DNA of 64,000 nucleotides from Vitrella brassicaformis CCMP3155. Lineage: Eukaryota > Protista > Chromerida. Under the pieces are notes generated by a model, which searched no databases, was not told the origin of the DNA, and saw only the letters and a program-made list of their open reading frames with translations. Position numbers and translations under genes: made by a program. The stretch covers positions 62,001 to 126,000 of the forward strand of contig CDMY01000061.1 of assembly GCA_001179505.1 (NCBI GenBank), written 5' to 3'. How positions within the stretch are numbered: the first letter of the stretch is position 1; the number at the start of each line of letters is the position of its first letter. This document shows positions 1 to 64,000 of this stretch, piece by piece.

Positions 1-1276
1 CCCCCGCAGCCAAGACACTCCTGGCGTTGTCACACAGACAGACAGACAGACGATTGTGTCTCACGCGCAAGGGCGAGAGTGTGCGTGGGCCCACCTACCT
101 TGTGAGTGTGTCATTATCCGTGTCTCGCGCACCGGCGGGGCTTCGGCAGCTGCCTGTGCTGCGGGAGGCTCGGCCTTCACGGCCCTGCTAATGCCCCGTC
201 GTAACTCATCGAAAGTCACAACACCGTTCTGCTTGACATCAAGCTCTCTGAAGAGGCTCGATGCCGCTGCATCGTCGATGTCTCTGTCGAGGTCCAATCG
301 CTGGAGAGATCGGCAGAACTCTAGCCGCGTCAGCCTGTGGGCAGACGAGCGCCATGACATACGCATGGCATCATCTCTGTCTGGTTCATTCCCTTTCCTC
401 TTTGACTCACCGGTCATCAAAGTTCTCATCCATGCGAAGAAACGCCTTGTCGAGTGTGCCGAACCGACGCACAAGAACATCACGCAGCTCGACCAGAGAC
501 AGAGGAGGGGCTGCAGATGGCGGCTGAGGAGCAGCGACAGGCGAGACGGCAGCTGAGACTGCCGGCGTCTCTCTCGGACGAATGACCCCCTGCTGCTGTG
601 CCATGGCTTGAGCCCTCTCAAACTGAGACGCCATGTCCTGCTCGCCCCTCCCCCTCGCCGGCACATCATATTGTGGCTCCCCATCTCTGTCCCGGCCCTC
701 GTCGTGACGATCCACCTCCCCAGCACGCCGACGTGCCCCCACGTCCTCATAGCTCTGGGTGGCCTCCTTACGGAAGGTCATGGGCGCCTCAGGCATTGGG
801 TGGTAGGGTTCAGATGGCTGTGTTGCGAGGGGCGGCGGGTGAAGCGGCATCTGATAAAGTGGCTGTTGTTGCTGTGCTGGATATGGCTGTTCGTCTGCTG
901 CTGTGAGTGAGTATGTGGCCTGCGGGGAGTAGGGGGGCGGGGCGGGACCCATGGCTGGGGCAGCGTACGCGGTTGGGGAAGGGAGAGGGGCAGATGGAGG
1001 AACGGGCGGGGGCTGCGAGGGAGGGGGATAAACCGAAGGCTGTATGAGAACAATGTAGAATGACGTTGATGTTGCATCGTGCTCACCACCGCTCACCTGC
1101 ACATCGTGACGGCCTGGGTGGGCGGAGACCGGCCGTCCGTGTGTAGGGGGTGCGGGTCGACCATAAATCTCCCACATGTCCCCCTCGAGGTCCCCCTCGT
1201 CGGCTGAGTCGTCCCACACCTCCGCGATGTCCTCGGGGATGTCGTCCTCAAAATCGTTGTCATACTCACCGGACAT
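1..1276 (-). CDS. Multi-exon EF-hand protein with acidic/Pro-rich N-terminus; runs off the left edge of the window
   Basis: ATG at 1276 (MSGEYDNDFEDD). ORF 407..1276 ends in ...FGTLDKAFLRMDENFDD with a GTGAGT donor near 410. The next exon (ORF 61..750 frame) reads RLTRLEFCRSLQRL...SSLFRELDVKQNGVVTFDELRRGI, a pair of EF-hand-like loops. GTAGGT donor near 98. Confidence 0.65.
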
Positions 1277-1830
1277 GCCGAGCCGGGACTACCAGAAGTA
1301 TAACAGAGAAACAAGCCAAGCAGATCAGGGAAAGTCGTAGACGCTCTTTGAGACAAACACACCCAGATCACTTGACAGTCTCAGAAGTTTGACGTCCAAG
1401 GCAGCTGTTTCAGCGTCTCGTCACGAACACACCTCGAAACACCCAAGGAACACCCTCTTTCTCCTGTGCGTAGAACACTTCATCAATGTTCTTGTTGTGT
1501 AACACTGTTGTGTAACTGTTGCCGCCAAACAGGTTAGTACCTGGATTTGGTGCTTGTTACCTGGATTCGCTGCTTGTTTTGCGGCTGCGAGCGGGGATCC
1601 AGATCCAGTTCAGCTCACTGCGTGGCACACTTTTGCCAGTGCCACAGCGGGTGACGTGGGGGCCGCCTGAGGGCCCCCACCCAGTCTCCAAGTCCGAGTC
1701 GGAAACGCACACGGGAGGACAGAACAGTTCTCAGGGGCCCACGGAGAACCCAGTCTCTTACCCAACAGTCTGTCTGGACCGCCGGCCACTGCAGTAAACG
1801 AAGTCTTCTGTAAGCAAGAGTCTCGAGTCG

Positions 1831-4800
1831 ATGCAGGCAGTTGAGCGTCCTCCCAGCATGGTGCCGACGCACCCTCCCCACCTGCCCTTCCTGCCCGGCA
1901 CGTCCTTCAGCGACCCGCGCAAGACCCACCACCCCAAGACACAGACACTCGTCTACTGCACTGACAGCCGGGCCGACAACATCAAGGCTGAGAACATCGC
2001 ACTCGACGAGGAGGTTGGTTGGCCAAAAGCAGAGAGTCGGCATGGGGACCTCTGCAGTGTGTCATGCACTTATGTCATATGCAGGTGCTGCAGTCGATGA
2101 ACAGCACGGCTGCGTGGCGGATTGACACATCTCGGCCCGTCATCACACACGACGAGCGCAGGGCTGCCAAGGACGCCCTCAGAAACACTTACAGGCACCG
2201 AAGTGGCACGGGAACGTGTCTCTATGTGCATCAGTGTCTCCTGTCTCTCTCTCTGTCTCTCCCTCCTCAGGCCGACCATCCAGCCCGCCTGGCTGAAGCA
2301 TGACCGCCAAGTCCTGCGGTTCTTCTGCTTCTACCAGGAGCCTGTGGTTGAGCGCCCTGACGAGAACTTCCGTGTGCGCAACTGTGTGCTCAACTACCAC
2401 CTTGAAGACGGAACGGTCCAGATGAATGAGCCCAAGGTGGAGAACAGCGGCATTCCCCAGGGCCCCTTCCTCAAACGACACCGCGCACGCAAACCCGACG
2501 GCACGGGAGACCTTCTGCCCGGAGACATCAAGGTCAGGCGACCGCGAGAACCACAGAGATACATATGCCATGGGGGATTGTGTTGTGTGTGTGTATGTGT
2601 GTGTCAGCTTGGGATGAAGCTGGAGCTGTACGGCAAGGTGTTCCGCGTGGCGGATTGTGACGACTTCACCAAGTGGTTCTACCAGCAGGCTGGCTTCGAG
2701 CTGGGCACGCCTGTCGAGACACGCACCGACAACTTCTTCGACAACTCGGTCATCAAGCGGTCCACCCTGGGCGCCAAGAAACTCATTCCCAAGGAAGTCG
2801 CCGAGCAAAAGGAATACACCGGTATGTGTGTGGCCGCTTTCTCGAGGTTACGTGGGCCATGCGGCTCATTGGATTGCTGCGTCTTCAGAGGTGATGCTGG
2901 GCGGAGCCCGTAAGAACCTCCGCTTGCAGCAGTTCCTGGACAACGACCGGCGTGTGCTGCGGTTCTACTGCTACTGGGACGACCTCGCCAGGTATGGCGC
3001 TCGCGTCTATTACGTCCTCCACTACTTTCTGTCAGGTGCGCCCGCCCGCCTCTCTCTTTGTCTGGCTCACATGTGGCTGATGTGTGTGTGCAGACGACAC
3101 GGTGGAGATCCTGGAGCAGCACCCCCGCAACAGTGGGCGCGACCCCTTCCCCGTCTTTTTGCGGCGACAGAAGCTGACCAAGAACCCCGAGGTCAAGGCC
3201 TGCCCGGGGCTCATGGAGAATGCACCCAAACCATACAGGCCAGCCACCCAGCCTGCAATGAATGCAGGACTTCACTCACGAGACAGACACATACGGCTTG
3301 CATACTTACAAGTGAGTGAATGCGTGTGTTTTAACAGGACTCACGACATGATGGTTGGGGGCGAGATCAGCGTGTACAACCGCCGGTTCCACCTGTACGA
3401 CTGCGACGACTTCACGCGGCAGTTCTACAAGGACTACCTTAACATCACCCAACCCAGGGACGATATTCCAAAGGAAGTTGCGGTGCGTACGGCCATTGTT
3501 TGGGGTGGTGGGGTGGTGAGGGAGGTCTCTCGCTGTGTACATGCAGGACCTGCCCAAGCTGGATGACCCGCCCCACATCGGTCTGGGCTCTGACGAAGAC
3601 TCACTCGCCACCTGCAAACACCTGGTGTGCAAATCAAACGGGGCGGCTGCCTGCGCTCCACTACTGTGTTGCCTTTTGATGCCCGCAGGTGCCCCGACCG
3701 CTGAAGGTGGACATGCAGAAACTGCTGACGATGAGTGATAAGATGCTCAGATTCGAAGTAAGTAGTGCCCTCGCATACCGGCACGCGCCATCCGTCGTGT
3801 TTCATGTTTCCCCTCCCTTGTGTCGTGCGTGTCTCATATGTATGTTGCTTCTCTGCGCGCGTGCGTGTCAGGGTCGGGTGGTGAATGGCCAGAAGGAGGA
3901 CGAGCGTCGTCGGTTCATCATCGGCATGCGGCTGTCGGACGAGGCCATGGGCGTCTGGGAACTTCGATGCAGAAACTCCGGACACGTACACAAACATCAA
4001 ACACGGCCACGCACACTTTCTAAGCTTTTGCTTGCTTGCATCTGTGTCATATATGACAGACGGAGGGCAAGTTTGCTGAGCTGGGGAGGAAGAAGGTCAG
4101 ACTCACCAGACAGCCATCTATCTCATCTGTGTCTCACTCTCTCTGTGCTGTGGCTGCACTGTTTGTTGGTTCAGAATCCGATGGCGCCAGCGGGTCCCCG
4201 TCCAAGCTTCTACAAACCCGAGGACCTCTTCGTGGGCGCCACCATATTCGTCTCAGCCACGCCTTTCTATCTCATACGAGCCGACGAGTATACACTCAAA
4301 GTGAGGAAGGAGTGTGTGACGGACGGCCCACAGATGTTTGTCATGTGTTTGTCTCACTACACTGTGTGTGTGTATGTGTATGCAGTACATGGAGACGCAC
4401 CCGGCTCAGTTCCCACTCGCCGGCGTCGACAACGTCCTCGCCCGCCTCAAACCCGTCCTACAACAGCTGCAGGTCAGTCAGGTGCATTGCACTGTGGCTT
4501 TGCTGTGATTGGCTACGTCGTGTCGCTGTGCGTGTCTGTCTCTGCCTGCAGGCTGATGGCGTCCGCACTGTGACGCCCGAGGAACTTAAGAGCAAGGTGG
4601 TGGAGGCCCTAGGCGAAGACGGGGCGCTCATTGTACGAGACGCCACACACACACACACGTCCATCCGCCCGTGTATGTCTGAGTTGTCTGTGCAGGAGCA
4701 CGAGTTGATAACGTTGATACGGCACCCGTCGGCCCTCCCGCCCGACAGCGCCCTCGAGGCACCCGATGCACCACTCAAGCTCAATATCGACGCACTGCTG

Positions 4801-4836
4801 CCGCCACAGACACAGACGGACGCCGCCAACCAGTGA
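1831..4836 (+). CDS. EFHC1: EFHC1/Rib72-family axonemal microtubule inner protein with three DM10 domains (multi-exon)
   Basis: N-terminal LPFLPGTSFSDPRKTHH motif. DM10-1 QPAWLKHDRQVLRFFCFYQE...NEPKVENSGIPQGPFLKRH; DM10-2 FLDNDRRVLRFYCYWDD...YFLSDDTVEILE...NSGRDPFPVFLRRQKL; DM10-3 KMLRFE...RRFIIGMRLSDEAMGVWE...FYKPEDLFVGATIFVSATPFYLIRADEYTL. GT-AG introns join these; stop at 4834-4836. Confidence 0.9.
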
Positions 4837-5142
4837 TCGGCCAAAGGGCAGGCAGGCAGGCAGACAGACAGACGGACGGACCGTCATCGGCCGATTGATG
4901 TGTGGACGAATGTTTGGAAGCGCAACCATTCGGATGAATCAATGTGTGTGTGGCATGCAGAGGGAGGACGGGAACAGCAGCACTTCACATAACGAACGAT
5001 TGATACATACGTTGACCGACCGTCAGTCCTCACAAACAAACGTCACACACAGGGAACACACAGAGACACTCCACCACACCACACCACACCACACCACAGC
5101 TCCCTGACTTAGTCAACTAACGTGTCACTGCACTCACTGCAC

Positions 5143-6638
5143 TCACTGCCCCTCAGTCTGCTCGCCGTAAGAGGCATGCGCCCACATCTTCATCTGCACC
5201 ACCAGCCCCTCCCTCCCGTCACTGCCTTCACTGCCGTACCGACCCGTCAGGCCTTCAGCAAACCGGTAGATACGGCTGATCAGCACCGGCACAGGCGGCC
5301 CCCCGATGTGCGTAGTTGACAGGCGGCTGTGGAGGCCACTCCCTTCGTGGCAGGGGGCCAGCAGATCGGCGGTGCTGATATTTCTCACGGTCGACGGCCT
5401 CGCGCTGCCGGACCAGCCTTCGGGCTTCAACACGTTGATCAGTTGTACGATCAGAACACCTACACAGACAAATGCAGAGAGAGATTTACATACCGTGGGT
5501 GTGGTGTGGTGTCAAGTCACGCTTTCCCTCTGTGTGTACCACACCACATGGTGCATCTCACCCACTGCACTGCCTGCCCTGCCTACCATCTAGAATCTCG
5601 AGGTGCGTGGCTATGATGATCCAGTAGTTCCCCCGCCGCCCTACAAAGCAAAAAGGCAGCAGCAGCAGACACAGTCGATCGATCCATCGTGCCAGGCCAG
5701 GGAACCTCACCATATGTCCATGCCCCCCTCCATCTGGCCTTCCACGGTTTCGGCACTTCACTCGTTGACAAGGCCACCACTTCACCAAACACCGGCTCCA
5801 GGTGCTGCTTGACAAGTTGGACCAGATCCACCAACACCTTCCGGCGGGCGATCACAATGCGCCCACGGCGGGAGAACAGAAGCGCCGGCAGGTCACGCCG
5901 GTACTGTTGTCCGATGTACTCGCTGAGGTTGCTCCGGATGTCACTCCCGCGCTTGAAGACCGGTGCGTGGTTGCCGCCAAGAACTCGTGATAAGAGAGGG
6001 CCATCGACCTTGACGCGCAGGAGCAGCTGCTGGGCACTCTCTAGGTCCATGGTACATTGAAGGCCGCTGCACGCGCCGTATCTCATGACGTCGGTGTCTG
6101 TGAAGGCCAGCGGCAGGGCTGCCACTCTGCCGGTCCCCTCGAGCAGCAGCAGGAACTGCGTGATGAGCTGCGTGAGAGCCCCGTCCGGCAGTAGCGACTT
6201 GAGCACGATGATTCTGCTGACGTCATGGACGAGAGAGAACGTCACGGTGTGCCCGATGGTTGTGTGCAAGTGGGCGATGCGTCTGTCGAGCTCGACGGTG
6301 ACCAATTGCCAGCACGTGGCGTGACAAACTGCTCGGAGGACCGCCAAATCGACCTGCATCACCATGAGAGATAGAGAGGGCAATGAATGCAAGGCGACAT
6401 TCATTTGATGGTGCAGGTCGAGCTCACCGCCTCTTACCACATTGAGTCGTGGCAGAATGTCATCCCTGAGGAGCTCTGCTGGCAGCGGCAGCGCCAGGGG
6501 GACTCGCAGCGCAGGGGAGGGCCGCGGGACAACAGGAAACTCATCGATAACACTCAAAGGGTCACCTGGTCCGGCACCCAAGCATTTGGCATCACCAGGA
6601 CCCTCAGCAAAGGCGCAACACGACCAGTTGGAGCCCAT
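5143..6638 (-). CDS. F-box-like protein with predicted N-myristoylation/palmitoylation (MGSNWSCC), 4 exons
   Basis: ATG at 6638. Splicing out 6437-6354 gives LPAELLRDDILPRLNV|VDLAVLRAVC, matching the F-box consensus LPxELLxxILxxLxxxDLxxxxxVC. Phase-compatible downstream exons end in ORF 5143..5433. Confidence 0.6.
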
Positions 6639-6790
6639 TAGCGCGAAACTTTCTTGCGAACCGCCGCTGCGAATCAGCAACACACACTTCTTCAACCATG
6701 TGCGCAGCAGCAGCGGTTTCAGAGAGCACCCTGAGGGCCTGAGGGGGGCGAGCTCGCGCGCGTCTCGCCCTCACCCAAGCGGAAACAACG

Positions 6791-9700
6791 ATGTTTCTCT
6801 CGCGTGATGCTTTCCTTGACGACGGCAAGAACACGTCTGCCACCGCTGCCCCTCACCCAACCACAAACGGCACCCATGCGGTTGGATCTTTTTCTACGCC
6901 CGACGGGCCTCGCGCAAGCCACGCTGCTGCACCAGGGGCAGCGGCTTTGGGGAATGGGGCCGTGTCTGCCACGGCGGGGGAGCCACACAGGGAAAGAGTG
7001 GCCGGTCCGGTGGAGACGTATGACAGCATGCCAGCCGGGGCAGGGGTCGCGAGCGGCGGCGGACTGGAGAGGCCATCGACGGCGACAAACCTGTACGAAG
7101 ATGACAGAGGGACATGGCATTGCATGCACTGAAGCCAACACGCCACCAGTGAGTGCTCTGTGTGTGCGGCCTTGTTTGTTTCGTTCAGGAAGGAGAAGCT
7201 CCGCCATCAGAGGGAGGCCATGAAGAGGCGGCAGGCCGCCCACTCACACGCGCCGTCGGGTTTTGTGCAGCCAACCACGGCCTCCGCACCGTCCCCTTCT
7301 GCTTCGACGCCATCTGCCGGCGCATCTGACACAGCTACCTCCCCCTCTTTGGTCTCGGCCGGCCCGTCAGTCATGTCCAGGGGCGGTAGGCGGCATTCGG
7401 GCTCCCTGCCGAGGGCGGCTGTGGTTGCTGTCGCACAACGTACGTGAGGGGAGACAGACAAGACAAGACAAGACAGACACCTACAGAGAGAGCGGCGCGG
7501 TGAGTGGGGTCTTGACTTTTCTTGGATGCGATACAGACACGAGCGCTGCTGAGGCAGCCACCCCAACATCAACAGCAACACCGACAATGGCCAAGGAAGC
7601 CCCACCGACTGAGGTACGGTGGACGCACTCTCCACCATAATCCAATTCCCGATCTCTCTTCCTTTGATTTGAGCCAATGCACACCCGCTTTGCTTTGCAT
7701 GGCGGGTGTTCACTTCAGGCCGTTGAGTCCGTCCTTACCCACGACGCCCCCCACTGTGCTGGTTCGGACGAGTGCGATGACGACGAGCGGTCAGAGCTGG
7801 GCGGGGAGGGGGAGGTGGCCGTGGGGGACGATGCCCGCGCCCACGCCGCCAGTCAATTTTCGATTGACGACAAGGGAGAGGGAGAAGGCGAAAGAGACAA
7901 TGGACGTCGGCCCTCGAGGACGTACGCGTCTGAGGATGCGGCTGTGATGGAGGCCAGGCGGCGCAGCCTGGCAGAGAAAATGAAACACAGCGGCATCACG
8001 GACGTGTAAGCCAGTGGATGGGATGCCAGCCATACGAGGGGAGACACACACTTACGGCATTAAGGGATGGACTGTGTGTGTTACTTACAGGTTCGACCCC
8101 ACTCCCATCGAGCGAGCGCCGTCTTGCCCCTTCGAGACGGCTGTCAGAACCGCCACCGACCTGCGGCCGCTGCTGCTCAAGTACAGCCAGCACCATCGAT
8201 CGACACACAAAGAAGGAGACATAACGTCCGCTTCGCTTCGCCTGCGTCTGTGTCATTCATTCGTTGACTCAGTCCGCCTGCCAAGGGCGGCATGGTTGAG
8301 TGCCAGATCGTTCGGGAGAAGGGAGGGCTCAACAAACTGTTCCCCAAGTACACCCTACAAACTGAGGTCCGAAGCACGTATCGGGGGAGGAACACTCAGT
8401 CACATGTCGTTGTTGTTGCTGTGTCTCTTTGTCTTCAGAAGGGGATATTTCTGATGCGCTCGCAGAAAAGAAAACACAATAAGGTCTGCAGGTCGAGTCG
8501 AATGGATGGCACGCAATGAGCTGGTCTGGTCACGCCTCCCTCCCTCCCATGAGTGTCTGCCTTGCGTGTGTGTGGTTCAGACGTCCAATTACTGGGTCTG
8601 GATGGGCTACGAGGACCCAACCAAGGACTCACCCAACTTCCTGGGAAAACTGAGGTGGGTAGGCTTGTGGCCCTCCCTCCAATGTCATTCATGATGGGTG
8701 GGTATGTCTGTCTGGCGTCCCTTTGGCTTCTCCCTGCCTGCCTCCCCTCCCCACCTTCCAGGGCTAATTTCATTGGCTCCGAGTACACGCTCTTCGGCGA
8801 CGGCGATGGCTCGCCCTCCTCAAGAGTAACAAAACAGCCAGCCCACCACATGGCTGGCACACTTGCACGCCCAGCTGTCTTGTTTCCCACTGTTGGTTGG
8901 GTGGATTCACTGGTTCAGAGTGCGTCTTTTTCGTCATCCCAGTCAGCGTCTGCCCGGACAGCGCTGAGTGGCGTGTCCGCCAGCAATGTCCTGAGTGGGG
9001 GGACGGACCAGAACATCCAGCAGCAGCTACAGCTACAGCAGCAGGAACAAGTCGCGGGAATCACTTATGTAGGCGTTGGTCTCTGGATAGAAACGCTAAG
9101 CAGGGATCGCATCGCGGGGGATTTCATGTGTGTGTATGTGTGTGTGTGTGTGAATGCAACTGTGTATGTGCAGACGAGCCACTTGTGGGGTCGTCGGCCG
9201 CGGGGGCCGCGGCAGATGCAGGTCGTCATCCCAATGGTCAGTCAGTCAGGGGGGAGACATCTATCCATCCATTGGAACACATTGACTGCGTTGACAAAGT
9301 CGACTGACTGACTGACACTCTGTTTGTCTGTGGGGCGTGCGTGTGCGCCTATCTTTGGCGCCCACATGCCCATGTGTGTGTGCAGGTGCACACGAGCAAC
9401 GAGCGGTGGGTCTGCCGACCCGCAAACCACGAGGAGGAAGGTGACTGATGACACACAGACAGACAGAAGATACAAACATAGAACACAAGCAACCAAACCG
9501 TTTTCGCCTCTGTGTGTGTGTGTGTGTGTGCGTGTCTTCTGGAAGGGTTGTTGAGTTACCTGAAGGTGGGCGACACGACCCACGTGCTCACCTTCCAGAA
9601 CAAACAGCCCAAGTGGAACGAACGTATGCGCCTCTGGGCAGACAGACACACACACACACACACCCCGTGTGTGTGGGTGGACGCTGTGTGTGTGTGGATA

Positions 9701-10017
9701 TCTGGGTGTGTGGGAACAGACATCGGTGCGTTCGTATTGAATTTCAACAAGCGCGTGACCCAGGCGTCCGTCAAGAACTTCCAGCTTGTCGCCAACGACG
9801 ACCGTAAGAGAGACACGCACACACTGTGACAGGCACCACTCGTGTGCTGCCTGCGCATGTGGGTGGGCATTGCGTTGTGCAGCGGACACGGTGTACTTGC
9901 AGTTCGGCCGCGTCGGCAAGGACACATTCAACATGGACTTCAGGCAAGGCAAACCAATTGCACATACCAAAGACACACAGGAGGGGAAGACCAACGCACC
10001 GTACGCTCCCCCCCCCC
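6791..10017 (+). CDS. Tubby-like protein (C-terminal Tubby domain); 3' end lost in assembly gap
   Basis: Spliced exons give PAKGGMVECQIVREKGGLNKLFPKYTL / IFLMRSQKRKHNK / TSNYWVW...NFLGKLR / ANFIGSEYTLFGDG / GRRPRGPRQMQVVIP / LTFQNKQPKWNE / AFVLNFNKRVTQASVKNFQLV / VYLQFGRVGKDTFNMDFR, the diagnostic Tubby motifs in order. Start codon and first exons are less certain. Confidence 0.9.
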
Positions 10018-10317
10018 NNNNNNNNNNNNNNNNNNNNNNNNNNNNNNNNNNNNNNNNNNNNNNNNNNNNNNNNNNNNNNNNNNNNNNNNNNNNNNNNNNN
10101 NNNNNNNNNNNNNNNNNNNNNNNNNNNNNNNNNNNNNNNNNNNNNNNNNNNNNNNNNNNNNNNNNNNNNNNNNNNNNNNNNNNNNNNNNNNNNNNNNNNN
10201 NNNNNNNNNNNNNNNNNNNNNNNNNNNNNNNNNNNNNNNNNNNNNNNNNNNNNNNNNNNNNNNNNNNNNNNNNNNNNNNNNNNNNNNNNNNNNNNNNNNN
10301 NNNNNNNNNNNNNNNNN
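10018..10317. other. Assembly gap (300 N) adjacent to a poly-C tract
   Basis: N run preceded by a C homopolymer inside a Tubby intron. Confidence 0.99.
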
Positions 10318-10618
10318 ATAGTGGCAGTAGCACACACACATGCGTTCCGTGGTCGTGGATGGGATGCCATGGCACCACTGGTCGACTGATTTGATGAATG
10401 AATGAAGGTGGACGGACATCGCTAGCTGCTTGAATCACAAGTCAGTCAACACGTACTGAACGTATCGCTGGCTGGTCACGTGTAGTGAGTGTACTACTCA
10501 ACACACCAACACACGCACAGTTCGCCTGTCTGTCTGTCTGTCTGTCTCCATCCATCCATCCACCCATCCATCCATCAGTGTCTGTCTGTGTGTCTGTCTG
10601 TCTGTCTGTCTGTGTGTG

Positions 10619-13600
10619 TCATGCTGCCGGTCCCACGCCATTGGTGGTGGCACCAGACGACGACGAGCCGCCCTCCTTGAGCGTATCGGCCGCCAGATAC
10701 CTGCATATATTACAAATGGCCATGATATCATTCATGTACCTACCTACCGTGTGTGCGTCACCCACCTGACATCAGGGTCTTCATCTTCTGCCAGCCGCTG
10801 CAGGGTCTCTTGCACAGCCTGACGTACGTGACACACACACAGACAAGACAGCCGCCCAGCCCAAGCATATATATCGCGCACACGCGCATAGCTATGGCTG
10901 TGCTTTGATGTGATGCGAGTACGGACCGCGTTGACAGGTTCAGGTTTGAGTGCGGCGCGCATCTTTCCGAGTGTCTTGCAGGCGTTGTACCTCACGTTGG
11001 GCACCCTGTCGTGGGCAGCCGACACGGCCAGCGGCAGCAGATGCTCCTCGATCAACTCACGGGGGAAGATCTCACACAACGTCTGGTGGCGTAAGGTAAA
11101 CCCACTCAGGGAGAGACAAGGGGATGGTTGTGAGAATATGCATGACGCCTGGCTGGCTGGCTGGCTACCTTGACGCAGAATAGGACGGTCATTCTGTGTA
11201 GGTAGTTGGGTGAGTCCTTCTGCTTGAGCAGATCAGGCAGCACATGCGACTCCGCCCACGACTGACCCAACACCTACCGATACAGACAGACAGAGAGAGG
11301 GGATGAAACCAGTGCTGTCCTTGTGTGTGGATGGCTGGATGTGATGTCTGGTCACCTCAGTGAGTTTCTTGAGGCGCTGCGATGCTGCGTCGCGTATCGA
11401 GAAGACAGGGTCCTGGAGCGCCTTTCGGTACACCTCACCCATCTCCTTCTCGAAGATGTCCACACCCTAGACAGACAACCAATACACACACGGACGGCAC
11501 AACACAACCAGGAGAGGCAGGAGAGGGAGATGTGGCTTATGTGGGTCGGTGTGTGGGGGTGTGTGTGGGTGCGGCGACTGACTGACTCACTGACCAGGTG
11601 CTGTGCGAGGATGGGTATGTGGTCCAGCACAGCCTGCCGCACACGCCACTGCTTGTCTCCCGCCAGCTCTACCACAGCCGGCAACAACGCCTGACACACA
11701 CATGGCGGCGGGGGAAGGGGGGGGGTGGGGGGAGGGACACACATGCACACACCCGGGCGGGCGAATGTGTCACTTCCGTACCTACCTCGTGGAAATTCTC
11801 GACTCCCACGACATTTGCGATTTTGTCCACACTGGCCAAGACGCGAAGACGGACCTCAGGAACCTGGTCCCTAACACGCACACACCCATATCATGATATA
11901 CAAATCGTTTGTGGTTTGGTTGATGTGAGCGTTTGTGTCGTTGTGTCGAGTTCTCCACCCATTGACCCAAACACCACCCAGCTACCTGAGGAGTGCGATG
12001 ATGATTGGCATCAGGTGTTCGAGGGTCAGGTCCTGCTCGAAGATCGGTGCCAACTCCAACACGGTCGTCGCCAACGCACCTGCACACTCAATCAAGAGGG
12101 GTGGACAAACAGACAGACAGACAGACAGACAGCATCTTGTCTGTTCGTTCTGTGTTGTGTGTCTTGTGTGTGTGTGTGTCATGACTGCGGGTGGATTGGA
12201 TGGTCAGTCACCTCTGACGAGGCTGGTCTGGTCGGTGACCAGTTTGTTGAGGGTCTCGATGGTGCTCCTGAACGTCGGCCACCCCTTCCACTCGGGAAAC
12301 CTCTGGACATATGGACATATCATCAGTATCATCAACAATCCCACCCACACACAGCACAGGCAGCCCTGGACAGTGGCTGCATCTGTGTCGGTGTTTGTGT
12401 CTGTGTGAGTGTCTTGTGCGCTGCGCTGCGCTGCGCCGTGCCGACCCACCCTGAAGATGTCGACCAGTTTGGCCGTCGCGACGGTGCGCACCTCATGCTG
12501 CATGCACTCCAACAACCAACAGAGACGCATGCCATGCGCTGGTCGGTGGGTTGGTTGGCTGGCATGTTTGCTGGTGACTCACTGACCTCCTGGTCTTCGA
12601 GCAGCGTTATGTACTTGGGAATGACGAACTCGCGCACCTGGTCGATCCCGTCTGCACTGCCCTCAGCCACTGCATCCGCCAACTGCACCTCCGTAAGCAA
12701 AACATGTTGGTCGATGGGGAGACGAGACGCATGTGTGTTGTGTGTGGTGTGTTGTGTGTGGGAAGTGCTGTACGTATGTGTTGTGGTGTAACTGACCGAC
12801 CTCTTTGAAGTTGTCAGCTGCCATGTACCGAACCCGCCACGCCTTGTCCACTGCACACACACACATTTACACACACATACAGAGGGTCACAACATGCACA
12901 CCTGCCTGCCCTGACTGAGAGCGGGTCTCTGAGTGGATGTGTGTGTGTCTTGTTCCTTCACCCACTCACTTGTGGCCGCTTCGACGACCGGTCTGACGAG
13001 TGTGTCGAATTCCTCGGGCAGCTTGCGGGTCATCGAGATGCAGTTCCTCATCACAAACAGACGCACAGAATCCTAGGAGCACACCACACACGAAAGATGG
13101 AGGGAGATGTGTATATATGTGTGTTCGGTGGCAGGGCAGGCGGTGGTGTGTGTACGTGGTCGTCGACGGATAGCTTCCTGAAGACCTCGACGACACTTTG
13201 AGTCGCCACCTGATCCTTGGGCAGCACCTCCAGGAAACTCTGCAGCCCAGCCACCAAACACACAAACAGCCACACGCAGATGGATGGATGGATGGATACC
13301 CACTCGATCCGATCGAGACCTTCCCTCCCTCCCTGCCTCCCCCCCGGCCTCGCTGACAGACACACCGAGAGGTAGTGTGCGGCTGCCCTGCGGACCATGG
13401 GCGCACTGTCGTTGCTGAGAGTCTCGAGGGTCTCCACCAGGTTGGCCTCCATCGCCAGCTCGTCGCCCAACTTCTGCCACACTGCCGGCAGCAACGCACA
13501 CGCCGACATCTTGGCCGTGAACCTGAATGAATGAATGACCACACACAGACGCGGCGCACATGCACACAGCACAGCACAGGGCTGTCGGAGGAAGGAAGGA

Positions 13601-14459
13601 ACATTTGTGGGCTGTGGGTGAATCAATCGGCTTGGCCGGCGGACCGGACCATTCGGCGTTTTGCAGCCTGTCGAGTAGTTTGGTGATGTGGGAGGCCTGG
13701 GTCTCCAAAGGGATGGCGCCGATGATCTTCCGAAGCGACTCGACCGCCTTAACGAATGAATCCCCCACACGGATTGCATTGCAGGGGGTGGGTGTGCGTG
13801 ACGTATTCGGTGCTGCTCTCCTTCCAACCAACCTTATCCCGGACGGCAGTTTCTTCCAAACACGCGAAGTCCTCCACAATGGCTGCACCCCACCGCCCCG
13901 CCCCGCACGCAGACACACACAGAAACAGCCAGGCATGCAGGCCGCCGGTCATTTTATCATCGTTGGTGTGATGTGATTGGTGTCCTGGCTGGCTGGCTGG
14001 CTGGCTGGCTGTGTGTGTGTTTGGCTGCCTCTCTGGCGTCCGCACGCACGTATGATGCAGCAAGCGTGTTCCGGGCCTCCGACGGCATCGATGGCCTTGC
14101 CCAGCTGCTCCGACAACGCTATCAGCACCTCATCGTCGTCGTCCAACATCTCACCTGCAGTGCACCACACACAATCCATTCATCCATCCATCCATCCATG
14201 CATCCAGCCACACTCATCAAATCAAGTGTCTGTCTGCCCACACTCATTCCATTCATTATTCCCGTGTGACCCTACCTACCTACGTACCTTGTATGAAGGG
14301 AATGAGTTCGTTTCGTGTTCTGTCTGGCCCGAGTGCGACGCATATGGTGCTGAGTGAGCGGACCGAGTGGAGGCGGGCCTGGAGGTCCTCGTGCCGCAGC
14401 TCCTGGATCAGAATCGACACTGGATTGGGGTTGAACTGCTGAGAGTGAGATACACTCAT
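10619..14459 (-). CDS. PPP2R1A: Protein phosphatase 2A 65-kDa scaffold subunit A (HEAT repeats), many exons
   Basis: ATG at 14459: NPVSILIQELRHEDLQARLHSVRSLSTICVALGPDRTRNELIPF; DDDDEVLIALSEQLG; EETAVRDK-AVESL; PMVRRAAA; VDKAWRVRYMAADNF; DQEVRTVA; DQVPEVRL; DKQWRVRQAV; DPVFSIRDAA; DRVPNVRYNACK; EDEDPDVRYLA. Stop at 10619-10621. Confidence 0.97.
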
Positions 14460-14719
14460 GGAGCCGCAACCACTGACGCTGAATGAATGAACCAATGGCC
14501 GGATGGATCAAGGCAGCGAGTGCAGCGAGTGCTTCTAGTGCCTTCTCTCAGCGGTTTCTTGCCGGTCTTTGTGTTTCTTCAAGTAGTCATCTAAGCCTGT
14601 TGCTCAACACACACGCCCAGCGAGAAGGCTCCAAGATCTCCAAGCTCGCAGAGACCGCCTAGGGTGCTCCATGAAAGCGCTGCCGCCGCAGGGCCTGAAA
14701 CCAACGAGAGGGGAACTGA

Positions 14720-17700
14720 ATGTCGGCGGACGGCAGTGCGTCAGAAGGTACAGAAGCAACAAATTTCTCGCACACAGTGGCTCCCTATTGCCCACGTCTG
14801 TGCTGCATTCGCGCCATTTGGCTGTGTTGTGTGCAGCGGTGGAGGCCCTGCGTGTGGAGCTGGCGCATAAGAGTTCAGAGCTGTCTGAGTTCACTCGCAG
14901 GGCGGAACAGGAGTTCTCGAGACTCAGGAGCGAGGTGAGGCGGTGCGCTCAGAGGAAGGAAGAAGGAAGCAGAGAATAGAGAATGAATGCACTCACTGGT
15001 GAATCGAATCAGGTTGATGCTCTCTCTTTGTGCGTGTGGCATGCAGCTGGGCGAGTATGCCGATGACCTGCTGCACAGGGACATCGAGATAGAGAAGCTC
15101 AGGGCTGAGGTACGCACGCACGGCCCTCCCTTACCGTGGCAGGCACGGCGTGTGCATGCAGAGCTCACATGTGACCTGACTGACCATGGATGGCCCTGTC
15201 TGTCTGTGCACTCACTGCAGTTGCAGGACCGTGATGGGCGTATTAGGGAGCTCGAGAGCAGACAAAATGTATGATAGTTATGTCAGAAGAACACCACACC
15301 CTGCTGCATGATAGATGGCTGACAGACTCATGCGTCAAATCGAGGAGCAATGCGTTTGTGTGTGCATATGTGCAGTCGTCGGATGGCAGCCGTCACCCGT
15401 CGTCAATGGCCCCCTCCTCCCACCATGCCACACCGCCACCCATCCCCCAGCAGCCCTCCCTCTCGCGGCACCACTCGCGGCCATCGCCATTCGTCAAGTC
15501 CCGGACGACAGGTGAGAGGCAGGAAGCTGCCGCTGCTGCCGACAAAGGCGATAGATGCGGCAGTGACATGTTTACGAGTCCTGTGCGCGGTGATGGGGGC
15601 GGGGGCAAGAGGGAGGGCGACAGGGCCGCCAAGGCAGCGTGTGTGCAGTCACCGGTAGGCAGGGACTGCACACACATACAGCAAGATGGATGGCGGGAAG
15701 AGACCAATGTCAGTCGTGTCAGTCTGATGGATGCCTCTCTGCCCGGTGTGCCGGTTTGTGTGAGCTCCCTCAGGCGTTGGATGAGCTTAGGGCTACGTTG
15801 AAGAGTCTGCGGGAGTCGAACCACCGGGTAATGTATTGAGTGCAGTGCCTGAAGGGTAGACAGCCAGCAGAGGAAGGCAGTGCAGTCAGGCCACTTGGCT
15901 GGCTGGCTGGTTGGTCGATCGGTGAATGATGATACATAAAATAGGTCAGAATCTGCAGCCCACACACGATGAGTGAGGGCCCTGTAGACAAAGACATATT
16001 ACACACTCGCTGACCCGTCAGACCACACCACCCACACACATACAAGGCAAGGGCTGCTTCACGTGGTTGCCGCCTCAGCAAACATCCCTGTGTGTGCACT
16101 CTGTCTGTCTTTCTGTCTGTCTGTATGTCTGTGTGTTGCATGTTGTGTGCAGGACACGACTCCCCCTCAGCTGCGGTTCACGCCCGTCAAGACGCCTGCG
16201 GCCTTCACACAGTCGGCCAACGCCAAGCCGCCAAAACCGCCGGAGCCCAGGCAAGACCACCATGCCAATGCCACAGCACCGCGGCCGCCAGCCCGCCCGA
16301 ACCTCAACATCTCTGCGCCGAGTGGTTTGCGCGTGAGCACTGCCGGCCGGCTGCCTGTGAGCGGCCGCCGGTCGTCACCCCGCTCTGTGGCTCTCTGGGA
16401 AGACGAGGAGGACACCAGGGAAGGAGCTGAGGGAGGACAGAACGATGCCGTGTGGCCCGAACAAGGCTCGAGAAGGGAGACAGCCGAGAGGTCGGCCTTG
16501 ACAACACCACAGCTGTCATCGCATCAGCCCAAGACGAGTACACATCACCAGCCATGGGCACCTTCACCATTCGGCCGGAGGGTCCCGCACTTGCCGCAGC
16601 ACCAGCACCAGTCGCCGGAGGATGCGCCTTCCCCCCTACCCATCTGTTCGCCCTCTCCCCCCGTGCCCCTACCACCGTTCTCCACCCCGGCACGTGAGAG
16701 GGCTGCCACGGCCATGCCGGTCAGCATCGCCCCACCCGAGCTGGTCACCACCCCTCAGGCAACAGCCAAGTACCCCTCGTGGACCAATGCCACGCCCCTG
16801 GAGCGTGTCCGGCGCGACCATGCGGGCTGTGAGGGCGATGGTGTCGGTGGTGAGTCTGCGAGCCCCCCCTCTGTGATCCAGCGTGACTTCGGCATGGGCG
16901 TGCGGTCATCCCTGACTGCACCATCGCCGCCATATCACTATCACAAGAGGGACCATCATGCCGTTGCGGCCGACCATGCGGCTGCGGAGAGGGAGGGGCA
17001 GGGCGGGGGCGATGAGGGTGTCGGGACGACCACGTCCATCTTGGCTGAGCTGCGAGAGCTGCGATCACGGATGGGTGAGATAGGGGCGGTGCTGCGGCGG
17101 GAGGCGTCCAAGGCCATGGAGGGGCATGCAGCACTGCTGGGCAGGCAGAGGAGCGGCGCTATCGGCGATCTAGGAGAGTGGATGGAGGCGCTTGGGATGC
17201 CAACCGCACACAAGACGCCTGTCCCAGAGCAGCCCCCAAGTGATGCCAGTGGTCACACCGGGCTGATGAGGCATGCCGGGCCTGTCCGGTCGCAGCCTCA
17301 GCTATCGAGGGGCCCTCAGCAGATGGTAGATGACGGAGCACGGCTGAGAGCCCATGCCCGGCCGCACAAGAATGGGCAGCGGGGAGAGGGCACCGTCGGA
17401 GAGAGGGATGAGGATGGAGAGATAGTCCATGGGCGGCTTCCGACAGAACAGCACACTAGTGGGGTAAGCGAAGCGAAGTAGAAAGGGCCCGGCCCACCAC
17501 ACCATCTGTTTGACATCCACTTCTGTGGCCTGCCTGCCTTCAGGTCTCTATCCCCGTGTTGCCGTGTCCGCCACCGCAGCAGCTGCCTCTCCCCAATCGC
17601 CTCAGCAGCATCCGACCCCCAATCGCACAACGACATACCCGGCAAATCCTGAGGTCGGCAGCCGACACCGGCCAGCCGCGAAGCGACATGCTGCCTCAGC

Positions 17701-18355
17701 GTCGGCCCTCGTCTGCCCGTCTAAGCCCGCCGGTCTGCCCGTCTCCCCCGGCATCATCTGTCTTGTCGTCGAACGACTTGCCCAAGGACAGGACGTGTGA
17801 TTGGAACCCAGCGCCGTCCAGCACGGTGGTGCATAGCAGAGATATAGCTGAGTGTCGTCCCCCTTCGCCCCCGCGGCTGCAGTGCCGTCGTGCCTCGCGG
17901 CTCTTGTCAGGTCGCTCCGATGATGGCACAGGGGCGTTGTCGTCGGGCGGGTCAAGTGACTCGAGGCGGCGCAGGAGGGGCTCAGAGGAGAGACCACACC
18001 GTACCCTAGGTGTGTTAGCAGAGGATGCATGTCACAGACACTCACCTGTGCGCTTTGTACATGCGACTGTGTGTGTGCGTCAGGACCGGTTGATGCTCAC
18101 AAGCAGCAGGCGGCGATGAGCATTCAGTCGCAGACGTCATCGGTCGACCACCCCCCGGTCATCACCACATCGTCGACCACCACCCACCCGCCGCCATCGA
18201 CCGACCCGCCGGGTTCCAACTCGCATCAGCTCCGACTGCCCAGGCCCATCCTGCCCATCTTGCCTGCGTCCCAGCCGTTGCCGACGCCCAAGATGAGGCG
18301 GCGCCAGTCTAGCTGTGATGGGAGTGGGAGGCGGGTCTGGTGTGGTGTGGTGTGA
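14720..18355 (+). CDS. Hypothetical protein: N-terminal coiled coil followed by long Pro/Ser-rich disordered region (multi-exon)
   Basis: MSADGSASE|AVEALRVELAHKSSELSEFTRRAEQEFSRLRSE|LGEYADDLLHRDIEIEKLRAE|LQDRDGRIRELESRQN joined by phase-compatible GT-AG introns. Long exon in ORF 16063..17481 with a GTAAG donor near 17464; further exons to about 18355. No recognisable domain. Confidence 0.55.
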
Positions 18356-18882
18356 ATGGGGGGTAGAGAGTGAGTGGTGAGTGAATGACGGACGGGTGGC
18401 TGGAGAGTCACTCGCTTCTATATACGTGACACAATGCAGACACGTGTGTGTGTGTGTGGGACCGGGAAACATGATTGATGGATCTCGAACGATTCCCCCG
18501 GCCACCCCATCCATGCTTTGCTTTGCTTAAATCATTGAATGCATTAAGTAAAGCATTCAGGCAGTCGGCCACTCACTCGTCCGTGCGTGTTCAGTCAGGG
18601 AGAAGTACAAGGTAGGTGGGTGGGTCTATCGGCCGGTCGGTCAAAACGCCCTAGCGGCTCCATGCGACAGACAAGTTGCGGGAGGGAAGCAGACAGACAG
18701 ACAGCTAGGCTAGCCCACCAAACTGACTCATCCATCCATCCATCCATCTGAGCAGCCATGGATGCAGTATATATAATGCAGGCACGCATGACAGACAGAC
18801 AGACAGACAGGAAAAGAGCGACAAAGAGCAGTTAGTTAGTTATGTCACCCCCACCCACCTAGCTAGCCCCCCCTTGTGTGTG

Positions 18883-21800
18883 TCATCCGTTCAGTTCTTG
18901 GATGTCCTGCTGCACCTTTGATGCATCGCCCTTGGCCATCCCCTGCTCCCACTGGATGAGCCGCTCCACCCCGTTGGCCACCTCAGAAATGATGTCGGCC
19001 TCACTCGCCCCCATCGCCCGGGCGTTGGTGACGTCGAAGAGCCCCTCGCCCGACGGCTCTGGGCGCACGCGCACCCCCATGTGTGCGATGGCCGACGGGG
19101 GGAAGGACGACAGGGCGGCCAGGTGCGGCAGCTTCATAAGCAGCGACAACTTGAGACCCGTGCCCCACATCGATGGACAGCTCGTGATGTGCCTGCAGCC
19201 ATCGGCAATACACACCAGCGCAGCGCAGAGAGCATTGAGTTGAGAGACATCGGCCCGGCGAGATGTCCAGCGTACCCGAATTGTTCGTCGACAATGAATG
19301 AGGCGTCCTTGCTGGCGAGGTATGTGTCGAGTTGCGTCACGGCCTCGCGCATGAGTGTGACGACCGCCTTGACGTCACCGCCCTTCTTGATGACCATGAG
19401 CTTCAGGTGGTCGTCCTCATTCACCCAAGCCAGCACCTCACGGCTGGTCGACAGGAAGAATCCCCGACCATCAGGCCACCCCTCACCCATTTTGGTGGTC
19501 TTCAAGGCGGTGTGAGTAAGTGATTGGGAGAAGCGGGACAGACAGTGTTGAGAGCCACACACACAGAGACACAGACGACCATTGATATATGCTGCGGCAC
19601 ACATTCATTGTGTCAGTCACTGTCCGCGTAGTACCCACCTGGAAGTATGGCGACGTGGGGCTGCTGAACAGCTGCTGCTCGTCAACAAACTGCTGACGGA
19701 ACTCGGGAGACATCTCGGCCAGCCGGTGATACTGACCCGCCACCTCACCCGTCAGCCCGCTCAGCCCATCGCCCAGCAGCTGCTCCGTCGCGGCCCTTTC
19801 TTTGGCATCCATGGCCGGCGGCAGTGCAAATCCCCCGATAGATCTGTTGATTCTCAGTCTGGCGGAGAGGATGACATTGCCTGAGGGGTCCCAGCTGTCG
19901 GCCTTGATGTGTGTGGGGTCGATCAGCATCGGTGAGGGGGTCGGGTGCCGCCCATTGGGGCCGAGGCCGTGACGCTTCGCCACCACCAGGCCGTAGAAGT
20001 CGCGGAACAGACTCACACTCTCCTCGTCGCCAACGACACAACCGACTGCTGCGTCTGACGAGGGAGAGGCGTCCTCGATGCCGCACTTGGTCGCCCTGCA
20101 TGACAAAAGGAGAGGCCACGGCAGGGCAGCCTTGGCCAGTGTCTCCCCTCCCCTGTGTGGTGTGTGTGGATACAAACATTTCCAGTGTGAAGTCGTTGCG
20201 GCTTTTGACGCCCTTGTATTTCTCTGCCAGCTCTGGGTGGGCCTTCAGGATATCCCGCACGGCTTGGCCTCCCGCCGTGGCACTTGGAGCGGCGGCAACT
20301 GCACACAAGAATGGAATGCACACCAGACACAGAGGGCTGGGCTCTTTCCTCCCCCTCTGTTGCTGCAGTGTACCTCCCGCCCCCGCTCACCATCCGCAGG
20401 ACCATGGTCAGGTTCTCTGGTCTCCTTCTTCTCTATCGGCAGCTCTTTAGGCTCCTCCTTCTCTGTCGGCGCCTCCGCGTCCTTCTTGGGCTGCTCTTTG
20501 GGCGGCACCTCCACCTTCTCCACCTTCTCCGCCTTTGCCTTTGGCTCTGGTCTCTTGAACCCCCTTTGCGTGACCTTCCGCACCTCATCCTGCACGGCCG
20601 CCGACCCGCCCTCCTTGTCCAACATGGCCTCCCAGGCAATCAGCTGCTTGACGCCCTCCCCCACCACCTCGAGTATCTCGTCCTCAGTCATGCCCGCCTT
20701 GGCGATGTTGCCCACGTCGAGCGCCCCATCGGCCGCTGCATCCCCGAAGCGGCCGTCAGGTGCTGGAGAAATGTAGAGACCCAGCGCTGCCAGCAGGGCC
20801 GTGGCCTTGTCGTCTGGTTGCTGCGTGGCGCGAGGCGTCTTGGCGAGGGGCTTGAAGGCGAGCAGGGTCGCCAGGTTGGGGACGCGGAGCACCACCGAGA
20901 CATGAAGGCCGGTGCCCCAGTTGGAAGGGCTACTTGTGATGTACCTGACACATTGATGGGATGGGATGGATGGGTGGACGGAGAGAGCAGAGACACCCAT
21001 GTCCGTGCCGCCCCGACCCGACCTACCCGAATTGTTGATCGATGAGGAAGTCGGCCTTGTCTTGTTTGAGTGCGTTGCTGAGCTCGGTCATCAAGTACTG
21101 CGTTTTGGTGATGAGTGTCTTGAGGTCTGCGTTGGGCTGCAGCGCCACCACGCGCAGATGGTCGTCCTCGTTGACCCACACCAGCACGCTTTTGTCGTCG
21201 GTCATGTACAGACCACGGCCGTCAGGCCAGTCACGGCCGATGCGAGACGACTGCATCCATCACACACAGACATGAACAAACCACACACACAAGAGCGATG
21301 CGATCAGCAGGTCTATGCATAGATCTATGCGATGCGCATGTGTTGTCCAGTCAGTCCACCTGGCAGTATTGCGAATCTGGTGGAGTGAAGAGCATCTTGT
21401 CGATCACCAGGTCGTCACGGTCGGCAGCAGCCATCTTGGCCAGCGGGAAGTAGCGGCCCTTCAGCTCCCCCGTCAGCCGACACAGTGCATTGGCAACCAC
21501 CGACTCCACCTTGCGACGCTCGCCGCGCGTGCACTGCGGCGGCAGTGCAAATCCCCTGATAGATCTGTTGATCCTCAATCTGGCGGAGAGGATGACATTG
21601 CCTGAGGGGTCCCAGCTGTCGGCCTTGATGTGTGTGGGGTCGATCAGCATCGGTGAGGGGGCCGGGTGCCGCCCATTGGGGCCGAGGCCGTGACGCTTCG
21701 CCACCACAAGGCCGTAGAAGTCGCGGAACAGACTCACACTCTCCTCGTCGCCAACCACACAGCCGAGGATGCCCTCGTCTGCACAATCGAGGCCGCACTG

Positions 21801-22919
21801 GATGCACCTGAATGAAATAAACCGGACGACATCAGACAATGAGACAGCAATGAGTGTCTCTGTGGCCGTCCCCCACTCACTCACTGGTCGAAAGTGAAGC
21901 CGGTGTTCGTGACGGTGGTTCTGTATCTGTAGTAGAGGTCTTGTCTCTCCATCAGCACCTCAGCCATGATGGTGTTGGATGTCTCCAGCAGGGGGAAGTC
22001 CAACGTCGGGTCCAGATACAAAGCAGGGTTGGAACTCTTACCGCCTGGGTCAAAGGCAAAGGGCACAGCCAACCAACCACTGTGTTTGTTTGTTCGTTCC
22101 ATGGCATGCATGTCTCACCGGTAGGGATCGGCCCGCTGGGTGATGCTCCCGGCTTCGCACCCTCAACCTTCAGCTTCTCGAGGTACCGCACCTGCAGGCA
22201 GGCAGGCAGGCAGACAGACGGGAAGCGTGTGTGTGTGTGTGTGTGTGTCCCCACCCTACCTACCATGTACTCGAGTGGTTCTTTGGGTTTGTCGATGAGT
22301 ATCTGCTGCACCATGGTCTGCAGCACGGTCTGCAGGTTGTGCTCGTCGAGGTACTTCTGTGCGTTGAGGGCCGCCTGATGTCGGCTCTGCCGCCTCTCCG
22401 TCTGCTTCTTGGCCGCCGGATCGGTCAGCTGGGCGTTGATCTTGAGCGTCAGGGACTGCGCGCCGGTGCCCGCTGGGTTGGGGATGGAGATGATCTCGTC
22501 GACATTGCTTTTCTGCTTCAACTTGGCCGTGCTCAGCTGCGTGCCACCCAACTGCACACACACACACACACACATGAACCACACACACATGAACCAATCA
22601 GACAGAGAGGGGACTCTCTAGTCGTGTTGTGCACGCGACCCTTTTTGCGATGCAACATGTCTACAGCGTTTTACATACCATGGAAAGGACCTCCACTTTG
22701 AACGTGTTTGAGCTGGCCGACGGGAAGCGGAAGGGCTGTGTGCGGCAGACACAGGGACAGGACTCGATGTGCGGCAGTATATCTTAGTGCTGGTCAGTGA
22801 GTCTAGAGCTCATTGACCTCATTGAGTTTGAGTGGTGCCTGTCGTCTGGTGTCGCCGACGCGTATGGACACATAGGAGCGAGGGGGGAAGCTGTTGGCCT
22901 CAGTCACCGTCACCTCCAT
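18883..22919 (-). CDS. Two-domain ATP:guanido phosphotransferase (phosphagen kinase) fold protein with N-terminal C2-like segment and RIIa/Dpy-30-like docking motif
   Basis: ATG at 22919 (MEVTVTEANSFPPRSYVSIRVGDTRRQAPL|PFRFPS), then AQKYLDEHNLQTVLQTMVQQILIDKPKEPLEYM (D/D-like). Domain 1: GFTFDQCIQCGLD, GCVVGDEES, SARLRINRS, DWPDGRG, WVNEDDHLR, SSPSNWGTG. Lys/Glu-rich linker. Domain 2: DFTLE..KCGIED, GCVVGDEES, SARLRINRS, GWPDGRG, WVNEDDHLK, SCPSMWGTG. Stop at 18883. Confidence 0.9.
19816..21755. repeat. Near-identical ~219-bp direct repeat inside the two kinase domains (19816-20034 and 21537-21755)
   Basis: Manual alignment at offset 1721 shows about 5 mismatches; the flanking coding sequence of the two domains is strongly diverged. 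Confidence 0.95.
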
Positions 22920-23292
22920 CGCTGGACAACAAATTTAATCGACACTGGCTGGCTGGCTGGCTGGTTGGCTGCATATGAAACAACAAAGGGAGATTCCTTT
23001 CGGTGGGCCCTGTGGATCCCCTTCCCCCCTCACCTCACCAAGGGCCTCTCGAGCTTTTCGTTCACTTGGGCTGGCGCATGCAGTGCCCCTGCGTGTCTGT
23101 GGCGAGGGGCCGTCACGAAAGGATCAATACAGGGTCTCCGTCACTCAAAACCCTCCAAGAAAAGGCCAAGGGCTCTAAGGGACCTTTCTTCTCACCGCCG
23201 TTAGACGTGTCGGTCATGCTCTAACGCTAACCCAGACCGCTGTAAACATTACGGCAAGGAGGGAAGGGAAGGCTTGTTGTTGTGTTTTGAGA

Positions 23293-24330
23293 ATGAAGTC
23301 CGTCCTCGCCGCTCTCTTTGTCTATCTCTCCATCTCGCAGGGTACGCAGCGCAGCGCCATGTTTCCAGGGACTCCTAATGGGTGTTTCTTCACCGGTGTG
23401 CTACTCTGTCTGTTCTGTGTTGTGTGTGCAGGCTTCGCTGCCCCTGCATCCAGCGCGTTTGTGTCCTCTCCTGGCGTGAATGCGCTGACTCGGCTGCGTT
23501 CGCCTGCGAAGGCGGCGGCCGGTCGGCTGGACATGAGCGTGTTCAACGAAGGCGTTGAGAAGTTTGGCAAGGACTTCGCCATGCCAAAGAAGATGGGATT
23601 CGGGCCAACAGGTGGGTGAGCGCCACTCTCACTCACACATGCACTGCTCCGTCCAGATGTGCAGCGTGAGTGCTCATCTTTCTGTGTGTTTTCTGTTGGC
23701 CACTCTCTCCTACCTACCTGTTCTGTGTGTCTGTCTGGTGTCTGCATGTGCCCCCCAGCGAATGCTGAGCGCTGGAATGGTCGGCACGCGATGGCGGGGT
23801 GGGTGAGTCTGCTGTTCATTGCGTACGCCAAGTACACGGGGAACCCGATCTTTGGCTTCCCCGGCCCCGAGGAGACCTTCAAGTGGATTGCGTATGGCGG
23901 CAAGGAGGCGGAGATCCCTCTGCAGAACATCTACGTGCTGGTGTTCAACGCCCACCTGCTGATGATATCGCTCATCGCCTTCCTCTTCAACGACTCGCTG
24001 CCGGACAAGTTCTGGTTCAGCGACGGTGAGGACGACGAGGAGCCCGCGGGACTCATCCCCAGATTCGAGCCGGGACTCACAAAGGGCGCTGAAATGCTCA
24101 ACGGGTCAGTGACGGAGGGAGGGATGGAGGTCGAGAGTGGGCGGCAGATGCACACTGTGTATGAGTGGTATCGTCTTTGTGTGTGTGTGTGTTGGTTGTG
24201 TTGCGTTGTGTCCACCAGGAGGTTGGCGATGCTGGGTCTGGTAGTGCTGCTGGTGACAGCTTTCGGGACCGGCCAGTCGGTGGACCAGGTCATGGACAAG
24301 GCCCTCGGCGGCCTGCTCATTCCCAAGTAG
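23293..24330 (+). CDS. RedCAP: RedCAP (red-lineage CAB-like protein, extended LHC family), plastid-targeted, 4 exons
   Basis: Signal peptide MKSVLAALFVYLSISQ plus transit peptide with an SSAFV motif. GFGPT|ANAERWNGRHAMAGW (helix I), central hydrophobic helix, PGLTKGAEMLNG|RLAMLGLV (helix III). ERWNGRHAM preceded by G.GPT matches RedCAP as I recall it rather than LHCF/LHCR. Confidence 0.85.
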
Positions 24331-24759
24331 ACAGACGTCTCGACAGGAGGACGGAGGGACGGACTGACAGACGGCAGCCTGGCTACCTACCCTACCTACC
24401 TATTGGTTTAGTTCTGCGGGTGGCTGGCCGGCTGGATGGATGGATGGATGGATGGCTGTTTGTGTGTAGAGTAGCAATCAATGAGAGATGGATATGGATG
24501 GGACGAGATGAGAAGACGTGATGATGAGATTTATGACAGACAGATGAGATGAGATGACAGACGAGTAACGTAACAATGCTGCTGCTCATGCAACACACAA
24601 CGTGACCCCGCCATTGATCCTGAAGAACAAGCGTTGGCAACCCGCTAAGCTCGCAGTCTCAAGAGGGCCTCCCGATCTGGTGCAGCAGGGCTCATGAGCT
24701 AGGTGTAGTGTGCCCATCCCCCAGCCATCCATTCATCCATCCATCTATCTCCAGCCATC

Positions 24760-27700
24760 ATGCGTCCTTGGTCAACTCCCCATTCCACCCCTCCCTGTGT
24801 TGACCCCCTAGAGCATGAGATCCGCAAGTACGAGCTGCCGCAAAGCAATACTCTACCGGCCATTCAACACATCCGCCAGCTCAACACCGCCATCCAGCGA
24901 CTGATTCTCGACGTCATGGGCGGCGACACCCCCAATGGCGGCAAAGGAGGGCTGACGGGGTGGCTCAACCCTCTGGGCGGGCCTGGGGAGAGGTGGGGGG
25001 AGGGCATGAGGGCGCTCTTCCGGCAGATACGCAGCTGCCTCTTGCTGGGATTCAGAAGGTACGGTGACATGACAGGACATGCATCAATCACGTTCTTCAG
25101 GCACGGTGCGGTGCACCAAGTAGGTCATCGATGTTTTGGTGTGTGGTTGTGTTGTGTTGTGTGCAGGTACCAGGACGTGATAGACGATGCGGTGTTCCTG
25201 CTGGTGGTGCCCGAGTACCTGGAGCACCTGGACGCCGACCTGCACCTGCTGATCTTCCTGTGTGTCAACAAGCGCCTGGTGGCGTTCATCAACGAGCTCT
25301 TCCACGACGAGGGACGGATGCAGCACTTCTACGAGGTCAGTCAGCGGTTGCAGCACACACCGGACGGACCGAGGGGATAGATTGTGTGTGTGTGTGTGTG
25401 TGTGCAGTCGTGGGCTGTGTTGCGTGATGAGGAGCTCTTCCTGTCCTTCACTTCGGCACTGATGGGTCAGTGAGTGAGTGGGGTGGGTGCTCGCACGATA
25501 CTGTCTGTATCTAATCGCTTCCTTCATCTGGGTGCCCTCCCGTGTGGTGTGCCTGTCAGCATTGGAGACCCTCAACTTTGCCAGTCCGCCGGAGCTGTCG
25601 TCCAAGTTTGTCGCACTCGCCATTAAGAATATCAAACTGGTCAGTGAGGGACACACACGCGCGGGACGGGACACGGTATGTGTGTCGATAGGTACGGGCC
25701 ATTTGATGTAATGTAATGTGTATGTGTATGTGTGTGTGTGTGTGTAGCGTCCGTTGAAGGTCGACCTCAACCGCATGAAGGCCCGAAACGGCATTGAACC
25801 GCAGCCTGTAGAAGGTACGCTCTCAGCGCTTCGGTCTCTTATGTGTGCATGTGCCTGTCTGTGTCTGTGTCTGTGTGTGTCTGTGTGTGATGTGATGTGT
25901 GCTGTGCAGATCGGAACAAGCCCATCTCTGACTTCTTTCTCACCTGCGAGGCCTGCAAGCTGGGCCTCGGCCACGGACCCACAGGTTGGTTACCTACGTC
26001 TGGTCTGCCGGCTGGTCGATAGATACACTCACTCACTCACCGACCCACCTCCCCTTGCTTGTGCTTGGTTGTCTTGTCTTGTCTCTCAGCGCGTCCCTTC
26101 AGCTCGCCCCCTCCCCCTCCACCGCCCCAAGCAGTCGCTGCTGCTGCAGTCGCCAACGACAACAACAATGCTGCTGCGCTGCATCTGCATCCCATCGACG
26201 AGGAGGAGGAGGAGGAGGATGAATACGCCCGCAGCGCCGCCGACACGGACACGGACCTGTCGGCGGAGCGGCTCCTCACCGGTGATGACGTCGAGGAGGA
26301 TGAGGAGGGCCCGTGCCCACGGCGGTCGGTGACCGAGCCGGCCATCTCACATGGTGGCCCCTCCGATGGGGAGGGTGAGGGGTCTGAGGAGGAGGAGGAG
26401 GAGGAGGACGGCGTCGACGAGCCCGGCCGCAAGAGTGAGGGCGACAGTCCATCGCCATACACAGAAGATGATGGTGTTGATCTGCCCGTCTCCCTCCTGG
26501 CACCCGGCGTGTCCGAGTTATCACCCGACACACCCTCACTTGGCCACGAGCTGGGCAAGTATGCTGCTCGAGAAGCCGATGAGCCGCCCATGCTGCCCGA
26601 GAGCGATCCAGGCATTATCCCGCCATCCCACGAAGCGCCGACAGGAGCGGGCGAGACCACCCACGAGGACACCGCAACTAACGACCAGGACAGCCCGCTG
26701 CTCCGTCTCGACGATGAGACGCCATGGGACGAGGGGGCCTCACTGACCTCACAGCACCATCACGCTGCCATCCATCAGCCCCTCTTAGCAGCGGGCAGCG
26801 GCACCCACGACCTGCTGTCGATGGACCAAGACGAACTCGCGGCCGTCTTCTCTTCCGCAGGCACGGCCGAGGCGCCTGTCCCACCGCCCACGGCGGCAGG
26901 GAGAGAGGAGCAGGAGCGGCCGAGCAGCAGCGAGGGCGAGATCATTGTCGATCTGGAGAATGAGGAGGGGGAGGGGGAAGGCGTGGAGACCCTGCTGGAG
27001 CTGACCGATAGTATCGCACCTCCATCGCCATCGCCATCGCCGTCGACCCCTGATGCGGCCCCGCTCCCCCCTCCCAATCCCCATTCCCCGCCCCCTGCCG
27101 CTCCCAAGAATCCCCTGCAGGACCTCTTCGCCAATGTCCACGGCGAGGGGGACGAGGGCGAGGCCGAGGAGTCGCCTGGTGACACGTCCTCCTTCTTCAG
27201 TGTGCTGCCGGCTCCATCGCCGCCACTGGTGTCCCGCGACACCGATGCGCGCCCGGGTGTCTGCCTGCCCCCACCCGGCGTGTCGCTGGCGAGCGCCCTG
27301 TCTGAGCGAGAGCGGTTCCTGGCCCTGACGCAGCACTACGGCGAGCAGCAGCGGTGCGACAGCCTCTCGCTGTCAGCCACGGGGGGCAGCAGCCACAGCC
27401 ATGAGAGGGACCTCCCTCCGTCCCCCAGTGGCAGCAGCATCAGCATCAGTGGTGGGGGCAGCAGCAAGCCCACGTTTTCAGAGGTGTATGAGATCCATCG
27501 CAAGCTCAACCTGCCGCCGGCGTACCTGCTGCCGACTGCCGACGTGCCTGCGGGTGATGGGGGGGATGAGGACACGACCACGGCACCGCCACCCCTTGCT
27601 GCGTCGAGTAGTGATGAGAAGAAGCAGCAGCAGCTGCAGCATGGGGTGAGTGTCGAGGAGGGGCCTTCCGTGTCTGTGAAGGCTGGTGGCCGCAAGAGGG

Positions 27701-29792
27701 AGAGGGATGATGGGCCGGGGGAAAGGCGTGAGGGGGAGAGGGAGGCGTCGAGTAGTGCTGGAGGTGGTGGTGGTGGTGGTGGTGGTCGGGCGGATGAGCC
27801 CTGGAGCACTTCAGAGGCCCTCAGAGAGGAGGCCAGGAGAAAGTAAGATAGATAAAGGCATGCATACCAATCAAGGATACACATTGACAGACATTGAGAC
27901 TACGCCCATCGGGATGGATGTGTGCGTGCAGGTGTGAGTCGTCCTTCTTGCCTGCTCCGTATGGTGTGCACGTCAAGTGGGACCTCACGCCATACCCACA
28001 GCCATGGAAGGCCACGCAAGTGGCCAAACAACGCGGCAAATGCCCGGGGTGAGCAAACAAGCGGCACCAAAACCAGCCGATATAGCATAGCAGCCCTTTG
28101 TGCCTCTGTGTGTGGTGGTGTTTGTTTAGTTGTGGGTGCGTGCTGTCTAAGTCGCTGCTGGCTCCGCCCCGGTACTGTCATTACACGGGCTACTACTACT
28201 GCAGCGAGTGCCACCGCAACGACGTCCGACTCATCCCCGCACTCGTCGTCAACGAGTGGGATTTCATGCCCAGAAAGGTAGGTACCACACCGACGACAGC
28301 ACAGATGCGTCACGGGGTCGTGTTCTGCTGTGGGTGCTGTTTGTGCTGTGTACAGGTGTGTCGTTGCGTGGCGTCTTTCCTCGACACGGTTCAGTCGCAG
28401 CCCTTGATTGCCATCAGCGACATACACCCTAGCGTCAAGGTCGGTCGGTCGGTCGGGCGAAGAGGAGAAAGTGGGGGAGAGAGGGTCCTTCACACCGTAT
28501 TGCTGTGTGAGTGTGTAGGTGCATCAGCGGTGCATATCTGAGGTGCATTTCCTGAGGCGGCAGCTGCAGGGCATCCGATCTATCGTCCAGACCTGCTCAC
28601 AGAAAGCCGCTTTCGACAAAGAGCTCCACGTGAGTCACGTGGCACGATCGACACGCCCACCACGACACACATGACATGCACTGACCGACTCTCCTGCCCT
28701 GACACGCTTGCCTTGCTTCTGTGTCGGTCGCTTCAACAGCGTCTGGAGCCGCACATCCGCAGCACGGCCCACCTCTACTCCATCAAAAACCTCGTGTCGA
28801 TAGCCACTGGTGAGTCATCCACCCACACACATACCTTGACTCGGCACACGCGGAAATGGATGACTCTCTCTGCCTGTATCCCTGATCCATCCACCCATCC
28901 ATCCATCCCTCCCTCGTCCCACAGATGCGGCTGGCGGCCCTCAGCCCCCCATGCTGTCACTTGGTGTGAGTCCAAAGGGCTCGTTCCCCATGGGGGGTGC
29001 GATGATGACGCGCCATGGCGGTTTGCGTGAGAAGCTGCTGCAGATCAACCGCAGATGGATACGGCACATACTCACGGTTAGAGAGCCACCCAAGTTGGGT
29101 GTCTGGCGTGTGTCTTCCTTCTCCATTTGTCTGCATGACATGTCTATGTGTCTGTGTGTGTGTGCAGTGTTCGTTGTGTGTGACGCACGGCCACCTCTGC
29201 TCGATCTGTGCTCATCGGCAGCCCCTGTTCGCGTACGATGTGGCCGTCTACCACGAATGTGAAACCTGCAAGGTAACGTGGAGCATGCCATGCCATGAAT
29301 CCATGCCATGCACCCACTTACCACTGACCCCTGACATGACAAGATGTCTGTCTGTCTGTCTGTCTGTCGGCGATCCCTCTGCAGTGTGTGTTCCACCGGG
29401 CTTGTTTCCGGAGGTCAGCCGGCTGCCCCACGTGTTTCCGACGGCCCCCACCACACACCACCGCCAGGCACACACACACACCCGCATCCGCATCCGCATC
29501 GCCATCAGCAGCGGCGGCCAAAGCACCACCCCACGCACTCATGGTGACTGCCTCCCTCTCCTCACCCTCCTCTCGCACCAGCAGCAGCAAGAGCGGCTGC
29601 AGCCCCTCACACCCATCGCCATCCCTGGCCCGCAAGCTGCCCGAGCGATTCGACATTTACACCCCCGACAAGGATGACATTATTGCCGACGGGCATGGGG
29701 ATGTGGCCACACCGCAGAGCACCACTGTGAGTGGAGCGGCAGACAGCGAGAAGAGCCAGGGAAGCTCAGGAGGGGACGGGTCGACGGAATGA
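24760..29792 (+). CDS. RUN-like + Rubicon-homology (DUF4206/zf-RING_9) protein, PLEKHM1/Rubicon/DEF8-like; start codon uncertain
   Basis: C-terminal exons PRYCHYTGYYYCSECH...IPALVVNEWDF.PRK|VC; LYSIKNLV; HILT|CSLCVTHGHLCSIC...LFAYD...CETCK|VFHRACF...CPTC reproduce the Rubicon-homology Zn ligands. N-terminal LCVNKRLVAFINELFHDEGRMQHFYE resembles the RUN domain C-terminus. Long acidic exon 26089-27842. Confidence 0.85.
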
Positions 29793-30605
29793 TAGATAGG
29801 AGGGCAGTGCTAGCTGAGCTGCCGGACGGCCTGTGAAACCAGGGTATTCTCGCTCGCTTCGTTTGCTGTAGTGTCTGTCTGCGTGTGGGGCTCAGCTGCC
29901 TTTTTTCGCTGTCGTGTGTAAGGTAAGGTCTGTACGTCCCGCCCGTCCCTATCGAGCCAGTCGTTTTCGCGTTTTGTATGTTCGTTCGTCGTGCCCGGCA
30001 ATTTTCGCTCAGTCGTGTCGGCCCCTCGTCCCTCCCGTGTGTGTCGGTGTGTGTGTCGCATGTGCGTGTGGTGCATAAGGTAGGTGCTCTCGCGTATAAG
30101 GACCCCGTCCGTATGCATTGCAAGACAGACATACATACATACATGTCCTTACGTATCGATGGACGACGGATGAATGGATAAACAGGCCTGCCTGATGGAT
30201 TATACATACAAAACGTCCCGTCCCTTCCCATGTCCCGTTCCCCCCGGTCAATCAGATCACAACACCAATACCGTCTTGACAGTGTCATAGTATAGCACAT
30301 CCCATGCGCATCGCATATATCGATCACATCCTCAGCCAATTGATGTACACATCTACGTATGTATGTGTGGGGACGTACGTGTGCATCAGCCAGCAATAGG
30401 CAGGCAGGCAAGCGCCGCCCTTTGGCGTGCTGCGTACATTCAATCATGCAGGCAGGCAGGCAGCCACTTATCCTATGAATCCAGATGAATACTGAAGACA
30501 CGCAGGGGAGGGAGAGGGCCGATCACTCACAAGACTACAAAACCTCTGTGTGTACATAAAAGCGCAAGCATCTCGTCGGCGCACACAAACGTCCCGCTCC
30601 CCGGT

Positions 30606-31488
30606 TCACGGGGTAGGTGGTGCCAGCACGGGCAGCGTGTCACTGATGCCGACGTCAACGCCCTCGATGTCGATAGCCGGGCTGGGGACGCACTCGCCCG
30701 TGTGCTCGAACACCACCAGCTGGTACTCACACGGCCCCTCGACGCAGAAGGCCACGATGTCAAGGCCGTAGCTGCCATCGATCTGAGAGGTGTCAACGAT
30801 GACCACGTCCTCGAACGTGTCCACCTCACCGTCTGATTCATTTTCTGACAGGACCTCCGTTCTGAGGCAACACAGCACGTACGAGCAGAGGGAATGGTAT
30901 GCATAATCGGTTGGTTCTGCTGGTCCGCGCATACATACCCGGTGAAGTAGTCCGTCACACTCAGGTCGCTGTTGCCAACGCCCGTTGAATCAAGGGCCAC
31001 AACAAAGAAGTCCGCCACGTCAGCGCTATCGAAATAACTGCCCCACCGCCCATCACGCAGCAGACACACACATCCACAGGTACAGGTTGAGATTCGAGTC
31101 AACCAACTCTCTCTGCCACACGTACGTACAAGCTAAAGATCTCGCCAAAGCCCTCGTCCACCTGTCTGTCGCCGCTGATGGTTCGTCTCCCGCCGGGACA
31201 GGGGACCTGCTCCGGCAGCGTGTCGTTCCCCTGGCGAGACGGCGTGCCGTCCACATTGTCCTTCAGGTTTACTCTGTTTTTCTGGCTGTGCAGCAGGCCT
31301 TCGAGGTCATTCAGCACTTTGCGCAGGTCGCGCAAGAGCTTCAGTTGGGTCGTCTCGCCGAACGCCCTTGTGCCCTTCATCGTCAAAACGAATCTCGGCT
31401 TGCCTTCCTCGGCAGCATCGCCGGCCATGATCTGAGCCACCGGTGCGGCAGTCGCCGCAAGCATCAGCAGGATGCTTCCTGTGTGCAT
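30606..31488 (-). CDS. Secreted acidic protein with possible PPC-like beta-sandwich domain, 3-4 exons
   Basis: Signal-like MHTGSILLMLAATAAPVAQIMA. C-terminal FFVVALDSTGVGNSDLSVTDY...EVLSENESDG...VVIVDTSQIDGSYGLDIVAF...EYQLVV resembles the bacterial pre-peptidase C-terminal pattern (by eye). Stop at 30606. Confidence 0.55.
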
Positions 31489-31636
31489 GATCAGTGCGGG
31501 CAAAAAGTCGAGATGCTGTAAATTGAGTCGTAACGGTCAACGGATCCCGTACGGTGTGGTATCCCCCATCGAAGGGAGGCAGGAGGCTGTTTAATTAGAA
31601 GGGACATCTGACGAGGCGAGGGGAGGGTACCACATC

Positions 31637-34600
31637 ATGCGGGCCTATCTCTCGCTGATTTTGATCCTGGGGGTGTGCTTCTCGCAGCATGCACACTCCC
31701 AGGCCGCCACAGATGCAGCCAGCGCTGCCCCATCGGCAGCCAGCGCTCGGATGGCGCTGAAACCGCCTTCCAAGGCGAAAGCGCCAGCAGCGGCCAAGCC
31801 ACCGGCAGGCGTCGTTGCGTCATCTAACAGCACGACGGTGTCAGGGGAGGAGCCGCCACGGGGGGTCGTCGTCCCGCCAGGGAGCAACGATGAGGACCTG
31901 CCACCGCCGCCAGAGAAAGAGGTGGGAGGGCAGGCAGGGAGGGAGGGAACAATCGTGAAGACAAACGTTCGATGACGTCTGTGGCTCTGTGGTTGGATGT
32001 GATGTGCAGATGGCGCCCCCGATGACATTGCTGGAGATCATCCAGAAGGAGGATGTAAGACTTTGAGGACATAACTTCTGCCTGCCGATCTTGTCTTCCA
32101 TTGTGCTCTTTGTTGGTCTGTCGGGTGGGTTGGTCAGGCGTTCAGCCAATTCGAGAAGGCCATCAACGCCTCTGGAGCGCTCAAGGACCTGAAGGTCGAT
32201 GGAAACATCACCATCTTCGCGCCCGAAAACAGGGCGTTCGAGAAGATGGGACCCATGTTCAAGAAACTCCTCAAGGAGGAGAACCTGGGACTGCTCAAAG
32301 ACGTACGGACACGTGAACACACACACAAACATAACAGAGAGAAATGGAGTGATCCACTCTTGCTCGGTGCTGGCTGCGCTGCGCTTTGGTTCAGATTGTG
32401 TTGTACCACGTGGTGCCCGCCAAGGCGAGTTCCAAAGCGATCGTCAAGGCGCTGCAGGGGTTCGCGGCCATCGGTGTTGACACACTCGAGGGGCAGAAGT
32501 TCAACATCACGGCCCAGCGTGGCATGCTCAACCTCAACAGCGACGCCATCGTCACGGCAATCGACCTCCACGGCACCAACGGCTACATGCACGTCATCGA
32601 CAGAGTCCTCACACCACCAAACATGGCGGTACGTACCGTACGCACACAGCCTACAAGAGACTCACGTGCCGATCAGCCCATTGTCTCGCCTTCTTCATAT
32701 CGGTAGGCCCCTGTTGGCCGTCGGGCATTGGAGGCGGCTCCGGCTCCCCGTCGTGGCCTTGAGACGTACGACGGCACACTCATTGAATTCATCAAGGCCA
32801 ACGTAAGACTATCGGTCGGCACCACATGCCTGCCGACGTCCAGCAGTCCAGCACAGTACGTACCTGTGCTGTGTGTGCATCTCCTCCGATGCATGCAATG
32901 CAATGCAATGCAATGCAGGACGACATGAGCACGTTGGCTGACTTGCTCGACAAATCGGGGCTGATGGACGCTTTGGAGGGCTATCCACAGGCCCTGACCA
33001 TGTTCGCTCCCGAGAACTCCGCTTTCGAAGCCGTCCAGGCCGAGTCTGACAAGATCCTGTCGCTTCTGGGCACCCCAGCCGGTGTTCCCATCCTGCGCAG
33101 CATACTGCAATACCACATAGCCGGTGGCAATGCGACGACTAGCGCCATTCGTGAGCTGATGGCCAACACCACCGACAGCAATCACCTCGAGATCCCGTCC
33201 GCCATCCAGATGGCCATCAGCATCGACTTGGCTGACGCGGCCGACGAGCTGCACATCAACAACGACACGAACGTGACCACTGCGGACGTCATAGTGTCCA
33301 ACGGCGTGGTGCACCAGATCGACGGACTGCTGCTGCCGCCGGGGCTGGAGATCAAGATCCTCGAGTCGGCTATCCAGGAGGCCAACATCAGAATGGAGGA
33401 GCTCAAGAAACAGCGTGCGGCCGGAAACATCACTCTGGAAGCGAGGGAGAAGGTGGGCCGCTGGGTGGATGGGTGGGTGGGATGAGCACACTATCATGCA
33501 TCGCATCGACGGTGGGTATATTTGGTACTGCTTGCATTGCAGCCTCCCCCGCGACGGCTGCAAGAACCTCAGACGCTCACGGACATCATTGCTTTGAGGG
33601 TAAGCAGCAGCAAAGCTGGACACATGGTCAAGTCAAGTGAGCGGCTGAGTCTTTCTTTCTCTCGTTCCGTATGTATCAGGAGGACCTGACGACACTGGAC
33701 AGCATGCTGGCGCTGGTGAACCTGACGCTGCCGCTTAGCACCCCCGGCCCCTTCACTGTCTTCGCCCCAACAAACGACGCCTTCGCCAAACTGGACGCAA
33801 ACCTGCTGGAGCTGCTGCAGTCGCCTGAGGGTCAGCCACTGCTCAACACCATCCTCCAGTACCACGTGCTGGCCGGCAACGCCACCCAGGAGGTCATTGG
33901 GATGATCCTCAAGAATGTCTCCAACATTGCCGTGGCGACGGCCGTGCAGATCCCCGTCTTCATCGAGTTCGACAACAGCACCACTGCCGAAGGGGACAAG
34001 ACGCTGCTGATCAACCAGGCAGCGCACGTCACTGACCCCGACCAAATCGCCCCCAACGGCATCGTCCATGTCATCGATGAGATGCTCGTGCCACCCGGCA
34101 TGAAGGTGAGTGACCGATCCACCCTGCAAGATGAATGGATGCGCCAACATTCCTAACCTTCTTCCCTGTTTGGTTGGGATATGACACGTACGTCCTTTCG
34201 TCAGGCTCAAGACATGGTGGCTCTTATCAAGAAGGCCCAGGAGGCTATCGCAGCAGCCACCCAGAACGCCACACAGCAAGCTGCTCCGCCGGCAGCTCCA
34301 CCGGCTACTCCGCCGGCTGCTGCGTCAGCCGTTGCGCCAGCCGCTGCACCAGGTGCTGCGCCAGCGACTGCACCGACTGCTGCGGCAGTACCGCAGCAGG
34401 GCGCTGCCTCCGTCGTTGCGCCAGCTGCTACGACAGCCGTGCAGGGACAGCCAGCGGCATCGGCTAACCTCGGTGTAAGCAGAGATGGGTGTAGCGGAAA
34501 GCGATAACGCTCACATCTTCCTTCCTCCTGTTCGGCTTGGCTTGTCTTGGCTTGGTGTTCATGTGTCTGCAGGCCTCCACACGTGTGCTGCAGGCCTCAG

Positions 34601-37600
34601 AGTCGGCAGAAGAACATGATGTCGAGTTGGAGGGCACTGTGGCTGGGATCATTGCGGAAGACGTAAGCGCCCTTGCCCCGGCCCCCTCAATACACACACA
34701 GACACGCACATGACGATGATTTGCTCATCCGTGGCTCGTGTCGTGATGTTGTTCTAGGAGGAGCTGGCAACTCTCCAGACCGCGCTTGAGAAGACGGGTC
34801 TGTTGGAGTCGCTCGCAGGCGAAGGCCCCTACACCATCCTGGCACCAACCGACGCCGCCTTTAAGACTCTTGGACCACTCGTGGACTTGCTGCTGACACC
34901 GGTTGGCCTTCCGCTGCTGTCGACCATCCTCAAGTACCACATCATTCCGGCCAACGCGACGTCTGACGTGCTGGTGGACGCTNNNNNNNNNNNNNNNNNN
35001 NNNNNNNNNNNNNNNNNNNNNNNNNNNNNNNNNNNNNNNNNNNNNNNNNNNNNNNNNNNNNNNNNNNNNNNNNNNNNNNNNNNNNNNNNNNNNNNNNNNN
35101 NNNNNNNNNNNNNNNNNNNNNNNNNNNNNNNNNNNNNNNNNNNNNNNNNNNNNNNNNNNNNNNNNNNNNNNNNNNNNNNNNNNNNNNNNNNNNNNNNNNN
35201 NNNNNNNNNNNNNNNNNNNNNNNNNNNNNNNNNNNNNNNNNNNNNNNNNNNNNNNNNNNNNNNNNNNNNNNNNNNNNNNNNNATGATGTCGAGTTGGAGG
35301 GCACTGTGGCTGGGATCATTGCGGAAGACGTAAGCGCCCTTGCCCCGGCCCCCTCAATACACACACATGTCGATGATCTGCTCATCCGTGCCTCGTGTCG
35401 TGATGCTTCCGTCTCTTGTTGCAGGGCGACCTAACCACCCTCAAAGCCGCGCTTGACGCGACGGATCTGCTGGATGACCTCGCAAACGACGGCCCCTTCA
35501 CCTTCCTGGCGCCAACCGACGAAGCCTTTGAGGCTCTTGGATCACTAGTAGACTTGCTGCTGACCCCGACGGGCCTTCCGCTGCTGTCGACCATCCTCAA
35601 GTACCACATCATTCCGGCCAACGCGACGTCTGACGTGCTGGTGGACGCTCTGAACGACACCAAGGCCATCAGCGCGCAGACCTTCATCCAAATTCCGGTC
35701 ATCATCAAGGAGGAGGACGGCGCGCTCATCGTCAACACGGGCGCCGAGGTGGTCGAGGCCGACCTGTTAGCAGACAATGGCGTCGTCCACAAGATCGACA
35801 AGGTCCTCATCCCGCCTGGACTCGCCGTAAGCATGCAACGCACAAAGAGACCAATCAACAACCGATCTACAGGGCAGACAGACAGACTGACTGACTGACT
35901 GAGGGACTGACGCCGCACGTCTGTGTCTCCGTGTGTGTGTTTGTGCCATGCAGCTCGCTGACCTCGAGAAGGCCCTCGAGCAAGCCATCGCCAATGTGGA
36001 GGCGGCAGAGAAGAACGGCACCAACGCCACCGAGCAGAGCGGAGCAGCAGAGTCCCCAGACGAGGCTGACGATGACGAGGTGAGACACGGGCTCTGTGCG
36101 CCGGTGTTCATCGACTTGACCTCTTGCTCCTTCCAGGCACCGGGTCGTGCGCTCCAAGAAGACGGGACTAATGCGACCAACACAACGACCAACATAACGG
36201 CCGAAGAGCTTAGTGACCTCCCCATCCCCGCATGCCTTGCAGCCCTGGTAAGCAAAGTGACACACGCTCGAATCGAATGCAGCTCCTAATTTATCTGCCT
36301 CTCCTACTTCCTGTGGCATTGCAGACTGACGAACTCGGGGAGGGACTGGTATGCAATCGACCATCAGATTTTGTGTGTCCAGCAGATCGTGACTTCGTGC
36401 TTACGTGTTCGTCTTGGTTCAGGGCTTTAGCACATTCCTGAAGCTGCTAGACTTGGCCGATCTGACCACCTTCTTTGCTACGGGCGGACCCTTTACCATG
36501 TTCGTGCCAACCGACGCAGCTTTCGCCGAAGTGCCGTTGAAGACTGCCGACCTCACAAGGCCGAACAAACGGCTTCTGCTGCAAGCGGTAAACAGCGGGA
36601 CATCACTTGTGGGCTTCAGGCATCGATTGATTGCATACTCCCATCGTTGCTGATTGCAGGTGTTGAAGTACCACGCGGTCGCTGCCAACGCTACCAACGA
36701 GGAGTTCGTCGACACGCTGGCTCCCTTTGGCGCAATGAAGGTGCAGACGCTCATCCTGGACGAGATCTTCTTCCGCATCAGCGGAGAGACAGAGGGCATC
36801 AGACTCAACTTGGGCGCGGATATCCTCCCGTCGACCAGCGACGTTGTGTGTGCTAATGGCATCGTCAATGCCATCGACGAGGTCCTCTATCCGGGCGGAT
36901 TGTCAGGCAGCCTCTTCAGCCTATTCGGGGTCAGCCTTCAGACACACAGACAGGGATACAGGGACACAGGACAAGCAACGGATGAATTGCTGATACTTGT
37001 TGGTTTGCTGCTTGCAGGGCGAAGATGAGGAGCTTCCCGAGGCCAAGTTGAGCGATGAGGAGAAGGAGGAGCTGTACCTGCTCAAGTCAACTGCCCAGAG
37101 TGTCCACCTCGACGACGACGACGACGACAGCACCATTGCTGCGGAGGAAGTCATGGCTAACGGCACGCTGGCTGCGGAGGGAGTCATGGCCAAGGGCGCA
37201 CTGACAAGCTGCAACAAAGTCAGTCACTCAGTCAGTCAGTGCCTCTGCACCAGCGACACAAGCAAGCATACGAACAGCGTGATTCCTTTTTCCTTTGTCA
37301 CTGCGCGTTTTTGCACAGACCGCAACCGCATCCCGCAAGCTTCAGAGCAGCACCAACTGGACAAACTCGACAGCGAGTGAGAAGACGGTTCTTGACGTCG
37401 CTGAGGAGGAGGTGAGTGAAGCACCTCACACAAAATGTTACAGGTTGATTCATCGCTCGATTTGCTTGCTTCTTCGTACGCGTGCAGGAGCTTTCCACGC
37501 TTGTCGAGGTCACCAATGTGGCAAAGCTGACGGACACACTCGAGGGAACCGGCCCGTTCACGCTTTTCGGTGAGCACTTTGTAAACAGCGAGCGAATTTA

Positions 37601-38191
37601 CAAATGGCCCTCCATGGTATGTTCTCAGCGCCGACCGACGCGGCTTTCAAGAGCTTGGGTTCGCTGATGGACCTGCTGCTTGAGGAGCAGAACCAGCCCA
37701 TCCTCCAGACCATCCTGCTCTACCACGTCGTGCCCGCCAATGCCACACACCAAGTCATCCATCAGGCGCTCGACGGCCACGATGAGATCACTGTCGGCAC
37801 CTTCCTGCCCGTGTCAATCACCGTCGAGCTGGACGGCAAGAACACCACCAACAGCACCCTGCTGCTCAACTCGGAGGCCAAGGAGGACAAGAAGAGACAG
37901 GATCTGCTCGCCTGCAATGGGGTCGTTCACGTCATCGACAAGGTCCTCATCCCGCCTGGCATCACAGTAAGCAGACAAACAGATCGACAAACGACGGACA
38001 GGTGCATGGGTGATGGTCCGTGTATGTGTCATGTGCAGCTGCCGACGGCTGACGATGAGGGCGCGACGCCCAAGGAGAGTGTGGCTGAGGCGTCAGATGC
38101 GGAAACAGCGCATGATCCGTCCGACAAGGCGACAGCCGAGGAGAGGAGACGGATGACATCCAGCAGGGGCGAGTTCCTTGCCTTCAGATGA
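31637..38191 (+). CDS. Secreted fasciclin protein with seven FAS1 domains (one interrupted by a gap)
   Basis: Signal peptide MRAYLSLILILGVCFSQHAHS. Seven copies of the T(I/V/M/F/L)FAP(T/E)(N/D)xAF ... LxYH(V/I) ... NG(V/I/Y)(V/M)HxIDxVLxPP motif set at about 32150-32625, 32920-33350, 33680-34100, 34760-gap, 35425-35825, 36420-36895 and 37490-37960. Many NxT/S sites; Ala/Pro-rich and acidic linkers. Confidence 0.92.
34616..35648 (+). repeat. Tandem duplication of an exon-intron-FAS1 unit (34616-34982 and 35283-35648) flanking a gap
   Basis: First ~84 bp (linker exon end plus intron start) and last ~75 bp are identical between copies; the middle of the FAS1 exon is diverged. Confidence 0.9.
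34983..35282. other. Assembly gap (300 N) inside duplicated FAS1 unit
   Basis: N run between two repeat copies. Confidence 0.99.
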
Positions 38192-38804
38192 AGCATGTAG
38201 TGATGCGGTGTGCGTGTGTGATGTTTTCTTACAAGGGAAGGGGCGAGCAGCTGCTGGGTGTGTCTCTATTTGTCTGATTGATGCCGGGTGCACGTGGTCG
38301 TGATAGGACATCCCTCCATGCACTCACTCACTGGCTACATACCTACACACACGCACACGGCTCACACAGACACGCTCACACCCACATACATACATTTATA
38401 GTGTCCTGTGTCACTGGCGTTTGTTGGCACAGGGGTGCATTCGTGAGTACGCAGTACGCAGGTCTTTTATCTCTTTCGTTTTGTTTCGTGTGAATGAATG
38501 AATCGATTTATCATGCACGTGTACGTGAGTGGTAGGCCAACCTGCTGTCTGGTGAGAAGGAAGTTTGAGCCACAAGATGTGTCTCATGCATCGTGTCTAT
38601 CTACGGCCGATGTGGATGACAGGGACTGCAGGCAGTCTGGCAGCCAGGCAAGCAGGCAGGGGGGCATAGGCCTCCACTTACACAGTACAGTAATGCTTCA
38701 TACGTATACATTTGCATGCCACAAACGAGGACGGACTTATGCTATTTGACATCAAATTCGGTTGCATATCTCTGTCCGTCGTCATCGAGTGCATAGCCGA
38801 TCGT

Positions 38805-40278
38805 CTAACACATAGTACACGGAAAAGTTCTACACAGGGGCTTGCGCCGCCGCCACTCTCTAGAAATCCGCTCTAGACCTTCTGCGCCAGCATAACGTTG
38901 ATCCGTCCCTTGAGATATGTACACAGGCTCAAATTGGTGAAAGACAGCTGACCACCTGCAGCGCAGCAAACACATGACACCGATGTGGAAGACAACATCG
39001 CTGCAGCTCGTATAGAAGCACACCAGGCAGCAGATGATGCAGGATGACCAGAATGTCGTCAGGACGAGCCAAGAACTGCACGCACAAAAGGAACACATAA
39101 TCGCATTCTTTTCCTCTGTGCGTTATCGCTCACCTCTTCAGCGATGACGTTGTGTTGTTGTCTTTTCGCTGCCATGGGCACCGGCAGGCCCATGGGCATC
39201 CCCATACCACTGCCAGGCTGGAAAGGGCGGAAGTGCTCAATCATCACGTGAACAAACAACGTCAGGAATGTAGTCGCCTGCAAAAGGGGACGCGGCTCAG
39301 GCTGCGCATGACTGTCCTTGTCCGTGCGTACCAGCAGGACGTTGTCAAGAGGCTCGCATATGAGTGTGTAGGCCACTCTGATGAGAGACCCACACGGAGA
39401 GATAGCTGAACATCGATCCATGCATGCCTCTGTGTCCGCCTGATCATTACTTGTCCATTTGTTTCCACACGACTAGTTTGGGCGTCTGGAAGAGGGGGGA
39501 CGGTTGGAAACGGAGAATGCCTGCATCCACAGATGACAAGCGCGAACTTCACGAAGCAGACGAACGCTTGCAGAGCAGTGTGTGTACCCTCCGTTATGTC
39601 TGCTGCCGCAGCAGGCGGGCTGGAGCGCCGAGAACCACTGCTAAAACCCCACACAGATACATGACAAGCGCACAGCCGTATGGGCCGTCACTCATCCTCC
39701 CTTCCTTCGTTCATACACCTACTCGGTGTTTGCGTACAGCCTGAGGAACCAGTCATCGTCTGCAGCCGCGGCGCCACTGGGCAGAGCAGCCGAGGAGTGT
39801 GTCATTGGGGAGGGGAAGTGCATCCTGCCCTTTGGTACTGGCTTGGGCGGCGCATCACTCGCACACTGGGTCTGCCACAAGCAAACCAACACCAACACAC
39901 ACATACAACCAACGAATTGGTGAGCAACGTGGTGTTGTTGAGGGATGCGCAGGCAGCCGACCTGGAATAGGTGTTCCTCTAAGATTCGCCGCATGATGGT
40001 CTGCGAAGCAAGCGCAACATTTGCAGTCAGCCAGTCAGTCAGCCACCCATTCCATTCGTTGTGCACATGCTCATTGACTCATGTGCGTGGGCGTGTACCT
40101 GCTGCCGTGTTTTCTTCTGGCCGTCGTTGCCCTCCGGCGAGTAGAAGATGGAGAAGAACAGGCGATGTGATGAGTCGACAGAGTGAATCATCAAACCATA
40201 CACCATGATGACGATGCGCACGGCGAAAAGATCCGCGCCCACGGCGAAAAGATCTGCGTAATTCAGGGTTTGGCGCAT
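38805..40278 (-). CDS. Hypothetical multi-exon protein with N-terminal hydrophobic segment and hydrophobic Cys-rich C-terminus
   Basis: ATG at 40278 (MRQTLNYADLFAVGADLFAVRIVIMVYGLMIH...TRQQ|gt). Exons TIMRRILEEHLFQ, TQCASDAPP..., LIRVAYTLICEPLDNVLLVR..., SSWLVLTTFWSSCIICCLVCFY are bounded by AG/GT sites. No domain recognised. Confidence 0.45.
40219..40258. repeat. Two-copy 21-bp tandem repeat (CACGGCGAAAAGATC core) encoding ADLFAV twice
   Basis: Copies start at 40219 and 40240. Confidence 0.9.
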
Positions 40279-40320
40279 CAGGGTTTTGAACCCTTGACCC
40301 TAAAAACCCTAACCCTAAAA
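40264..40320. promoter_or_regulatory. Cluster of telomere-like (CCCTAA/CCCTAAA, telo-box-like) motifs in a bidirectional promoter
   Basis: CCCTAAAAACCCTAACCCTAAAA at 40298-40320 plus opposite-strand CAGGGTTT at 40264 and 40279, at the divergent starts 40278(-)/40427(+). Confidence 0.5.
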
Positions 40321-40340
40321 TGCCGCCAGAGAGATCAGCC

Positions 40341-40384
40341 ATCAGTATCAACGTGATTTGATATCAGTATCAACGTGATTTGAT
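40341..40384. repeat. Perfect two-copy 22-bp tandem repeat ATCAGTATCAACGTGATTTGAT
   Basis: Copies at 40341-40362 and 40363-40384 in an intergenic promoter. Confidence 0.95.
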
Positions 40385-40426
40385 TCTCCGACGTTCACAC
40401 GGCTGTATCCGTGCAGCAAGGATGCG

Positions 40427-43400
40427 ATGCGGGTGGTGATCTTCGGCATCTTGGGATTATCATGTTCAAGTCATTCCCACCTGCAGCAGCATCGGTGGCC
40501 ATGGCCTCGCGTGGGCGCAGAAGAAAGCCAGAAACAGAAACAGCGGCAGAGGAAGCTTCAACTACCATCATTGACTCGTCCAATGAGCCACAACCATCGC
40601 CACGGGGAGATGGACAGCTCGACGGCAATGCTCCCCTCCTTACCGCTGCCCGCTTTCCAAAGGCCCATTCTCACCCCTACCCACCTACGCCGGGCAGCCC
40701 TGATGAATCAGAAGCGGCGGCTGGTCAAGCTGTGTGGGTTTGTCGTGGCACCGCAGCCCGCATCCGCCCTTGTGGATCTCCGGAAAGTGAAGAGGCATCC
40801 GCCTTCCCCTTCTAGCAAACACGTTGACAACACCACCAGCAACTATAGAGTGCGGCGGCGGCCGAGTGCCGAGGCCCTTCGGCTCAACGAACAGATCGCC
40901 AACGCCACATCTGCTGCGGAGCTGCTCCGTGTGGCTAATACCAGTGATGACAGCCTGGTGGATCTGGACCATTTGGTGCTGCTTGTGGCGAAAGTAGGGT
41001 CCTTCCATGCACAGCGAGGCGACCACGCTGTGCGAGCGTTCGAGAGGGAGGGGTCAGACGGCAAGCGGCGGAAAAAGGGGACTGACGATGCACTGGCCGC
41101 CATCAAGACCGACCCGACTTTTCTGGGCATCTTGCGTCGACTGGAGAGCCGTCAGGAGGACATCGGCAGCCTGCCGCCCTTCCTCATATCGAGGCTGATG
41201 TTGGGCTTGTCGCGTCTGCAAGTGGACAGTCCTCTGATGGACCTCAGCACCATGGCTCTCGCCGCCCGCCTGCAGACCACTGAAGGCAAGTACAGCTGGC
41301 CAGTTGACCTCGCGGGAGCCATCGCAGCGCTGGCGAGGGCAGAACGCGAACACGGCAATCGGGGGGCCAACCAGACCGCTATTCTGAGGCTGTTGAAGCA
41401 GGTGTCGCCATCACTTGTGGGCCGATTCGGTGAGGATGCAGTTTCCCAATGCCTGTGGGCCATCGCGTCGATGCGGGTGCGGCTGCCTCCCCTCACCGAC
41501 GCCCTGTGTCACCGCTTCCTGGAATTGCTTGATCAGGATGGGGGCATCAGGCGGCCGCAGCACATGGCAACGGTCGCGTGGTCCCTTGCCACCATTGTCG
41601 AGAGCGATGGTGACGCATCTGACCCCATGAAGCTCCCTGAGTCAGCATCGGCCTCGCTGACGGTCCACGATCGTGTTGTTCGCCGCGTCTTCGACAAGCT
41701 CGAGGGTGTCATTCGCCACCGAGTGGGCCAGTTCAATGTGCCCGACGTCGCCATGACCCTCTGGGCGTTCAGCGTTATCGGCGCGAGGCATAGAGAGACC
41801 ATCGACACACTCATCGCGCGCTCGTCGGCCCTCAGGGGCCGCTTCAGCGATTCGTTCTTACTGATGGCTTTGTGCGCAGCGGCTCGCTTCGGTCTGTGGC
41901 AGACGTGGCTGTTCGACGATATTGATCGCATCCACAGGAACCTGGTGGAAGTGTCACGACGCATCAGGGGCGGTGGGGGGTGGGAGAGGGGCGCGGGAGG
42001 GTGGGATATACTGGCCTTCACAACGGTGCTGGCGACGAGTGTGGGGACGGCTGTGGCCAGCTGGAGGGAGAGCAATGGCCTGCCGGCAGGCCACAGGTAC
42101 TTGATTGATGACGACGAGATTGATGATGATGAGGATAGGGGTGAAGATGAGAGGGAAGAGAGAGATGGTGATGGTGCTGTTTCGTTGCGTATTCGCAAGC
42201 TGGAGGGCATCTTGTGGGACATCATGCGGGTGCTGCGTGAGGAAGGCAGCCTGGAGGCCATGCCCCCCCATGAGCTCACCATGATACTCAGCGCTGTCGG
42301 AAAGGCCACACTGCCGCACAGGGTACGTACGCCATGCGAGGCAAGTCGTCCGTCCATGGATGCGATGTACCCATCCCATCTGTGTGTTCCCTTCCTTTCT
42401 GCGTGTTCTCCTCCTCCTGTCAGGGGAAGTTCCGACAAGCGTACGAGGAAATTGCTCCTCGGATCGAGGGCAGGCTCCCTGACCTGCATGGCCCGCAGCT
42501 GTCGCGGCTGCTCTACACATACGCCAACGCACACATATTCCCTACGGTGAGAGAGGTCGCGCCAGCAACAAATTGTCCCTTCTGTCTGTCCGGACGCATA
42601 CGTGTCTGTGCACCTATGTGTCACCCATCCCTCCATCCATCAGAGTCTGTTTGAGAGGGCGGCCGAGCTCGCGACCCGACATCTGGACTCGTTCTCCGCT
42701 CTCAACGTGTCCAACCTGCTGTGGGCCATCGCCAAGGCACACCAGTCATGCGACAATGTTTACCTCTCTCTGACGGAGGGCAACGCTGCTCTATACCCAG
42801 AACTGCTCAAGGTAGCCCAGAGAACACACGCCCACAGATGGGAGAGAGAGATGATGACATCTGTTTGCTGTTGCCTGACGTTATCTCTCTCCATTAGACG
42901 CTGAGCCAGCGCATCGACGGCTGGACGTCTCTGCGCAACTACGACCCGACGGTGCTGACGGCCACACTCAACGCCCTCTCGCTCGTGGGCGACTCACACG
43001 TCGACACCAGGCTGGTGACCAAGATCGCCAAAGCCATGGCCGAGGGTGGGGACGTGTTCGTGCGGATGAGGTACAGCGCACCCCAGGTGGTGGAGACAGC
43101 GGCCGCACTGGCGAGGGCCAACGTAAGCGCCGCGGACTCACAGGAGTTGTTTGCCGCCGTGAGGGACCATGCCATGGCCAAACTATACGTGAGTGTGGGG
43201 CGGAGGAAGGAGAAAGGAGGGCACCGTCGGCTGATGTGTGTCCATGTGTGTGTGTGTGTGTTCAGGAGTATGGGACTCGTGACATGGCCAATGGCCTGTG
43301 GGCCTTCACTGTGGCGGGCGTGTGGGAGCGGCCGCTCTTCGACAAAGTGGCGGCGCACATACTCGCACACCCTGGGTAGCTGTGGCAACACTCACTCTCG

Positions 43401-44972
43401 AGACATCCGTGTGCCCATCCCTGTCTGTCTGTCTGTCTGTGGTTTGTCCAGGTGTCTGGCCGAGATGTCAGCGTGGGAGCTTTCCATCATTGCGTGGGCG
43501 TACGGCAAGACACACATCAGGTCAGCCAATCCACCGATCGATCCATCCGCCGATCGACACCCAGGCAGGCTTGCTGTCTCCCTTCTTTCCACCAGGAATG
43601 AAGCGCTGATGGACCGTCTGGCGGCCAACACGATGCACCGGCTGCACGAGTTCAGTGACCAGGGCCTCAAGATGCTCCTGTGGTCATTCGCCAAGCTCGA
43701 CTACAGCGCACCAGAGCTGTACGCACGGGCCAGCGAGGAGCTGACGAGGGGCAGGGACGTGGCAGCCATGAAGCCCGTCGATGTGGCTGTCATACTCTGG
43801 AGCTACGCCAAACAGGGGGTGAGCAAAGCACTCACTCCTGCATCCATCGACACACCGATTTATGTGTGTATCATGGTCAGATTCAGGATTGGGGTGTGTT
43901 CCAGCGTGTCGAGGACGTGTACCCGCCCCGCATCCGTGGGGGCGAGTGCACGCCTCGCGACGTGGCCATGATGCTGTGGGCATACACAGAACTGGAGTTC
44001 GTCGCCGAGGACCTCATGATGGTCAGCTACCTACCCACCCTAGCACCGACTTACTCGGGGGGGGGGGGGGGCAACNNNNNNNNNNNNNNNNNNNNNNNNN
44101 NNNNNNNNNNNNNNNNNNNNNNNNNNNNNNNNNNNNNNNNNNNNNNNNNNNNNNNNNNNNNNNNNNNNNNNNNNNNNNNNNNNNNNNNNNNNNNNNNNNN
44201 NNNNNNNNNNNNNNNNNNNNNNNNNNNNNNNNNNNNNNNNNNNNNNNNNNNNNNNNNNNNNNNNNNNNNNNNNNNNNNNNNNNNNNNNNNNNNNNNNNNN
44301 NNNNNNNNNNNNNNNNNNNNNNNNNNNNNNNNNNNNNNNNNNNNNNNNNNNNNNNNNNNNNNNNNNNNNNNNNNNCGGGGGGGGGGGGGGGCAACGCAAC
44401 AGAGCACCATGTATGTGGCCTGGTGCTCATTTGCAGGCAGCTGCTGAGTGGGGAGCCGACAATCTGGAGGTGAAACGATTGACAACGGGCAGCGACGCCA
44501 TGCACATACCTAACGTGTGGTTTGTGGTGGTGGGGTGGGTGCAATGCAGCGCTTCGACAACGGCCTGCTTGTGCGGCTGATCTGGGCCCTCGCATACAAC
44601 CAAGGCTACGTCAACATTGACAGAGACGTACGTAGCAAAGCATCTGACACAGCTGAACACAAAGAGGAGGCACACCCATGTCTCCCCTTCCTCTGTTCAA
44701 TATATGCATGATGGCATGGCTTGCAGATCTTTGTGCGGATCGCGCAGGAGACGCTGCCGCGTATGAATGACTTCAACCCCCGGCAGCTGGGCTGGATGCT
44801 CGCGGCCTTCTATCAGACGGGGCTGCTCAAACCAGGAAAGCTGATGCACCAGGAGAGCCTTCTGGCGGCAGAGCCACCGGGCAGCAGCAACCCCAACGCC
44901 ACTGATGTGCGCGAGGCTGGTGCCGCTTTGGTGCCTGTGAGCAATGCGGCTGCGACTTGGGATGTGGGTTGA
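40427..44972 (+). CDS. Helical-repeat organellar RNA-binding protein (HPR/OPR/FAST-like repeats), multi-exon, spans a gap
   Basis: Repeated units such as RPQHMATVAWSLATI, FNVPDVAMTLWAFSVIG, LHGPQLSRLLYTYANAH, FSALNVSNLLWAIAKAH, MSAWELSIIAWAYGKT, FSDQGLKMLLWSFAKLDY, MKPVDVAVILWSYAKQG, CTPRDVAMMLWAYTELE, FNPRQLGWMLAAFYQTG. No RAP domain seen; stop at 44972. Confidence 0.85.
44076..44375. other. Assembly gap (300 N), probably spurious
   Basis: Both flanks carry the same C-(G)n-CAAC sequence, so the contig ends probably overlap at a poly-G tract. Confidence 0.9.
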
Positions 44973-45432
44973 GATCGACGTCGTGTGCGCTTTCTGAGTG
45001 TTTGAGGCATGCTGGGCTATCGTCGTATTTGGACGGTTGGACGGACGATAGGGCTGTTTGTTGGAACGAAGGCTTTGGTTCATAATGAAGATGTGTGCCA
45101 AACACAACCATCTGATTCCATTGCTTACTTAGCCCATACTCGTGTCCAGTGTTTCTTCTCCTACCGGTTCACTGTATCCAGCTCTCGGCACTGCTGAGGA
45201 GCCGAACGCATCGGACTGACCAACTCCCCTTTGATAGGGAGTCGTTCAGGCCGACGCGTCGGACCCGGCAGCACAGCGGAGAGGGAGCATAGTGCATAGG
45301 TTCACAGAAAAAGCATCGACACACACTCCAGAAGGTAACCAGCGAGCGATGTAGTTGGCCCACCAGCTAGATGTCTATGTACAGCAGCACCTACTCACTC
45401 CCTCCCTCCCTCCCTCCCTCATCACACCTGAC

Positions 45433-45993
45433 TCATAGCCTCTCTTCCTTCATTCCCTCGTCAGCTGCTTTGACCGTCTCCTCTTCCCCACCTCCCTCCA
45501 CACCTCCCAGCACACATCTTGCGTCGTCGACGGCACCCTTAAGCCTGTCGACCAGGGCCCTCTTGTACTCCACCTCCCGCCTCAGTGTCCGCACCACCTC
45601 CTCACACACCATGGCACGCTGCAGCCGACTCGTGGCGCTCGCCAGGTTCTGCAGGATGCGAAACACGTTGTCGAACCGGGCGTTGTGGCGCCCCTTGCCC
45701 TCCACCAGGGCGTCGAGCATCGCCCGGATCTCGTCGGGCAGCATGTCTACCAGCCGCCTCATCTCCTCACGCAGATCTGCGTCGGGGGCGTCGCTGAGCA
45801 TGTTGGTGACACTGTCGAGTGGCGGTGGAGGCGAGAAAGTGGTGGTGAAGACTTGCCCGAAGGCCCAGAAGGGGTCCACAGATGCCGGCGGCGGGAGGGC
45901 ATCGATGCTGCTGTGAAAGATCTTGTAGTGGATGGGAGGCGGCGGATACGCGTCCGCATAAAGCGGCTCACCGTGCGTATGGCTGTCCTCCAT
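45433..45993 (-). CDS. MED7: Mediator of RNA polymerase II transcription subunit 7 (single exon)
   Basis: YPPPPIHYKIF...LPPP...FWAFGQVF...DLREEMRRLV...MLDALV...FDNVFRILQNLASATSRLQRAMVCEEVVRTLRREVEYKRALVDRL follows the Med7 pattern (P-rich/YK start, FG, D.K.EL.KL, N.HHL.N..R..QA.E.L helix). Confidence 0.8.
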   Translation of the reverse strand: MEDSHTHGEPLYADAYPPPPIHYKIFHSSIDALPPPASVDPFWAFGQVFTTTFSPPPPLDSVTNMLSDAPDADLREEMRRLVDMLPDEIRAMLDALVEGKGRHNARFDNVFRILQNLASATSRLQRAMVCEEVVRTLRREVEYKRALVDRLKGAVDDARCVLGGVEGGGEEETVKAADEGMKEERL

Positions 45994-46023
45994 CACCACC
46001 GCTCTGCGGCGAGCTCGCGATTC

Positions 46024-46042
46024 CGTGAAACCGCTCTCTCAG
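46024..46042 (+). promoter_or_regulatory. Copy of shared promoter element (CGTGAAACCGCTCTCTCAG)
   Basis: 19-bp exact match to the reverse complement of 60346-60364 and 14-bp match to 55938-55951; 31 bp upstream of the MED7 ATG. Confidence 0.7.
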
Positions 46043-46171
46043 CCCTCAAGCTGCACGGTGTGTGTCGGTCGGTGAGCACATCGATCCCGTTACTGCTGAT
46101 CTGTATGTAGGATTGTCTTTGTGATTGCTGCAGCTGCCTTGTTTCGGCAATCGCTTCTACTTGGTGGTGCA

Positions 46172-46642
46172 ATGGCGGTGCTCAGCTCCCGGGGTGGAGA
46201 GGTCGACCTGATCTTCGATGACGGCACTCACGACGAGACTAAGGCCCTCACGAGCGGCATCGTGCGGGGGGAGATGAGTGCTGAGAAGGCCTCACGGCTC
46301 ATCGACACTGGAGCAGACGCCCCAGCCACTGTCACATTGGGAGGAGGGGGCATGCAAGGGAAACGGAGCTTGTTGGAGCTGGCCTTCTTCTACCTCGTGT
46401 GCATCTGCAGCGAGTGCCGCGCGGTCCTGCGCATTCTGGTGGCTGCCGGCGCCAAGATGATCCAGCGCTCACCCGGATGCTCTCTCTCTCCCGGATGCGC
46501 CTGCCGAGCTGCTGGTGTCTCACTGAAGAGCCTGAAGGAGCGAAGAAGGCCGGCGCGGCCGTTGAGCTCTTGTGTACATGTTGCACAGACATGTACACAT
46601 ACAGACGGGACTCACTGTGAACGATTATCCGCTGCTGAGTGA
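46172..46642 (+). pseudogene. Truncated copy of the divergent ankyrin-like module also found twice in the 51466 gene (fragment or short gene)
   Basis: LIFDDGTHDETKALTSGIVRG...RLIDTGADA...SLLELA...VLRILVAAGAK aligns by eye with LVFPEGTSGITRQLA...RLIDQGAD and VTLPDGSSPQTKRLAVGLSNG...KLIGQGADA...SLISLA...VLSVLVKHGADI. Similarity is lost after about 46460. Confidence 0.5.
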
Positions 46643-46704
46643 GTGTCTCTCTCGCTCCCGTTGTTGTTTGAGTGTCTTTCTCTCTCGCGTTGCCTGAGTC
46701 AGTC

Positions 46705-47938
46705 ATGCCGGCGTTGTCCGTCTGCTGTGTGCCCGGCTGTGTCCGGAAGGCCGGCACCAAAGAGGGCTGTGGCAACAAGTGCGTCAATCATGCCTTCCCC
46801 TGCAAGACGCACGGCTGCACCAATGCCCGCAGTAAGGACGGCCTCTGCAAGCGGTGCAACGCGCGGCTCCGTGACAAGAAGGAGGCGGGCCGACCCAAGC
46901 ACCATGACCGCAGCACCGGTAAGCTTCTCACGAGTGAGGGAAGACTCGAGAGTGAGACACGAGAGTGAGACACGAGCGACAATCACGCCTTTTTTGTGTC
47001 TCTGTTTGGACAGACGATTTCTTTCTCGAAGCAAATCGTGCGGCCGTGGTGGAGCGTGCCAACCAGGCACTCGGCCATGCCGCACGCGGCCACGAGCTCA
47101 AGCACTACGCAAGTGAGCTGATCAGCGCATGTCGGTCACTGTTTGTGTCTCACTGTGTGTGTGCAGACATCATGCGTCGAGAGATGGGAGAGGCGAACCC
47201 TCGCGACATCAAGATCTACCAGAAGCAAGTAACTGAATGACCGCAGCTGAATTGAGTTACCGCTTGTGGATGCTGTCTCAGTCAGCAGCCGTGTCGATGG
47301 CCATTGCCCGCAGCAAGGCCGACTATCGCGCCGCACACAAGGAACAAGGCATCAAGGGGATCATCCAGGGCGAGAAGGTCGGATACACTCTGGGCCTGCG
47401 CGTGTGTGTCTGTGCGTATGTCTGTCTGTCTGCGTATCTCTGTCTGTGTCTGTCGCTGCAGAAGTGTCGAGAGTGTGGGATGAAGGTGTGCATCTGCGGC
47501 GAGGATGTCCAACAGGCCAGGCGTACCGAGAAGGTCAGATGATCACATATTTCCTCACACAGACGCCTTGACACCTATTTGATGGGTGTGATTCAGCGTT
47601 CCATCGAGTGCATCACGATTGATGACGAGGACCCTCCCGCCAAAGCCCCCAACGTCGGCAAGGAGGTCACACACACACACCTCTATATACGTCTGACATC
47701 ATGCCTATATATGCGTGCGACACGTGTGTGTTGTTGTGTGGGCGTTGCAGCCTTCCATCTGCTACGTGTATCGTTCCATCTGCTGCAAGTGCAAGACTAC
47801 AACCAGCCGACCCGACAAGGTGGTCACACAACACGCACCTATATATCTGTGTGTGCGTGTTGTGTGTGTGATGTGTGCGACTGGATGCAGTGTTGCCCGA
47901 TTTGTCTCGAGTATCCCTGCACCTGTGATGCCGAATAG
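46705..47938 (+). CDS. Small Cys-rich putative zinc-binding protein, 8 exons
   Basis: N-terminal CCVPGC...CVNH..PCKTHGC....KDGLCKRC (Cx4C...CxxH-type repeats). C-terminal exons KCRECGMKVCIC, ICYVYRSICCKC and CCPICLEYPCTC are each on a phase-0 exon. Stop TAG at 47938. Confidence 0.65.
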
Positions 47939-48223
47939 CCCCACAAACGATACACACCCAACCCTCATCGACGTGGTACGACACCCCCCCCCCATCACCT
48001 CACACAGTGTGACACGTGTGTGATGTGGTGTGTGACTGGATGCAGTGTCGCTCGATGACAGAACGCACTGCATCTTGATCCCACCAAGTCGAGAGATGAT
48101 CAGGCAGTCACACACATGCAGACACCGCAACGAGTACATGTACATGAATACCTGACAGAATGAACCAATGCAGAGAGCTGATTGAGTGGTATAATCGCAG
48201 AGACAGCAAGTCAGAGGCAGTAG

Positions 48224-48405
48224 CAGACACGTGAACGGATGGACCGCAGCTAAGCAAATCGTATAAATGGTCAGCGAGTCAGAGAGAGACGCGCGGCTGT
48301 ATGAGAAAATTCGTGCCTTCGGGTCAGCACGCTCACCTCAGACACGTGAATGGATGGACCGCAGCTAAGCAAATCGTATAAATGGTCAGCGAGTCAGAGA
48401 GACGC
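48224..48405. repeat. ~67-bp direct repeat with 115-bp period (48224-48291, 48339-48405) plus a partial third copy
   Basis: CAGACACGTGAA(C/T)GGATGGACCGCAGCTAAGCAAATCGTATAAATGGTCAGCGAGTCAGAGAGA(GA)CGC occurs twice between convergent 3' ends. Confidence 0.93.
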
Positions 48406-48486
48406 AGAGACGTGAGTGGATGGACGGTCTGACAGCGCCCTCACACCACAGACACGTGCGCGACACATAATCCCTCTCCCTTGGAC

Positions 48487-51349
48487 TTATGTGCCCTGAA
48501 GAGCCTGAAGAGTCGTGCGCCGGCTCCTCAGTCGCTCGGCCATAGCGGGTGTCTTCGTCGTGGAGACGACCATGGACTCAAATCCGGGCGGGAGCAGGGT
48601 CCATCCCGTCGACTCGTAGAAGTCCCTACAAGTACATGACTTCGTGTCACACCAGACATGAAGCATGGAGGGGTCACACTCACCAGACGACGAGGTCCTT
48701 GGAGGCCTTTAGGCACCTTCCTGATCAGCGGTCCGCCTGTGGCCGGAGGGCTACGGCTATGTCGCAGACGTTGATGCCGACGAGCGCCACCTCAGTATCA
48801 CTGCCCCACTCGATCACGACGGCGAAGATAAGACTCACCACTGATGCACACCAGCACGCCGACTGAGTGTGGAGACACAATCACTCAGACGGCCGAATGC
48901 TTTACCTGAGTCGCGACGTATGGCATCAATGTCCGGCGCACACTTGAGGGTCATAAATGACCGCCACCAGAGTTTGTTGGTCACCATACGACACCCCTCC
49001 ATGGGGTCCCATCTGTCGCACACCTGACAACCGACGAACGGCGAGTGCATCGTGGCCTAGACAGTGTGGTGTACCTCGATTTCGTTGTAGTTGCTTCCGC
49101 GGAGATACAAAAGAGGTATGTCGATGTCCGTAGAGACCAAGATCAGGCGGTGAGTGGGGCTGGACCATTGAGCAGTGCCCCCGTCGCTGTATGACCCAGT
49201 GTCCTGCACACATGAGCAAGGCATCGAGTGGATACGTCCATATGTACTTTGTGTGCGCACCTTCCAGACCCGTCCCGCGTCTGCCACGAGTTGGTCAGCC
49301 TCGGCCGGACATAGATGGAGAGTCAGCTTGCCCGCCAGCCTGCCCTGGCCCGAATTGACATCCCTCACGCGCTGTCGGAACCAGTCCAGCAATGCAGACG
49401 GACACAGTCCAGCGATGCCAGATAGAAAGCTGGAAGGAAGTGATTCTCCTACCTTCACCATTTGCTTCATAAACCCCCGCTTCCTCTCTGCGTATTCTGC
49501 CGGGTCAACCGGCTTCCAGTACTTGATGCCGATGTCCCCGGCGTCGATCATCAGCAGCATCGCCGACTCAGGATGGTGCTCTACAAGTGGCTCCAGCGAC
49601 TTGAGCATCGTGTTGAAGCGTGGCATGCCGTCAACGAGCATGAGACCCCCTCTTTCCCCCGGCATCACGGTGTAGGCCTGACGGTGCACACAGCTGCTGT
49701 GTGCAAAATGCACACACGACGGAGACCCTTCCTTACGTCGACGACCACGAGGACCGGCATGTTTGACGTCAAATCCGCGATAGAGCGCTGGACGGCTTGG
49801 ACCTGCGGCCGAGTGTGACTCGTCAGACCCCTCCGGTCCGGTCGCCTCGTATTTGATTGTCGATGTCGTCCTCTCAGCTTCAACTTGGCCAACAGGCCGC
49901 TCATGTCTGTCAGTCACACAAAGCGTGCCGCGCGGTCCATCTGCCCGTCACACGCAGCCCACCTGAAAGCGCCGTCTTGACCTTGGCCACGTCGGCAGGG
50001 GTGACCTCTCTCCCACCCTCGCCCCAACCGAGTGCTATCGTCAGGGCGCCCTTGGCTCTGTCTTGGATGTCAAATTCCTCAGCGGCGGAGGTGCTCTGCT
50101 GGCCGTCGCCTTCGTCGTCGTCGCTCTCGTCCATGGGGACCTTGTCACCACCGAAGGCCCCAGCCTGGGACTGTCGGATCTGCTCGTACAGCTGGTTGAA
50201 GCCATGCTTTGCGCTCAAGCTTGGGTGCTGGTGGGCGAGGACAAAGAGCTGGTTCTTGATTTCTTGCATAATCATCGCGTTCTGACAGGCGAGTGATACT
50301 GTCAGCCCTGACGGCACAACTGTCGTTCTTACCCAGAAGAACCGGAAATTGGCAGTCTCCAGGCTCGTAGCCCAGTGTGGGCTGCACTTGATCGATTCGA
50401 GGAGTCAGCTGATTTCGCCTTCCTACATCGAGAACAGCCAAATCAAAGGAATGGATGTGACCTAGTATGGATGGCTCACTTCTGTGATGAGCCACTCCTC
50501 GCCAGACGAGGATGTGATTGACGCGAGACGGCTACGGGTGGTGGTGAGGAAGTTGCCAGCGGCCTCCTTCGCGCTCTGTGTGGTCGGCGCAGAAGCTCCC
50601 TCTTGTCGCATGAGGCGACGTCGGTGTGGGCATGCAAGGTTCATCTCAGAGGAGAGATGCACGCCCGCCGTGGTGAGATTGGACGGAGAGAGACCTGAAT
50701 ACGCGCAGAAGGGAAGCGATGCACTGCATAAGTGATGTAGGCGAACCACACTCACCAGCTTGTTGGGCGAGTGTCAGTATGGCGCCCCTGAGCGAAACGA
50801 CCTCATCGTATAGATCGGGCACGGAGGCATTGACTTGAGGGGGCACGGGCTCAGAGGCTGACACACACACACACACACACACACGTGTCGCACACAATGA
50901 GTACCACTGTGAGTGTGCGCCATATTGCTGTACCGGGAAGAAGGCCATAGCGCCGCAAAGTGAAGTTGAACCACCCATCGAAGCCGGGAGTGTCTCCAAG
51001 GGAGAAGCCAGATGGCAGCAAAGTCGTGTCTGGGGAAGGGCGGTCGTCAGTGCGATGCACGTCGCCATGGTTGTCTCTCGCGTCGGTTGACACCTCGCTC
51101 TTGTTGTCCAGACGGAACAAATTGGCGGCCTGACGAGTCACACCTCTGAGAGCCTCGCGTCCCACAACGGCAACTGCATGGAAGCAAGGACATGATGTTG
51201 TACTGTCGCGCGGGAGCTGCCATGTCCGCACCTGTGTCGGGAAGCACGGTGCAGATCGCACTCGTCAGCAGGAAGATGCAGCTAGATAAGGACACCATAA
51301 CAAAGCGCCTGAGAGCAGGCCGGCGAGGGGGCCGATCGTGACCCTCCAT
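48487..51349 (-). CDS. Multi-exon protein with XPG/FEN-type PIN-like nuclease motifs; 5' exons (signal-anchor-like) may belong to a separate gene
   Basis: Ordered motifs LMLVDGM, LLMIDAG, IKYWK..ERKR, CPAEADQL, LILVSTDIDIPLL, VCD, KASKDLVVW|DFYESTGW; stop TAA at 48487. ATG at 51349 gives RRFVMVSLSSCIFLLTSAICTV. The reading frame across 50430-50290 cannot be closed with normal-length introns. Confidence 0.5.
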
Positions 51350-51465
51350 CGACTGAAAGTACCCCGGCGACAAAGAGAGGAGCGACACACTGTACACAAG
51401 GGCCAACGGCCGATGTAAACAGAAAGGCGATACCGGATGCGCTCCGCGGGGGCAGGGTTGCGGTC

Positions 51466-53623
51466 GTGGTGGAAGTGGCCGAGATGCTGCCGCAGTGGGA
51501 GCTGGCGAACTTGCCATCATACGGCAAGTGTCTCCTCGTTTTTCCTGAGGGGACTTCAGGCATTACCCGCCAGCTGGCGTGTGCTGTGGTGCAAAGCGAT
51601 GTGGACGACGATACTATCGGCCGGCTCATCGATCAAGGCGCTGACCTTTCCGTGGTGATTCACATCATCCAGCTATATGGTGGTCGCGGGTATGAGTATC
51701 AAAAGGGTCTTTTGGACGCCGTCCCCTTTGCTCATTCCCGCTCTCCAATTGCAAGCCGCATCGTCATCAGACTGATCAAGCAAGGGGCATCCGTCACGGA
51801 TGCCAGCCTCGAGGATTTTGTGCGGAAGTCCCCCCTTCACGTGGCGCAGAGGATTGTCGCCTTCAGTCGGCCGAACGCATTCCTCGCTAGTTTCCGGCCC
51901 ACTGGCAGACTTTATTGGCCAGACGAAGACGAGAGACCCCTTGTCACCCTCCCTGACGGCAGTAGTCCCCAGACGAAACGTCTTGCAGTCGGTTTGAGCA
52001 ACGGCACCATTGAAGCGCAGGACGCCGACAAGCTGATCGGGCAGGGAGCGGATGCAAAGACAATCGTGGCCTTTCCTCCGTCGCGCTACAGCTTCCCACA
52101 GCATCCTCTTTCGCTCAGCCTCATCTCGCTTGCTCTGCGTTGTTCGGGTCGCATCTCGGCGGACGTCCTCAGCGTTTTGGTCAAACATGGGGCGGACATC
52201 GACCACGGCCATCCGATTGTGGAGGCTGTCGAGAAGCGCAAGTGGGAGTTGTGCCAGTCGCTGCTGTCCTTCAAGCCCTCGCTCACCGGCCTCACCCTGC
52301 TGCACAAGATTGCAGGACACAGTCTAAACGAAACGACGGGAGCTTTGGTGCTGTCGCTGGTGCAGACAATGATTGAGATGGATAGCTCCATCCTCAACGA
52401 GAAGAACGAGTACGGGAGGAAGCCCCTACACGTCTTCTGCGGAGACCCCCTAGCCAACGCCTCTCTGCAACAGCAGCTACTCGCGATTCTAGTCAATACG
52501 GCCGGGCGTGAGAGCCTGTTGGAGCCGGATGAACCCGACGATGACGAGAAGGGATGGAGACCATTCCATTATGCAGTTTCGTCGTTGTGCATGACAATGG
52601 TCGACTGGCTGTTCAAGCAAGACCCACACGTGATACATCACATCAATGAGACGATATCGACTGATCCCGAGAGGACCATCTTGGGTCACCTGACGCGTGA
52701 AGCAGTGGATGAGTGGGACTCTTTTTTGCCGCCAGAGAGGCATGCCCCGAAGTCGCTGATGATGATGCGAAGGCTCCTGAAGTGGGGAGGTACGCATCGC
52801 ATCTACCAGGGAGTGTGTGTTCGTGGGTCTGTGCGACGACTAAACGGATCATGTCTTGTCCTGTCCTGTCCCGTGTGCATGTGTGTGCGCAGCGTCTGTG
52901 TCACTGGCCTCTGGCCCTGATGGATTTGACGAGGATGAGACGAGAGAGGCGAGATTCCTCAAGACAGCCTATGGCGTGCACCTGAGCATAGATCTGCCGG
53001 ACAACATCCTCCACTGCATCAACGACGTTCTCCGCCCCACGCGATCAATCCTGGCGTCCCTCACCCAGTGCATCCCCCTCACCGCCAACAAGACACTCCG
53101 CCTCCCATCCGACACCATCCACCACATCAGTGGTTTCCTCACCTCGTGGTGGGTCCCCAGGATCGGCGAGGACCATTTCCGCACCGAGATACAAGGCATC
53201 GTGCATCACTTTGTCAGCAGCGCCCACAAGATCGTGCTGTCCGGCGGCAGCAATCGGGCCGTGGCGCGCGACCACGTGCGACTCTTCTGCATCCGCGGAC
53301 AACACATGGGGCTGCGCGAGGTGCTGGACGCCTGCATCAGGGAGGAGGGGCAGAGGTGGGGCGTCGCCACACGCTTCCCGGGCCTGCCGACATTCACCGA
53401 GAGTTTGCGCAGGCTGCCGGCCCTGCCGCAGAGGGACTTTGAGGCCATCGAGAGGATGAAGGTGCTGCAGGAGGTCGCAGGGGCCTGTGAGCTGCGCAAT
53501 GCTGAGCTGCGGCTGGAGGTGGATAGGCTGCAGCATGAGCTGCGTGCTGTCAAGGAAGAGCTGATGCGATGGGTTCTGAGTAGAGCAGGGGGATTAGAGG
53601 GGGGAGGGTTAGCGACTCATTGA
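51466..53623 (+). CDS. Ankyrin-repeat-like protein of a lineage-expanded family, 2 exons
   Basis: LIDQGAD, LIKQGASV, LVKHGADIDHGHPIVEAV, GLTLLHKIA, NEKNEYGRKPLHVFC, KGWRPFHYAV. A phase-1 intron at about 52790-52872 joins ORFs 51466..52920 and 52856..53623; C-terminal coiled-coil tail. Confidence 0.8.
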
Positions 53624-54197
53624 TTGATTGATATGGCTGATTGATAACTTTATTCATCGGTTGGTCGGTCGGTTCATCGACGAGTCGACCGAGTATCTAA
53701 TTCGGGCCGTCTTGTTGCTGTTGTCGCTGTTGTTTGTGGTGGTAATTATGTATGTGTGGTCGTTTGTCACTTTTGGGTGCGTCATTGTTGTTGTTGCTGT
53801 GTGTGGCGATATGTGGCTGACTGATCGACCGCACATGCAGTTTTTTCGACAGAGAGGCAATTCAGTCTCTCGAAACACCTAATTGTTAACTTTATTGGAC
53901 CGTGTTGGATGGATGGACATTGATAAAAGAGCCATGCATCGATCGCATCGGTCGATCTCGATCAGTCAACCAACCAACACGAGTCAGTCTCTCATCCATC
54001 AACAGCACCTGCGTCTTACCCTGCTCTATACAAGGAATGTTTGTTCAAATCATCCCAGCACTACACTGACAGCTGGTCAAGGCAAAACAGCCGCTTGAAG
54101 GTCCCACTAGGAAAGCAGATCGACTACCCGCCCCCCCGCCCTCACCCCACAGTACAAAACAAGGGCCAAGTCGCTTGACCAAATACGGGGCAGAAAG

Positions 54198-55814
54198 TCA
54201 GAGAGGCGGCTCAGATCGGCTGAGGTTTTGCTGCTGGCCGTGTGGGTGTTGCTGTGTGCCGGTGGTGGGTCCGCTGCTCTTGCTCATGGCGTTGCTGATG
54301 GCACTCATGCCGGACGCAATTCCTGAGCCAATCTGCAGCGATCAAAACAGGCACCCGATCAAATCACCCACCCTTGCGTGTCTGTGTGTATGGATGGATG
54401 GATGCACGGCTGTGTGTTTTGCGGGTAGGGTGGCAGGCAGGTCGCTGTGCTGGCCTCTCTGCCTGTCTGTCTGTCTGTCTTTCTACCAGTTGGGTGGCTG
54501 TCTTGGCTCCCTCTGTTACCCTGTCGGTGATGTGATATTTCTGCTCGGCCTCCTTGGCCTTGTCTCCCACCCACTGGAAGCCCTTGCCCACCTTCTCACC
54601 GATCTGCACACACAGACAGTCACACACACACGTGAGGAGGGACAGGTTCGTGACCATGTGCACACAAACTGCTGCTGCTGCTCACATGGTGTTTCTGCTC
54701 GAAGTCAACCGCCTTGTTGTAGGTGGCTTTGGCGGCCTCTGTCGTCTTTTCCGTGATGTCTGAACCAACGAACGAAGACCACACACACACACACACACAT
54801 GTATTGGGTCCGTCAAGCGGCCTGCCACATCTCAAAAATTGTCACGATATCTCTGATTCATCTCCTTGGTCTTGTCCACTGCACCTAGGGCCCCCTGACC
54901 CACACCACGCGCCACCTCCCCTGCCTGGTCATCGAAATGCACACACACGGCACACACGTGTGTGCACCTCAACCCACTCTCACGTGTGGTTTTCCGTTGT
55001 CGTTTCGGTCACCTTGTCGCCCCTGGTGGCGGCATAGGCAGCTCCCGCGCCGCCGGCCACCAGCCCCAGAGGCCCCAACAGCAGGCCACCAGCCACGGCA
55101 CCGATGGCGCCTGCAGCGGCCATTGTCTTGACACCGCCCGCCCGCTGTGCAGCACTCTCAGCCGATGCAGCCAAGGCTGATTGACAGTCACCAGACATCA
55201 CACACACAGCCATTGTAAGTGGGAAGGTGGCACTTTGTTCTCTCTGCTCTCCTCTGGCCCTTTTTGGTACCGTACCCATTGCGGCATTGGAGTATCGTAT
55301 CTGCGCGTTTCAGTGTCGATTCAGGCGACCAAAAGACGGACGAGCGCGTAATGTTTGGTATGGTGTCAGTGTGGTTCCATTCATGTGTATGTGATGTGTA
55401 CCTGCTGCTCGAGGGGCACCTGGTCGGCCGCGGCCGGTCTGGCGCCCCACCCTCCTGTGGCCTGCTGCTCCAAGTAGGTGACTCGGTTGAGTATCTGCTG
55501 CTGGTGCTCCTTGAGAGCCTGGTAGTCGGAGCTCTCGGGCGACAGGGTGCGGGCGGCTTGCTCCAGCATGTTGACGGCCTGTCGATACTTCTGAACTCAA
55601 AGCAGGTAGACACTGCACACCACGTGCGGCACGTGTGGTGTGTGACCACTTCACTTGCCTCGATGGCTGGGCGCAACTGGCCCTGCCTGTCGTGGTCCAT
55701 GGCTTGGCTGGTGACCTGGTCGCACTGGTTGAGCACCTGACAAGAGAAACACACAAAACACACGTGTGCTCGTTTCTTTCGTTTCTTTGGCCGACGCACC
55801 GATGAGAGGTCCAT
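54198..55814 (-). CDS. MIT-domain protein with glycine zipper and LEA/senescence-like helical repeats (spartin-like architecture)
   Basis: MDLSS|VLNQCDQVTSQAMDHDRQGQLRPAIE|KYRQAVNMLEQAA...LKEHQQQILNRVTYLE (MIT); AAGAIGAVAGGLLLGPLGLVAGGAGAAYAATRGDK; KTTEAAKATYNKAVDFEQKH; KAKEAEQKYHITDRV. Stop at 54198. Confidence 0.75.
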
Positions 55815-55925
55815 CTGGCAGCCCGGGCTTGTCGTTTTCAGAAAAAAGAGGAGACCGTCAGAGCTCTGGGAGATTCCTGTTGCGTGTTGTTCGTTTGATT
55901 CTGCGTGCAGGAAACTGGACCAGGC

Positions 55926-55951
55926 TTTAGGACATTGCGTGAAACCGCTCT
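55926..55951 (+). promoter_or_regulatory. Copy of shared promoter element (TTTAGGACATTGCGTGAAACCGCTCT)
   Basis: 26-bp exact match to the reverse complement of 60351-60376; lies between divergent ATGs 55814 and 56088. Confidence 0.75.
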
Positions 55952-56087
55952 GCCAGAGCGCTGGAGCTCGCAGGCGACTTTGCCTCGAACCGCTTCAAAC
56001 GTTTCGTCCGCGAGAAGTTTGAAGATCTCAGCCGATCGCAGCTTTCTGGACGAATAGACAGCGTCTGAAGCAGGGTTTCCTTTCACC

Positions 56088-57120
56088 ATGCCGGCCACTG
56101 TGAGCCGGGTGCGGATGCCTGCGGACAACAGGTACCACGAGGGAGGGCGACCAAACGGGCACAGACACACCTGGGCGTCGTCCATGCCCCTGTGGACGTC
56201 GTCCGCTACTTGCTGAACGTCTGTGTCGTATCGGTGTTTTGTTGTCTGTCTTCAGGCTAAGCGTGTCGGATTCGCTCAAGACAACACCAATCTGGGTGAG
56301 GAGAGGCACGCAGAGGGCGCACGAGGACACCCAAGTGACGTCTTTGCCTCCGTGTGTGTGTGTGTGTGATGGTAGCAAATAATTGGTCACGTCCCGTATG
56401 AGCCGGAAGACCAGAAGAAGGAAGTGGAGGACGAGGCCGCCATCAGTGAGAAGGCCAAGGGCCTCTTCGCCCTCGCTCGACTCACCGGCAACTCCAGCAG
56501 CGTCACACCTGGCGCATGTCGCAAAATGCAGACAGCGTACGCAGACAGACGCCACTCTCACACAGATGCCCGTCCTTTCCAACACGTGTCGTCGTATCGT
56601 GTCCCTGCAGTTGGTCATTTGGCGCATCAGTGCCGCAACCTGGTGGCGTTGAAGCAGAGCGGTGCGGAGGATAAGGCCAAGAAGTCGTCCAGCCCCGCCG
56701 AGAGGGTGGCCTCGGATGACGAGGACGAGGAGGAAGTGGTAATTAAGAGAGCCGATTAATGACCAACCGATGCACCCACCAGTGTGTGCTGAACTCGTGT
56801 GTCTGTGTGTGTCTGTGTGTTGTTGTTGTCTGTTGCGTGCAGGATGACGTCCGCAGTGAGTCCGGCAGCTCGTCCTCTTCCTCATCGGACAGCGAGGAGG
56901 GTAAGCCACATCACACAACACACACACGCACTCACGAGAGGAGGCGATATCCGGTGTCAACGTGTGTGTTGCTGTGTGTGTGTCTACCTGCCCACCATCA
57001 GAGCGTCGCCGCCGGAAGCGCAAGCGCGAGAAGAAGAAGAAGAAGAAGAAGCACAAGAAGTCGCGGAGCAAGGAGAAGCACAGGTCCAAGAAGCGGCGAT
57101 GCAGGGACGACTCGGGCTAG
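56088..57120 (+). CDS. CXIP4/SREK1IP1-like CCHC zinc-knuckle protein with Ser/Lys/Arg-rich tail (assembly carries an apparent +1 frameshift)
   Basis: MPATVSRVRMPADNR...IW|QIIGHVPY...GLFALARLTG...GAC...GHLAHQCRN matches plant CXIP4 as I recall it (MPATAGRVRMPANNR...GLLALARITG...C..CG..GHL..QCRN). RS/K-rich last exon; stop at 57120. Confidence 0.85.
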
Positions 57121-58414
57121 CCAGCCTATCGGATACCTCACTCAGGGGGTGTGGGAGTGGGGGTGTAGACAGACGGAACGGGAGAGACGGGCGGTGTATT
57201 TTTGCGCTCGTGCAGCCGTTGGTGTGTGTGCTGTTGAATGAATAATGAATGGAGTGGGATGGAGTGATTGCCTCATCTCATGGGTGGTGGGCTGGGCTGC
57301 CTTGCCTTCCTCGCCTTGCTTTGCTTGCTCTTTGCGTTTGCCTGTGTATCTGTGTCTGTGTCCGTGTCTGAGCATGCCTGATTGACTGTACAGAGACAAA
57401 GAGGTGAATCCCACATGTGTGTGTGTGCGTGTGCTGCGTGCACCCGCGGCCTGTCGATACTTCGTGGTGTGTGCCTGAGGGGACTTATGTATTTGCCAGA
57501 TGCACGTGAGTGGGTGAGCCTCGAAAGCAGTAATGTCGTCTTGCAGTGAGTAAGAACAACCTCACACGACCCCCCTTCCTTGACCCACTCCACTCCTCCT
57601 TTCTCGCCCCACTGCCTACTGATTCAGTTGCAAGATCGCCATACAGACCGACACCACAGAGGGGCTGGCAGACAGACAGACAGACAGACCGATAGGCAGG
57701 CAGACCGATAGGCAGGCAGGCAGACACACGGCACAGATGTGTGGCGAGTCCCAACTGGTGCCCACTCAAAAAAATCACTCACGCCCCTCTCCCCTCTCCC
57801 CCCTCCGCCTCCCTCCCTCCCTCCCTCCACGAGTGAATTGCGAAGAAGAGAGCCTTGTATCATGATGATGGAAAAATGGGGCCGCCACACCACGTATGGT
57901 GTGCACACTCCCCGCTGCGATCACCACCTGACGGCCTCACTTCTTTCTTTCACCTGCCGCACCGCATATCAATTCAGTTCAATCAAGGAAGGAGGCCCAC
58001 ATTCATTCATTCATTGAGCGATATCGCCGGCCAGACACACATACACGTGCAAGCACGTATGTATACATGAAAAACTGTGTTGACGAACGAGCCAGCCAGC
58101 CAGCCAGCCAGCGAGAAAGATCTAGACTGTGGTACTCAGCGCGCCGCAAAAATGTACCACATGCACTACGCAGACACCCCACCCCACCCACCAGAGCACC
58201 CCACCCCACCACATCAGAAAAACGCAGCAGCATTACGTACGGATCGGGCATGACAGAAAAACCGCCGCCGTCCTCTCTCTTCTCTACCTCTCGTCTCGTA
58301 TGTATAGCGATGGTACCAACCAACTGATATGCACACTATGGACACACAATACGATAGATACGCCCTGTGTGGCGTATCGATCGATCGGGCTCTCTCCCTC
58401 TGTCTGCTGCCACG

Positions 58415-59030
58415 CTACCCACCCGCCCTGCGATTGTTGGGACCGGTGGTTTTGGCGTTGAACGCCTCGGCCTTCTGCACATCCTCGTTGTGCCCCAGCC
58501 ACTCCACGATGGCCTTGTTCACCTCGTCAGGACGCTGAACACACACCACAACACTCACACACAACAGATGTGATGTGGCATCCAGTGTGGCCTTATATCA
58601 TCCGGCGCGCCTTCACCTCACCTCGTCCATGGGGCAGTGTCCCGTTCCATCGAGCACTTGCAGCTCCACACGAGGGTTGTACCGTGGGAATGACGTCCCG
58701 GGATGCCGCCCACGGTCCAGCGGTGTCCACGGGTCGTCTCTGCCCCAAAGGGCCAGGATGGGCACGTCCAGGTCCTTGAGGACCTCCTCAGGCGTCGGGC
58801 CGGCCGGGCCTCGCAGGATGCGTAGGAAGACGCTGACGGCGTTCTCGTCGCGGGACGGGCCGAGGAGGGTCTCCATGAGCTCTGGTGTGACGGCCTCCTT
58901 GACGGCATACACCTGGCTGAGCGTTTGCTTGAGGTTCGTGGGGTCGCGGACCTGCACACACACACGGACGGTACACACGGACGGGAAGAGATGAGTGGAA
59001 TGGCACGTGATGTGTGGTGTGATGCATTCA

Positions 59031-59063
<33 letters not shown>

Positions 59064-60150
59064 GGTTGCCCTTCCTCCATCCCTCTCCCCAGCCCACCCG
59101 ATCGAATAGCCGTGGTCCCAGCCAGTCGCTGAATAGTATGTTCTGCACTAAGAACCACAGCGGCCGACCCCACAGTGGCAAATCCTCATAGCGCACTGTC
59201 GTCAGACCACCCGCACTGTTGAGCACTGCAGTTCACCCACACACACGATGGATGACAACACGTGGTGTGACACAGATGCATAGGCACACCATGAGGAGCA
59301 TAGCACACGCGTGTGAGCTCACGTACATATGACGGCAGCGCAGTCGTCCTTGAGTGTCTGGGCGGTCATCATTGAGATGAGGCCGCCGATGGAGTTGCCG
59401 CCGACAACCCACTTCTCGCCCGGGAAGCGGCTCTTGTCCCGTATGAAGTCCACCAGCAGCTCAGAGAAGAGCTCCAGCGTGTAGCTCAGCGACGGCTTGT
59501 CAGACGCACCAAAGCCTGATGGATGGCACACACACCACCACACACAGCACACCAACCATACACGGACACAGCTCCTGGATGGTGCAGTGCAGTGCTGTGG
59601 TGTGCTGACCGAGTAGGTCGATGGCATACACCCGATAGCCCGCCGCAGCGAGGGCATCGATGTTGTAGAGAAAGTGGTTGACATTGGCGCCAAACCCATG
59701 GATCAGCAGGAGGGGCGTCCCCCTGTCGTCCCCCTCCACCCTGTAATTCACCTTGTAGTCACGCCACCGCCATGCATGGTACTTGCGCTGCGGGAAGGAC
59801 GCCGGGTCCTCTGACAGGTTCTTCTCTCGCCGCGGCAAGAAGACCGTCTGGCCTTTCACTCGCGCCTCCACGCCGCTGGTGAGTGCCGGAGTGACGGCTG
59901 CGAGGGGGATAGAGCTGGTCTTGGACGTCATGTACGGCCGCACCAGGACGGTCTCGTGGTGTGGCGGGGCGGCCAGGTCGATGTGTGAATGCGATCTGAG
60001 GACGAATGCGCTGGCGACGGTGTGGTGAAAGAGAGACGATAACAGGGGGGACGAGTCCTTGAGGGTGGGGACGAGAAGCAGCGTGCAGATGAGGGGGAGA
60101 GCTACGGAGGTGCAGACGAGCAGGTGGTGCAGGTGGCTGAAGCTCCGCAT
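58415..60150 (-). CDS. Plastid-targeted alpha/beta-hydrolase of the pheophytinase/cyanobacterial-type family
   Basis: Hydrophobic signal plus VASAFV motif; PLLLIHGFGAN...YAIDLL|GFGASDKP; nucleophile elbow GNSIGG; LNSAGG; LWGRDDPW (Asp); GHCPMDE|RPDEVN (His). Confidence 0.9.
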
Positions 60151-60345
60151 GGCCGAGAATGGGCTGTCAGGGGCACGTGGCACGTGATGCTGACAGGCAG
60201 CCCAATGCGATGAGACTCGCGAGAGGTCGGGGAGATGGTGCAGCCGGGAGGATGACTAAAATGCATAAAGCATTCAAACCGCCTCCAGTGCTGCCCTCAG
60301 CCCGTTGCAGCTCCCCCTGCTTCTTCCCCTTCCCGTCCTCATCGT

Positions 60346-60376
60346 CTGAGAGAGCGGTTTCACGCAATGTCCTAAA
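60346..60376 (-). promoter_or_regulatory. Copy of shared promoter element (reverse complement TTTAGGACATTGCGTGAAACCGCTCTCTCAG)
   Basis: Contains both the 26-bp match to 55926-55951 and the 19-bp match to 46024-46042; lies between divergent ATGs 60150 and 60512. Confidence 0.75.
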
Positions 60377-60511
60377 ATCTGCGATTTGGCTACACCTCGA
60401 GATCAGACGCTCTGGTCGCTTTCCGTTACGTCAACGTCAAAAGAAACGTAGCTCATCACTTCTGGCACGTACGTTGGCAACCCGTCTCATCCATTCATCT
60501 GCTTGACGCCA

Positions 60512-61856
60512 ATGAGGCTGTCGATGCCGTCGCCGCCCGTCCGTCGAGCAAAGTGGGAGCCGTGTAGAAGGAAGAGCCAGTCGTCAGCCCTCCCCGATGG
60601 TGCGGCTAAGCCCGATCTCACGGCGAGGGTGCATCGCACCGCTGCCAGGGGTGCCCTGTCGAGTGTTGGTGTGGAGTCGCTGACGTTCAGGCAACTTGTG
60701 CCTGCTGACATGGATGACATCGCCAAACTGCACTGCGAATGGTTCCCACTCAAGTAAGCTAGCAAGGGAGGCGAGGCGAGGCGAGGCGGACACGGCGAAT
60801 GAAATGAATGGTGTGGTGTGGTTGATATATGTGATGGTCTGTCTGTCTGATTGTGTGGTGCTTTAGGTATGACAATCAGTTCTACGAAGGCATCTGCAAC
60901 GGATACTACTTCGCGCTGGCCGCGGTCTACTACCCGCCCCGCCCCTCCCTGCCTTCCCCAACGCCCCCTCCCACACGCAGCCCACACACCTGCACACACA
61001 CATCGCTGCAGATTGACGAGGCTGGCGGGTGCGGCGATGACCCATGCGCACACACGGCCATGAATGGCACGGACGATCGCGCCACCAGTGCCACCGAGTG
61101 TGTGTCGGGGTGCCTTCCGCCGCTGCCGAGGATAGGATCGCCGCCTGGCTGCGTGAGGAACTCCGTTGCGAGATGTCAGGGTATGGCAGATGTGGACGGG
61201 AGCGGGGGTGCCTCGGCCGATGGTGGCGGGAGTGGGAGCGGTGGTCAGGAGGAGGTGTGTTGCGATGATGGTGGGGGTGAGGAGGATGGGGAGGATGGGG
61301 AGGGTGGTGAGCCTGTGATTGTGGGGGTCATCACGGTGTCCACGCACAAGAAACACATACATGACGACGTAAGCATCCTCACTGGACAAGGGCAGCACAT
61401 GGGCAGCAAGCACATGGGCAGGAGGGGCATGAGTGTCATTTGTTTTGGTGTGTGTGTTGGTGTGTCGTCGTCAATCAGGATGTGTCGACTGTGTTGGCAT
61501 GCGGCTGGCCGTGGGAGACTCAGAACCTCGCGTACATCCTCACACTGGGTGTAGCTGACGAGTTCCGCCGCCGGGGTCTGGCCCGTGAGTTGATTCTGCG
61601 GACACTGCAGCACTACCGGCAATCGGAACCTGCCATTAAGGTGAGGGAGGTGGTCACTGCCAGGCGAGTGGGCCCGGGAGGTGATGTGTGTGGTGTGTGG
61701 GTGTCTGTCTGTCTCTTTGCAGGCGATCTATCTGCATGTGGTGACGTACAACAAGGCCGCCATCCGGCTTTACGAGAGCCTGCAGTTCCAGCAACTCAAA
61801 CACATACCCGTGAGCCAGCAAGGAAGGGCTCTGGTGGTCATGTGTCATGTGTATCC

Positions 61857-61910
<54 letters not shown>

Positions 61911-62522
61911 AGGAGTTTTATCAGCTGCTGGGTAAGATGTACGACTCGTATCTCTATGCCTGCTACATCAACGGCGGCATGCCGCCCCTCGCGAGGAGGA
62001 TTTCCAACGCACTCTCATCACTCACAGGTGAATCAGCCAGCCAGCACCCACTGCCCTCAGGCAGGCAGGGAGGGGGGATGGTCTCTGTAGCCGCCTGTGT
62101 GTGCATCGTGTGTACGGGGCAGGGTGGTCTCTGCAGATGCGGCGGACCATCAGACGATGCAAACACAGAGGTCGGTCGGTCGATTGCGCATGACATGACC
62201 GGCCTGCCTCTGCATCATTCGCTCTCTGTCCGATGTGATTGATGTGCCTGTCTGCAGACACAGGCTCCCGTCTCCTGCTGCCACAAACGAGTCACCCTCC
62301 ATCGAGCGAATGAGCACTGCTGACCGTGACAAGCTCAGCGCCGGGCAATCGCCCTGGTGGTGGTACTGGAAGCGGGAGCGGAATCAGCGCCGAAGGAGGA
62401 GGGACGAGGTGGGCAGAGGGCGCGACGCGACCAGCCTCGCGAGGCTGAGGCTGCTGCGGGGGCAGACGTACGGGGGGCCGTGTGTTGCACACGAGAGGGA
62501 GAGGCGGAGTGTGACGGACTGA
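60512..62522 (+). CDS. NAA60: N-alpha-acetyltransferase 60 (NatF/HAT4), GNAT fold, with low-complexity insertion
   Basis: LTFRQLVPADMDDIAKLHCEWFPLK|YDNQFYE...IVGVIT...AYILTLGVADEFRRRGLA..L...|AIYLHVVTYNKAAIRLYE..QF...|FYQL.GKMYDSYLYACYINGGMPP; the LHV.T.N..A and YINGG.PP motifs are typical of NAA60. Confidence 0.9.
61856..61908. repeat. Compound (CT)n(GT)n microsatellite at intron 3' end (representative of dozens in the window)
   Basis: CTCTCT... followed by GTGTGT... ahead of the TTTGCAG acceptor. Confidence 0.95.
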
Positions 62523-62653
62523 TCAATAAGAGATGGAATGATGGGTGGATGGATGGATGAGGATGCGTTGTGTAAGTTGTGGTGTAATGCCGCTTGCCGT
62601 GGGTAGGTGGGTGTTGGGTGTAGAGGGAGGGAGGGAGGGGGATAGACAGACAA

Positions 62654-62686
<33 letters not shown>

Positions 62687-62936
62687 TAGATAGATGGTGG
62701 TTGGTGTGGTGTTGGGTGTGCGGGTGCAGGGGCTGGCTGGCTGGTTTGGGCGGTCATGTGATATGGATGGATGGATGGATGATCCGCGGACGGACTGTTT
62801 GTCGGTCGGTCAATGTATGTATGTATGTATGTGTCTATAGTGTGTCTCGGTCGGTGGTCACACAGGGTGGGTGGATCCATGGATTCATCGATGTGTGCAA
62901 GTAGGTAGGCGATCGGTCTCTTACCCCCCCCCCCCC

Positions 62937-63236
62937 NNNNNNNNNNNNNNNNNNNNNNNNNNNNNNNNNNNNNNNNNNNNNNNNNNNNNNNNNNNNNNNN
63001 NNNNNNNNNNNNNNNNNNNNNNNNNNNNNNNNNNNNNNNNNNNNNNNNNNNNNNNNNNNNNNNNNNNNNNNNNNNNNNNNNNNNNNNNNNNNNNNNNNNN
63101 NNNNNNNNNNNNNNNNNNNNNNNNNNNNNNNNNNNNNNNNNNNNNNNNNNNNNNNNNNNNNNNNNNNNNNNNNNNNNNNNNNNNNNNNNNNNNNNNNNNN
63201 NNNNNNNNNNNNNNNNNNNNNNNNNNNNNNNNNNNN
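62937..63236. other. Assembly gap (300 N) flanked by poly-C on both sides
   Basis: N run with C homopolymers on left and right. Confidence 0.99.
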
Positions 63237-64000
63237 CCCCCACGAGTACCTTCCCGCCCTGCTCCCAAACCCGCCGTACATACAGGCACCCCGATGCAGA
63301 GGGCCTGTCGCTGATGGAGGTCAGAACAGAACACTGTCGTCAGGCCGCGGAAACAATACAGACAGACATCCATACACAGACAGACAGACAGCGGAGATGA
63401 TAAATATGCATGCGGCTTTGTGATATGTACGGCTCCCGACCCCTCTTCCGTTCGCGTCGCTGATCCGAGACGGTGTGTCGCTGGCTGGTTGGGGCCAGTT
63501 CTAACAGACCATCTTCACCAGGGCGCGCGCACGAGAGGAGACGGCAGCGTGGCCAAGGCAGACACCAATCATACACACAAGAAGACATGCAGGGAATGCA
63601 TATACGACGATGATGAATATATGCACACCCTACATGTCATGGAAAGAAACACACCCATTCCATTCCGCCAGCCCACACCAGCACACACACCCACACCCAC
63701 GCTGAGTGTTTCATGGCCCCTGATTTTATGAGTGTTTCAGGGCGGCAAAAATATGATGCACCCACCCCACCCCACCCCACCCAGCCCCGGACGCAGGCAC
63801 ACACCACACCCACCCATCCCATGCAGCAACAAACAGGCCAAAAATGGTCGGTCACAGGATCTCAACTAAGTCATCTTACACCACAGAGACCACGGCACGT
63901 CATACACTCACTCCCAGCATTGTTGCATTAAGCGCTAGTCGAAAACTGCCCACACACACCACACCCACTCATAGCATATATAGCACAGGACACACGTGCA

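What the first reader, a model, noticed from the sequence alone, without database searches (positions are those of the whole stretch)
18883..22919. C2-like + RIIa-docking + tandem phosphagen-kinase protein with two differently degenerate active sites
Seen: one ORF joins a C2-like N-terminus, a RIIa/Dpy-30-like dimerisation-docking motif (AQKYLDEHNLQTVLQTMVQQILIDKPKEPLEYM) and two complete ATP:guanido phosphotransferase folds separated by a K/E-rich linker. Established (Limulus arginine kinase numbering): catalysis uses Glu225 of the NEEDH box, Cys271 of CPSNLGT, and Arg124/126/229/280/309. Seen: both domains read NEDDH (E225-equivalent to D). Domain 1 has SPSNWGT (Cys to Ser, codon at 20929-20931), GLH at R280 and no RG.xGE loop. 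Domain 2 keeps Cys (CPSMWGT) but has DHLK and GLK (R229 and R280 to K). Both keep SARLRINRS. Inference: either a phosphagen kinase with altered chemistry or substrate, or a nucleotide-binding pseudoenzyme tethered to AKAP-type anchors (e.g. flagellar radial spoke or central pair), i.e. an anchored energy shuttle or sensor. I do not recall this architecture being described.
Basis: partly seen in the sequence, partly recalled or inferred. Interest (0 to 1): 0.8.

Follow-up and report, generated by a model that had tools for sequence, protein, structure and literature searches.

The report
Docked tandem degenerate creatine-type kinase
A real, transcribed 12-exon gene encodes a protein that joins a small C2-like domain, a PKA-type docking/dimerisation helix pair and two creatine-kinase-like domains that have each lost different catalytic residues. 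It belongs to a large, apparently undescribed protist family in which most such kinase domains look catalytically dead.

Summary
A minus-strand gene (ATG 22919, stop 18883-18885) has 12 GT-AG exons and encodes 1005 aa. Spliced contigs in two RNA-like runs and one 3.7-kb transcript scaffold (L001) confirm the junctions. They put the N-terminus and both kinase domains on one mRNA.

- **Residues 1-96:** fold as a C2-like beta-sandwich (VIA Z 9-9.7).
- **Residues 117-157:** a RIIa/DPY-30-type docking domain. The window's own sequence is sub-threshold in Pfam. The family profile is clear (FAP385 E 5e-8, AK8, DPY30, PKA-RI), and so is the Perkinsus relative (28 bits).
- **Kinase domains:** both are complete and creatine-kinase-clade. 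They are sister copies with identical intron positions and a 230-nt gene-conversion tract.
- **Domain 1:** lacks the C283, R292 and R320 equivalents.
- **Domain 2:** has K at R236 and at R292.
- **Both domains:** have D at E232 and lack both adenine-contacting histidines.

The architecture is not unique. 32 of the 150 best representative clusters share the same N-terminal module followed by 1-4 kinase domains. Only 5 of their 78 domains keep all seven core residues.

Best reading: an anchored pseudo-phosphagen kinase, or at best a feeble one. It is plausibly axonemal, but its location is untested. I found no paper describing it. An earlier scan note reports a similar triple-domain paralogue elsewhere in this genome.

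The parts
18883..22919 (-). Coding region of the 12-exon gene (1005 aa). Exons: 22919-22818, 22735-22679, 22551-22264, 22191-22119, 22044-21885, 21807-21360, 21250-21027, 20944-20391, 20298-20178, 20095-19639, 19499-19276, 19192-18883.
   Evidence: All introns are GT-AG and the frame is continuous. Spliced contigs are seen in X1 and X2 only. L001 matches every exon.
22920..23190 (-). 5' UTR, with one intron at 22971-23033. An in-frame stop lies at 22935-22937, just upstream of the ATG.
   Evidence: L001 1-157 matches 23190-23034 and L001 156-308 matches 22970-22818. Frame-0 translation.
22423..22919 (-). C2-like beta-sandwich, residues 1-96 (exons 1, 2 and the start of exon 3).
   Evidence: AF2 model m21cc678beceb has pLDDT about 90 over this region and 8 strands. 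Foldseek hits are almost all C2 domains. VIA-align gives Z 9.0-9.7, rmsd 2.3-3.3 A and 86-100 residues aligned over model residues 1-96/98. There is no Pfam C2 hit.
22168..22362 (-). RIIa/DPY-30-type docking-dimerisation (D/D) helix pair, residues 117-157. It is split by the intron at 22192-22263.
   Evidence: Own sequence: Dpy-30 E 0.008, RIIa E 0.017, Tex55 C-terminus E 0.008, all on the same segment. Family profile A1 against the PDB: FAP385 4.9e-8, AK8 1e-6, DPY30 3e-6, PKA-RI-alpha 2e-5. AF2 helices at 126-140 and 145-160. P142 is invariant and P145 nearly invariant, flanking the inter-helix loop.
20596..22006 (-). Phosphagen-kinase domain 1 (about residues 187-567; exons 5-8). Motifs: RLR, NEDDHLR, SPSNWGTGLH. 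It has no R320 equivalent and carries a 20-residue insertion before the flexible loop.
   Evidence: Pfam PF02807 and PF00217. Local HMM envelope. Key columns. PDB alignments.
20929..20931 (-). Ser codon at the catalytic Cys position (C271 in arginine kinase, C283 in creatine kinase) of domain 1.
   Evidence: Exon 8 in-frame translation YITSSPSNWGT, aligned to CPSNLGT of TK and CK.
20391..20595 (-). K/E/P-rich inter-domain linker (KRPEPKAKAEKVEKVEVPPKEQPKKDAEAPTEKEEPKELPIEKKETREPDHGPAD).
   Evidence: Translation. It lies between the two HMM envelopes.
18910..20394 (-). Phosphagen-kinase domain 2 (about residues 635-997; exons 9-12). Motifs: RLR, NEDDHLK, CPSMWGTGLK, VRVRP. The R320 equivalent is kept and the flexible loop is 5 residues shorter.
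   Evidence: Pfam. PDB: CK-B 222 bits against Limulus AK 142 bits. Key columns.
21537..21766 (-). Gene-conversion tract, copy in exon 6 (domain 1).
   Evidence: A 230-nt direct repeat, 97% identical to 19816-20045. Flanking exon sequence is only 50-70% identical. All short-read assemblies break here.
19816..20045 (-). Gene-conversion tract, copy in exon 10 (domain 2).

Best explanation
The gene encodes an anchored tandem pseudo-phosphagen kinase, or at best a very weak one.

Shown:
- One mRNA encodes a C2-like beta-sandwich, an R1D2/DPY-30-type D/D helix pair and two complete creatine-kinase-clade domains.
- The two domains arose by a lineage-specific tandem duplication. They are sister domains with identical intron phases, and they still exchange sequence by gene conversion.
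- Both active sites are degraded, in different ways.

Inferred:
- The D/D domain dimerises and docks the protein on an amphipathic helix of an AKAP-like scaffold.
- By analogy with AK8/FAP385, AK7, NME5 and algal enolase, that scaffold is most plausibly axonemal (radial spoke or central apparatus) in a flagellate stage.
- The kinase folds serve there as structural or ligand-sensing modules rather than as an ATP buffer.
- The ancestral family member was probably an active, docked creatine-type kinase. A few relatives keep the full residue set.
For: Gene and transcript.

Folds.

D/D domain. The family has the two loop-flanking prolines that PMC8339350 gives as the R1D2 hallmark.

Degeneracy (creatine-kinase numbering):
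- Domain 1 keeps 3 of 7 core residues (R130, R132, E232, R236, C283, R292, R320). Domain 2 keeps 4 of 7.
- H191 and H296 are K/V in domain 1 and Q/L in domain 2.
- In the family, 5 of 78 domains and 4 of 31 proteins keep the full core. R134, H234 and G288 stay (near-)invariant, which is the pattern of a conserved fold without conserved chemistry.

Sister domains: tree support 99.

Axonemal analogy:
- The best PDB sequence matches of the D/D profile are radial-spoke or axoneme chains.
- FAP385 resembles the AK8 N-terminus at the spoke neck (PMC12399478).
- D/D proteins are lost in lineages without flagella (PMC8339350).
- A creatine kinase is among the genes upregulated in free-swimming Amoebophrya dinospores (PMC6176090). 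That gene was not shown to belong to this family.
Against: - No activity, nucleotide-binding or localisation data exist.
- Domain 2's changes are conservative (E to D, two R to K), and it keeps Cys, R130, R132 and the R320 equivalent, so residual or altered activity is possible.
- The window's own D/D segment is below Pfam's threshold.
- D/D domains also act outside cilia, for example DPY30 in COMPASS.
- A C2-like domain could instead point to membranes or the cell cortex.
- The effect of each substitution on activity rests on my memory of the CK/AK mutagenesis literature, which I did not re-read here.
Confidence: 0.55

Rival explanations
1. It is an active, anchored phosphagen kinase with altered chemistry or substrate. 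Domain 2 would work as the receiving end of a phosphagen shuttle at the anchoring site, and domain 1 would be a regulatory partner.
For: Domain 2 keeps C283, S285, R130, R132, R134, the R320 equivalent, E231, D233 and H234, and its substitutions are conservative. The whole fold is intact (PF00217 positions 8-201 of 203). Some family members keep all seven core residues: P0043 (both domains), P0119, P0088 and P0015 domain 3. The Perkinsus relative has highly canonical N-terminal halves. Other contiguous multi-domain kinases are solved enzymes (4rf6, 4wo8), and both of their domains are active as far as I recall.
Against: E232D, R236K, R292K, H191Q and H296L occur together in domain 2. The flexible loop is shortened by 5 residues. 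From memory, single replacements of these residues in CK or AK cost orders of magnitude in activity. The family as a whole shows no constraint on catalytic positions.
Confidence: 0.25
2. It is a non-flagellar scaffold. The C2-like domain targets membranes or the cell cortex, and the D/D domain only dimerises the protein. The kinase-like domains would bind a partner or metabolite unrelated to motility.
For: The C2 fold is typical of membrane or protein targeting. D/D domains occur outside cilia (DPY30/COMPASS entries). An earlier scan note (s1-226996, untested) reports another metabolic enzyme with such a docking domain in this genome, which suggests a general anchoring cassette.
Against: The best D/D matches are axonemal. 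The family is found in flagellate myzozoans: Perkinsus and Polykrikos. The C2-like domain is short, about 96 aa, and I did not test it for calcium-binding residues. C2-like domains also occur in axonemal chains (9nw3_3A Z 9.3; 9ijj_l).
Confidence: 0.15
3. It is a decaying duplicate (a transcribed pseudogene), or the fusion is a gene-model or assembly artefact.
For: Catalytic residues are lost. MMETSP ORF P0003 joins the N-terminus directly to domain 2, and assemblies break at the internal repeat.
Against: The gene has 1005 codons with no stop across 12 correctly spliced exons. The genome and DNA-run contigs are colinear. Fold-defining residues are conserved. The architecture recurs in 32 representative clusters. 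P0003 is most simply explained by assembly collapse through the 230-nt repeat, because the jump has no splice sites.
Confidence: 0.05

Closest known systems
Perkinsus chesapeaki protein annotated 'Creatine kinase S-type, mitochondrial, partial' (P0158, NCBI)
   Same: It has the same N-terminal module, 48% identical over 94% of residues 1-165. Its Dpy-30 hit is above Pfam's threshold at the same position. Repeated creatine-kinase-type domains follow.
   Different: Its kinase N-terminal halves are canonical. The model holds five N-terminal halves and no catalytic halves, so it is probably a faulty gene model, and its active sites could not be compared. The annotation is automatic, and I found no paper on it.
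Axonemal D/D-tethered nucleotide enzymes: adenylate kinase 8 / FAP385, AK7, NME5 (RSP23/NDK5), Chlamydomonas central-apparatus enolase
   Same: An RIIa/DPY-30-type docking domain is fused to an energy-metabolism fold. These are the best PDB matches of the family's D/D profile. The spoke-neck role of FAP385/AK8 is described in PMC12399478. NDK5 acts through its structure rather than through canonical activity (abstract of PMC5662260, listed).
   Different: The enzyme fold here is a phosphagen kinase, which is not among the D/D partners catalogued in PMC8339350. A C2-like domain precedes the D/D domain. Axonemal location is not shown.
Contiguous multi-domain phosphagen kinases: invertebrate flagellar creatine kinase (three domains; P0002-like, P0151 'creatine kinase, flagellar-like'), Anthopleura two-domain arginine kinase (4rf6), Schistosoma two-domain taurocyamine kinase (4wo8)
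   Same: Complete kinase domains are repeated in one polypeptide. Exon 6 is 44-45% identical to the three-domain CK type. These are the top PDB hits.
   Different: P0002 shows the canonical motifs in all three domains, and the 4rf6 and 4wo8 alignments show canonical CPSNLGT..R motifs. As far as I recall they have no D/D or C2-like module and anchor by other means, such as myristoylation in sea-urchin flagellar CK. Here both domains are degenerate.
Canonical single-domain creatine-type kinase P0066 (unnamed, source unknown)
   Same: It is the nearest neighbour of the window's two domains in the tree and shares the unusual Trp in CPSNWGT.
   Different: It has a single domain, a hydrophobic N-terminus instead of the C2 and D/D modules, and the full catalytic set (STRVRTGRS, NEEDHIR, CPSNWGTGLR, LQRRGT).

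Membership tests
ATP:guanido phosphotransferase (phosphagen kinase) superfamily, Pfam PF02807 + PF00217 | N-terminal helical domain followed by the C-terminal catalytic fold, matched end to end. | tested here: met
   P0001: PF00217 E 2e-78 in two stretches (best at profile positions 8-201 of 203), plus PF02807. P0003: PF02807 positions 3-65 of 67. Exon-wise hits.
ATP:guanido phosphotransferase (phosphagen kinase) superfamily, Pfam PF02807 + PF00217 | Catalytic and phosphate-binding set R130, R132, E232, R236, C283, R292, R320 (CK numbering). This corresponds to AK R124, R126, E225, R229, C271, R280, R309. | tested here: not met
   Domain 1 keeps 3 of 7 (E to D, C to S, R292 to H, R320 absent). 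Domain 2 keeps 4 of 7 (E to D, R236 to K, R292 to K).
ATP:guanido phosphotransferase (phosphagen kinase) superfamily, Pfam PF02807 + PF00217 | Adenine-contacting histidines (AK H185/H284, CK H191/H296; role as stated in PMC12467219). | tested here: not met
   They are K and V in domain 1, and Q and L in domain 2. They are lost in nearly the whole family. Role of the residues.
ATP:guanido phosphotransferase (phosphagen kinase) superfamily, Pfam PF02807 + PF00217 | Reversible phosphotransfer between ATP and a guanidino substrate. | not testable with these tools
   Needs an enzyme assay.
Creatine-kinase clade (CK/GK/LK) as opposed to typical arginine kinases | Closer in sequence to CK-group enzymes than to arthropod-type AKs. 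| tested here: met
   Domain 2 scores: CK-B 222 bits, GK 170, LK 163, Limulus AK 142. The best non-self full-library hits to exon 6 are CK-type multi-domain proteins at 44-45% identity. Substrate cannot be inferred from this.
RIIa / DPY-30 docking-dimerisation (D/D) domain | Pfam Dpy-30 (PF05186) or RIIa (PF02197) hit above the gathering score. | tested here: not met
   Own sequence: Dpy-30 16.3 bits against a cut-off of 22, RIIa 15.2 against 22.4. Relatives: 18 of 32 hit Dpy-30 (best E 7e-7) and 13 of 32 hit RIIa. P0158 scores 28.4 bits. Family profile against the PDB: E 5e-8. The claim therefore rests on homology to members that do pass.
RIIa / DPY-30 docking-dimerisation (D/D) domain | Helix-loop-helix with prolines at both ends of the inter-helix loop (R1D2 hallmark, PMC8339350). 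| tested here: met
   The own loop reads KPKEP. P142 is invariant and P145 is conserved in at least 90% of the family. AF2 helices at 126-140 and 145-160 with pLDDT above 90. Criterion quoted.
RIIa / DPY-30 docking-dimerisation (D/D) domain | Dimerisation and binding of an amphipathic (AKAP-type) helix. | not testable with these tools
   Needs SEC-MALS or a pull-down.
C2 domain | Eight-stranded beta-sandwich of C2 topology. | tested here: met
   AF2 gives 8 strands with pLDDT about 90. VIA Z 9.0-9.7 and rmsd 2.3-3.3 A over residues 1-96/98. Nearly all top rows are C2 domains. Foldseek E-values are only 4e-3 to 5e-2.
C2 domain | Sequence-profile membership (Pfam C2 families). | tested here: not met
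   The own sequence gives no hit. One of 32 relatives gives a weak C2_GRDP hit, E 0.013.
C2 domain | Calcium-binding aspartate cluster in the top loops. | not tested
   The domain is short, about 96 aa against about 125 for the matched C2 chains. No residue-level structural comparison was made.
Contiguous multi-domain phosphagen kinases | Two or more complete kinase domains in one polypeptide, made by tandem duplication. | tested here: met
   Two full HMM envelopes. Intron positions and phases are identical in both copies. The domains are sisters at support 99.

The most novel reading that the evidence does not exclude
The window's gene is one member of a myzozoan-wide family (Perkinsus, dinoflagellates and this alga) of C2 + D/D-anchored phosphagen pseudokinases. 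On this reading, the creatine-kinase fold has been recruited, domain by domain, as a non-catalytic structural or sensing component of the axoneme. That would be a pseudoenzyme branch of the phosphagen-kinase superfamily and a new class of D/D-docked ciliary protein.
Probability: 0.35. Interest if true: 0.72.

Novelty: new variant of a known kind. Interest (0 to 1): 0.6.

Why it matters
Phosphagen kinases are usually treated as soluble or membrane-tethered ATP buffers. D/D domains are known to dock adenylate kinases, NDP kinases and enolase in axonemes.

A family that puts creatine-kinase folds on the same docking module extends the idea of anchored energy enzymes to a third enzyme class. It also extends it to alveolates, where phosphagen systems are almost unstudied.

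If most of these domains are truly inactive, they give a natural series, from 7 of 7 down to 0 of 7 catalytic residues. Such a series could show how an enzyme fold becomes a structural part.

The finding also flags automatic 'creatine kinase' annotations in Perkinsus and related genomes as unreliable for inferring metabolism.

Tried and rejected
- **Exon-by-exon Pfam.** It missed Dpy-30/RIIa because the motif is split by the intron at 22192-22263. This was resolved with the public ORF P0003.
- **Word-indexed homologue search with P0001.** It returned only the protein itself, P0003 and a nemertean flagellar-like CK. It is too insensitive for this divergent family. The HMMER search of representatives was what revealed the family.
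- **Atlas feature search of the N-terminal module.** It gave only borderline (0.90) unnamed clusters, with Ciliophora the commonest taxon on record. I did not use it.
- **Foldseek alone.** No hit at E <= 1e-3. The C2 assignment rests on the consistency of the hit list and on the VIA Z-scores.
- **Literature searches.** I searched for phosphagen, creatine or guanido kinase together with RIIa, Dpy-30, alveolate names or Perkinsus. None gave a description of this architecture. The library holds open-access papers only.
- **Search by mutant names.** It returned no relevant CK or AK mutagenesis papers, so the effects of the mutations are given from memory.
- **The look-up of encoding contigs for P0066.** No record, so I could not show that the same organism has a canonical kinase.
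- **P0152.** It comes from other samples than L001, so a four-domain paralogue in the same organism was not shown.
- **Rejected: P0003 as a real N-terminus + domain 2 isoform.** The jump lies inside the 230-nt repeat and has no splice sites.
- **Rejected: arginine-kinase identity.**
- **Rejected: pseudogene.**


Full report
**1. What is in the sequence**

The finding's coordinates run from the stop codon (18883-18885) to the ATG (22917-22919) of a minus-strand eukaryotic gene. Three-frame translation and inspection of splice sites give 12 exons, all with GT-AG introns. They sum to 3018 nt, or 1005 aa.

The intron positions and phases in the two kinase domains are identical: exon boundaries 5/6, 6/7 and 7/8 correspond to 9/10, 10/11 and 11/12. 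This is the signature of a tandem duplication of an already intron-bearing unit.

**2. Is the model transcribed as one unit?**

Yes.

- Of the runs that hold this DNA, X1 and X2 carry contigs that skip the introns 19192-19274, 19500-19638, 21251-21359, about 21808-21884, about 22045-22118 and 22736-22817. The skipped parts have CT..AC ends on the plus strand. X3 and X4 are colinear with the genome.
- One X1 contig of 1115 nt links the 5'UTR and exons 1-6.
- A JGI transcript scaffold, L001 (3723 nt), found through the public ORF P0001, matches all 12 exons at exactly my junctions. It also shows a 5'UTR intron (22971-23033) and the 3'UTR to 18517. Its only defect is 100 N inside exon 6.
- That gap, and all the contig breaks, fall on a 230-nt direct repeat (21537-21766 and 19816-20045, 97% identical). 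The rest of the paired exons is only 50-70% identical. I read this as gene conversion between the two domains.
- The same repeat explains MMETSP ORF P0003. It joins the N-terminus to domain 2 with no splice sites at the jump, so it is most simply an assembly collapse.

P0003:1-248 and P0001 (the window's residues 250-1005) gave me referenced sequence for the whole product.

**3. The parts**

*(a) Residues 1-96.*
- They have no Pfam hit.
- An AlphaFold model built on a 32-member alignment has mean pLDDT 83, about 90 in this part. It shows an eight-stranded beta-sandwich.
- Foldseek's list is almost entirely C2 domains, but at weak E-values of 4e-3 to 5e-2.
- VIA-align gives Z 9.0-9.7, rmsd 2.3-3.3 A and 86-100 aligned residues over model residues 1-96/98.
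- 'C2-like' is therefore justified as a fold, not as sequence-family membership.

*(b) Residues 117-157* (AQKYLDEHNLQTVLQTMVQQILIDKPKEPLEYM|VRYLEKL, split by an intron).
- On their own they hit Dpy-30 (E 0.008), RIIa (0.017) and the Tex55 C-terminus (0.008). All three fall on the same segment and all are below the gathering score.
- At family level the assignment is solid. 18 of 32 relatives hit Dpy-30 (best E 7e-7) and 13 of 32 hit RIIa.
- The Perkinsus relative passes the threshold at the same position (28.4 bits).
- The family profile finds FAP385 (4.9e-8), adenylate kinase 8, DPY30, the PKA RI-alpha D/D domain, EFCAB10, algal enolase and NME5 in the PDB.
- The two prolines flanking the inter-helix loop are invariant or nearly so. 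PMC8339350 gives this as the hallmark of the RI-like (R1D2) group, which includes AK8, TEX55, EFCAB10 and enolase.

*(c) Two complete phosphagen-kinase domains* (Pfam), separated by a K/E/P-rich linker.
- They resemble creatine-kinase-group enzymes more than typical arginine kinases. Scores for domain 2 are CK-B 222 bits, GK 170, LK 163 and Limulus AK 142. Exon 6 is 44-45% identical to three-domain CK-type proteins.

**4. Active sites**

I aligned all domains to a local HMM and checked against PDB alignments. In creatine-kinase numbering:

| Position | Domain 1 | Domain 2 |
|---|---|---|
| R130, R132, R134 | kept | kept |
| E231, D233, H234 | kept | kept |
| E232 | D | D |
| R236 | R | K |
| C283 | S | C |
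| R292 | H | K |
| R320 | none (20-residue insertion instead) | R, with the loop 5 residues shorter |
| H191 / H296 (adenine contacts) | K / V | Q / L |

The role of the two histidines, and of the Arg124/126/229/280 cluster, is as stated in PMC12467219.

From memory, not re-read here: single replacements of these residues in CK or AK (E232D, C283S or C271S, Arg to Lys) cost from tens to many thousands of fold in activity. The combination therefore makes domain 1 almost certainly inactive, and domain 2 at best feeble.

**5. It is a family**

- The HMMER search of 1.84 billion representatives with exon 6 gave 951 hits.
- Among the best 150, 32 carry the same N-terminal module, at 24-37% identity to the window's. 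It is followed by one to four kinase domains.
- Known sources include the dinoflagellate Polykrikos kofoidii. A further word-indexed search added Perkinsus chesapeaki, annotated 'creatine kinase S-type, mitochondrial, partial'.
- Across 78 domains of 31 proteins, only 5 domains in 4 proteins keep all seven core residues. R292 survives in 22 of 78 and R132 in 27 of 78. R134 (77/78), H234 (78/78) and G288 (78/78) are fixed. This is the pattern expected when the fold, not the chemistry, is under selection.
- In a FastTree of 98 domains the window's two domains are sisters (support 99). Together with the canonical single-domain P0066 they attach between the canonical CK-type group and the 71-domain family clade. 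This is compatible with a basal position in the family. The tree is unrooted and quick, so I do not lean on it.

**6. Mechanism**

Shown: the architecture, its transcription, the duplication and conversion history, and the degraded catalytic sites.

Inferred: dimerisation and docking through the D/D domain to an amphipathic helix, and an axonemal address. The address is argued from four points:
- The D/D profile's best matches are axonemal.
- FAP385 corresponds to the AK8 N-terminus at the radial-spoke neck.
- D/D proteins are lost in lineages without flagella.
- A creatine kinase is among the genes upregulated in swimming Amoebophrya dinospores. That gene was not shown to be of this family.

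The neighbouring gene on the plus strand is a chlorophyll a/b-binding protein, so the organism is photosynthetic.

**7. Novelty**

I found no paper that combines phosphagen, creatine, arginine or guanido kinase with RIIa or Dpy-30 as a fusion, or that treats such kinases in alveolates. The D/D superfamily survey lists no phosphagen kinase among D/D partners. Only open-access papers were searched.

The logic of the fusion, a D/D-docked energy enzyme or pseudoenzyme, is known. So are contiguous kinase domains. I therefore class it as a new variant of a known kind.

Earlier notes of this scan report a triple-domain paralogue and a D/D-aspartate aminotransferase fusion elsewhere in this genome. 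I did not test either.

Noticed in passing
window 23287-24330 (+): The neighbouring, divergently oriented gene encodes a chlorophyll a/b-binding (LHC-family) protein. PF00504 scores 23.1 bits on ORF 23659-24327, and the ERWNGRHAMAG and AEMLNG motifs are visible. The genome therefore belongs to a photosynthetic organism.
   Followed up: partly
window 21537-21766 and 19816-20045: A 230-nt tract is 97% identical between exons 6 and 10, while the flanks are 50-70% identical. This points to ongoing gene conversion between the two kinase domains. It breaks all short-read assemblies of the locus. It also explains the 100-N gap in L001 and the collapsed MMETSP ORF P0003.
   Followed up: yes
window 21662: Run X1 reads T where the genome has C. 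On the coding strand this turns RHPAPSPM into RHPTPSPM, which is the domain-2 version. It could be an allele or strain difference, or a contig assembled from the other repeat copy.
   Followed up: no
window 22971-23033: There is an intron in the 5' UTR. L001 joins 23034 to 22970.
   Followed up: partly
P0004, P0006 (about 1700-1800 aa) and P0018 (1084 aa): The hits include other unusual phosphagen-kinase architectures. One has a PH domain plus four kinase domains, several with degenerate motifs such as CPSRVGSCVT. Another has a rhomboid domain plus two kinase domains. Their sources are unknown.
   Followed up: no
P0158 (Perkinsus chesapeaki, NCBI): The deposited model strings together five N-terminal kinase half-domains with no catalytic halves. 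It is probably a mis-predicted gene over a tandem multi-domain locus. The name 'mitochondrial S-type creatine kinase' looks like a transfer by similarity.
   Followed up: partly
window 22186-22258, 22547-22583, 18700-18850: Introns and the 3' flank carry (CA)n/(GT)n and CTGC/GGAT-type microsatellites. Many contigs of all runs end or pile up there.
   Followed up: no

What the first reader, a model, noticed from the sequence alone, without database searches (positions are those of the whole stretch)
55926..60376. Long shared cis-element in several bidirectional promoters
Seen: TTTAGGACATTGCGTGAAACCGCTCT is identical over 26 bp at 55926-55951 (+) and 60351-60376 (-). CGTGAAACCGCTCTCTCAG is identical over 19 bp at 46024-46042 (+) and 60346-60364 (-). 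The core AGCGGTTTC recurs at 6712-6720 and 14550-14558, and with one mismatch (AGCTGTTTCA) at 1403-1412. Every copy I found lies in a short intergenic region between divergent start codons, in either orientation, and the flanking genes are unrelated (MED7, MIT, CXIP4, hydrolase, NAA60, F-box, Tubby, PP2A-A). Inference: an orientation-independent composite promoter element, longer than a typical single ApiAP2 site, or a domesticated mini-repeat defining housekeeping bidirectional promoters.
Basis: partly seen in the sequence, partly recalled or inferred. Interest (0 to 1): 0.75.

Follow-up and report, generated by a model that had tools for sequence, protein, structure and literature searches.

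The report
Retroposon tail seeded into promoter gaps
The shared 26-letter "promoter element" is the tail end of a small, apparently unlisted mobile-element family in the alga Vitrella brassicaformis. It has pasted hundreds of mostly truncated copies into the short gaps where neighbouring genes start, so the identity reflects copying, not an independently evolved control signal.

Summary
The genome is Vitrella brassicaformis CCMP3155. Genome-wide, the 13-mer CGTGAAACCGCTC occurs 200 times (reversed control 3) and the 20-mer with up to 2 mismatches 129 times (control 0).

The motif is not a free-standing site. It is the 3' end of a roughly 133-nt dispersed element with at least 40 long copies, up to 100% identical. 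Of 43 copies scored with a sequence model, 41 end at the same 3' position, while their 5' starts run from position 1 to 109. Ten of 61 copies are flanked by direct repeats of 7-14 bp. There are no terminal inverted repeats and no tRNA or Rfam match. This fits a SINE-like retroposon made by target-primed reverse transcription with heavy 5' truncation.

Copies lie almost only in head-to-head 5' gaps, often a few bases from the abundant start-region motif AAGCTCGCA (3,799 copies, control 339) and in the same orientation.

The window holds three members: 55866-55954(+), 60348-60378(-) and 46019-46040(+). The weak "core" copies at 6712, 14550 and 1403 are not supported.

A regulatory role is possible but not shown. 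This scan had noted AGCTCGCA on other DNA, but not this element.

The parts
55866..55954 (+). 5'-truncated copy of the roughly 133-nt element (model positions 33-131) with a 10-nt internal deletion.
   Evidence: 75.2 bits, E 2e-22; this copy was one of the five sequences used to build the model. Alignments.
60348..60378 (-). 31-nt 3' fragment of the element (model positions 101-131).
   Evidence: 22.5 bits, E 5.9e-6. It shares the TTTAGGAC variant with the 55866 copy, so both belong to the same subfamily.
46019..46040 (+). 22-nt 3' fragment of the element (model positions 110-131), directly abutting a GAGCTCGCG motif.
   Evidence: 10.1 bits, E 0.04.
46011..46019 (+). GAGCTCGCG, a variant of the abundant start-region motif (A/G)AGCTCGCA, immediately 5' of the 46019 copy and in the same orientation.
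   Evidence: Sequence; genome-wide counts of AAGCTCGCA.
55965..55972 (+). AGCTCGCA motif 11 nt 3' of the 55866 copy, in the same orientation.
55859..55867 (+). CAGAGCTCT, matched 8/9 by CAGAGCGCT at 55955-55963. A possible decayed target-site duplication of the 55866 copy; not conclusive.
   Evidence: Read. The gapless repeat finder gave only imperfect pairs here.
6712..6782 (-). Marginal match to model positions 58-126: a possible decayed relic or chance.
   Evidence: 5.0 bits, E 1.6; sequence.
45436..45993 (-). Single-exon MED7 gene. Its start codon lies 26 nt from the 5' edge of the 46019 copy, and it is the antisense neighbour of that copy.
   Evidence: P0001, 186 aa, 100% identity, PF05983.
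59503..60150 (-). First exon of an alpha/beta-hydrolase gene. It is the sense neighbour of the 60348 copy, with its ATG 198 nt downstream of the copy.
   Evidence: PF00561, E 4e-6; sequence.

Best explanation
The shared sequence is the 3'-terminal segment of a short non-autonomous retroposon of Vitrella brassicaformis. The element is SINE-like, about 133 nt long, and runs from CCTTGGGTTCC... to ...CGTGAAACCGCTCTCTC with a short variable CT tail.

New copies appear to be made by target-primed reverse transcription. A staggered break is made in the target, and cDNA synthesis starts at the RNA's 3' tail and usually aborts early. Most copies are therefore only 15-45-nt 3' fragments, all ending at the same place, and some are flanked by 7-14-bp target-site duplications.

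Insertions occur, or survive, almost only in the coding-free head-to-head gaps that hold the promoters. They are often within a few bases of the abundant start-region motif AAGCTCGCA and in its orientation.

What is shown: the repeat family, its nested 3'-anchored structure, the duplications and the positional bias. What is inferred: the RNA intermediate, the enzyme source, and whether the position comes from targeting or from selection. Any promoter or 5'UTR function of the inserted tail is secondary and unproven.
For: Abundance and specificity:
- 13-mer: 200 exact copies against 3 for the reversed control.
- 20-mer with up to 2 mismatches: 129 against 0.

A longer element exists:
- The 130-nt query gave 40 scored hits out of 75 candidates, at 78-100% identity. 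Most reach query position 125-130, with starts at 1, 15, 18, 30, 45, 62 and 68.
- Three full copies have unrelated upstream flanks, which fixes the 5' boundary.

Nested set:
- With model R1, 41 of 43 hits in 66 loci end at model positions 127-132, while starts range from 1 to 109.
- In the window the three hits start at positions 33, 101 and 110 and all end at 131.

Direct repeats abutting the element ends:
- L012, 12/12.
- L035, 14/14, around a 17-nt insert.
- L056, 11/11.
- L010, 10 exact.
- L015, 10/10, and L029, 13/13, around full-length copies.
- L023, L037, L039 and L069.
- The L029 junction 22-mer is unique in the genome, so its flanking repeat is target sequence, not element.

Other element types do not fit:
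- No terminal inverted repeats.
- No tRNA and no Rfam family.

Subfamily linkage: in the and 20 rows, the G variant before CGTG almost always carries TTAGGAC upstream, while the C variant rarely does.

Divergence: the count of about 157 real one-mismatch copies against about 197 exact ones gives roughly 6% core divergence. That is like the long copies (mean about 94% identity), so the core shows no extra constraint.

Position: in the codon-score metagene of 66 copies, a coding-free zone spans about -250 to +100. Downstream coding is almost only on the sense strand and upstream coding almost only antisense.

Enzyme availability: reverse-transcriptase genes with long open frames exist in the genome, and Woo et al. 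2015 list 632 kb of LINEs and no SINE in Vitrella.
Against: - Only 10 of 61 copies show a flanking repeat of 7 nt or more, and none of the three window copies has a clean one.
- No partner LINE sharing the 3' end was identified, and none of the listed reverse-transcriptase loci lies beside a listed copy.
- No internal Pol III promoter or structured RNA was found, so it fails the strict SINE definition.
- Copies were selected by exact match to the core, which biases any view of conservation.
- The divergence comparison is rough.
- The AAGCTCGCA adjacency and spacing counts are my hand readings of printed rows. The script machine was lost before I could compute them.
Confidence: 0.7

Rival explanations
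1. The core (ATTSCGTGAAACCGCTCTCTC) is a working cis-element, either a start-proximal promoter element or a 5'UTR element read by a protein. The mobile element is only the vehicle that spread it, and copies persist because they are useful (exaptation).
For: Copies are confined to promoter gaps and are co-oriented with AAGCTCGCA. ACATTCC resembles an initiator-type sequence (own knowledge, not tested). In two loci, copies sit as outward-facing pairs, each pointing at its own gene (L004 and L065). The sense strand of the 28-nt tail has no ATG while the antisense strand does (read).
Against: No binding factor, expression data or start-site data could be obtained. Core divergence of about 6% is no lower than that of the rest of the element. 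Retained lengths fall off smoothly from about 35 nt to 15 nt, rather than stopping at a motif edge.
Confidence: 0.2
2. The mechanism is the same, but the source is not a dedicated SINE. The short copies would be extreme 5'-truncated 3' ends of an autonomous LINE, or tailless retro-copies of an abundant cellular small RNA, and the roughly 133-nt form would be only one of several templates sharing the tail.
For: Most copies retain under 35 nt, which is too little to tell which template they came from. C-variant short copies rarely match the long form upstream of ATTCC. No Pol III head was found.
Against: Three full-length copies share one discrete 5' boundary, and several copies are 97-100% identical over all 130 nt, as expected of a unit-length element. 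No reverse-transcriptase locus was seen next to a listed copy. No Rfam family matched.
Confidence: 0.25
3. The copies spread at the DNA level, by a cut-and-paste miniature transposon, gene conversion or segmental duplication among promoters.
For: Local tandem and inverted duplicates of the tail exist (L058, L029, L040, L004 and L065). L009 and L033 share a 57-nt upstream module.
Against: There are no terminal inverted repeats. Duplication length varies from 7 to 14 bp. One end is constant and the other is graded. Flanks are unrelated in nearly all copies.
Confidence: 0.05

Closest known systems
SINEs and other non-autonomous non-LTR retroposons mobilised by LINE enzymes (target-primed reverse transcription)
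   Same: Short unit length (about 133 nt). Hundreds of dispersed copies. A common 3' end with a short simple-repeat tail. 5' truncation. Target-site duplications of variable length. Young copies up to 100% identical.
   Different: No tRNA, 7SL or 5S-type head and no Pol III boxes were detected. No partner LINE was identified. Truncation is extreme, with most copies only 15-45 nt. Copies sit almost only in promoter gaps, not in introns.
Target-specific retroelements that seek safe havens in compact genomes. Examples are Dictyostelium TRE5/TRE3 near tRNA genes, yeast Ty3 at Pol III start sites, S. pombe Tf1 at Pol II promoters, and R2/NeSL/CRE-type site-specific LINEs (own knowledge).
   Same: A compact genome. 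Insertions concentrated at transcription start regions. A fixed orientation relative to a nearby sequence motif. In five duplication-bearing copies the upstream edge of the duplication lies 0-4 nt 3' of (A/G)AGCTCGCA.
   Different: Targeting as opposed to selective survival is not shown. The target would be a Pol II start-region motif present in thousands of copies. No endonuclease or tethering factor is known.
   Same: Location in short head-to-head 5' gaps, strand-specific placement, and high over-representation.
   Different: Homology extends in a graded way up to about 133 nt. Copies carry insertion duplications and fall into subfamilies. AGCTCGCA itself is a separate and far more abundant word (3,799 copies) that lacks these properties.

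Membership tests
SINE / non-autonomous non-LTR retroposon | Dispersed multi-copy element of discrete short length | tested here: met
   (at least 40 long copies out of 75 candidates). (three full copies with a common 5' boundary and unrelated flanks). (129-200 tail copies).
SINE / non-autonomous non-LTR retroposon | Common 3' end with 5' truncation series | tested here: met
   41 of 43 hits end at model positions 127-132, with starts from 1 to 109. One search shows the same for the three window copies.
SINE / non-autonomous non-LTR retroposon | Target-site duplications of variable length | tested here: met
   10 of 61 copies have abutting direct repeats of 7-14 nt. The rest have none of 7 nt or more.
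SINE / non-autonomous non-LTR retroposon | Internal Pol III promoter, or a head derived from tRNA, 7SL or 5S RNA | tested here: not met
   No Rfam match at E up to 1. No tRNA by ARAGORN. Fold z-score 0.27. For this reason I call it SINE-like only.
SINE / non-autonomous non-LTR retroposon | Partner LINE sharing the 3' tail | not tested
Miniature inverted-repeat / cut-and-paste DNA transposon | Terminal inverted repeats and fixed-length duplication | tested here: not met
   No inverted repeats of 8 nt or more in three full copies. Duplications range from 7 to 14 nt.
Transcription-factor site / core promoter element evolved in place | Similarity limited to the site, with independent flanks and no linkage between variable positions | tested here: not met
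   Graded homology up to 133 nt. The G/C variant is linked to the upstream TTAGGAC. Insertion duplications are present.
Transcription-factor site / core promoter element evolved in place | Fixed position relative to mapped transcription start sites, and a binding factor | not testable with these tools
   No transcript 5' ends were obtainable. The only public contig found was genomic, and records of the own genome are withheld.
Site-specific (targeted) retroelement | Insertions at a defined distance and orientation from a target motif | tested here: inconclusive
   About 26 of 70 copies have AGCTCGC within 45 nt upstream in the same orientation, against about 3 inverted. The duplication edge lies 0-4 nt 3' of the motif in L010, L012, L023, L037 and L056 (hand-read). 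No control for selection was possible.

The most novel reading that the evidence does not exclude
A non-LTR retroposon family aimed at the Pol II start-region motif AAGCTCGCA, with the first nick a few bases 3' of the motif and a fixed orientation. This would be a promoter-targeted safe-haven strategy in a free-living relative of apicomplexans. It would place the same 15-133-nt sequence at the very 5' end of hundreds of unrelated transcription units. That would let the element be co-transcribed from host promoters and could wire those genes to a common regulator.
Probability: 0.3. Interest if true: 0.7.

Novelty: new variant of a known kind. Interest (0 to 1): 0.5.

Why it matters
- It replaces an attractive but wrong reading (a long new promoter code word) with a testable one: recent copying by a mobile element.
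- It adds a SINE-like family to a genome whose published repeat table lists none.
- It shows that Vitrella's tiny head-to-head promoter gaps are the landing or survival zone for insertions.
- Because copies sit beside AAGCTCGCA, the family gives hundreds of natural insertions right next to that candidate start signal. These could be used to test how spacing and sequence there affect transcription.
- If targeting is real, it would be a new case of promoter-directed retroposition in alveolates.

Tried and rejected
- First downstream ATG and ORF length, compared with random positions, did not discriminate.
- Transcript 5' ends could not be obtained. The look-up of a 707-aa ORF failed. The MED7 look-up returned a Logan contig that is plain genomic DNA identical to the window. 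The annotated tryptophanase-like protein P0002 is not on record elsewhere.
That step is left out.
- The Rfam, tRNA and RNA-fold tests of the long element were all negative.
- The metagenome scan gave one hit, which reads like a coding stretch from an unrelated, probably bacterial, contig. It lacks both the TTAGGAC prefix and the CT tail, so I take it as chance.
- Literature searches for the motif words and for Vitrella SINEs found nothing relevant.
- I tested the idea that CTTAGGACATT is part of the long element's 5' end. The junction is unique to one locus, so the idea is rejected.
- Relict spliced-leader and snRNA-promoter ideas were dropped: the neighbouring genes are intron-rich, the downstream sequence is not conserved, and there is no Rfam match.
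- Two limits applied. The script machine was lost, so later counts were made with the repeat and model tools or by hand.
Full report
**Observation.** The 26-mer occurs at 55926-55951(+) and 60351-60376(-) with no other match at up to 3 mismatches and none in shuffles. The 19-mer occurs at 46024-46042(+) and 60346-60364(-), and with 2 mismatches at 55938-55956(+). The 9-mer AGCGGTTTC occurs five times against 0.36 expected.

**Organism.** The genome has 72,700,666 bases in 1,064 contigs. That is exactly the Vitrella brassicaformis assembly of Woo et al. 2015. A neighbouring protein is named as Vitrella brassicaformis CCMP3155.

**Genome-wide abundance.** ACATTGCGTGAAACCGCTCT with up to 2 mismatches has 129 copies, against 0 for the reversed control. 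CGTGAAACCGCTC has 200 exact copies against 3, and 527 against 173 at up to 1 mismatch. This is a real family, not a chance repeat in one window.

**What the copies look like.**
- Printing 70 copies in register shows a sharp common 3' end...CGTGAAACCGCTC followed by a short variable CT run.
- The 5' similarity is graded. Some copies match only from CGTG, many from ATTC, many from CTTAGGAC, some from CGTCAGGCC, and a few for more than 100 nt.
- A 130-nt query from locus L029 finds 40 scored hits out of 75 candidates, at 78-100% identity. Most run to query position 125-130, with starts at 1, 15, 18, 30, 45, 62 and 68.
- Three full copies (L029, L033, L015) begin at the same CCTTGGGTTCC with unrelated sequence upstream, so the unit is about 133 nt.
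- A sequence-only model of the unit was run over 66 loci. It gives 43 hits, of which 41 end at model positions 127-132, while starts range from 1 to 109.
- In the window it finds 55866-55954(+) at positions 33-131, 60348-60378(-) at 101-131 and 46019-46040(+) at 110-131. The 6712 site scores only E 1.6, and 14550 and 1403 are not found.
- Both 26-mer copies carry the same TTTAGGAC variant. In the longer copy this follows a 10-nt deletion relative to L033-type copies. Their identity therefore comes from one subfamily.

**Evidence for insertion.** The repeat finder reports direct repeats that abut the element's two ends in ten of 61 copies:

| Locus | Flanking repeat | Note |
|---|---|---|
| L012 | 12/12 | |
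| L010 | 10 exact, within a 20-nt pair at 85% | |
| L023 | 12 nt at 92% | |
| L035 | 14/14 | around only 17 nt |
| L056 | 11/11 | |
| L037 | 7/7 | |
| L039 | 7/7 | |
| L069 | 15 nt at 87% | |
| L015 | 10/10 | full-length copy |
| L029 | 13/13 | full-length copy |

- The L029 repeat is target sequence rather than element, because the junction 22-mer is unique in the genome.
- Duplication length is variable, one end is constant and there are no terminal inverted repeats. This is the signature of target-primed reverse transcription with early abortion (established knowledge of non-LTR retroposition), and not of cut-and-paste elements.
- The base before CGTG co-varies with the upstream extension. 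G-variant copies almost always carry TTAGGAC and C-variant copies rarely do (my count). This is subfamily structure, expected from copying and not from independent motif evolution.
- From, about 197 real exact copies and about 157 real one-mismatch copies imply roughly 6% divergence in the core. That is like the long copies, so I see no extra constraint on the core. This estimate is rough.
- Most copies, including the three in the window, have no clean duplication. At 55859-55867 and 55955-55963 there is only an 8/9 match.

**Where the copies sit.**
- I trained a codon log-odds score on long high-GC3 ORFs and averaged it over 66 copies.
- The result shows a coding-free zone from about -250 to +100. 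Downstream coding is almost only on the element's strand (up to 29% of loci per position, against 0-3% antisense). Upstream coding is almost only antisense (8-27%, against 0-6% sense).
- Essentially all copies are therefore in head-to-head 5' gaps, not in introns, tandem gaps or tail-to-tail gaps.
- One caution. In this window most promoter gaps appear to be head-to-head, and Woo et al. report an excess of head-to-head pairs. I therefore claim confinement to 5' gaps, not a preference for bidirectional over unidirectional promoters.

**Link to AAGCTCGCA.**
- This separate word has 3,799 copies against 339 for the control.
- In my reading of the rows, AGCTCGC lies within 45 nt upstream of about 26 of 70 copies in the same orientation, and inverted in about 3. 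The gap ranges from 4 to 38 nt.
- In five duplication-bearing copies the upstream duplication starts 0-4 nt 3' of the motif (L010, L012, L023, L037, L056). In L015 the duplication overlaps the motif.
- The variable spacing is thus explained by duplication length plus retained element length.
- Other agents of this scan noted AGCTCGCA in 16 findings, and one states that it sits where mRNAs begin. I could not check that claim.
- Whether the adjacency reflects targeting or survival is open.

**Negative results on the element's nature.** There is no Rfam match, no tRNA and no unusual RNA fold (z-score 0.27). Reverse-transcriptase genes with long open frames exist, and Woo et al. list 632 kb of LINEs and no SINE for Vitrella. 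No listed RT locus lies beside a listed copy, and I could not fetch their 3' ends.

**Function.** Nothing here shows that the tail regulates anything. Transcript ends were not obtainable. The neighbouring genes are unrelated: MED7, an alpha/beta hydrolase and a beta-eliminating lyase.

**Verdict.** The promoter-code interpretation is replaced by a SINE-like retroposon tail concentrated in promoter gaps beside AAGCTCGCA. The element is of a known kind but has unusual features: no Pol III head, a CT tail, extreme truncation and start-region placement. It is apparently unlisted for this genome.

Noticed in passing
genome-wide; window 55965-55972, 14643-14650, 24648-24655: AAGCTCGCA is strongly over-represented (3,799 copies against 339 for the reversed control). 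It often occurs in close pairs, including inward-facing palindromic pairs. For example, the reconstructed pre-insertion site in L037 reads AGCTCGCAATCTTTGCGAGCT.
   Followed up: partly
L009:300-370 and L033:2130-2200: Two loci on different contigs share a roughly 57-nt upstream module (CTACCCTAGCTCACAAGCTCGCAGTGGTTCGTCTTGCCAAGCTGGCAATCCTGACAG) but have different downstream flanks. This suggests further repeated modules in promoter gaps.
   Followed up: no
L035:1370-1430 and L045:1900-1960: Telomere-like words (TAGGGTTT and AAACCCTAA types) lie beside element copies. In L035 the 14-nt target-site duplication itself is GTCTAGGGTTTGGC.
   Followed up: no
L032:332-394: Three tandem 21-nt units (CGACATACGACATGTAACCCG-like) lie directly upstream of a diverged long copy.
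   Followed up: no
L004:1460-1530, L065:1990-2100, L058:1990-2050, L029:1499-1690: Some gaps hold two copies: outward-facing inverted pairs (L004, L065) or tandem copies 28-159 nt apart (L058, L029). This indicates repeated hits on the same gap.
   Followed up: partly
window 45998-46005: ACCGCTCT, identical to the last 8 nt of the element core, lies 14 nt upstream of the 46019 copy on the other side of GAGCTCGCG. It could be an even shorter tail fragment or chance.
   Followed up: no
window 45860-48266 / L071: A public Logan contig (ERR558151_10097, 3,891 nt) matches the window without a mismatch or indel over the part aligned, introns included. That run is therefore genomic, not transcript, data.
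   Followed up: yes
G000:C61:195298-196088 (about 70 kb beyond the window's end): A reverse-transcriptase match with one in-frame stop lies on the same contig as the window. Several other contigs carry RT open frames of 1,300-2,200 aa, which are candidates for the element's enzyme source.
   Followed up: no
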